Positions 1 through 43,955 of a DNA stretch of 43,955 bases are shown here, in pieces (position 1 is the stretch's first letter; each line of letters opens with the position of its first letter). Origin of the DNA: a virus. The stretch is taken from the UHGV virus genome UHGV-0152227; one strand, written 5' to 3'. The position numbers were made by a program, and so were the translations under genes. The notes beneath the pieces are model-generated. The model made no database searches and was not told the DNA's origin. It saw only the letters and a list, made by a program, of their open reading frames with translations.

Positions 1-7902: not shown

Positions 7903-8160
7903 ATGCAGCAGTATCACTATCCACTGGAAGACGGATTTACCGAAAGGATTCACACGCCGGGAGGCGTCAGATCACTGGTGGAGGGATCGCACTTGATGAA
8001 ATTACTCCGGGATCTCGATAAGGATGGATTTAATGTCGATGGCCCACTTGCCGAACTGACTGCACTGATTAACTACGTCACCAGCTCACAGATGTCTATG
8101 CAGGATCTGCAAACACATCTCGACTATTGTGCCGAACAATTACGAAAACAAACCAGATAA
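7903..8160 (+). CDS. 85-aa stand-alone homologue of the antirepressor C-terminal domain
   Basis: GGAGA RBS 7 nt before the ATG at 7903. By hand alignment it is about 40 percent identical to the shared C-terminus of the 8476 and 41902 proteins (IH.P.GV..L.E.S.LM.LL..L..DG..V.G..AELT...Y...D.QTH..Y). Confidence 0.7.
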   Translation: MQQYHYPLEDGFTERIHTPGGVRSLVEGSHLMKLLRDLDKDGFNVDGPLAELTALINYVTSSQMSMQDLQTHLDYCAEQLRKQTR

Positions 8161-8191
8161 GGTTTGCAATTACCAAGTGGAGTGCTTATAT

Positions 8192-8238
8192 TTACCTTTG
8201 CGGTAAATTTACATCGCACTCCTCTTGTGCCATAGTAA
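8192..8238 (+). promoter_or_regulatory. operator plus promoter of the antirepressor-1 leader
   Basis: Perfect dyad TTACC TTTGC GGTAA (8192-8206), then TTTACA (8208-8213), 17-bp spacer, CATAGT (8231-8236). Confidence 0.5.
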
Positions 8239-8296
8239 TCGGGTACTGGCAAAATCCAGTGCCGGGATTGGCGTCCCGAGTTACTAAGTGGCGCAT

Positions 8297-8320
8297 ACCA
8301 CGCCAGACGTGGTTTTTTTA
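8297..8320 (+). terminator. rho-independent terminator/attenuator inside the antirepressor-1 leader
   Basis: Stem ACCACG (8297-8302) / CGTGGT (8308-8313), loop CCAGA, then a T6 run. Two more hairpins precede it (ACTGG..CCAGT and CGGGA..TCCCG). Confidence 0.7.
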
Positions 8321-8344
8321 TGCGTTAAGCACAGCTATATCCGA

Positions 8345-8420
8345 ATTATGGTGGGCTGGGCAGGGGTCCGAAAGGACGCCGGTACCACTTAGGCCGGTAC
8401 GCCAACCTTGTCCAGTTCAC
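8345..8420 (+). ncRNA. candidate c4-like antisense RNA 1 (boundaries approximate)
   Basis: ATGGTGG (8348-8354) is complementary to CCACCAT (8471-8477, includes the ant1 ATG). CCACTTAG (8385-8392) is complementary to CTAAGTGG (8457-8464, overlaps the SD). A closing helix pairs 8355-8362 with 8409-8416 (6 WC + 2 GU). No plausible ORF. Confidence 0.4.
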
Positions 8421-8475
8421 CACCAGTAATTGGCGTTGCGGTGGTGATTAAAATCACTAAGTGGAGATAACCACC

Positions 8476-9186
8476 ATGGCTAATGCTCAAACTGCCATCT
8501 TCAAATTTGAATCTGTTAACCCTATCCGTTCCATCATTATCGATGGCCAACCATGGTTTGTAGCCCAAGACGTTTGTAGTGCGCTGCGTATCCAAAACGT
8601 CACCCAAGCACTTGAAAAACTGGATGATGATGAAAGGTCTATGTTCAACATAGGGCATGAACATCGTGCAATTTTTGACAGCCGAGTAAAAGAGATCAAC
8701 ATCATCTCCGAGTCAGGCCTCTACACACTGATCCTCCGCTGCCGCGACGCAGTGACACCAGGCACTATCCCCTACCGCTTTCGTAAATGGGTTACAGGTG
8801 AGGTTCTTCCTCAGATCCGCCGCACCGGAAGTTACATTAAAAACTCGCTCCCGCAGGAAGAACGCATAAAGATGGTTGCCGACCAGGTTGCAAACGCCAC
8901 AGCATCAGCAGTGATGCAGGCAATGAAGATAGAGAACAAAACCTACAGCGCCCCACTGAAGCCCGGCTACCGTAGCCTGATTCATTCGCCGTCTGGTGTT
9001 CTCGGCCTGACGGAGAACTCACTGCTGATGAATCTGCTGAACCAGTTACAGGAAGACGGGCACGACGTATCGGGCGCGGCGGCGGAGCTGACCACCATGT
9101 TCTGCTACATCGTCGGTGTGAGCAAATGCCTGCGTGATATCCAGACGCACGCGGAGTACATCAACGACAAGGCTGGGTTCTTCTGA
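8476..9186 (+). CDS. antirepressor 1 (BRO-N N-terminal domain + shared C-terminal domain)
   Basis: BRO-N signature (FESVNPIRSIIIDGQPWFVAQDVCSALRIQN...SESGLYTLILR). GGAG RBS 9 nt before the ATG at 8476. Confidence 0.8.
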   Translation: MANAQTAIFKFESVNPIRSIIIDGQPWFVAQDVCSALRIQNVTQALEKLDDDERSMFNIGHEHRAIFDSRVKEINIISESGLYTLILRCRDAVTPGTIPYRFRKWVTGEVLPQIRRTGSYIKNSLPQEERIKMVADQVANATASAVMQAMKIENKTYSAPLKPGYRSLIHSPSGVLGLTENSLLMNLLNQLQEDGHDVSGAAAELTTMFCYIVGVSKCLRDIQTHAEYINDKAGFF

Positions 9187-9210
9187 CGGGCGGCGGCACA
9201 GGGATGTGCC
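8944..9210 (+). repeat. 267-bp direct repeat, copy 1 (3' third of antirepressor 1 plus downstream hairpin)
   Basis: About 97 percent identical to 42378-42646. About 7 base differences were counted by eye in the coding part, and all are synonymous. Confidence 0.9.
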
Positions 9211-9230
9211 TTTAAATAATTCTGTACAGA

Positions 9231-9273
9231 TTGCAGACTGTGGGTGAATAGCGTACTATTACCTCAAGGGTAA
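9231..9273 (+). promoter_or_regulatory. promoter plus operator of the toxin-like pair
   Basis: TTGCAG (9231-9236), 17-bp spacer, TACTAT (9254-9259). Perfect dyad TTACC TCAAG GGTAA at 9259-9273, abutting the -10. Confidence 0.55.
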
Positions 9274-9333
9274 ACGGATTGGTTTCATTTTTATTAATCC
9301 GTGTAATGAACTTATGAGATATGAGGTAATGTC

Positions 9334-9513
9334 ATGCGAAACGAAAAATTGCAGATGCGTAGAGCGCAAGCTGCCGCAAGACGTTCTTTCAATGGAAGCG
9401 TAGAGTACGTAAAAGTTACTATGACAAAAGATCACGCAAGTCGCGTATCCCGCGCTTTCTTTGATTCTCGTAACAATAAGGAAAATTATGAGTTCGTCTG
9501 CGTCGCAGAATGA
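9334..9513 (+). CDS. 59-aa basic protein, candidate antitoxin/regulator (below the ORF-track size cut-off)
   Basis: ATG at 9334 with a GAGGT RBS 6 nt upstream. MRNEKLQMRRAQAAARRSFNGSVEYVKVTMTKDHASRVSRAFFDSRNNKENYEFVCVAE. Its 3' end overlaps the next gene start by 26 nt. Confidence 0.45.
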   Translation: MRNEKLQMRRAQAAARRSFNGSVEYVKVTMTKDHASRVSRAFFDSRNNKENYEFVCVAE

Positions 9514-10033
9514 TAAAAATCAAATTGTCAGATATAAGGGTCGAGTATTGCATACGCAAAATTTCTCGGCCCTTTGTGCATCTGATCTTGAGCTGAAGAA
9601 AGTATCTGATGCCTTTACCCAGTATTGGAAAACGGGATACCATCCATCTCTTGGTAAAGATGCTGCATTTGCTCGTCCGACAGAAATGCTTAAACTAAAT
9701 GTCAGGCATACTCATGTCGATAACCAAGACTATATTCCAGAAGATAGTGATAAAAAACACACTGGTAAAAAATCATCTTGGGATGCATGGAAAAATATAG
9801 CGTCTGTGCAAGTAAAATGCATACCAACAAGTGATTGCTTTTTAGTTTATTCGGTAAATCACAATCGTGATGCGCTGGTTATGTTTTTTGTTGACGCAGA
9901 TGCCCACAACATAACTGAGCAAGAAGAGTTTAAAGAGGCAGCAATCACTATCAGTTATCAATTCTTTCAGAAAACAAAAACAGAACCAATGCCTTTAGAA
10001 GAAGATCTTTTTTCTGATAAATGGAAGGAATAA
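9488..10033 (+). CDS. YafO-like toxin-family protein (tentative), 181 aa
   Basis: AAGGA RBS 6 nt before the ATG at 9488. By remembered alignment to E. coli YafO: SLGKDAAFARP..LNVRHTHV matches IFGRDALYDD..ERVAHIHL, and PTSDCFLVYSV...ALVMFFVDADAH matches RTNDEAHLVYC...AWLLIAILKPEPH. Confidence 0.5.
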   Translation: MSSSASQNDKNQIVRYKGRVLHTQNFSALCASDLELKKVSDAFTQYWKTGYHPSLGKDAAFARPTEMLKLNVRHTHVDNQDYIPEDSDKKHTGKKSSWDAWKNIASVQVKCIPTSDCFLVYSVNHNRDALVMFFVDADAHNITEQEEFKEAAITISYQFFQKTKTEPMPLEEDLFSDKWKE

Positions 10034-10055
10034 GCCCGCGTTGCGGGCTTTTTTG
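10033..10055 (+). terminator. rho-independent terminator after the toxin-like gene
   Basis: Stem AGCCCGC / GCGGGCT, loop GTT, then TTTTTG. Confidence 0.85.
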
Positions 10056-10085
10056 TGGACGAAACAAAAGTCAGTGCTACACTCA

Positions 10086-10113
10086 TTGACGCCACATTGA
10101 GGTGGCTTATAGA
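10086..10113 (+). promoter_or_regulatory. sigma70-type promoter of the small secreted peptide gene (no operator)
   Basis: TTGACG (10086-10091), 16-bp spacer, TATAGA (10108-10113). Confidence 0.4.
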
Positions 10114-10126
10114 TGGAAATTTCACA

Positions 10127-10288
10127 ATGAAAAAAGCATTTGCTGCACTGTTCGTTTTGTTGTCTCTGGTAGCTTCAACTCAGGCCTTTGCCGGTCGTTG
10201 TCAGCACGACAGCGATACTGCCGCTGACGGCTCCCGCTGCGGTGGGCGTTCTGCGGATTCCCGCCCTGGCGGCGGTGGCATTCGTTAA
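10127..10288 (+). CDS. 53-aa secreted peptide (signal peptide + 31-aa Gly/Arg/Asp-rich mature part with 2 Cys)
   Basis: MKKAFAALFVLLSLVASTQAFA|GRCQHDSDTAADGSRCGGRSADSRPGGGGIR. GC-rich, with its own promoter and hairpins on both sides. Confidence 0.55.
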   Translation: MKKAFAALFVLLSLVASTQAFAGRCQHDSDTAADGSRCGGRSADSRPGGGGIR

Positions 10289-10293
10289 AAACA

Positions 10294-10311
10294 AGGCCGC
10301 GAAAGCGGCCT
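10294..10311. terminator. terminator hairpin between convergent genes (T-run only on the minus strand)
   Basis: Stem AGGCCGC / GCGGCCT with a GAAA loop. The minus strand continues TGTTTTTA. Confidence 0.7.
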
Positions 10312-10324
10312 GTGACATGTCACA
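10311..10324. repeat. palindrome TGTGACATGTCACA (copy 1 of the GTGACATGTCAC element)
   Basis: Perfect 14-bp palindrome directly between the stop codon of the 186-aa gene (10325) and the terminator hairpin. Confidence 0.9.
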
Positions 10325-10885
10325 CTACATTGATATATGATTCATAAAGTAGCTTAAAGATTTACTTCCCAGAAAAGAAATTTCTTTTCCTGGATATGTC
10401 GCAATAATTGAGCATGACTTATCCCCGTTAGAGGTAACAAATCCTGAATAACCTACTTGTTCTTTACCATTTTGTTGCTTGGCTAAAAAGTAGAGGTAGC
10501 TTATCTTTTTGCCCTCTGGGTAAAACTCTGCCAAACCAGTATCGGTGATTGAATATTTTATTCTCCCGCCTTGAGTAACGTTTTCCATCTCAAGTTTAGC
10601 TATGTCTTTTCTGTTGTATTCAGCATTGATTTTCCTTTCGAAATCAATGTTGTTTTCAAATGAGTAGGAAGCAACAGTCTGAATAGATGGGAACACGTTT
10701 ATCTGGATGCCTCCACAGTCGGCACAGGTATAAAGGTATGAATCAGATGGAATCCCCATAAAAGAAAACTGAGTTACCTTAAATTTATCGCTATCTCCAA
10801 AGTATTGAAGTTCGCATTTAACATTTTGCCCTGCAAAAGAAAATGCAGACATCAATATTGAAACAAAAAATATAATTGCCTTCAT
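10325..10885 (-). CDS. AT-rich secreted/periplasmic protein of unknown function (186 aa)
   Basis: Signal peptide MKAIIFFVSILMSAFSFA|GQ. Its start lies 2 nt after the stop of the 850-aa ejection protein gene (TAATAATG), yet the base composition is clearly more AT-rich than the late operon. Confidence 0.75.
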   Translation of the reverse strand: MKAIIFFVSILMSAFSFAGQNVKCELQYFGDSDKFKVTQFSFMGIPSDSYLYTCADCGGIQINVFPSIQTVASYSFENNIDFERKINAEYNRKDIAKLEMENVTQGGRIKYSITDTGLAEFYPEGKKISYLYFLAKQQNGKEQVGYSGFVTSNGDKSCSIIATYPGKEISFLGSKSLSYFMNHISM

Positions 10886-10887
10886 TA

Positions 10888-13440
10888 TTATTTACCTAGC
10901 ATGAACTGCGATGGTGGGATCAGAAAGTCGTTACCCTGCTCACGCTCAACACGGCGCTGATAACGCTCAAGAGAGCCTGGGTCAAGGGCATCTTGTATCC
11001 GGTTCAATATTAAACCATTCATCGCCGTACGAAGCCAGAACACGTTGAGGAATGGCGTATTGTCAAGTGCCGTGCGATACCAGTCACCCAAATCTGCATC
11101 CCCTCTCGTGGTCTGCTGGAGCAGCGTGATAATGCTGTCAGCGTTCGATGCTGCTGGCCCCATTAGCGACGTAACCGGCCCGGCCCCCATGCGGTTGACC
11201 TCGCCAAACATGAAGTCACCCAAGATGCCAAGACCGCCCCCCTGAGATGCGGCTGCGAGAAACGTCTTGGCATCTGCCGGGCGTGGTGTTTGCCCTTTCA
11301 GCATGAGTTTTGACTGCATGGAGATATAACCAAACATAGTCGCCCAGACAAAGAGGTTTGCAGCACCAAGGAAAGCCCCCTTCCCGTTACGTAGCAGCGC
11401 ATTCGTCAGCGATCCGGTTTTCGACTCACCAAGCCCAGCAGGAATATAACCACGCCCGAATACTTCGCGTCCTAGTACGTTCTGCATGAAGCTTGCAGTG
11501 AACGATTTGTACTGACCAGCGAATCGTATTGCTTCCCCAGCCACCGTTCCTGGCACCGTGCCCATCTTCATAAACGCCTGCGTGCGATCGCCAGGCTCTG
11601 ACATGGCGATATTCAGGCGGTCAAGGATGTAGCCGCGCAACTGCCCTTCCAATTGATCGCGTGCGTCAGCGATAGCGCGCTGCGTTGGTTTGATCCCCTT
11701 ACTCTCTACATAACCGGCAATCACTTCGTCAGGCACGCCGCGGATGCCGCTGGTCGTCATGAACTTACGACCTTCGCTATCGGCCATGTCCATGTTGCGA
11801 AAAATTTCCCACTCACGTTCGCCAATACCGTGCAGATCCAGCACGCGTCGCAGGTCTTCCGGTAGCCGCGCATGAGACTGGTCAGCATTCTTTGCAAGCC
11901 AGTTGGTTATCATCATGGCGTTGCTGTTGCGACCGCTCTCGGTCCAGAAGTTCATGAGGTTGTACTTAAAGAAAAGCTGCTGCGCGCGACCAAGCTTTCC
12001 ATTCAGCGTGTCATCACCAGATATGCGCCGGATGATTTCCTGCGTCATGGAGTCGGAATAAACTCCGATAGAGGAAAGGATCTCTTTCTGCTCCGCGCTG
12101 TTGTAACGCGTGAAGCGGCCTCTCATAGCACCAAGCAACGCCTGCATAAAATTCTGCCCTTGGTAGCGCATCTCGGTAGCGGCGATAGGCACGTCGTTAA
12201 ACGATGAGATTACCGCGCCACCAAGTTGGCTCATACGCAACCAGCCGCGTACAGCCGCCGACGCATTGGCCCAGCCTACGCTGCCAGGAATATTTAGCGA
12301 GCCGTCAACCTGCGGCATTACGGTACGGTTAATGCGACGCACCTTCGTCATGTAGTCAGCCAACGCTGCCGGTCTTCCGGATTTGCTGATATCTTCAGCA
12401 ATGGCGTCCGTCAGGTACTTAAACATGTTCTGTGGGTTAGTGCCCAGTACGCGCATCATGCCCGTTGTGCGGGCAGCGCTGTTTAAGCCACCAAACAGCG
12501 CTTCTCGCAGGCTGCCGGTGCCGAATTGCTGGTTGTACTCGTGCCACGAGATACCATCTTTGAAGTGCAAAATTCGCTCTTGGCTGGCGCGTTTAGCTGC
12601 GTTCGCCGATCCCTTAAAGCCATTCATCCAATCGGGCTTTTCAGATGTAAGATGCACGCCGGAAGCCAGCCCGTTATAAATGTTACGCGTGAACTGCTCG
12701 CGGTCAGCCACGCCGTCAAAAGTGCGCTCATCAAGGCGCGGGAGAATAGCATTTCGCCATGCTTCATAACCTGCGGCGCGGATCTTCATGATGTCGTGTG
12801 ACTGGCGCACTATATAGCCCGGCTCTTTGCGTATCCATGCCCCGGCGCGGTTCTCATCAATGCGCGCAGTTTCCTGCCATTTCATGATGATTTGTGCAGC
12901 GCTTACGGATTGCTTTGTCATACCGTCAGTTGACTGCCCGCGCCCTATGCGCCACATTGCATCGGCAATTTCCCGGTCATTGCTGCCGCTGGCGATGAAT
13001 TGCACCAGCCCGGCACGGTCAAAATCGTAGTTGATACCGGAATGATACTTGCCGCGCAGTTGCGCCACCTCCGAAGATACCGACCGGCGGGCGCCGGTAC
13101 GCGCATCGTTGCGGCCAACCAGCATTGCTTCAAGCCCGATATCCGGGCGGTCTTTCCAGATAGTACGAAGCTCTCTAAGTCGTTGTGCGGCAATACGGGC
13201 GTTGATTGCCTTATTGCGAGCCTCAATCTGTTTTGCCAGCATATCGGCATTGCTCAGTTCTTCCGCTGCGCGCATCGCGGCCTCTTCCAGAGACAGCGCC
13301 TCATTGGTCGCCAGAATTCGCCTAGTGGTGTCGTTCATGTCACGCACCAGCGACTCCATCTCATCGGAAGAAAGCTCGCGACCAGCGGCAGCATTTACAC
13401 TGCGCTCGCACTGCGTCAAAAATTCGTTTGCTGCCATCAC
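10888..13440 (-). CDS. large internal virion / DNA-ejection protein (850 aa)
   Basis: Long ORF in the late operon downstream of the other internal proteins. Its C-terminal third has hydrophobic Gly-rich segments. Position resembles the epsilon15/T7-type core proteins. Confidence 0.7.
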   Translation of the reverse strand: MMAANEFLTQCERSVNAAAGRELSSDEMESLVRDMNDTTRRILATNEALSLEEAAMRAAEELSNADMLAKQIEARNKAINARIAAQRLRELRTIWKDRPDIGLEAMLVGRNDARTGARRSVSSEVAQLRGKYHSGINYDFDRAGLVQFIASGSNDREIADAMWRIGRGQSTDGMTKQSVSAAQIIMKWQETARIDENRAGAWIRKEPGYIVRQSHDIMKIRAAGYEAWRNAILPRLDERTFDGVADREQFTRNIYNGLASGVHLTSEKPDWMNGFKGSANAAKRASQERILHFKDGISWHEYNQQFGTGSLREALFGGLNSAARTTGMMRVLGTNPQNMFKYLTDAIAEDISKSGRPAALADYMTKVRRINRTVMPQVDGSLNIPGSVGWANASAAVRGWLRMSQLGGAVISSFNDVPIAATEMRYQGQNFMQALLGAMRGRFTRYNSAEQKEILSSIGVYSDSMTQEIIRRISGDDTLNGKLGRAQQLFFKYNLMNFWTESGRNSNAMMITNWLAKNADQSHARLPEDLRRVLDLHGIGEREWEIFRNMDMADSEGRKFMTTSGIRGVPDEVIAGYVESKGIKPTQRAIADARDQLEGQLRGYILDRLNIAMSEPGDRTQAFMKMGTVPGTVAGEAIRFAGQYKSFTASFMQNVLGREVFGRGYIPAGLGESKTGSLTNALLRNGKGAFLGAANLFVWATMFGYISMQSKLMLKGQTPRPADAKTFLAAASQGGGLGILGDFMFGEVNRMGAGPVTSLMGPAASNADSIITLLQQTTRGDADLGDWYRTALDNTPFLNVFWLRTAMNGLILNRIQDALDPGSLERYQRRVEREQGNDFLIPPSQFMLGK

Positions 13441-15134
13441 ATCCCCCGGTTAATCATACAGGCGGCAAATGCCCGGAAAGCGTTGCTCATGCTATTGTCG
13501 CTGGCGTCGGCACGAATATCATTGAGTTTCTGGCGCAACGTGGTCGCAAGATCAGGGTTATCGACAGCGATATCGTCAAGCAGGGCGTTACTCAGGTTGA
13601 GCTCGTTATCAAGGTCTGCAGCGGCAGCGGTAATTTCATGATCTGCCTTTTGCGTTTCTTGATAAACCCGATCGGCTGTTTCGCTTGCTGGGCGAGCCGT
13701 TTCATCAACCTGCCGTGCCGGGTTCTGTATGCGATGGATGGCGCGTTCACGCAGTGCCGGTTTGTGCAGTTCATAGAAGGGCTCAACATCTGGGCTACGT
13801 CCTTCCATCATGTGTGCCAGCGCAGCGCGATACGCCTGCTGGTTCACGTTCCAGTCAGCATCCCTGATGGCGCTTGCGGCAGTGCGAACTGCGCCAGCGA
13901 CCGGCGACATCTGCATGCCGTCCAGGATCTGCTGCGCACGCTCGGAAATGGTGACTTTCAGGTCGTCTGGGATCTCACCGCGGGAAATCTGAGACTGGCG
14001 CCAGCGCGCCTGCTCTGCTGTCGCGTTCTGCTCCAGCGATGTGTTGATCTCCTGATTGCGTGCAGCGATGGCGTCTTTCTCGGCCTGAATCTCTTTCAGT
14101 GCCCTAGAGCGCGCATCCTTAAACTTCATCCGCTGCCCCTGATACTTTTTGGTGCGCTGCTGCAGCGTCGCATCAAGCGAGTCAGCATGACGTTGATTAG
14201 CCGCAAGCTCGGCACGCAGGTCGGCAACGTTACCGATCTGACCGCTCTGTAATTCCTGCTGGCGCGCCATATAGTCAGGAACCACGTCGTCATAAGCCCG
14301 GCTGTATGCGTAGCTCTCCGCTTCACTGGAAATGGCCGCCGCCAGATCTGCGTTAGCGCCAACCTCAGGGATATTCACGCCCGCCGGAATGTTGTCAGGC
14401 GTTATCACCGGGGTTGGCTGCGCATCGCCAGAAAACGCCGGGGACTCTCCCGTTGCAGCATCGGGAACGCGACGCGGTCGCACGATATCGGCGATAAGGC
14501 CGCCGCCGGCATGCATTAGACCGCCAGCCATCGTGTTAAAGAAAGTACTTTCCAACGCGTTGCTATAGGTGAAGTCGTCACCTTCCGCCGCCGCTGCCAG
14601 CCCGGTAAGCGGCACGGTCACCACCGCCTGCGCTGCCCCCATGCGTGCACCAGCAACAAATCGCTCGCCAAATCGGCCAAGCACAGAAGCCGCCTTTGCT
14701 TCTCCAGCGAACGGAACCAGCGCCAGCGCCACGTTACCAGGATCTGCCATTGAACCAGCTAGGCTGGCTGCGAAATTAAGCGGCGTGGCTACCCATCCGC
14801 TCGGTGCCGACATCGCGATCTGCTGGCGTGCCAGAGAATCTTTGCGTTCGGCAATAACATGATCGAGAAAAGCCTGCGTAACGCCAGAATCTGGCACGTT
14901 TATGCTCTTTACGCCGTACTGCTTCAGGAGCTCATCCGCTTCCTGCTTACTGATAACTGTAGAGTTTGGGTCATTCGCCAGCGAGTCGGCCTGCGCAAAG
15001 CGGTAGCCGGACATGACCGGCCCCTCTTCAAATCCCTGCTTAAGGGAAGAAAGCAGCGATTCGCCAAGCCCTGCTGGCGCGTTGCCAATTGGCTGGTTAA
15101 TTCCCTGTCCCGGATCATCTGTGTAAATTGGCAT
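13437..15134 (-). CDS. internal virion / ejection protein (565 aa)
   Basis: Overlapping start/stop junctions with both neighbours. Ala/Gly-rich N-terminal half and a coiled-coil segment. Function is inferred from position only. Confidence 0.65.
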   Translation of the reverse strand: MPIYTDDPGQGINQPIGNAPAGLGESLLSSLKQGFEEGPVMSGYRFAQADSLANDPNSTVISKQEADELLKQYGVKSINVPDSGVTQAFLDHVIAERKDSLARQQIAMSAPSGWVATPLNFAASLAGSMADPGNVALALVPFAGEAKAASVLGRFGERFVAGARMGAAQAVVTVPLTGLAAAAEGDDFTYSNALESTFFNTMAGGLMHAGGGLIADIVRPRRVPDAATGESPAFSGDAQPTPVITPDNIPAGVNIPEVGANADLAAAISSEAESYAYSRAYDDVVPDYMARQQELQSGQIGNVADLRAELAANQRHADSLDATLQQRTKKYQGQRMKFKDARSRALKEIQAEKDAIAARNQEINTSLEQNATAEQARWRQSQISRGEIPDDLKVTISERAQQILDGMQMSPVAGAVRTAASAIRDADWNVNQQAYRAALAHMMEGRSPDVEPFYELHKPALRERAIHRIQNPARQVDETARPASETADRVYQETQKADHEITAAAADLDNELNLSNALLDDIAVDNPDLATTLRQKLNDIRADASDNSMSNAFRAFAACMINRGM

Positions 15135-15135
15135 G

Positions 15136-17757
15136 TTATCGTCCTGATTGCTGGCCGTTCTGGAAAATGTTAATCAGGTTGTCGCGCTGACTTTCTGCGC
15201 TGTATTCCTTAGACTGTCCGGGAGTATATTTCACCGGAGTATCAATGAACTTGGTAATGCTGTTCCATACTGATCGGTTGGTTGTTCCCAGTTTCGCCAG
15301 ATCGTTGAACGGCACCGTAATCGGGTTGCCGTCGGCACCGTTGACGATCAGCCCGTTGAGCATCAGGGTAAGTCCTGTTTCGTCGCTGTTGGTAACCCAC
15401 TGCGCATTATCACGAATGCGGGAGATACTCTGCTCACGGTTGACCTCATCAGGTAGCCTTGGGTCACCAATAAGCGGCATAATCTGATCTGCTGACAGGT
15501 TTTTCAGATACGCATTGGCACCATCGTTAACGTCACGAATATCTATCCCTGCACGATTAGGTAGCCGCCAAGTGCCATTGGTCTGGTACTGCTCGCCGAG
15601 GATGTCCTGATACGCCTGTTTTGCTGCATCAGACGCCGACATTCCGCGCTGCATGTTGATGTAAGTAAGTCGTTTTCCCTGCTCGTTGAAGTTATTCCAC
15701 ACGGCAGTGCCACCAGGCTGAACAACCATCGTGCCAGCAAAATCTTTCGATTGGTCATTCCATGACGAGTCGGCGCTATCCGCGTCGGTTTTCTCAAGAC
15801 TGCCGCGTAAGTCAGCAGTTTTAACGCTACGGTTTTGCCAGAGCGCATTTGCCGCGCGCGGGTTCTCGGTAGCCATGACAACCTGCAACGCAGGATAAGC
15901 GCTCTTCTGAACCTGCTGCATCACCTGATCCGAGTATTTGCCGAACGACTGCGCCACCGACTGAATGGCCTTAACGCTAGATTCCTGCGTGTTGTCAATA
16001 CGCTGCAGTACATCATTGACCATGGACTCCGGTAAAACTTTTTTGCTCATTATCCCCAGGCGGTCTTTTTCAGACTGTATGCGGGAAACTAGGTATTCAC
16101 CAGATGAAGGGTCATTCAGGTACTGCTGGAATGCAGCCTGCACAACCGGAGAGTTTTGTTGCAGCCATGCCCCCGGATCCGCTTCCCGCGCCTTCAGTAC
16201 CTGCCCAAGCTTGACCTTTGCCGATGCATAAAGCTCTGCTTTGTATTTAAAGTCAGGGTCGTTTTCCTGCGGTGCCATTGCCTGCACGGCGGCGGTACCC
16301 TGCTGGACGTTGCCCTGCATAATGGTCTGATAAACAGGTTGTAGCGTCATTGCCTGCTGGTATTGCTGGAAGGTTTTTTCCATCTGCAGGCGCTCGGCAG
16401 GCGCTGCCTGAAGCGGCATAACGGCGGCCCATTCGTGCGCTGAAATAGGCGTCACCTGCTTACCGGCCTCAATTTTGGATAGGTCGTCCTGCATTCGACT
16501 CTGTAGCGCAACGCGACCGGCTGAAGCCTGCATGTCGTACATGCCAGCAACCTTGCTCATCATCTGCGACTTTTTGTCCGGACTCATGGCGTTCCAGAAT
16601 GGCTGTGCGATGAGGTTTTCCATCGTCGCAGATCCAGGAATAGCTCCAGCACTGCCAGTTACTTTTGCCACATAATTGCGCGTCTCGTCGTATGGGATAG
16701 CTGCGGCAAACTGGGCGTTACTGACTTCGCCTGTGCGCGGATCGCCAATCTGTTTAATCCAGCCGTCAACCTTTCCTGGGCCAGCGTTATAGGCAGCTAC
16801 TGCCAGAACCGGGTTATTGTCGTATTTCTTCATCTGCGCGCCGAAATAAGCTTGCCCCAAGCGGGCATTATAGCGCGGGTCATTCAACCATTTATCGCGG
16901 TCCCACGGCACGCCAGCAAGGCGGGCAGCTTCGGGGCCAGTATCTTCCGTCACCTGCGCTACGCCAACAGCGCCTTTTGGCGACACCAGAGGTGTTCCGT
17001 CCTTTCCGTACTGATTTCCGCCACTCTCCTGCCAGATTATTGCAGAGAATAACTGCGCCTCACTCGGTGTATCGGTTACCTCAATCTTGCCGTTCGGACC
17101 CATCATCTGTTGATACATCGGCACATACCACGCCTCCGCCGCACCGTTCGCGGCATTCTCGCGCCACGAAACCCAGTTCTGTTCGATCTCTTCCTGACTC
17201 TGGCCGTGGGCTTCGCCGTAAGCGATGATGCTATGATATGCCTTCAATCCTGCCTGGTTTGCCATTGTCGGGTTACGGAACTGCATCGATAGGTTTTTTA
17301 GTGTCGCATCCTGCATATCCGCCTCATACTGGCGAACCTGTCCTATTTCGTACCTCCCGGCCTGCGTAGTGAACTGAATGCGCTGCTGCTGCGCCTGCTG
17401 CATGAAAGCATTACGAGCCTGTTCATCCGGCAGCGACATAGCCAGTTGTTCGACCTGAGCATCAAACTGCTGCGTATACTCCTGACCTTTTCCAATAGCA
17501 TTTTTCCCTTTCAGGTTAAGCAATCCTGTTTCAGGATTATTCAGCAGATCACTGCTTATCTGACTGAGGTTAAGAGATGCCTCCTGAGCCAGAGCGATAT
17601 TGGCACGCTGTTTTGCCTGACCAAAAACATCAATTGCCTCTGTCCCTGCCCGAACAAAAGCATCACCAATACCTGGCTGAGAAAACGTCTGCAAGCCTGC
17701 TGACTGAACTCCACGGCTCTGAACCTGACGGCCGGATACTGTTGGTACGACTGGCAT
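15136..17757 (-). CDS. internal virion protein with soluble lytic transglycosylase (SLT) domain
   Basis: SLT motifs AIIWQESGGNQ...GAVGVAQV...AAYNAGPGKV. The start at 17757 (MPVVPTVSGRQ) forms a TAATG overlap with the upstream stop; the ORF track starts at 17832. Confidence 0.85.
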   Translation of the reverse strand: MPVVPTVSGRQVQSRGVQSAGLQTFSQPGIGDAFVRAGTEAIDVFGQAKQRANIALAQEASLNLSQISSDLLNNPETGLLNLKGKNAIGKGQEYTQQFDAQVEQLAMSLPDEQARNAFMQQAQQQRIQFTTQAGRYEIGQVRQYEADMQDATLKNLSMQFRNPTMANQAGLKAYHSIIAYGEAHGQSQEEIEQNWVSWRENAANGAAEAWYVPMYQQMMGPNGKIEVTDTPSEAQLFSAIIWQESGGNQYGKDGTPLVSPKGAVGVAQVTEDTGPEAARLAGVPWDRDKWLNDPRYNARLGQAYFGAQMKKYDNNPVLAVAAYNAGPGKVDGWIKQIGDPRTGEVSNAQFAAAIPYDETRNYVAKVTGSAGAIPGSATMENLIAQPFWNAMSPDKKSQMMSKVAGMYDMQASAGRVALQSRMQDDLSKIEAGKQVTPISAHEWAAVMPLQAAPAERLQMEKTFQQYQQAMTLQPVYQTIMQGNVQQGTAAVQAMAPQENDPDFKYKAELYASAKVKLGQVLKAREADPGAWLQQNSPVVQAAFQQYLNDPSSGEYLVSRIQSEKDRLGIMSKKVLPESMVNDVLQRIDNTQESSVKAIQSVAQSFGKYSDQVMQQVQKSAYPALQVVMATENPRAANALWQNRSVKTADLRGSLEKTDADSADSSWNDQSKDFAGTMVVQPGGTAVWNNFNEQGKRLTYINMQRGMSASDAAKQAYQDILGEQYQTNGTWRLPNRAGIDIRDVNDGANAYLKNLSADQIMPLIGDPRLPDEVNREQSISRIRDNAQWVTNSDETGLTLMLNGLIVNGADGNPITVPFNDLAKLGTTNRSVWNSITKFIDTPVKYTPGQSKEYSAESQRDNLINIFQNGQQSGR

Positions 17758-18302
17758 TATAATCCTCCGGGTAATCTGGTTCCTGCTGCTGCCCCGATTG
17801 GCGCAGGGGTGCTTTGAGTAAACGGACTCCACGTCCCACCAAACATCTGGTACGCACCGTATGCCTTCAGAGGCGCAGTGAGCAATGTTGTTGCTGCTCC
17901 CACATTCCCCTGTTTACGGGCTGAACTGGCTTCTGCTTTATAGTTGGCAGCCTGAACCTGATAACCGTAAGCCTCGCGTTGCGCGTTATTCACCGTCGTC
18001 AGAGAATCAAGAGCGCCAAACTGGGCAGTGTCGCCAAATATATCCAGCGCGTTACCTGTAGATAAATCAGCGCCGGTAGCCCCCATTGTCGCCGCCTGTG
18101 TACCAAGCCGCTGTCGGGTCTCTCTGCGCCGTTGCTCAGCTTCAGCGTTACCTCTGTTTATTGCATCATTTGCCTGAGCTGTGGCTATATCTGCGTTCGC
18201 TTCTGCAACCTTCGAGGCATACTTTCCCTGTTGGTACTGGGTGTATGCCTGAATGCCACTCATGGCGAGCATTGCGCCACCAGCAATAACCGGATCGCAC
18301 AT
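17757..18302 (-). CDS. internal virion (core) protein, 181 aa
   Basis: Ala/Gln-rich small protein between the tail tube genes and the SLT protein, in the position of T7-type gp14-like proteins. Confidence 0.6.
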   Translation of the reverse strand: MCDPVIAGGAMLAMSGIQAYTQYQQGKYASKVAEANADIATAQANDAINRGNAEAEQRRRETRQRLGTQAATMGATGADLSTGNALDIFGDTAQFGALDSLTTVNNAQREAYGYQVQAANYKAEASSARKQGNVGAATTLLTAPLKAYGAYQMFGGTWSPFTQSTPAPIGAAAGTRLPGGL

Positions 18303-18766
18303 TATTTTCTCTCCATGTGAAATCTGTGGAAATTAAGACCAAGAGCACCATAAGGCGCGGCTTCTTCAAGCCTGAATCCAAGCCAGTGCAGCCATGCTTT
18401 GGCAACATGGTTTCGCTCGTCGACATAGTTTTCCAGGCGCGGATAAACTGCCAGCATCTGCTGCAATACAGGGCGGCAGTGGCGCAGAAATGTCTTCTGA
18501 TATTTTTCAATACGGCTGGTTCCTACCAGCCAGGGCGTACCATTGCCACCGATCATTGACGCCGGAGATACACCAAACATGGTTACCAGTTCTCCGTTCG
18601 CGAACCCTGACCAGGCCATAGTCGCAGTGCGCAGACCAACACGCAGCGCATCTTTGGTAGTCATCAGCGATACCGCATACAGTTCGTCAATATCAGCCTG
18701 ACGAACATCCGGCAAAATCATCTGAAGATGCTCTTCGGTAGCGGGAATAATTTGAACATCGATCAT
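18302..18766 (-). CDS. conserved virion-module protein (possibly GNAT-like fold)
   Basis: 154 aa, with overlapping start/stop junctions on both sides. The family assignment is from memory only and is weak. Confidence 0.55.
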   Translation of the reverse strand: MIDVQIIPATEEHLQMILPDVRQADIDELYAVSLMTTKDALRVGLRTATMAWSGFANGELVTMFGVSPASMIGGNGTPWLVGTSRIEKYQKTFLRHCRPVLQQMLAVYPRLENYVDERNHVAKAWLHWLGFRLEEAAPYGALGLNFHRFHMERK

Positions 18767-21231
18767 CAGAATCCCCCAACAGTAAGGCGAGGAATAACGG
18801 CAAGAACAGACAGCGGCAACGGGTCAAGCTGACGGATTTTTACACGTCCGTTTTTGCCCCAGTTACTGTCCAGTTTCACTTCTACTTTTCCGGTAGCATC
18901 ATCAACAGGATCATCGTAGAACTCGAATTCACGCTGTGGATATTCGTACCATTTGCCGCCGGGCGTAGTCGCCCAGATGCCGCGACTGGCATTCACAACC
19001 AGAGTAACGGACGGGATCACCTGTTTTTTGTCCAGCAGCGTTTCCTGTCCGTTAATGTTGATATCCAGTGTTTCGAATTCAGCAGTTATTGGCAGGCCGA
19101 TGTGCACAACAGCCCCAGGTGATTCCAGCGTGACGGCACCTCCGGAAACCACTTTCTGTGGTTCCACGTTCGCATCAGAGAGAATGTTTACGGTCTGGCC
19201 TTCAAGATGAGACAGGCCTCCAAATGTCCGGCGCGCCATCTGCCAGTTCGTGGTGGCCACATTCCTGAGGGATGGCGGGACGTTCCTGTTAGCACGAACC
19301 ACTACTGCGGTATTGCTGGTTACAGAAATAATGTCGCAACGTAATTCTTTTGACACTTCATCGCCAGTATCAGGATCAGTTCCGGTATAAGGGAACTGTA
19401 GTTGCGCACCGACATCACTACTGGTGAAGTACGCACCACCAGAAACACTGATTGTATATTCCTCGCGGTAATCCCATTCGCCAGAACCACCAGTGATGAT
19501 CATCGTTCTGTCAGACGTATTTCTTCCATCATAGCTAAGGCCAGAATCAACAAAGAAAGCATCTTCATCGCTGGTAAATAAACGGCTGGACAGTCGCTCG
19601 ATGTATCTCACTGTTTGCCCGTTAACGGTTCGGTTAACGACGAAATACACCGCATCTTCATTGCCTTCGCTGATACTGCATGTGCTTTCATATTTTCCGG
19701 TACTGGATTGTGGTGCCCATGCAAAAACCTGCTGATCACGCAAATAGGTCATCACCAGTAATTTACCGTCATCACGAATGCAGAAGGCGCTGGAGTAAGG
19801 GACAATAGAGAAGCACCAGTCAACAATGCTGTGCTTCTGAAAAAGATGATTGGCAAGGATGGTCAGGTCGTTCCCCTGATAGCCGTCAACATCGAATGAG
19901 TAGGCCAGATCACGGACAACACTGCCTTTCTCCTGGACGAACAGAGCAATATTCGCCACGGCAATTGGTGGGACATTGCTCGAGCCATTTGATCCCTGAG
20001 AGCTGAATGCAAATGATGATGGGGTAAGCACTTTGTTCTGGTCGCCGGTGATGACGTACTCACCTCCGGAAGTCAGCGCCACCAGCGAACCGACATCAAT
20101 CAGGTGGCGGATCTCATTAACCTGACGCCCGGCATAGGTGTAGATAATTCTGTCGTCATCCTGCGTAGGATTGCTTTTGCCAAAATCCTTATAATCCCCG
20201 GTACGGCTGACCCAGATAGTCTGAGGGAACGCAGTCGATGCGGCGAAGTAAAGACGTTGTTGATAATAAACAACAGTGCCAGGATAACCATTAACACTGT
20301 TCCAGGCATATTTAGCCCATTTATAGCTGGCATTATCCTCGCCAACTACCTGCGAAGGGATATAGGAAATCACCTCGGCAGTTGCAGTAGTTCCATTTGC
20401 AGCAGTGATACGGGCAATGCCAAAACCACTGTGCAGATATTCCCACTCAATGCCAGTATCATCATCACCGGATCCGCCCCAGCCATCCCATGATGTGCCT
20501 TCTGTATGCGAAGGGCGCAAAGTGCCTGTTTTGCCTACTGTAACGGCGCGATAGTAGTTACTGTCTGCACGGCGAATATCGCCAATTGACGTACTCTTAC
20601 TGGTTTCCCATACCGGCACAGAATCCACTGCAGGCTGTTCCAGATAGAACAATTTGCCTACCTGCTCCGCGCCAAAAATAGAGGCGCTTGCCGTTAACGT
20701 AATTGTCCCGGTGCTGGCGCTGGCATAAACCGTCACTGACTCGTCAATATTGATATCTTCAAATGGTCCGTTCTTCGTTACCACATCAACCAGTTGCCAG
20801 TTGTCATGCGCATAGCGACGCAACTCTTTCGGGGGGTATGCCGGATGAACAAGCGTAAGCACGTCGGCGCTTTGCGTGAATTTAATTCGGAACAGATCGG
20901 CTTCAGTATATGGCGTGGAAATTTCATAAATAACATTGCTGCTGTTCAGCACCAACGCACCATCTTTGATAACGCGCATGTACTGGTGTCCGAACTCCAG
21001 AGCATAAGTCTGAACCGTCGAGAACTGGAACGGGATCAGGCGGCATTTCCGATTTGGGTATTTGGCGGCACCGACAAAACGCGTACCAGGTCGATTCTCA
21101 ACTCCGCCATACTGCCGCACGATAAAGTTATCGCACTTGCGCAATGCCACCTGGTACTTCGCCATACGACCGTACAACGACGGTCCAATCTCACCACCGG
21201 CAAAGCTGGGCTGGATCCAACTGATAGCCAT
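18766..21231 (-). CDS. tail tubular protein B (nozzle), T7 gp12-like
   Basis: 821-aa ORF directly after the tail tubular protein A gene, with the size and order typical of podoviruses. Confidence 0.8.
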   Translation of the reverse strand: MAISWIQPSFAGGEIGPSLYGRMAKYQVALRKCDNFIVRQYGGVENRPGTRFVGAAKYPNRKCRLIPFQFSTVQTYALEFGHQYMRVIKDGALVLNSSNVIYEISTPYTEADLFRIKFTQSADVLTLVHPAYPPKELRRYAHDNWQLVDVVTKNGPFEDINIDESVTVYASASTGTITLTASASIFGAEQVGKLFYLEQPAVDSVPVWETSKSTSIGDIRRADSNYYRAVTVGKTGTLRPSHTEGTSWDGWGGSGDDDTGIEWEYLHSGFGIARITAANGTTATAEVISYIPSQVVGEDNASYKWAKYAWNSVNGYPGTVVYYQQRLYFAASTAFPQTIWVSRTGDYKDFGKSNPTQDDDRIIYTYAGRQVNEIRHLIDVGSLVALTSGGEYVITGDQNKVLTPSSFAFSSQGSNGSSNVPPIAVANIALFVQEKGSVVRDLAYSFDVDGYQGNDLTILANHLFQKHSIVDWCFSIVPYSSAFCIRDDGKLLVMTYLRDQQVFAWAPQSSTGKYESTCSISEGNEDAVYFVVNRTVNGQTVRYIERLSSRLFTSDEDAFFVDSGLSYDGRNTSDRTMIITGGSGEWDYREEYTISVSGGAYFTSSDVGAQLQFPYTGTDPDTGDEVSKELRCDIISVTSNTAVVVRANRNVPPSLRNVATTNWQMARRTFGGLSHLEGQTVNILSDANVEPQKVVSGGAVTLESPGAVVHIGLPITAEFETLDININGQETLLDKKQVIPSVTLVVNASRGIWATTPGGKWYEYPQREFEFYDDPVDDATGKVEVKLDSNWGKNGRVKIRQLDPLPLSVLAVIPRLTVGGF

Positions 21232-21836
21232 CAGGACAACCTCGCAATGGTAAACTCGTCAACCGGTGGCAGTGGTTCCTGTGATTCATTCTGGCTATGC
21301 GAGCCAGCACTAAGAATCACGCGATTGTACATATTGAGGGCAAACGTACCGAGGTCTGCATTCCCAGTCAGCGCCATGTTAATAGCTGCCGCAAGACGCC
21401 AGGCCAACGCCTCCATAAAAATGGCATCAAACATGTTCACATCTGTAACGCGAGATACATACTTGAGCCATGCCTGCGGCTGGTCTGTGTAGATCAACTT
21501 TCCTGTTCCGTTGGTGTCTGCACCAACTTCGTACTGAACGCGCATTGCTGCTGTTGGATTGCGTACACCAGGAAGCATAATTTCAGTAATGCGCAGACAA
21601 TCGGACGGGTACTGGTACGCATATTCCCAGTCAGGCGGTGGATTGCTCGTATCTGCAAGCGCCACGCGTTTGGTAGCAAAGTTCCAGTCAAAATCAGAAA
21701 GCACAGCATCACGGCAGGCCTCAAAGTGCAGCGAACATTCCCCCGCTTCCTTGCTGGCTTCCGTCAGGCTGTTAATACTGCGGCTGTTGCCAATATTGGA
21801 CAGCGCACGATTGCAGATCTCTACTACAGAGGCCAT
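21231..21836 (-). CDS. tail tubular protein A (adaptor), T7 gp11-like
   Basis: 201 aa. The N-terminus MASVVEICNRALSNIGNSRSINSL... is typical of podovirus gp11-type adaptors. Confidence 0.8.
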   Translation of the reverse strand: MASVVEICNRALSNIGNSRSINSLTEASKEAGECSLHFEACRDAVLSDFDWNFATKRVALADTSNPPPDWEYAYQYPSDCLRITEIMLPGVRNPTAAMRVQYEVGADTNGTGKLIYTDQPQAWLKYVSRVTDVNMFDAIFMEALAWRLAAAINMALTGNADLGTFALNMYNRVILSAGSHSQNESQEPLPPVDEFTIARLS

Positions 21837-21858
21837 AAGTTTCTATACTCCTGCAATA

Positions 21859-21876
21859 AAGGGGCCGAAGCCCCTT
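21859..21876 (-). other. stable stem-loop between the head and tail gene blocks (processing/attenuation candidate)
   Basis: Stem AAGGGGC / GCCCCTT with a 4-nt loop. No T-run follows on the transcribed strand. Confidence 0.5.
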
Positions 21877-21892
21877 GTCTGATTCGCGAGGC

Positions 21893-22228
21893 TTACACGC
21901 CCAGTTCTTTACGCTTATCTGCGATCTTCTCGCGTAGCGTTTCGGCTTTGGCGTTATGGTGTGGCTTCTCGTTAAAGAGCAATTCGTACTCTTCACGGAG
22001 CTTATCCAGTTCACCATCATCTGACACATCGTTGATGATTTTGGTGCTGGTTGCTGCCATAGACACCTTTCCTGCAACTTTTGCTTTTGCCTGTCTGGCT
22101 GCATCGTTAACAGGTTCCAGTGCGCTACCAGGCTCACCTTCGTATTCGATTTCTGCCCCCTCTGGCCACAGAGTGTTATGGATATGAGAGAGGCGCAGAA
22201 CGCGGTATCTTGGTTTCTCACCTGACAT
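21893..22228 (-). CDS. head-module protein of unknown function (111 aa)
   Basis: AGGTGA RBS 5 nt before the ATG at 22228 (the ORF track starts at a GTG at 22237). Charged C-terminal helix. Confidence 0.65.
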   Translation of the reverse strand: MSGEKPRYRVLRLSHIHNTLWPEGAEIEYEGEPGSALEPVNDAARQAKAKVAGKVSMAATSTKIINDVSDDGELDKLREEYELLFNEKPHHNAKAETLREKIADKRKELGV

Positions 22229-22238
22229 CGATATCACC

Positions 22239-22676
22239 TTAACCAGTTACTTTTGAGCGGATCGGGTACGGCGTATTGGCATCAACATCCAGACTGATAC
22301 CCGCAGTGAATTTGCCAGCCGTTAGTGGGCCAGTTGCGACGGAGTAGTTAACACGCAGATATCGCTGAACACCGGCAGGCACCTTTGCAGAAACAACTCG
22401 TTTACCTGCTGTCAGGGCGGTCTTTGCCAGTGCGCCACTATCATAAATAGTGGTCCATGAGCTGTTATTCTCACTCGTCTGCAACTGGATGTTTACAGTT
22501 GCATCACCGCTTGCCGCGGCGGCTGCGTTAACCAGCGCCCAAAACTCAAGCGGGTAACCCACGCCGATATCACGACGTTTTCCGTCAATTGGACCGAGAT
22601 CGATTACGTCAGTAGAAGCCGCGGTATTCGTAACCGCCTGAGCTTCGGAGAACATCAACAGTTTGTCGGTGATCAT
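22239..22676 (-). CDS. putative capsid decoration/cement protein (145 aa)
   Basis: Lies directly downstream of the major capsid gene, as do epsilon15 gp10 and BPP-1 cement proteins. The sequence looks beta-rich. Confidence 0.5.
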   Translation of the reverse strand: MITDKLLMFSEAQAVTNTAASTDVIDLGPIDGKRRDIGVGYPLEFWALVNAAAAASGDATVNIQLQTSENNSSWTTIYDSGALAKTALTAGKRVVSAKVPAGVQRYLRVNYSVATGPLTAGKFTAGISLDVDANTPYPIRSKVTG

Positions 22677-22691
22677 CTTCTTTCTCCATTA

Positions 22692-22711
22692 GTGGGTCTG
22701 TTACGACCCAC
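22692..22711 (-). other. stem-loop directly downstream of the major capsid gene
   Basis: Stem GTGGGTC / GACCCAC with a 6-nt loop and no T-run. Likely stabilises or attenuates the mRNA. Confidence 0.5.
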
Positions 22712-22727
22712 AGGTTAATAACAGGCG

Positions 22728-23720
22728 TTACACCACGCGGGCTTCTGTTTCCAGAAGCGCATCAGTTTCACGGATTGGTACACCACGGAATGAAGTCCAC
22801 CACTCGCCTTCTGTCTCTTTTACGCTGATCGCCAGAGATGTTTTCTCCAGAGATTGCAGATCAAGAGCCTGACCTACAGTGCGGTTCATGTAGAACACTG
22901 GGCGCCCCATGCCACGGTTTGGAATGCGATGCAGTGCTTTAACCATCAACTTCGCAATATTTGCGGCAGAGGAAGGTTCTGAAAGATTGCTGACATCGAT
23001 GTTTGCAATGCGAACAACATAACGCCAGTCACGCAGAGCAAGTCCGTTGTCCCATTTGTAATGGGTACGGTAGCCTTCGTACTTGCCGCCATTAGCATCT
23101 TCCAGTGTCACCTGGCCTTTATCTTCCATCTGAATGCCAGCCTTCTGCCCTTTCGGGAAGATGCCATGCACGGTGTTTTCGCCCCACACCACTAACCAGA
23201 TTGAGGTGTTATCTGTACCCGTGCCACCAGCATCAATGATGTTCTGAGCATTACCTGCAGACAGGCTGGAATAGCGGGAGGACAGTCCCATAAACTGCTG
23301 AGGGTTAACGCTGGAATCACCATAAAACAGCGTCTGCGCCATCTGCTGATTCATCGCTTCAATAAATGCGCGGTCTTCAGACAGGCGGAATTCGGCGGTA
23401 TTGCCGTTCAGATCAGCCAGTGACTTATCGACTTCAGCATAGGTTTCCAGCATGCCCACGGAATCGGTTACCTGCACTGTGGTTGATTTGCTTGGCTGTA
23501 CGCCATAGTTCAGCAAACGCCAGGTAGCTGAAGGTAAACCAGAACGAATGGTGGTTTTGTGTCCGGTAGGAAGGTTCCCTTCGACAAAAGGCATATCCTG
23601 AAGGATCGGGTTAGTTTGACCGAGAAGCTCGATAATCTTATCGACTTTCCCATCTGGATCGACGCGCTTACCCCAGTCAGCCAGCGTTAGCGCAGTTAAG
23701 CCTTTAACAGCCATTGTCAT
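22728..23720 (-). CDS. major capsid protein (HK97 fold, epsilon15 gp7-like)
   Basis: 330-aa ORF downstream of the scaffold gene. Sequence recognised as the epsilon15-type MCP family. An alternative ATG at 23714 has better RBS spacing. Confidence 0.9.
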   Translation of the reverse strand: MTMAVKGLTALTLADWGKRVDPDGKVDKIIELLGQTNPILQDMPFVEGNLPTGHKTTIRSGLPSATWRLLNYGVQPSKSTTVQVTDSVGMLETYAEVDKSLADLNGNTAEFRLSEDRAFIEAMNQQMAQTLFYGDSSVNPQQFMGLSSRYSSLSAGNAQNIIDAGGTGTDNTSIWLVVWGENTVHGIFPKGQKAGIQMEDKGQVTLEDANGGKYEGYRTHYKWDNGLALRDWRYVVRIANIDVSNLSEPSSAANIAKLMVKALHRIPNRGMGRPVFYMNRTVGQALDLQSLEKTSLAISVKETEGEWWTSFRGVPIRETDALLETEARVV

Positions 23721-23728
23721 TTCCTCTC

Positions 23729-24424
23729 TTATTTGCCATAGAGCACTTCGGCCGCACTACGCTGGCCTTCATTACCACCGGTGACCATGCCATCTTCAGA
23801 CATCGCCTTTCCGATTTTCACGAACGTTTTGACCAGATCAGGGTGATTACCCAGCCCGGTGGTGTTCAGATATTCTTTGAGTTCAGGTGTCCCGAACTGG
23901 TCAAGCGCACGCTGTGCGGCGCTAAGGTTAGAAATCAACTTGTCGCCACCGATTTCTTTGTCAGCTTTTACATCCGCAGCCCACTGCTCGGTTGTTTTCT
24001 GCCAGGCTTCTGCCTGGCGCTGCTGAACACCTGCCAGAATCTTCGGATAAGCATCAACCAGCTTTTGCGCTTGCTCGTTGGTCAGGTTAAGTTCTCGCGC
24101 CACCGGCTCGAATTCCTTCAACGCTTCTGTATCCAGCTCTACGCCTTCGGCTGCCTGAAACTCGTACTTCTCAGGCGCACCCTCTGGTTTATCGCCGTCC
24201 TTTTTTTCACCCTGCTTATCGTTTTCAGATTTTTTTTCATCATCAGGTTTATCGACATCAACAACAGGTTGTGGCTTATCACCTTCCTGTTGTGATGGAT
24301 CACCAGCTGGAGCAGGGTTATCACCTGCATGCGCTGACGGTTCTGACGCAGCCGGAGCTGCCCCACCATCGACTTGTTGCTCATTGCAAAGACGGCGATA
24401 CAGCAAACGCTCAAATAAACTCAT
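23729..24424 (-). CDS. scaffolding protein
   Basis: Acidic, low-complexity N-terminal part (PQPVVDVDKPDDEKKSENDKQGEKKDGDKPEG) and a helical C-terminus, between the portal-side genes and the MCP. AGGAG RBS 5 nt before the ATG at 24424. Confidence 0.8.
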   Translation of the reverse strand: MSLFERLLYRRLCNEQQVDGGAAPAASEPSAHAGDNPAPAGDPSQQEGDKPQPVVDVDKPDDEKKSENDKQGEKKDGDKPEGAPEKYEFQAAEGVELDTEALKEFEPVARELNLTNEQAQKLVDAYPKILAGVQQRQAEAWQKTTEQWAADVKADKEIGGDKLISNLSAAQRALDQFGTPELKEYLNTTGLGNHPDLVKTFVKIGKAMSEDGMVTGGNEGQRSAAEVLYGK

Positions 24425-24426
24425 GA

Positions 24427-24723
24427 TCACTCCTGTTCACTGGCCTCTTTGGCCATCTTCAAATACTGTTCAGGGCAATGCGCCATAACGCGCTGAAACA
24501 GTTCCAGCGCCAGATTGCGTTGCCCCTCATTAAATGCCATTGCCATAGCATCCATCGGAGAGATAGCGGAAAACACCCGGCCTTTCTCCAGCACCGACCA
24601 GACAACGCGACGCCCCTGTTCACTGCTCATGACAAAGCGAATGTCATCAATTTCACGCTGTGCCATGTCACGTTGCTTACGGGCGTTTTCTTCTTTCAGT
24701 TGATCGTCTTCGTAATCTGTCAT
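24427..24723 (-). CDS. conserved head-module protein (98 aa)
   Basis: ORF between portal and scaffold with overlapping junctions on both sides. Confidence 0.7.
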   Translation of the reverse strand: MTDYEDDQLKEENARKQRDMAQREIDDIRFVMSSEQGRRVVWSVLEKGRVFSAISPMDAMAMAFNEGQRNLALELFQRVMAHCPEQYLKMAKEASEQE

Positions 24724-26399
24724 TGTGATTGCCCACCCTGACCACTAACTGCATTCGCCATAGCTGACAAAACACTCGGATCCGAAGTTTTAGCTTCGCT
24801 TAGCGTCTTGGCACCCTGTGCCGCCGCCATCCCCATCGCCATCATTTGTTGCTGCTGTTGTTGCTGTGCCCGTTGCTGGCGAGCCTGCTCAACCTGTTCC
24901 TGCGGAACAATGACGGTTGGAGACACTCCGGACATATCAGCGAATGCATCGATCGCCTGATCAACGTTGAGTTTGTCGAGAGCTTCTGGTTTCGCTTGCG
25001 CAAGTTGACCAATAAAGTTGACCGTGGATGCCAGACTGGACAGGCCGATAGACTTCTGCGCCTGAGCCATGACGGAAATGTATTCGACCTTCAGGGGCAT
25101 ACCTTCCATCGCGTCAGGCGGTGGCGGCAGCATGTTTTTACGCACCATCATCGAGAAAGCGCGGTCAATGAGAGGATTAAGACATTCGTCGTTCAGACGC
25201 TCCAGAACCGGCCCCAACATCAGAAGTTTTTCTTCTTTCATTTCGATCACTGCTTCAACAGGCATCGAGCGGGTATTGATGTTCTGCAACATCATGAACA
25301 GATCGACAAAGTAGGCGCTGTTAATGATTTGACGAGTGTCCTGAATGTCTGCTACCAGATCTGCTGTACTGGGGTTAACCAGATAAGCAGGCCTGAAGCC
25401 ATCCTGACCAGTAATCTGATCGATATACGTGATGTCGCCAGGAAGAAGGGAGGCGCGCTGATTCTTGAGGGAAGTCGGAGCAACCATCGGCGGATTGGTG
25501 GCTTTATCAATCAACTGCGACTTGCGCTTCTGGAGAAGTTGCAATGCCTTAACAGGTCCAAGCGCCAGCATACCCGGGCATGATGATCCATAAACATCTT
25601 CGCCATTAACTTCCCAGCGCGGAGCCATAATTGGAAACTCATCAAATCCGGACTCACGCAACAACTTGTCGTTATCGCCACCAACCTCGTAATAAACCGA
25701 TTTGAATGGCTTGTTCTTGCTATCCAGCTTCGATGTATCGCGGTCAATGTTCGGGTAAACCGAATGCATCACTTCAATCCACTTCTCGTAGGTGCCGCTT
25801 TCCCACATGCTTTTTACGGATTCGCTGACGTTATTTAGTCCGAACTCCTGAACAAGCTGACGAACAGTCATAGAGAACCTGCGAAAACAGGTGTCTACAC
25901 TGCCACGAGGTGAGTTAGCCAGGTAGTAACTTCCTATCGGGAATGGCATTGTACGAATGATGTCCTCGTCATCCTCCAGCACCGCCATTGCGCCAGTGCT
26001 GTATGTGCCGAGGCTTCCGTATAACTGCGGCAGCGACTGATAGAGATTCGACTTATTGAACATATCGTTCATGCGGTTCTGCACCGCCTCAAGCCACAAC
26101 TTAACAGGGCCATAATCCATCATTTCAGGATCTGGCGTAGCCAGGCGAAACCACGGACGCGCGGGGCTTGTGATGCCTGACATCATGCCGCTGGCGAGAG
26201 TGCGCGCCGCCATAGTCCCGGTCGAATCAATAATGCGTGTATTGCGTCGATCGTTACGGTTGACCTCAGAAGTCAGAAAGCGGGAACCACGCGGGTTGAT
26301 GTAATCACTCAACTCGCGCCAGTGCGGCTCGAACGACTGACGCTCGCTTTCAAGTTGTGCGAACTGTTTGTTCAATCGCTCTTTAGTTGTTTCCGCCAT
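24720..26399 (-). CDS. portal (head-tail connector) protein, T7 gp8-type
   Basis: 559 aa. The N-terminal pattern LNKQFAQLESERQSFEPHWRELSDYI.PR is typical of podovirus connector proteins. Gln-rich C-terminus. Confidence 0.9.
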   Translation of the reverse strand: MAETTKERLNKQFAQLESERQSFEPHWRELSDYINPRGSRFLTSEVNRNDRRNTRIIDSTGTMAARTLASGMMSGITSPARPWFRLATPDPEMMDYGPVKLWLEAVQNRMNDMFNKSNLYQSLPQLYGSLGTYSTGAMAVLEDDEDIIRTMPFPIGSYYLANSPRGSVDTCFRRFSMTVRQLVQEFGLNNVSESVKSMWESGTYEKWIEVMHSVYPNIDRDTSKLDSKNKPFKSVYYEVGGDNDKLLRESGFDEFPIMAPRWEVNGEDVYGSSCPGMLALGPVKALQLLQKRKSQLIDKATNPPMVAPTSLKNQRASLLPGDITYIDQITGQDGFRPAYLVNPSTADLVADIQDTRQIINSAYFVDLFMMLQNINTRSMPVEAVIEMKEEKLLMLGPVLERLNDECLNPLIDRAFSMMVRKNMLPPPPDAMEGMPLKVEYISVMAQAQKSIGLSSLASTVNFIGQLAQAKPEALDKLNVDQAIDAFADMSGVSPTVIVPQEQVEQARQQRAQQQQQQQMMAMGMAAAQGAKTLSEAKTSDPSVLSAMANAVSGQGGQSQ

Positions 26400-26413
26400 T
26401 TCAATGACTCCGG

Positions 26414-26620
26414 TTACTGACCAAGCAGCGTTTTACCGCTGGTATTAGCGGTTGATGTGTCGCCCTGAGAACCGGTAAGCAGCGTAGAACTACGACCAGC
26501 AGCAGCGCGACGGCGACGAGTTTCTTCGTCGCGGGCATCAACAACGGCGGCATCCTGCTCCTGTGGTGCTGCCTGAACTTCTGGTGTTGCAGGCACTGAT
26601 GGTGAGCTACCCATGCACAT
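26414..26620 (-). CDS. small conserved protein preceding the portal gene (68 aa)
   Basis: GGAG RBS 9 nt upstream of the ATG. Low-complexity sequence ending in TLLGQ. Coding status is supported only by position and RBS. Confidence 0.5.
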   Translation of the reverse strand: MCMGSSPSVPATPEVQAAPQEQDAAVVDARDEETRRRRAAAGRSSTLLTGSQGDTSTANTSGKTLLGQ

Positions 26621-26688
26621 ATCAATGACTCCGTACGCAATTAAATTATTACCAATTTAACCACATATGATTTATTTATCGTAGATAG

Positions 26689-26725
26689 TTGACATTTAAC
26701 GCACAAATTATTACCTTTAGGGTAA
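26689..26725 (+). promoter_or_regulatory. promoter plus operator of the tRNA/gp49 moron
   Basis: TTGACA (26689-26694). Perfect dyad TTACC TTTAG GGTAA (26711-26725) overlaps the expected -10 position. The -10 hexamer itself is poor (TACCTT). Confidence 0.45.
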
Positions 26726-27047
26726 GTAAATGGTTCATTCCGGTTATTAACCTGACTGGCTTGTCGTTAAATTGAACAGGTGGAGTGAGCTTTTATTTTG
26801 AGCAGTACGGCGTATGGCACATGCGCCGATAGCGGTCTGGATACGTTTAAGGGGCTCCCTCCCTTGCTCGGGCAAACGAACCAGGTAGCCGGAATGTGCA
26901 AGTCGAGCGGTTTTATTCCGCGCACGGGGATTCACCATCCCGGCGATTCGGTGTGACGCCTCGGAAGAGACGAGGGTACAACGATGAGAGCATTTATGGA
27001 GCCGCGACAAAGTGTGGCGCCTTAACAGGCTAAGTGCTCTCAGCGTT

Positions 27048-27124
27048 GTGGCATTAGCTCAGTTGGACAGAGCAACCGCCTTCTAAGCGGTTGGTCGCAG
27101 GTTCGAATCCTGCATGCCACGCCA
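27048..27124 (+). tRNA. tRNA-Arg (anticodon UCU, reads AGA), CCA encoded
   Basis: A full cloverleaf folded by hand: acceptor GTGGCAT/ATGCCAC, D stem GCTC/GAGC, anticodon stem ACCGC/GCGGT with loop CT-TCT-AA, T arm GCAGG-TTCGAAT-CCTGC, discriminator G, then CCA. Confidence 0.92.
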
Positions 27125-27167
27125 GAATCACGCCTAAGGACCGTGATGCCAGAAGTTCCAGGGGCTT

Positions 27168-27210
27168 GGCGGTGATGGTTTCCCTTGAAGGACTATCACC
27201 GCCCTTTTTA
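27168..27210 (+). terminator. rho-independent terminator downstream of the tRNA
   Basis: 9-bp stem GGCGGTGAT (27168-27176) / ATCACCGCC (27195-27203), then CTTTTTA. Confidence 0.75.
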
Positions 27211-27287
27211 CAGCAGGACGCCATTGCGATGACTTCATGCTGTAAACCAGTACAGCCACGGAAGGCATAACTCATTGCTTCCAGTTC

Positions 27288-27311
27288 GCCCGGTTCGCCG
27301 GGCATTTTTTT
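27288..27311 (+). terminator. second terminator hairpin just upstream of the gp49-like gene
   Basis: Stem GCCCGG / CCGGGC with a TTCG loop, then ATTTTTTT. It ends 11 nt before the ATG at 27323. Confidence 0.7.
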
Positions 27312-27322
27312 AAGGTGAGATT

Positions 27323-27679
27323 ATGAACGACCAGCAAATCGAAAAAGAAATCGTTGAGAAAGGCAAAACCGCTCCGCGAGTTACGCCTCAATATATCGAA
27401 AGCATCATTCTTGAAGAGCATTTCTTTACTGCTTATGACGGCATTCGTGCTGCCAATATGGGAGTTGGCGATTCATGGACAGCGCATAAATCTACAGACC
27501 TCCTGACTTTCTGCGTATTGGTACTGAAGAATGGCTTCACCGTCACCGGAGAGAGTGCCTGTGCAAGTCCGGAAAATTTTGATGCAGAAATTGGTCGGAA
27601 GATTGCCCGGCAGAATGCTGTAAACAAAATCTGGATGCTCGAAGGTTACTTGCTGAAGCAGAAGTTAAGCGAGCAATAA
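27323..27679 (+). CDS. Gp49-family protein (N15 gp49-like, unknown function)
   Basis: AAGGTGAG RBS. The motif LTFCVLVLKNGFTVTGESACASPENFDAEIGRKIARQNA is recognised as the phage Gp49/Gp66 family. Confidence 0.7.
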   Translation: MNDQQIEKEIVEKGKTAPRVTPQYIESIILEEHFFTAYDGIRAANMGVGDSWTAHKSTDLLTFCVLVLKNGFTVTGESACASPENFDAEIGRKIARQNAVNKIWMLEGYLLKQKLSEQ

Positions 27680-27683
27680 CACC

Positions 27684-27695
27684 GTGACATGTCAC
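27684..27695. repeat. palindrome GTGACATGTCAC (copy 2)
   Basis: 4 nt after the gp49-like stop codon and 4 nt before the terminator stem. Confidence 0.9.
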
Positions 27696-27699
27696 AAAC

Positions 27700-27727
27700 A
27701 GCCAGCCGATGAGCTGGCTTTGTTTTA
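27700..27727. terminator. terminator between the convergent gp49-like and terL genes
   Basis: Stem AGCCAGC / GCTGGCT, loop CGATGA, then TTGTTTTA. Confidence 0.75.
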
Positions 27728-27769
27728 TCCTCATCAGAGGATATCAACGACATTATCCCCACTAGCGGA

Positions 27770-29245
27770 TTAAGCATAGGGATCGTAATCTGTGATGGCC
27801 TTGCCTTGCTGGTTCTGCTGCCCGGGAATTCGCAGACGCTTTGACACAGGGAAAGCAAACGTCAGCAGTAGCGCATCGCCTTTACCAGGAGAACGCCCAA
27901 GCCGCTCCTTGATATCTTCCTTCGGTTCGATAACGATTTTACCGTCCACTCGAACTTTATACTCTGCCGCCGACAGGTCGTCCGCTGTTTCCTGGTCATC
28001 CAGCATCCCGCCCAGCCTCAGCCATGTCTTGCATGAGTTGAACATCTCCCCACGCTTGTTGAGCATCTGCGGGTCAGTAGACGCGCCACCGAACGGAACA
28101 AGTTGCCATGTGCGCCCCCAACCATCACCGATTGACTTCAGACCGGTACCGTAACCGAAGTCGATGAACACCGCGTCAGCCTGATACTGGTCTTCAAAGT
28201 CAGCGATACGCTTCGCCATAATCAGATCGTCGGTGGTCTTGTTACCAGTCCATAGCACCTTACTGTGCAGCCCCTGCCGCAGGTATATCACAGCGTCATC
28301 AACGCCGGAGTATGCCGGGTCAACGCCGATTATCACCGGAGCATGCGCCACCTGCGCAGCGGTTACCACCCGTTTCATTGCCTCATCAGTAAGACCGGTA
28401 GGGATAAACTGCAATTCAGATGCATCAGGGAATATGCCGCGCACACGGATTTTAACGAAGTCGCTATCTTCCCCGTAGTCATCAACCCATTTCTGCAACT
28501 GCTGTTTGTTAGTGCCTTCCACCGTCCGGCTGTCAATCTGCGCAGTTTTCCAGCGGTGTTTATATTTGCGGAAACATTCGCGGAAACGCCCGGTGTTACG
28601 AGTAGGGTTTCCGAACGCCACCCAGATAATCTCAGTGTCTTCGTCCGTAAGCGCACCCTCAGCAACTTCCCACACCAGATCCGCAATGTTCGACGCTTCA
28701 TCGAATACCACGATGATGCGTTTGCGCTCGTTGTGTAGTCCGGCGAATGCCTCAGTGTTGTGCTCAGACCAGGGGATTGCGTCAGCTCGCCACCGCTTGT
28801 CGTGCCCAGGATCATTGCTGTACATCGCGGTAGCGGTACAGGTAAACCAGTCTTTCGTGATAGCAAGGTTCGACCACTTGATAATTTCCGGCCAGGTCTT
28901 CGTTCGTAGCTGGTTGTCGGTGTTGGCGGTCACCACGACCTTACAATCCTCGCAAGTGGACATGCCCCAGTTGATCAGCATTGAGATGAATGCGGATTTA
29001 CCAATACCGTGACCAGAAGCGCGTGCCAGCATAAGCGGCTGATAGCGCGTCTCTGGATTCTGCAGGTGATCACGTATCTCTCGGAACGCATCAGCCTGCC
29101 ACTGACGTGGGCCGGTGGCATGTGCCAGTTCAGTCCCCTCTTCCCCCCACGGGAACGCATAGAGGGCATAGCCAAGCGGATCGTGAGTGAACCCTGCAAT
29201 ATCCTCGATCAACTGCTCTTCAGGAGATAACGCTGTATCTGTCAC
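27770..29245 (-). CDS. terL: terminase large subunit
   Basis: Walker A-like LARASGHGIGKS and an acidic patch IIVVFDEAS, with a nuclease-domain-sized C-terminus. It follows terS with a 4-nt overlap. Confidence 0.9.
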   Translation of the reverse strand: MTDTALSPEEQLIEDIAGFTHDPLGYALYAFPWGEEGTELAHATGPRQWQADAFREIRDHLQNPETRYQPLMLARASGHGIGKSAFISMLINWGMSTCEDCKVVVTANTDNQLRTKTWPEIIKWSNLAITKDWFTCTATAMYSNDPGHDKRWRADAIPWSEHNTEAFAGLHNERKRIIVVFDEASNIADLVWEVAEGALTDEDTEIIWVAFGNPTRNTGRFRECFRKYKHRWKTAQIDSRTVEGTNKQQLQKWVDDYGEDSDFVKIRVRGIFPDASELQFIPTGLTDEAMKRVVTAAQVAHAPVIIGVDPAYSGVDDAVIYLRQGLHSKVLWTGNKTTDDLIMAKRIADFEDQYQADAVFIDFGYGTGLKSIGDGWGRTWQLVPFGGASTDPQMLNKRGEMFNSCKTWLRLGGMLDDQETADDLSAAEYKVRVDGKIVIEPKEDIKERLGRSPGKGDALLLTFAFPVSKRLRIPGQQNQQGKAITDYDPYA

Positions 29246-29838
29246 TGATTACCATCCTGACGTTCTTTGAGTCGCTTCCTGGCTGCTGCTATGCGATCAG
29301 CAATTGTCACATTCACATTAACATCCAGACGTTCTTTGAACGCGTTGACATCAACATGCTTACCAATCAGCTCAAGGTTCTTCACCTTGTCAGGCCATTT
29401 AATTTTTTTGAGGATTGTCTCTATCGAATCCTCGTTCATGTTCATGATGGTCGATGACAGATCAAAGCCACTAAGCGTAGTGCGCCAGATTTTCGGCCAC
29501 TCGCGGATTGGCTTAAGGCTCCCATCGTCGTTGAGGATGTCGATCACATCCATCTGGTCGATCTCCACCAGGCGCATAAGAACGTAATCGGCACTGACGC
29601 GCATTCGTTTGTTGCGCTCCTCCATCAGCTCGGCAATCCGTTTTTGAATGCGTTCATCGCGCATCATGACACTGGCTTTAACTGCCGCTGTATTTGGGGA
29701 GAATCCTGCGTTAATCGCTGCCTGAGTCTGGTTTTCAGGCGTTTTGATGTATGACTGGCAATAAGCCTCCTGCATTGCTGTTAGTGGCTTAAATTGCGTT
29801 GATTTGCGTTTATAGGTTTTAGGTTCAGCAGGCATCAT
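29242..29838 (-). CDS. terS: terminase small subunit (Terminase_2-like)
   Basis: KPLTAMQEAYCQSYIKTPENQTQAAINAGFSPNTA is a typical TerS HTH. The start is set at the ATG-ATG pair (29838/29835) after a GGTGG RBS. The 26-codon upstream extension in the ORF track spans a terminator and operator repeats. Confidence 0.8.
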   Translation of the reverse strand: MMPAEPKTYKRKSTQFKPLTAMQEAYCQSYIKTPENQTQAAINAGFSPNTAAVKASVMMRDERIQKRIAELMEERNKRMRVSADYVLMRLVEIDQMDVIDILNDDGSLKPIREWPKIWRTTLSGFDLSSTIMNMNEDSIETILKKIKWPDKVKNLELIGKHVDVNAFKERLDVNVNVTIADRIAAARKRLKERQDGNQ

Positions 29839-29870
29839 AACCACCGTGGTAATAGTTACCGTTGTGGTAA
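29838..29870. promoter_or_regulatory. two operator dyads directly upstream of, and overlapping, the terS start
   Basis: Perfect TTACC GTTGT GGTAA (29856-29870) and 9/10 TAACC ACCGT GGTAA (29838-29852), centres 18 bp apart. On the minus strand this reads as a tandem of GGTA(A)CTATTACCAC. Confidence 0.55.
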
Positions 29871-29881
29871 TAGTACCATGC

Positions 29882-29907
29882 AAAATAAAGCCGCCATAGT
29901 TGGCGGC
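29882..29907 (-). terminator. rho-independent terminator at the end of the early-left operon, upstream of terS
   Basis: Stem GCCGCCA (29890-29896) / TGGCGGC (29901-29907). The minus strand continues TTTATTTT. Confidence 0.75.
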
Positions 29908-29948
29908 AGTATTCAAAACCCATCAAATTCATCATGCATAATCTACTC

Positions 29949-29960
29949 GTGACATGTCAC
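29949..29960. repeat. palindrome GTGACATGTCAC (copy 3)
   Basis: Overlaps the stop codon (29957-29959) of the 113-aa zinc-finger gene and lies 41 nt upstream (minus-strand sense) of the terminator stem. Confidence 0.9.
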
Positions 29961-30298
29961 ACTATTAATTTCGTTTCATGCCAGCCTTTAGTCACCCAGC
30001 ATTGCGAGTCACCATTACACGGGCATGAATTAACTGGAACTCTCTCGCCGCACTTACCGCAACGTTTTCTGCTGATCGATTTTATACGCCCGCGCACCCG
30101 GGCATCATCCTGGCGGATCAGCAGCGCGATGTACTCGGCCATTTCATAGGGATCTCGACCAGGGCGCCGGGCGGCGCAGTTCCGCTCCAGCATTTCAATT
30201 TCCTGAGCATCAAGCACAATCTCCAGCTTACGTACACCGGATTCAGCTTGTCTGGCTCTCTGAGCGGCTTTGCGCTCTGCTGCTGATTTAGCCATCAA
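29957..30298 (-). CDS. 113-aa protein with a basic N-terminal helix region and a C-terminal Cys cluster, candidate regulator
   Basis: AAERKAAQRARQAESGVRKLEIVLDAQEIEMLE resembles small DNA-binding proteins. CGKCGERVPVNSCPCNGDSQC is a zinc-ribbon-like cluster. It is the last gene before the late operon. Confidence 0.6.
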   Translation of the reverse strand: MMAKSAAERKAAQRARQAESGVRKLEIVLDAQEIEMLERNCAARRPGRDPYEMAEYIALLIRQDDARVRGRIKSISRKRCGKCGERVPVNSCPCNGDSQCWVTKGWHETKLIV

Positions 30299-30330
30299 TA
30301 TTTACCTTTATCGCGAACACCTTTACCGGT

Positions 30331-30573
30331 TTATCTCCTTTGCATGGCACGTAATTTTTTCAGATGGTTCTCCTGTTCTGTTTCAGCCAGGATCTGGTGA
30401 TATTCTCTGTGATCAATGTGTTCGAATAAATTATTGAATTTTCTGATGCACACCCTTCCAGGATAGCCATCCATCCTCTTGAAGAATACTGAGTGATCAG
30501 TACTACGAATGATTTTTACTGGATAGCCGGCGCTATCGGTGTATATCTGACCACGTTGAATCAGAGAGAACAT
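30331..30573 (-). CDS. hypothetical protein (80 aa, possibly DUF4222-like)
   Basis: Clean ORF in the early-left operon. Family assignment is weak. Confidence 0.6.
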   Translation of the reverse strand: MFSLIQRGQIYTDSAGYPVKIIRSTDHSVFFKRMDGYPGRVCIRKFNNLFEHIDHREYHQILAETEQENHLKKLRAMQRR

Positions 30574-30634
30574 TCGTTTATCCCCAGATAAAAATATAGC
30601 AATACCAATTACATAAAATACTTCAGGCCAAGCA

Positions 30635-31360
30635 TCATTTCACCTCCTGCGGCGGTTCTGGTAGAGGCATCCAATTGATTACATCGCATTTAGGGATGCT
30701 GATATCATCACCAAGCCACCCTTGACCTTCAGACCAGCATTGCACGTAATACCCGTATTCTGTGTTCACTACGCACCACTGCGCGTCGTTCGGCATTCGC
30801 TCACTACAGCTTATCCAACCATCCGGAGTTACCGGATAGTTGACAGCCAGTCTGCGCAAAACAGCCTTAACAGCCTCAATACGGTCATCATCAACTTTTT
30901 CTACAATATTGGAATTTAAATACTTCGAAGCCTTGCTATGCCAATCGCTGGTTTTAGGGTCTTGTCCATCCATCAAACGCCAAGCTTCAGCGATTAACTC
31001 ATAGCCAGTAACAGTGGCTTCCTGCGCATCACCAATCAGTTGTGTGATCTCTCTTTCAAGCATGCTTAGAGCGTTAGGCATTGGTTTTTCTTCCGGTACT
31101 ACTGGAACGGGTGGGGCGGCGTAGACCTCAATAATTCCATTATCAATAGGCCATTCTCCATCCTTGAGGTAGTCACTTGTGCCGTCAACTTGCTGTTCTG
31201 CAATGTGGAATGCACCTATTGGTTTTGCCTCAAGCGAGGCCAGTGCAATTCGTGCCAGTTCTTCCGCTTCTTCTGCTGGCAGTACAACGTTGCTACCAGG
31301 TCCGTATGTTTCGCGCCACTGCCTGATTGTCAGCAGTCGCTCTTTGGTAATAGTGGTCAT
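30635..31360 (-). CDS. DUF551 domain protein (241 aa)
   Basis: C-terminal signature W...P.....W.........INWMPLPEPP, typical of lambdoid early-region DUF551 proteins. Confidence 0.7.
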   Translation of the reverse strand: MTTITKERLLTIRQWRETYGPGSNVVLPAEEAEELARIALASLEAKPIGAFHIAEQQVDGTSDYLKDGEWPIDNGIIEVYAAPPVPVVPEEKPMPNALSMLEREITQLIGDAQEATVTGYELIAEAWRLMDGQDPKTSDWHSKASKYLNSNIVEKVDDDRIEAVKAVLRRLAVNYPVTPDGWISCSERMPNDAQWCVVNTEYGYYVQCWSEGQGWLGDDISIPKCDVINWMPLPEPPQEVK

Positions 31361-31370
31361 GTGTTAGTCC

Positions 31371-31634
31371 TTATCCTGCTGTACTTTCAACTGATGAGGG
31401 GAATAAAATCTTTTCATCAAATCCGGCATTCATATCATGAACAGCAACACACCAATCCATTGACGAACGATTATCAAGAGCCTCCATGATTTCATCCATG
31501 CGGCGCAGGTCATACAGGTAAATGCTTTTATCGCCAATGGTGTAAAAACCAATTTTTTTCGGTGATGGGCAGCGATCAAGAACGTCCTGTAATTCGCTCA
31601 ACCATGCTTGTTCTTTTTTTGTCAAAGTTGCCAT
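31371..31634 (-). CDS. hypothetical protein (87 aa)
   Basis: AAGGAGAG RBS before the ATG at 31634 (MATLTKKEQAWL...). The ORF track starts at 31688, inside the upstream gene. Confidence 0.65.
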   Translation of the reverse strand: MATLTKKEQAWLSELQDVLDRCPSPKKIGFYTIGDKSIYLYDLRRMDEIMEALDNRSSMDWCVAVHDMNAGFDEKILFPSSVESTAG

Positions 31635-31635
31635 A

Positions 31636-32202
31636 TCACTCTCCTTTAATGCGAATGTCAGCGACGCGTAATGCGTGTTCCAGGTCAATCAGGTAAAGCC
31701 AACTGCCATTTTCTTTAGGTATCATGACATGTCGCTCATCTGCATTTATCGGGTGTCCATATCGAAGGTCGTAGCGAGTCGGTAATTGAACTTCCCGCGC
31801 TTCCAGTTCAGCAATGCGCTTCTCTGCGGCCTCTGCCCTGCATTGTTCCCGTTGGAACATTTTGTGGGTGCGGTCGAGCGCCTCAAGTCTGGCTGCTGAT
31901 GTTTTCTCTTCTGCTTCAAGCTCAACGCGCAGCTTCCCAACCGTAAGCGCAATATCCTCGTTCTCCTGGTCGCGGCGTTTGATGTATTGCTGGTTTCTTT
32001 CCCGTTCATCCAGTAGTGCCAGCACGGTTTCTGGTCCGGCCAGAAATTTGAAGGCGTTGAGCGCATCAATATCCACACCGTAATCTTTAAGTTCCTGTTC
32101 ACTTAACAAATCATCATCAACTGGCAACATTAACAGGCGTTCCATTGCTGGAATTGCACGTTCTGCCGCCTCACGCAGTGCCTGATAGTTAATTTTGGTC
32201 AT
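31636..32202 (-). CDS. Ead/Ea22-like protein, paralogue 3
   Basis: The N-terminus MTKINYQALREAAERA is shared with the 32500-33324 protein. Coiled-coil centre. Confidence 0.7.
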   Translation of the reverse strand: MTKINYQALREAAERAIPAMERLLMLPVDDDLLSEQELKDYGVDIDALNAFKFLAGPETVLALLDERERNQQYIKRRDQENEDIALTVGKLRVELEAEEKTSAARLEALDRTHKMFQREQCRAEAAEKRIAELEAREVQLPTRYDLRYGHPINADERHVMIPKENGSWLYLIDLEHALRVADIRIKGE

Positions 32203-32203
32203 A

Positions 32204-32503
32204 TCACATCACCCTGAAGCCGTTGCATTTACGTAAAAAATCGCAGATATAGCCCTTCATTTTTTCGTGCCAATCTCGATCATTCCCATTGCACCAACCA
32301 TCAGGTGGAGTCCAGTTTTCTATCAGAGCAGCCATTTTCTTTGCTTTCGCCGGAGTAGCTGTTGCGGTATCGCAGTAATGACGAGTGTCAACCAACGTAT
32401 CCATACCATCGATATCAAGTACGCAAAACCATGTGTGATTCGGCATTTCAACAGATGGTATTTGTTGCCCACGTCGACGTTTATCAATAAGACATACAGT
32501 CAC
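32204..32503 (-). CDS. hypothetical protein (99 aa)
   Basis: ORF whose ends abut or overlap both neighbouring genes. Confidence 0.6.
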   Translation of the reverse strand: MTVCLIDKRRRGQQIPSVEMPNHTWFCVLDIDGMDTLVDTRHYCDTATATPAKAKKMAALIENWTPPDGWCNGNDRDWHEKMKGYICDFLRKCNGFRVM

Positions 32504-33324
32504 TGGTTGCCTCCTTTGCGAAGCTGGGCAGCAAAGTCAACTAACCACTCAGTCATTTCAACCTTCCCTACCAGGTCTGAACCAGGGTGCATACAGCAAT
32601 CACTCTGCGCCGCTTTGAAATCCTTATACTCATATTCTTGGGCCACCAGATTTTTTGCAGCTTCTATAGCAGCATCCACCCCCTGCGCCCGAACTTCAGC
32701 CAGGAAAGCGTCGGTGGCTGGGGTTTCGACATTAGGTCGAAGCTCATAATCACAAACTCTTTCAATCCATGGTGATACTCTGTCGCATTTCCTCTTCTTG
32801 CGTTCACCGACCTTGGTTGCCTGCTGAATAATTACCCCCCAGCAAATGCTTTCGACCTCTTCGCTCCATCCATCGCAAGCATCGCCTCTATAGTCGTCAA
32901 TTGCAGCCTCAGCAGCAGCGATAGCCTCCTCAGCAGTTTTGTGACACTCGAAACTAAATTCAGAGCCATATGAGAAATACATAGCCCCGGCCTTCAGCGC
33001 CGCATTCTCCGCTGCCAGCGCCACGAGATTAGTCTCAAGCTCTGCAATTCGACACATAGCATCAATATTTGTGTCCTCCAGGCGCTTAATTTCACCAAGC
33101 AGCTCCAGTGCAACCTTTGGGTTGAACGCGGCAACATAACGAGCGTTGTTCTCTGCATTTTTCTGTCCATCAAAGCCGGTCCATTTGATAACGTCTTCAC
33201 ATCGTTCATCACCGGGCGTGTGCACCGCATAAGTACCAGTATCCGTCGAAATAAATGCGACCCATTCGTCTGGTGTTGCCTTTTCTGCCGCCTCACGCAG
33301 TACCTGATAATTAATCTTGCTCAC
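32500..33324 (-). CDS. Ead/Ea22-like protein, paralogue 2
   Basis: N-terminus MSKINYQVLREAAEKA, the AENAALKA coiled-coil motif, and a C-terminus FAAQLRKGGNQ shared with paralogue 1. Confidence 0.7.
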   Translation of the reverse strand: MSKINYQVLREAAEKATPDEWVAFISTDTGTYAVHTPGDERCEDVIKWTGFDGQKNAENNARYVAAFNPKVALELLGEIKRLEDTNIDAMCRIAELETNLVALAAENAALKAGAMYFSYGSEFSFECHKTAEEAIAAAEAAIDDYRGDACDGWSEEVESICWGVIIQQATKVGERKKRKCDRVSPWIERVCDYELRPNVETPATDAFLAEVRAQGVDAAIEAAKNLVAQEYEYKDFKAAQSDCCMHPGSDLVGKVEMTEWLVDFAAQLRKGGNQ

Positions 33325-33890
33325 TGGCTGCCTCCTTTGCGAAGCTGTTCAGCGATATCTTCGAGAACGCCATCAGAGAATGAGCGGTCAAAATCGCCTT
33401 CCCGCGCATTAGCCATAAACTCAGTAGAGGTAAGAATCATCCGGGCAATATCCGCGGCGTTCTTCGCAGTATCATCAATAAAACCAGCTTCCCAAGCAGC
33501 CAGCATTCTGTTCGCCACAAAGTAAGCGCCCTCCTTGCGTGCTTCAGTCTTCACTTCATCCAGGAAAGTGTCGGTCGCAGGAGTGGTTTTTTGTGGTGAT
33601 AGGGCGATACGAATTGTTTCAAGAGCTGGATCTATTTCCACTGTTGGCACTTTGATAAAACCAAGCTGCACGCCATTCATAATGAACGTGCGGCGATCCT
33701 CACATATCGCCTTCAGCGCCGCATTCTCCGCTGCCAGCGCATTAGCACGCGCCAGTTGCACTTCCAGTTGCGTTGCCAAATCGCTGATCAGCTTTGCCAC
33801 ACTGCGCATATCAACGGCACCACATTCTGCTTTCAGTTCCGAAGCCATCTCATGCCCGGCGGAAACTAACCCTTTGATATTACTTTCCAT
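33321..33890 (-). CDS. Ead/Ea22-like protein, paralogue 1
   Basis: AENAALKA motif and C-terminus IAEQLRKGGSQ. The DNA at 33322-33350 nearly repeats 32500-32528. Confidence 0.7.
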   Translation of the reverse strand: MESNIKGLVSAGHEMASELKAECGAVDMRSVAKLISDLATQLEVQLARANALAAENAALKAICEDRRTFIMNGVQLGFIKVPTVEIDPALETIRIALSPQKTTPATDTFLDEVKTEARKEGAYFVANRMLAAWEAGFIDDTAKNAADIARMILTSTEFMANAREGDFDRSFSDGVLEDIAEQLRKGGSQ

Positions 33891-33951
33891 CTTTACCCTC
33901 GCTTATCCACATAACTTATTGATTACATTGATAACTAAAAAGATCGTCGAT

Positions 33952-34296
33952 TCAGAACTCTTCGATGTTCCAGCCGCCACCTGCTTTCTTTGGTTTAACC
34001 GTTACCCCGATGATGCGGAACGGATACTGATCTGCTGCGACTTTGGTTTTCACCCTGGCGTCGTCGGTCCAGAAACCTTTCACCTCGTGTAATTCCATCT
34101 CGCCGGTGGTGAGCATCACCGCGAAATCTGGCGTATAGAACGTGTTATCAGCTAACCGCAGCTTGATACCCTCGAATCGATACCAGGCGATTTCCCCTGC
34201 ACGTTTACGCAGCTCAAGGTGCTGGCAATACGCAGATTCTGTTTTGTTCATCTGGCCTGTTTTGAGTCGACCAAGAGCCTGTATCTGTTTTCTCAT
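33952..34296 (-). CDS. DUF1064-type PD-(D/E)XK nuclease (putative Holliday-junction resolvase)
   Basis: The pattern YTPDF....ELHEVKG is the DUF1064 catalytic core. Confidence 0.7.
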   Translation of the reverse strand: MRKQIQALGRLKTGQMNKTESAYCQHLELRKRAGEIAWYRFEGIKLRLADNTFYTPDFAVMLTTGEMELHEVKGFWTDDARVKTKVAADQYPFRIIGVTVKPKKAGGGWNIEEF

Positions 34297-34298
34297 GA

Positions 34299-34376
34299 TT
34301 TACCTCTAAGGTAATTAAAAACCACATAAGACACGAAATCAATAGAGCTTAGAATATTTTGTTACCCACCAGGTAA
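34299..34376. promoter_or_regulatory. two perfect operator dyads plus an internal minus-strand promoter
   Basis: TTACC TCTAA GGTAA (34299-34313; overlaps the GAGG RBS of the 33952-34296 gene) and TTACC CACCA GGTAA (34362-34376), centres 63 bp apart. Minus strand: TTGATT, 17-bp spacer, TTTAAT, directly abutting the first dyad. Confidence 0.55.
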
Positions 34377-34413
34377 TTGTTGAGGCGTAAAAAAATGCGC
34401 TATCGCGCTGGTA

Positions 34414-35190
34414 TTACTTGATAAATCCTACCGCCTTTCCCCGCCTGTATTCCTCCATCAGCCACTGCGCCGGTGTTATTCCCCCCAGGGTGGCGGCGTT
34501 AGGCATACACCCGAAACTTCGCCCTGGTGGATGGTAAACGTCTCTCCCTGTGTCCGGAGGTGTACTCATGGGTTCTGGCTTTGCCTGTATGCTGATCACC
34601 GGATCGGGTATCTGCTGTCCGGAAGCCACCTTTTTCGCCCAATCATCGAGCAGCCTGCGCGCGTGTTTCTCAACCTCAATCTCGCTAAGCTGGCGCTGAT
34701 ACATTGCACGGCGGGTATCACATACGACCCAGTACATAACCGGATGTCGCCACGGGAATCTTTCGGGACCACCAGGATATAAACTTTTTTCCTTGCTGTA
34801 CCGGTGAAACTCCGCCATCACATCGTCAATGGTGACGCCAAGAACCATCTTGCTGTCTTTGCACCACTTGATGAATTGCCCAGGCGACGGCCAGAACGGA
34901 GATTCACTGGCGCGGGCGTGGCGCATACCAGCGTTAACCTGTTCCATTGTTGTGATCCCATTCTCCAGAAACGCAAGCATCCATTGCTTACGGAATTCAT
35001 TAAGTTTGTTCTGCTCCCTTATGGTCGAAACGCTTGCAGGAAATGCAGCCTGTAACTGGACAAATAGTTCATTGAAAATTCTAGCAACCTGCTCCTTTTT
35101 GCCATTGCTGTCACGCCGCTCTTCATGCACAGCAACACCATGCTCACGTAAGCGATCGTACTCATTGAGAAGTTCTGGAGTTGATTTCAT
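34414..35190 (-). CDS. replication protein P-like (helicase loader)
   Basis: The motif FWPSPGQFIKWCK and the overall layout are recognised from lambda P family proteins. It follows the O-like gene. Confidence 0.75.
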   Translation of the reverse strand: MKSTPELLNEYDRLREHGVAVHEERRDSNGKKEQVARIFNELFVQLQAAFPASVSTIREQNKLNEFRKQWMLAFLENGITTMEQVNAGMRHARASESPFWPSPGQFIKWCKDSKMVLGVTIDDVMAEFHRYSKEKSLYPGGPERFPWRHPVMYWVVCDTRRAMYQRQLSEIEVEKHARRLLDDWAKKVASGQQIPDPVISIQAKPEPMSTPPDTGRDVYHPPGRSFGCMPNAATLGGITPAQWLMEEYRRGKAVGFIK

Positions 35191-35992
35191 CCCACACCCC
35201 TTCTATCCAGTCAGTGTTATTCCAGTCAAGCTCATCGCTTTTCCCGGCGTTTTTTGATTTTCCCCTGATATGATTTACGTGCCTGGCGAATTTTTGTTCC
35301 CACTGAACCTGCGTGAACACTTTGCCCTCAGCCATCCAGTAATCCCGGAATGCAGCAAGTTCAGCAGGTGTAAATTCCGGTTCCGGCAGGGCCGTTCCCC
35401 ACAGCGCAGCACGCCGTCGAAAATCCGGCGACGGATGCCAGCCATCGGTCATCGGAAATTTCCCGATGGGTTCACTCAGGCCATCCAGAAATTCAGGTTC
35501 AGCCACCTGCAACGGCATACCGTTCGCTTCACTGGTCGGAGCACCCTCGCGCACGTGCGCTATGTGTGGGGTTTTATATATATCTTCCTCTTCCTCTTCC
35601 TCTGGTAACTCCTTTTGTAACGCTGTTGGCGTTACTTTTTGCGTTACTCGTTTTCGATGCTCTGCCACTCTTCTATTCGTAAGTGCACGTTTTTTCGATG
35701 ATTCTCCATTATGTCGCTCAAAGTTTGGAAGAATTAGTTTGCCGTCATGATAAGCAAGCCATCCGACGCTAATGAGGGCGTCAGCAAATCCTGTAATAAA
35801 AGCGAGTCTATCAAGTACTCCTTTTGTAACGCTGCCAGCGTTACCGTCTATTGTTTGCTGGTCAGCCCATGCCCATATACGAACCAGCTTTCCAAGAACA
35901 GCATCTGGATCAATACCCAGAATTTCTGCTATCTGAAAAATTTCAGGTTTATCAGGAGTGATAACTTCAACCTTAATCCAGCTGCTTGCCAT
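35162..35992 (-). CDS. replication initiation protein (O-like, DnaT-like C-terminal region)
   Basis: MASSWIKVEVITPDKPEIFQIAEILG..., an acidic linker EEEEEED, and a C-terminal ELAAFRDYWMAEGKVFTQVQWEQKF. The start is set at the ATG at 35992. Confidence 0.7.
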   Translation of the reverse strand: MASSWIKVEVITPDKPEIFQIAEILGIDPDAVLGKLVRIWAWADQQTIDGNAGSVTKGVLDRLAFITGFADALISVGWLAYHDGKLILPNFERHNGESSKKRALTNRRVAEHRKRVTQKVTPTALQKELPEEEEEEDIYKTPHIAHVREGAPTSEANGMPLQVAEPEFLDGLSEPIGKFPMTDGWHPSPDFRRRAALWGTALPEPEFTPAELAAFRDYWMAEGKVFTQVQWEQKFARHVNHIRGKSKNAGKSDELDWNNTDWIEGVWDEINSRTSQ

Positions 35993-36167
35993 AGGTTTCC
36001 CCTCTTGCACTCTTTAGTGCACAAGCAAATTCATTACGATGGCGGTTGGCGCTATTCATTGCACATTCAACACATGTTCCGTTCAGAACATACCTTTCAG
36101 AGAGATGGCCGTGACGGCACCGCTTTCCTGTGAAATAGCGATTTAACCCGGCTTTTGCGGCCTCCAT
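35973..36167 (-). CDS. small zinc-ribbon protein (64 aa)
   Basis: GKRCRHGH...NGTCVEC pattern. The start is ambiguous between ATG 36167 and TTG 36185. Confidence 0.5.
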   Translation of the reverse strand: MEAAKAGLNRYFTGKRCRHGHLSERYVLNGTCVECAMNSANRHRNEFACALKSARGETYGKQLD

Positions 36168-36263
36168 TCTGGTTACTATCTTCAATTTTTCCGCCCCTTT
36201 TTGTTATTGATATTGGCTATTTTGCACAATTGGAAAATTTGATCAACCAGATTTGGTTTTTTA

Positions 36264-36278
36264 TTACCTTTGAGGTAC
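36264..36278. promoter_or_regulatory. isolated near-consensus operator downstream of the cro-like gene terminator
   Basis: TTACC TTTGA GGTAC (9/10). Confidence 0.45.
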
Positions 36279-36287
36279 GAATAGATA

Positions 36288-36312
36288 TGAAAAGACCGCC
36301 GGGTGGCGGTCT
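36288..36312 (-). terminator. terminator after the cro-like gene
   Basis: 8-bp stem AGACCGCC / GGCGGTCT, loop GGGT. The minus strand continues TTTTC. Confidence 0.65.
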
Positions 36313-36333
36313 ACAGAGGGTTGTAGCTGGATA

Positions 36334-36564
36334 TCATGAGTAGAAGAAGTATGCCAGTTCTGCTTTTGAGCGCAGCCATTGTCTTGTTTTACAGGCTTTA
36401 AAAAGCCCATTCATCAATACTTTACCTGGCATTTTGCGCTTACCTGTTAAGTGAGTCTGGATATAGTGACTCGTCGTTCCGGCTTCCTGTGCGAAGGCTT
36501 CACGCTCATCCGGAGTAAGTGCAAGCCAGTGCTTTTTGAAATCGAAATGTCCGTTATCGCTCAT
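36334..36564 (-). CDS. Cro-like HTH regulator (76 aa)
   Basis: HTH AGTTSHYIQTHLTGKRKMP. It is divergent from the repressor gene across the operator cluster. Confidence 0.7.
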   Translation of the reverse strand: MSDNGHFDFKKHWLALTPDEREAFAQEAGTTSHYIQTHLTGKRKMPGKVLMNGLFKACKTRQWLRSKAELAYFFYS

Positions 36565-36596
36565 AGCTATTGCCTGATATTTATTTCAGATAATAA

Positions 36597-36663
36597 ATAT
36601 TCACCCATAAGGTAACAAAAATCAAGGATAGTTACCTATGAGGTGCATTTACCTGTTGGGTAA
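36597..36663. promoter_or_regulatory. immunity operator cluster (3 dyads) with the leftward cro promoter
   Basis: Dyads TCACC CATAA GGTAA (36601-36615), TTACC TATGA GGTGC (36632-36646) and TTACC TGTTG GGTAA (36649-36663). Minus-strand promoter: TTGATT (36620-36625), 17-bp spacer, GAATAT (36597-36602), overlapping the first dyad. Confidence 0.65.
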
Positions 36664-36718
36664 TATTGCTTTAAATTGAATCATCTACTGATTCATATAT
36701 GAGGCGATTTTCCAGAAA

Positions 36719-37303
36719 ATGAAAAGTATCCAGGACGTCCGCAGGCAAAATCTCAACGACTTGATCGACCGTGAATTCAATGGTGTTCAGACGCGGATGG
36801 CAGAAAAACTTGGAACTCAGGCAAATCTGGTAAACCGCTGGGCTCTTGGCAAGAAGGTTATCGGCGACCAGGTTGCACGAAAAATTGAAGCTGCCGCCAA
36901 TAAACCCCGTAACTGGCTTGATATCGATCGCTCGCTTTCTCAGGAAGGTTTTCAGCCTGTCGGCCCGAGCGATATAGGTCAGCTGGCGGCTCACAACCTG
37001 GAACGCTGGATGAGCGAAAGCCGCGACCTTTCAACGCAGGGAAAACTACACCGCGCATCCGGCGTCGCCCAGGTGACAATCAGCCGCCTGTTAAACAATG
37101 AGGTCAGCGTTTCCATTTCCACCCTGGAGAATGTTGCATCCGCATTCGGGCGTCACGGCTATGAATTACTGATTCACCCGCACGACCCTGCGACCATCAA
37201 CTATGATCGCTCGCGCTACGCATTGTTACCCGAAACCGAGAAAGCAAAGATCGAAAGTTACATTGAATTTGTCATCAACCAGAACGAAAAAAACAAACAA
37301 TAA
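36719..37303 (+). CDS. prophage repressor with two tandem HTH_XRE domains and no S24 peptidase domain
   Basis: HTH 1 is QTRMAEKLGTQANLVNRWALGKK...PRNWLD. HTH 2 is QGKLHRASGVAQVTISRLLNNEVSVSISTLENVASAFG. No Ser/Lys autocleavage module was recognisable. The RBS is weak or absent. Confidence 0.75.
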   Translation: MKSIQDVRRQNLNDLIDREFNGVQTRMAEKLGTQANLVNRWALGKKVIGDQVARKIEAAANKPRNWLDIDRSLSQEGFQPVGPSDIGQLAAHNLERWMSESRDLSTQGKLHRASGVAQVTISRLLNNEVSVSISTLENVASAFGRHGYELLIHPHDPATINYDRSRYALLPETEKAKIESYIEFVINQNEKNKQ

Positions 37304-37323
37304 AATCATATTTTTCAGTAAGT

Positions 37324-37348
37324 AAGCCGCCTTCTGGCGGCTTTTTTA
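37324..37348 (+). terminator. rho-independent terminator of the repressor gene
   Basis: Stem AAGCCGCC / GGCGGCTT, loop TTCT, then a T-run. Confidence 0.85.
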
Positions 37349-37360
37349 TTGCCTATTCGA

Positions 37361-37437
37361 TTACCTAATGGGTAATTTTTTTAACTCATATCTATTGACA
37401 TCAAACCAGATACGCATAATTATTACCTCAACGGTAA
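37361..37437 (+). promoter_or_regulatory. early-right promoter flanked by two perfect operators
   Basis: TTACC TAATG GGTAA (37361-37375); TTGACA (37395-37400), 17-bp spacer, AATTAT (37418-37423); TTACC TCAAC GGTAA (37423-37437). Confidence 0.6.
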
Positions 37438-37456
37438 CAGACCGAGGTAACAAGTT

Positions 37457-37609
37457 ATGCAGTGGAAAATCATCAACGGTTGGTACTGCGTTACTGCATG
37501 CGGATTCATGAGCTGGAAGTTCCGCACCTTACAGGAAGGCATTAAGTGGGCTTTCGTCAGCAAAGAAGCTCGCGATGTGGCCAACGATAACGAGATATGG
37601 GAGGGCTGA
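37457..37609 (+). CDS. 50-aa protein, first gene of the early-right operon (below the ORF-track cut-off)
   Basis: GAGGTAA RBS 6 nt before the ATG at 37457. MQWKIINGWYCVTACGFMSWKFRTLQEGIKWAFVSKEARDVANDNEIWEG. The next gene starts 2 nt after its TGA stop (TGATAATG). Confidence 0.5.
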   Translation: MQWKIINGWYCVTACGFMSWKFRTLQEGIKWAFVSKEARDVANDNEIWEG

Positions 37610-37611
37610 TA

Positions 37612-37911
37612 ATGAACGTTAATCAGCAGAAAAATCTTCAAAAAATCATGCTGGCATTCGACAAGGACTACCGCCTGTCAGAACAGCTATATGACCGACA
37701 AGTTGAACTGATCGAGAGCATCCGGCTTCATCAACTGGCCTCAACTTTCGACGCTGTAACAGGTAAAGGCGTTCGCCAGGAAGTACTGGAGGCCGCTAAA
37801 GACAGTCCAGAGTTCGAAGAACTGATGGATTCCTACCGGCGAGAGGCAATGGCAATTATCGCCCGCTGGGATCTGGCGGATCAGCTTGATGGGCAGAGGG
37901 ACGCGGCATGA
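37612..37911 (+). CDS. hypothetical protein (99 aa)
   Basis: GGGAGGG RBS before the ATG at 37612. Helical and acidic. ATGA overlap with the next gene. Confidence 0.7.
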   Translation: MNVNQQKNLQKIMLAFDKDYRLSEQLYDRQVELIESIRLHQLASTFDAVTGKGVRQEVLEAAKDSPEFEELMDSYRREAMAIIARWDLADQLDGQRDAA

Positions 37912-38729
37912 AACCGGGAATTTATTTCGACATCAGCAACGAAGACTACCACGCCGGTGACGGCGTGAGTAAGTCGCAACTGGACATGGTTGCCAAGAAT
38001 CCGGCGCTTCTTAAATGGGTTCAGGCAGCACCAGAAGACGAAGAGAAAAAGTCTGCACTGGATATGGGAACCGCATTGCACTGTCTGCTTCTGGAGCCTG
38101 GAGAGTTCGACAAACGCTTCATTGTTTCACCGAAATTCGATCGTCGGACGAAACAAGGTAAAGCTGACGAAGAGGCATTTCTTCGTGATATTGCGGATAT
38201 GGGGATTTCGGTACTTGATGCAGAGCAGTGGCGGAAACTGGAGCTGATGCGTGATAGCGCAATGGCTCACCCGGCGGCACGCTGGATGTTGGAAGCTCCT
38301 GGTTACTGCGAAGCATCAATGTACTGGAACGATGAAGAGACTGGTGAGTTGTGCCGCATTCGTCCAGACAAATGGCTGAACGAGCACAACGTGATCGTCG
38401 ACGTGAAAAAGGTTGCAGATATGGACCGTTTTGCACGTCACATCGAGGAATTCCGCTACCACGTGCAGGACGCAATGTACCGCGAAGGCGCAATGAGGGT
38501 TACTGGTCAGCCGCATGGTTTTTTCTTTCTTGCCGTGAGCGAAAGCATTGATTGTGGTCGGTATCCGGTACGCGTGTTCGGGCTGGATGCGCCGGATGTC
38601 GATGCCGGGCACGCTCTGTTCCGCCGGGATCTGAATACCTATCACGAATGCCGCATCAGCGATGAATGGGGCGGCGTGGAAATTATTAAACGCCCTGAGT
38701 GGGCACGCAAACAGGATATGTACGTATGA
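37908..38729 (+). CDS. PD-(D/E)XK exonuclease, RecE (exonuclease VIII) C-terminal-domain-like
   Basis: The patterns YHAGDGVSKSQL, GTALHCLLLEP and IVDVKK are typical of RecE/PDDEXK_1 nucleases. It is paired with recT. Confidence 0.75.
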   Translation: MKPGIYFDISNEDYHAGDGVSKSQLDMVAKNPALLKWVQAAPEDEEKKSALDMGTALHCLLLEPGEFDKRFIVSPKFDRRTKQGKADEEAFLRDIADMGISVLDAEQWRKLELMRDSAMAHPAARWMLEAPGYCEASMYWNDEETGELCRIRPDKWLNEHNVIVDVKKVADMDRFARHIEEFRYHVQDAMYREGAMRVTGQPHGFFFLAVSESIDCGRYPVRVFGLDAPDVDAGHALFRRDLNTYHECRISDEWGGVEIIKRPEWARKQDMYV

Positions 38730-39643
38730 GCAACGAAATTGCAATCACCAATGATGTGTTGGCTATTCGGGGAATCGATGAAGTTACATGGAGCGCTCTG
38801 AAAAACAGTATTTACCCTGGGGCAAAAGATGAATCGGTAATGATGGCAGTCGATTACTGCCGGGCGCGTCAACTCGATCCTCTTCTTAAGCCGGTACACC
38901 TGGTACCAATGAGTGTTAAAGACTCGAAGAGTGGAAAGAATGAATGGCGCGACGTGGTCATGCCTGGCATTGGACTTTATCGCATTCAGGCCTACCGTTC
39001 CGGCGATTACGCAGGCGCTAATGAACCTGAGTTCGGTCCAGATGTAACACAAACGCTTTCAGGAGTGGAGGTTACCTTCCCTCAGTGGTGTAAGTACACC
39101 GTCAGCAAGCGAATGGCAAGCGGGGAAATCGTAGAGTTTAGCGCCAAAGAATACTGGATTGAGAACTATGCAACTGGGGGGCGTGACACATCGGCACCAA
39201 ATGCCATGTGGAAAAAGCGCCCTTATGCGCAGTTGGCAAAATGCGCAGAGGCACAGGCATTACGTAAAGCATGGCCGGAGATTGGTCAACAAGCCACAGC
39301 TGAGGAAATGGAAGGTAAATATATCGACTCACCTGACATTATTGAACGTGACGTAACTCCAAGAAGTCAGGCAAAGCACGGCACAGCATCCAGCATGAAC
39401 AGTCTGATCAACGCTAAAACAGTGAAAAAGCCTGATGAGCAAACGCGTAAAGCGGATAGCCGTGATCCAGAAGAAATGCTGATGGCCTTTACCAGCGCAG
39501 CGATGAATTACAGCACTGTCTCCGAACTGGATAAGGCTTACAAATACATTGCACAAAAACTTTCAGATGATGACGAACTGCTGGCAAAAGCCACCGACGT
39601 TTACAGCGTTCGTCGGGAAGAATTAAACGAAACATCTATGTAA
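38726..39643 (+). CDS. recT: RecT-family single-strand annealing recombinase
   Basis: MMAVDYCRARQLDPLLKPVHLVPM and RPYAQLAKCAEAQALRKAWPE are RecT signatures. The start at 38726 forms an ATGA overlap. Confidence 0.85.
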   Translation: MSNEIAITNDVLAIRGIDEVTWSALKNSIYPGAKDESVMMAVDYCRARQLDPLLKPVHLVPMSVKDSKSGKNEWRDVVMPGIGLYRIQAYRSGDYAGANEPEFGPDVTQTLSGVEVTFPQWCKYTVSKRMASGEIVEFSAKEYWIENYATGGRDTSAPNAMWKKRPYAQLAKCAEAQALRKAWPEIGQQATAEEMEGKYIDSPDIIERDVTPRSQAKHGTASSMNSLINAKTVKKPDEQTRKADSRDPEEMLMAFTSAAMNYSTVSELDKAYKYIAQKLSDDDELLAKATDVYSVRREELNETSM

Positions 39644-39692
39644 CCACCACCGCGGCGCCACGCGCGCCGCACTGCAACCAAGAGAGGTATTT

Positions 39693-39941
39693 ATGAAAGG
39701 TGCATTAGGTAAGAAGGAACTCCTGGCGGTGGTGCCACTGTCATGGAGCACTATCGACCGTATGGAGCGCGCAGGGGAATTTCCTAAACGCTGGTATATC
39801 ACCGATAAACGCTGCGCATGGAACCGTGATGAAGTTGAGCGTTGGCTTGATGAACGTCAGGCAGCAAGCCCGGCAGAGTTCCAGGGTAAAAAACCTCCTG
39901 TTCAGCAACGTGTATATCGTCCTGTGAGCAACGCGGCATGA
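39693..39941 (+). CDS. AlpA-family HTH protein, probable excisionase/regulator
   Basis: LSWSTIDRMERAGEFPKRWYITDKRCAWNRDEVERWL is the AlpA/Xis pattern that accompanies P4-type integrases. Confidence 0.75.
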   Translation: MKGALGKKELLAVVPLSWSTIDRMERAGEFPKRWYITDKRCAWNRDEVERWLDERQAASPAEFQGKKPPVQQRVYRPVSNAA

Positions 39942-40054
39942 GTGTGCTGCTAAGGCACTGGAGCAAATGGTCAGGATGGTACTTATTCCTGGCCTCTGTT
40001 TCAGCATGGCTTTATCTGCTGGCATTAATTTTCAGAGAGGGTTGGATTAAGTGA
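39938..40054 (+). CDS. 38-aa hydrophobic peptide (below the ORF-track cut-off)
   Basis: MSVLLRHWSKWSGWYLFLASVSAWLYLLALIFREGWIK has one TM helix. It has an ATGA overlap with the upstream stop and a GTGA overlap with the downstream start. Confidence 0.4.
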   Translation: MSVLLRHWSKWSGWYLFLASVSAWLYLLALIFREGWIK

Positions 40055-40350
40055 GAAAGTTAAGCCGACTTGAAAAATATCACATGAACAAGGTTTCAAT
40101 GCGCAGCCCTTCAAAGGTTGTTGCCGTTACTCCTGCGGCGATAGAGATCGAAAAACGCGCGATTGAAAGAGAGAAAAAAGGGCAGTTCCGCATTGCCGCC
40201 CACCTTTGGCTTCAGTGTATGGATGTTGCTTCTGGTGATGTTGAACGTGCAAGGATCGCGGTTCGCAGGGACCAATGTATCACAAAAGGTAACGGCCTTC
40301 GCCGTGGCGACTATAGCGGCATAGGATGTTGTGGGGTGGTTTATGACTAA
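40051..40350 (+). CDS. small regulator-like protein (ANR-family-like, tentative)
   Basis: GQFRIAAHLWLQCMDVASGDVERARIAVRRDQC resembles the ANR-family pattern. GTG start, with an alternative ATG at 40084. Confidence 0.55.
   Translation: MRKLSRLEKYHMNKVSMRSPSKVVAVTPAAIEIEKRAIEREKKGQFRIAAHLWLQCMDVASGDVERARIAVRRDQCITKGNGLRRGDYSGIGCCGVVYD

Positions 40351-43955: not shown

Follow-up and report, generated by a model that had tools for sequence, protein, structure and literature searches.

The Rep/Ant antirepression system of Salmonella phage SPC32H was reportedly worked out by Kim and Ryu in 2013 (J Virol 87:11775) and by Kim et al. in PNAS in 2016. In this phage Rep represses and Ant binds Rep, and three papers describe a non-cleavable Rep that is inactivated by Ant (PMC7380047, PMC9638917, PMC9986798). 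Rep tetramers and Ant are both treated in these papers, and structures of the two proteins are available (PDB 5D4Z, 5D50). According to PMC9986798, Rep binds DNA through its N-terminal domain and dimerises through the second HTH-like unit, and a tetramerisation/Ant-binding domain takes up the C-terminal ~40 residues. In SPC32H the integrity of the LexA box decides between temperate and virulent behaviour. The same logic of a non-cleavable repressor, with SOS relayed by a small LexA-repressed antirepressor, is found in Gifsy-1/Gifsy-3 and in the CI/Tum pair of coliphage 186 (PMC3121763, PMC7380047); their repressor architecture and oligomeric mechanism differ from those found here, and the likeness noted here is one of logic.

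The window analysed here, a viral genome of 43,955 nucleotides, belongs to a Uetakevirus, a podophage like phiV10 and epsilon15. Positions 36264-37450 are the immunity region, which controls lysogeny in this common E. coli prophage of the phiV10/epsilon15 type; judging from its sequence, the region very probably works as an SPC32H-type Rep/Ant switch. The constituents of such a switch, a three-domain Rep, a small Ant of ~86 aa, a candidate LexA box and palindromic operators, all have predicted counterparts in the window (Table 1). SPC32H belongs to the same genus and shares the gene order, the position of the LexA box ahead of ant, and both the half-sites and the layout of the operators. Its Ant is 88% identical to the one encoded here, and its Rep is homologous over the full length but only 43% identical. 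Compared to SPC32H, the early promoter beside rep has two operators here instead of three, and two modules are present here that SPC32H lacks: isrK-C4-BroN-Ant, an operon directly following ant, and Xcc1-ORF6N-Ant, a cassette close to int. Against the SPC32H-type reading stand the low identity of Rep to the characterised protein, which falls to only 34% in the middle domain, the weak promoter hexamers of ant, and the two further Ant-domain proteins, which could contribute to or dominate induction.

Table 1. Features of the switch and associated elements in the window; Rep domain limits, in residues, are approximate and were set in this analysis.
Feature	Position	Strand	Remarks
Rep operator	7812..7826	.	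upstream of ant promoter; conserved in SPC32H and Tyrion
Predicted LexA box TACTGTATAAATATACAGTT	7864..7883	.	18/20 to consensus; 20 nt upstream of ant
ant, 85 aa	7903..8160	+	88% identical to SPC32H Ant (5D50_E, E 4e-47)
Promoter TTGCAA-17-TATATT with Rep operator	8164..8206	+	promoter scan, operator scan
Rep operator	8192..8206	.	perfect; at -10/start site of promoter preceding isrK
isrK-family sRNA with terminator	8243..8319	+	RF01394, 63.5 bits (gathering score 50)
C4 antisense RNA	8344..8427	+	RF01695, 66 bits (gathering score 45); 48 nt before Bro-N-Ant start codon
Bro-N + Ant-domain fusion, 236 aa	8476..9186	+	C-terminus 42% identical to Ant; ZX5 ORF4 counterpart (PMC9782041)
Operator	9259..9273	.	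perfect; upstream of phrog_6685 + YafO-like gene pair
Operator	26711..26725	.	perfect; upstream of gp3-like/portal block
Two adjacent operators	29838..29870	.	small-terminase gene start; homologous site annotated in epsilon15
Two perfect operators, 62 bp apart	34300..34376	.	upstream of DUF1064/ea-type gene block
Rep operator TTACCTTTGAGGTAC	36264..36278	.	1 mismatch; downstream of cro-like terminator, upstream of gp40-like/replication genes
Intrinsic terminator of cro-like gene	36293..36312	-	terminator scan; annotated in phiV10
cro-like gene, 76 aa	36334..36564	-	phrog_35 'transcriptional repressor', E 5.6e-13
Candidate cro-like promoter TTGATT-17-GAATAT	36597..36625	-	-35 invariant in 5 phages; -10 weak
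Operator O1 TCACCCATAAGGTAA	36601..36615	.	overlaps spacer and -10 of cro-like promoter
Operator O2 TTACCTATGAGGTGC	36632..36646	.	2 mismatches; position conserved
Operator O3 TTACCTGTTGGGTAA	36649..36663	.	perfect
rep, 194 aa	36719..37303	+	ORF listing, Pfam, PDB homology to SPC32H Rep
Rep N-terminal HTH DNA-binding domain	residues ~1-72		role by homology to SPC32H Rep; PMC9986798
Rep middle HTH_3-like dimerisation domain	residues ~89-152		role by homology to SPC32H Rep; PMC9986798
Rep C-terminal tetramerisation/Ant-binding domain	residues ~153-190		role by homology to SPC32H Rep; PMC9986798
rep intrinsic terminator	37324..37343	+	hairpin then T-run; phiV10 annotates same element
Operator OL1	37361..37375	.	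perfect; 19 nt upstream of early-promoter -35
Early promoter TTGACA-17-AATTAT	37395..37423	+	10/12 matches; gp37-like/gp36-like/recE-like/recT/alpA-like operon
Operator OL2	37423..37437	.	perfect; overlaps -10 end and start site; 62 bp from OL1
sRNA-Xcc1 (c4-like) RNA	41771..41860	+	upstream of ORF6N-Ant gene; Rfam
ORF6N + Ant-domain fusion, 239 aa	41902..42621	+	phrog_450 match

The rep product is 100% identical to phiV10p40 and to ORF21 of ZX5, and a phmmer search aligned its residues 1-190 with residues 2-197 of SPC32H Rep (PDB 5D50_A, E 4e-42). Identity to SPC32H Rep is 53% in the N-terminal, 34% in the middle and 47% in the C-terminal domain. At the level of homology, this full-length match to a solved structure settles the question of the Rep domains. 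In Pfam, HTH_3 matches residues 106-147 (E 1.2e-9), and the N-terminal unit gives a weaker YdaS-type HTH match (E 3e-4) and, when residues 1-74 are scanned alone, an HTH_3 match (E 0.012); both N-terminal scores fall short of the Pfam cut-offs. The first-pass annotation had described a repressor with two HTH units in tandem, and the fold is indeed found in both, whereas a role of both as DNA readers is not upheld: since the second HTH-like unit of SPC32H Rep is described as serving dimerisation, 'double-HTH' names a fold and not two DNA readers. A true tandem-HTH binder, in which each unit contacts a portion of the operator or an additional site, would accord with the stronger HTH_3 match of the middle unit and with the ZX5 authors' naming of the C-terminal HTH as the DNA-binding domain. 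We regard this as very unlikely in view of the assignment of DNA binding to the N-terminal domain and dimerisation to the middle domain in PMC9986798, and of a pattern of conservation in which operator half-sites stay constant and the NLVNRW recognition-helix motif of the N-terminal unit is invariant while the middle domain drops to the lowest identity of the three.

The same domain search bears on how Rep could be inactivated. Pfam returned no Peptidase_S24 match in Rep at E ≤ 0.1 and PHROGs returned none, and the 194-aa translation contains neither an Ala-Gly or Cys-Gly dipeptide nor any cysteine. Where S24 repressors carry their Ser-Lys peptidase, the C-terminus of Rep is homologous to the SPC32H tetramerisation domain. 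The proposal that the repressor has no autocleavage module is thus borne out, and no cryptic peptidase domain was detected alongside the HTH units. Cryptic RecA-stimulated self-cleavage in the manner of lambda CI/LexA, for which the sole support is the general precedent of lambdoid repressors, appears close to refuted and would be extremely improbable, given the missing S24 domain and cleavage dipeptides and a homology that extends over all of Rep to SPC32H Rep, none of whose three domains is a protease (PMC9986798). The layout is otherwise that of lambda: the repressor gene and a cro-like gene are divergent and have three operators, and an early promoter on the side of the repressor gene is operated separately. 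In contrast to lambda CI/LexA, Rep has neither an S24 domain nor a cleavage site, and the operators, found throughout the genome, are of a single 15-bp type.

The small ant gene is encoded away from rep and adjoins the tail-fibre gene, as in SPC32H; in SPC32H-type systems ant is located between the tail-spike gene and the virion genes. A LexA-box scan found a predicted box before the 85-aa gene, which lines up with those of SPC32H and Tyrion, and none at the Bro-N-Ant or the ORF6N-Ant gene. The promoter hexamers of ant are weak and were missed by the consensus promoter scan. The virulent variant SPC32N departs from SPC32H at only 2 of 38,689 bases; one of these changes (G>T) turns the CAG half of the homologous LexA box before ant into AAG. 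CTGT-N8-ACAG sites number 11 in the window against 14.8 expected, and owing to this overall count two perfect sites, at 22698 and 27240, were taken as chance; they match only 9 and 12 positions of the 20-nt LexA consensus.

Palindromic operators of the form TTACC-N5-GGTAA occur at up to one mismatch at 14 sites versus 0.71 expected (~20-fold), a number that none of 100 shuffles reached. They are conserved in position across five phages and precede most gene blocks, and the half-sites and dispersed layout are common to SPC32H and epsilon15, whose GenBank record, with gp38 as the repressor, marks such dispersed sites as repressor-binding. An operator-like site at 10509 is intragenic, lacks AT flanks and was treated as chance. 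Upstream of the cro-like gene, whose 76-aa product had no match in a Pfam search, the promoter TTGATT-17-GAATAT is overlapped by the first of three operators, in agreement with the initial description. The scan proposed TTGTTA-17-TATTAT (36618..36590) instead; lacking the conservation of TTGATT, which is invariant in five phages, the -35 of this alternative led us to reject it as the main promoter. On the other side of rep, the separate rightward promoter noted before is confirmed as doubly operated, flanked by perfect operators that are conserved together with it in the five phages, with an invariant TTGACA. Among the genes examined, none was identified as encoding an antiterminator of the N or Q type.

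The rep gene has its own terminator, as first proposed. The only SD-like element before rep is a GAGG located 13-14 nt from the ATG, compared to 4-8 nt for the SD of most other tested genes in the window. The claim of a weak ribosome-binding site therefore stands, whereas that of a leaderless mRNA gained no support beyond the weak SD. A transcript that begins with the start codon itself (A at 36719), like the lambda cI mRNA made from PRM, would fit the absence of an SD 5-10 nt from the ATG in all five related phages and the TACAAT that sits 4 nt before the ATG in the Salmonella relatives. A leaderless transcript nevertheless seems unlikely: the window reads GATTTTCCAGAAA-ATG, with no well-placed -10-like hexamer, the + strand promoter scan of the interval from O3 to the ATG was empty, and GAGG could act as the poor SD of a leadered transcript. 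Manual candidates for rep promoter elements, TAATAT at 36661-36666 and CATATA or TATATG near 36694-36701, were set aside as they have no credible -35.

The first-pass annotation had read the locus as a non-cleavable repressor inactivated by an antirepressor, and the full-length Rep and Ant homologues, the LexA box and operators identical in type to those of SPC32H agree with this. With Rep predicted to be non-cleavable, these homologues and the LexA box strongly support SOS-triggered, antirepressor-driven induction, which is already known for the genus. In the lysogen, a Rep tetramer would bind the TTACC-N5-GGTAA operators, occupying the three between rep and the cro-like gene and the two around the early promoter past the rep terminator. 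With about nine more operators at other promoters genome-wide, each early or late transcription unit would be shut individually. DNA damage would act through host LexA, whose cleavage would free the predicted box over the ant promoter; the 85-aa Ant would then be made, bind the C-terminal domains of Rep, dismantle the tetramer and free Rep from the DNA. By analogy with SPC32H, we infer that the Ant of this phage inactivates its own Rep, and Rep itself presumably stays uncleaved.

In agreement with the first-pass annotation, three genes of the genome encode Ant domains, all matching phrog_450. The two larger ones are fusions whose Ant domain (E ~4e-36) is 40-42% identical to Ant. Among the ea/nin-type genes at 29.9-34.3 kb, a search for further Ant or KilA domains returned only Ead/Ea22, DUF551, DUF7739 and DUF1064. 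The Bro-N gene is the one usually labelled antirepressor. The antirepressor role assigned earlier holds for the 85-aa Ant as the predicted SOS-controlled cognate and does not hold for the larger genes as LexA-controlled ones, since no LexA box was found there.

Both fusions are preceded by Rfam-significant c4-type RNAs. In the first, the Bro-N-Ant gene lies downstream of an isrK region with a terminator at 8297-8313, and loop or single-stranded segments of the C4 RNA can pair with the target, 8385-8392 with the SD at 8457-8464 and 8399-8405 with 8430-8436, to a degree not matched in any of 1000 shuffles. The Xcc1 RNA and the ORF6N gene have the same pairing geometry, with weak statistics (104/1000 shuffles). 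The arrangement resembles immI of P1/P7 (c4-icd-ant) and isrK-orf45-anrP of Gifsy-1, with C4 and isrK models above their gathering thresholds just upstream of an antirepressor-type gene (PMC4825925). Unlike in those systems, the c4/isrK module is accessory to a LexA/Ant switch here, lies under a Rep operator and encodes a protein ending in an SPC32H-Ant-type domain.

It is therefore worth asking whether one or both fusions, gated by c4-type antisense RNAs and not by LexA, are the main inducers, with the 85-aa Ant secondary or redundant. Their phrog_450 domains and the complementarity of the RNA loops to their ribosome-binding sites speak for this, as does the effect of overexpressing the near-identical ORF4 of ZX5, which reduced lysogens from 1e9 to 1e6 (PMC9782041). 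We nonetheless consider it rather improbable: besides lacking a LexA box, the fusions have Ant domains that resemble the validated Ant much less closely than the 85-aa protein does, and SPC32H, which has neither module, is SOS-inducible via small Ant alone (PMC7380047). The Bro-N operon promoter moreover carries a Rep operator, so it should fire only once derepression has begun. With the LexA-gated Ant retained as the SOS input, it is conceivable, although doubtful at present, that phiV10-type switches have three inputs, in which the Bro-N-Ant and ORF6N-Ant proteins reuse the Rep-binding Ant domain to amplify induction independently of SOS or to counteract immunity, acting on resident Rep or, in trans, on the Rep proteins of Uetakevirus-type prophages that reside in the same cell or superinfect it. 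Action in trans is plausible because Ant is ~88% conserved where the Reps are only ~43% identical. In such an arrangement a c4-type antisense RNA would gate each fusion, and a Rep operator would also gate one of them.

The Rep-Ant mechanism itself is established by genetic and structural work on the sister phage SPC32H, and the finding is thus correct but not new. As the biology is established, its value lies mainly in annotation. Recognising the region as an SPC32H-type switch predicts that SOS-triggering antibiotics induce these prophages via LexA and Ant and not through repressor cleavage. The exact immunity region occurs in 540 of 5,426 complete E. coli genomes. RefSeq labels the repressor only 'helix-turn-helix domain-containing protein' in the listed records, while the phiV10 record already annotates p40 as having 'two helix-turn-helix motifs', together with the rep terminator. 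The 85-aa Ant is a 'hypothetical protein' in most phage records examined, including those of phiV10, ZX5 and epsilon15. Experimental work on an identical repressor is limited to the ZX5 paper, in which repressor overexpression abolished free phage (PMC9782041); there the Bro-N protein was tested and antirepression assigned to it alone, and the predicted LexA-controlled Ant was overlooked. As regards the icd-like ORF that is translationally coupled to ant in P1-type modules, the RNA region is overlapped by short ORFs only, and a 37-aa 'ash family protein' is annotated at this place in ZX5. The fusion proteins, probably gated by c4-type RNAs, are the less described part of the region and the one part that may be worth experiments.

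The first-pass deduction from the raw sequence, an immunity switch at 36264-37450 built on a double-HTH repressor without an autocleavage domain and fitting induction by antirepressors, was right, and such a switch has already been characterised in the same genus and is partly annotated in public records. A Pfam scan of the 194-aa repressor Rep, whose ORF is confirmed, gives a firm HTH_3 match at residues 106-147 (E 1.2e-9) and a weak N-terminal HTH match (YdaS type, E 3e-4; HTH_3, E 0.012 if scanned alone). It reveals no S24 peptidase domain at E<=0.1, and the Rep sequence contains no Ala-Gly or Cys-Gly dipeptide. Rep is 100% identical to phiV10p40 and to ORF21 of E. coli phage vB_EcoP_ZX5 (ZX5). 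Its residues 1-190 match the full-length repressor chain of PDB 5D50, the Rep of Salmonella phage SPC32H (E 4e-42), with a further match to the 92-198 fragment in 5D4Z.

SPC32H Rep is described as a three-domain protein that binds DNA through its N-terminal domain, dimerises through the middle one and tetramerises through the C-terminal one, to which the antirepressor binds as well (PMC9986798). As a description of the fold, "double HTH" is thus correct for Rep; in the characterised homologue the N-terminal unit is the only DNA reader described. Consistent with this, identity to SPC32H Rep is 53% in the N-terminal domain, where the NLVNRW helix is invariant and the operator half-sites are identical, versus 34% in the middle domain. 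SPC32H Rep is reported to be a tetramer on DNA and to be disassembled by tetrameric Ant (PMC9638917); in the SOS response, LexA cleavage is reported to allow Ant synthesis (PMC7380047). Repression, Ant-Rep binding, tetramer disassembly and LexA control, as established in these relatives, would be expected with the window phage's own proteins as well.

A search of the window for CTGT-N8-ACAG revealed one excellent LexA box, TACTGTATAAATATACAGTT, matching 18/20 consensus positions, twenty bases past which the 85-aa ant ORF begins. Ant matches the Ant chain of 5D50 (E 4e-47) with 88% identity to SPC32H Ant, and the box aligns with those of SPC32H and Enterobacter phage Tyrion. In the deposited sequences, only two of 38,689 bases (positions 19960 and 20147) separate temperate SPC32H from SPC32N, its virulent sibling: one change converts the CAG half of the ant LexA box to AAG, the other lies near the tail-spike gene start. 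The former provides independent genetic support for control of the lysis-lysogeny decision by the box. Across the Salmonella, Enterobacter and E. coli members, Ant keeps 84-88% identity while that of Rep drops to 42-43%, so that, judging from these sequences, cross-induction between heterologous prophages looks possible.

Features of the switch and its dispersed sites in the window
Feature	Position	Strand	Remark
Rep operator	7812-7826		upstream of ant; aligns with SPC32H and Tyrion
LexA box	7864-7883		before ant
ant	7903-8160		85 aa
Rep operator, perfect			before isrK operon; at -10 and start site of isrK promoter
isrK	8243-8319		63.5 bits, Rfam-significant; before Bro-N gene
C4 antisense RNA	8344-8427		66 bits, Rfam-significant; in tandem with isrK
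Bro-N-Ant gene	8476-9186
Rep operator, perfect	9259		before phrog_6685/YafO-like pair (9259-10033)
Rep operator	26711		before gp3/portal block
tRNA-Arg (anticodon TCT)	27048-27124		between portal-side operator and N4 gp49-like gene
Rep operators	29838, 29856		small-terminase start
Rep operators	34300, 34362		before DUF1064 block
Rep operator	36264
cro-like gene	36334-36564
O1, O2, O3	36601, 36632, 36649		between rep and cro-like gene
cro-like promoter	36625..36597	-	TTGATT-17-GAATAT
rep	36719-37303	+	194 aa
rep terminator	37324-37343		promoter/terminator scan
OL1, OL2	37361, 37423		around early promoter
Early promoter	37395-37423		TTGACA-17-AATTAT; scan
recE-like and recT	37908-39643		separate ORFs, overlap 38699-38729
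ORF6N cassette	41330-42621		beside int
TTGACA promoters	about 41338, 41657		near-identical; ORF6N cassette
Small basic ORF	about 41409-41654		ORF6N cassette
sRNA-Xcc1	41771-41860		Rfam-significant; before ORF6N gene
ORF6N-Ant gene	41902-42621

The operator motif TTACC-N5-GGTAA occurs 14 times in the window at <=1 mismatch versus 0.71 expected; O2 has two mismatches. SPC32H and epsilon15 share the dispersed layout, including a recurring pair spacing, and such sites are already labelled repressor-binding in the epsilon15 GenBank record. In several phages the paired sites are exactly 62 bp apart centre to centre, about six helical turns: at OL1/OL2 and before the DUF1064 block in the window and at 33604/33666 and 35972/36034 in SPC32H, a spacing that would suit a single Rep tetramer bridging both sites. 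Two genes have an operator directly next to their start codon (34296-34314 and 29835-29852), and at 34300 the GGTAA half-site is also the Shine-Dalgarno (SD) sequence (GAGGTAAATCATG, minus strand). Downstream of the perfect operator at 9259 lie the 59-aa phrog_6685 gene and a second gene whose match to the YafO toxin is borderline (25.8 bits, cut-off 25); the two may form a Rep-repressed toxin-like pair.

Within the immunity region, the elements that the first-pass annotation had proposed are present: the cro-like promoter overlapped by O1, rep's own terminator, and a separate, doubly operated early promoter. The cro-like promoter has a weak -10, and the operon behind the early promoter encodes PDDEXK/RecE-like, RecT and AlpA-family proteins. 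In alignments with Tyrion, Klebsiella phage BUCT711, epsilon15 and SPC32H, O1-O3, the cro-like -35 TTGATT, OL1, TTGACA and OL2 are conserved in position, while the surrounding sequence has drifted. The phiV10 record differs in annotating one recET fusion CDS for the two ORFs of the window. The weak rep ribosome-binding site is borne out, as its only SD-like element, GAGG, stands 13-14 nt from the start codon, versus 4-8 nt for the SD of most genes tested. The promoter scan found no plus-strand promoter between O3 and the rep ATG, so that the suggestion that rep may be leaderless gains neither support nor contrary proof. The SD of the cro-like gene is also very weak (-2.5 kcal/mol); both switch genes are poorly equipped to initiate translation.

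The Bro-N and ORF6N proteins each end in a domain of ~80 aa with 40-42% identity to Ant and match one PHROG, phrog_450 (E ~4e-36), which together with Ant explains the earlier count of three Ant-type genes. The CTGT-N8-ACAG search found no LexA box at either fusion gene. Two parts of the C4 RNA, its hairpin loop and a single-stranded segment, show complementarity to the SD region of the Bro-N gene and a site 25 nt ahead of that region, at a level reached by 0/1000 shuffles, as in the logic of P1 immI. Gifsy-1 likewise has isrK followed by an antirepressor gene (PMC4825925). The ORF6N cassette is self-contained, with promoters, a small ORF, a terminator hairpin, sRNA-Xcc1 and the ORF6N-Ant gene, and contains neither a Rep operator nor a LexA box; the sRNA-Xcc1 loop (41826-41832) is complementary to the ORF6N-Ant SD region (41884-41890). 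SPC32H lacks both the isrK-C4-Bro-N-Ant and the sRNA-Xcc1-ORF6N-Ant modules. In ZX5, overexpression of the Bro-N protein made lysogens about 1000-fold fewer and overexpression of the repressor abolished free phage; that study left the 85-aa Ant out of account (PMC9782041), and the ZX5 record lists it as hypothetical. As a modest lead, the switch may receive additional input from the Ant-domain fusion proteins, which are gated by c4-type RNAs. In the stretch from ant to the Bro-N-Ant gene, the ZX5 "ash family protein" CDS overlaps the C4 RNA; this CDS may be an RNA gene annotated in error as protein-coding.

The 1.5 kb around the switch is 98-99% identical to E. coli Uetakevirus podophages (phiV10, TL-2011b, ZX5 and others) and about 77% identical to Tyrion. 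The same E. coli podophages match the remainder of the window, which shares its gene order with epsilon15 and phiV10. In E. coli the immunity region is common, being present in 540 of 5,426 complete genomes.
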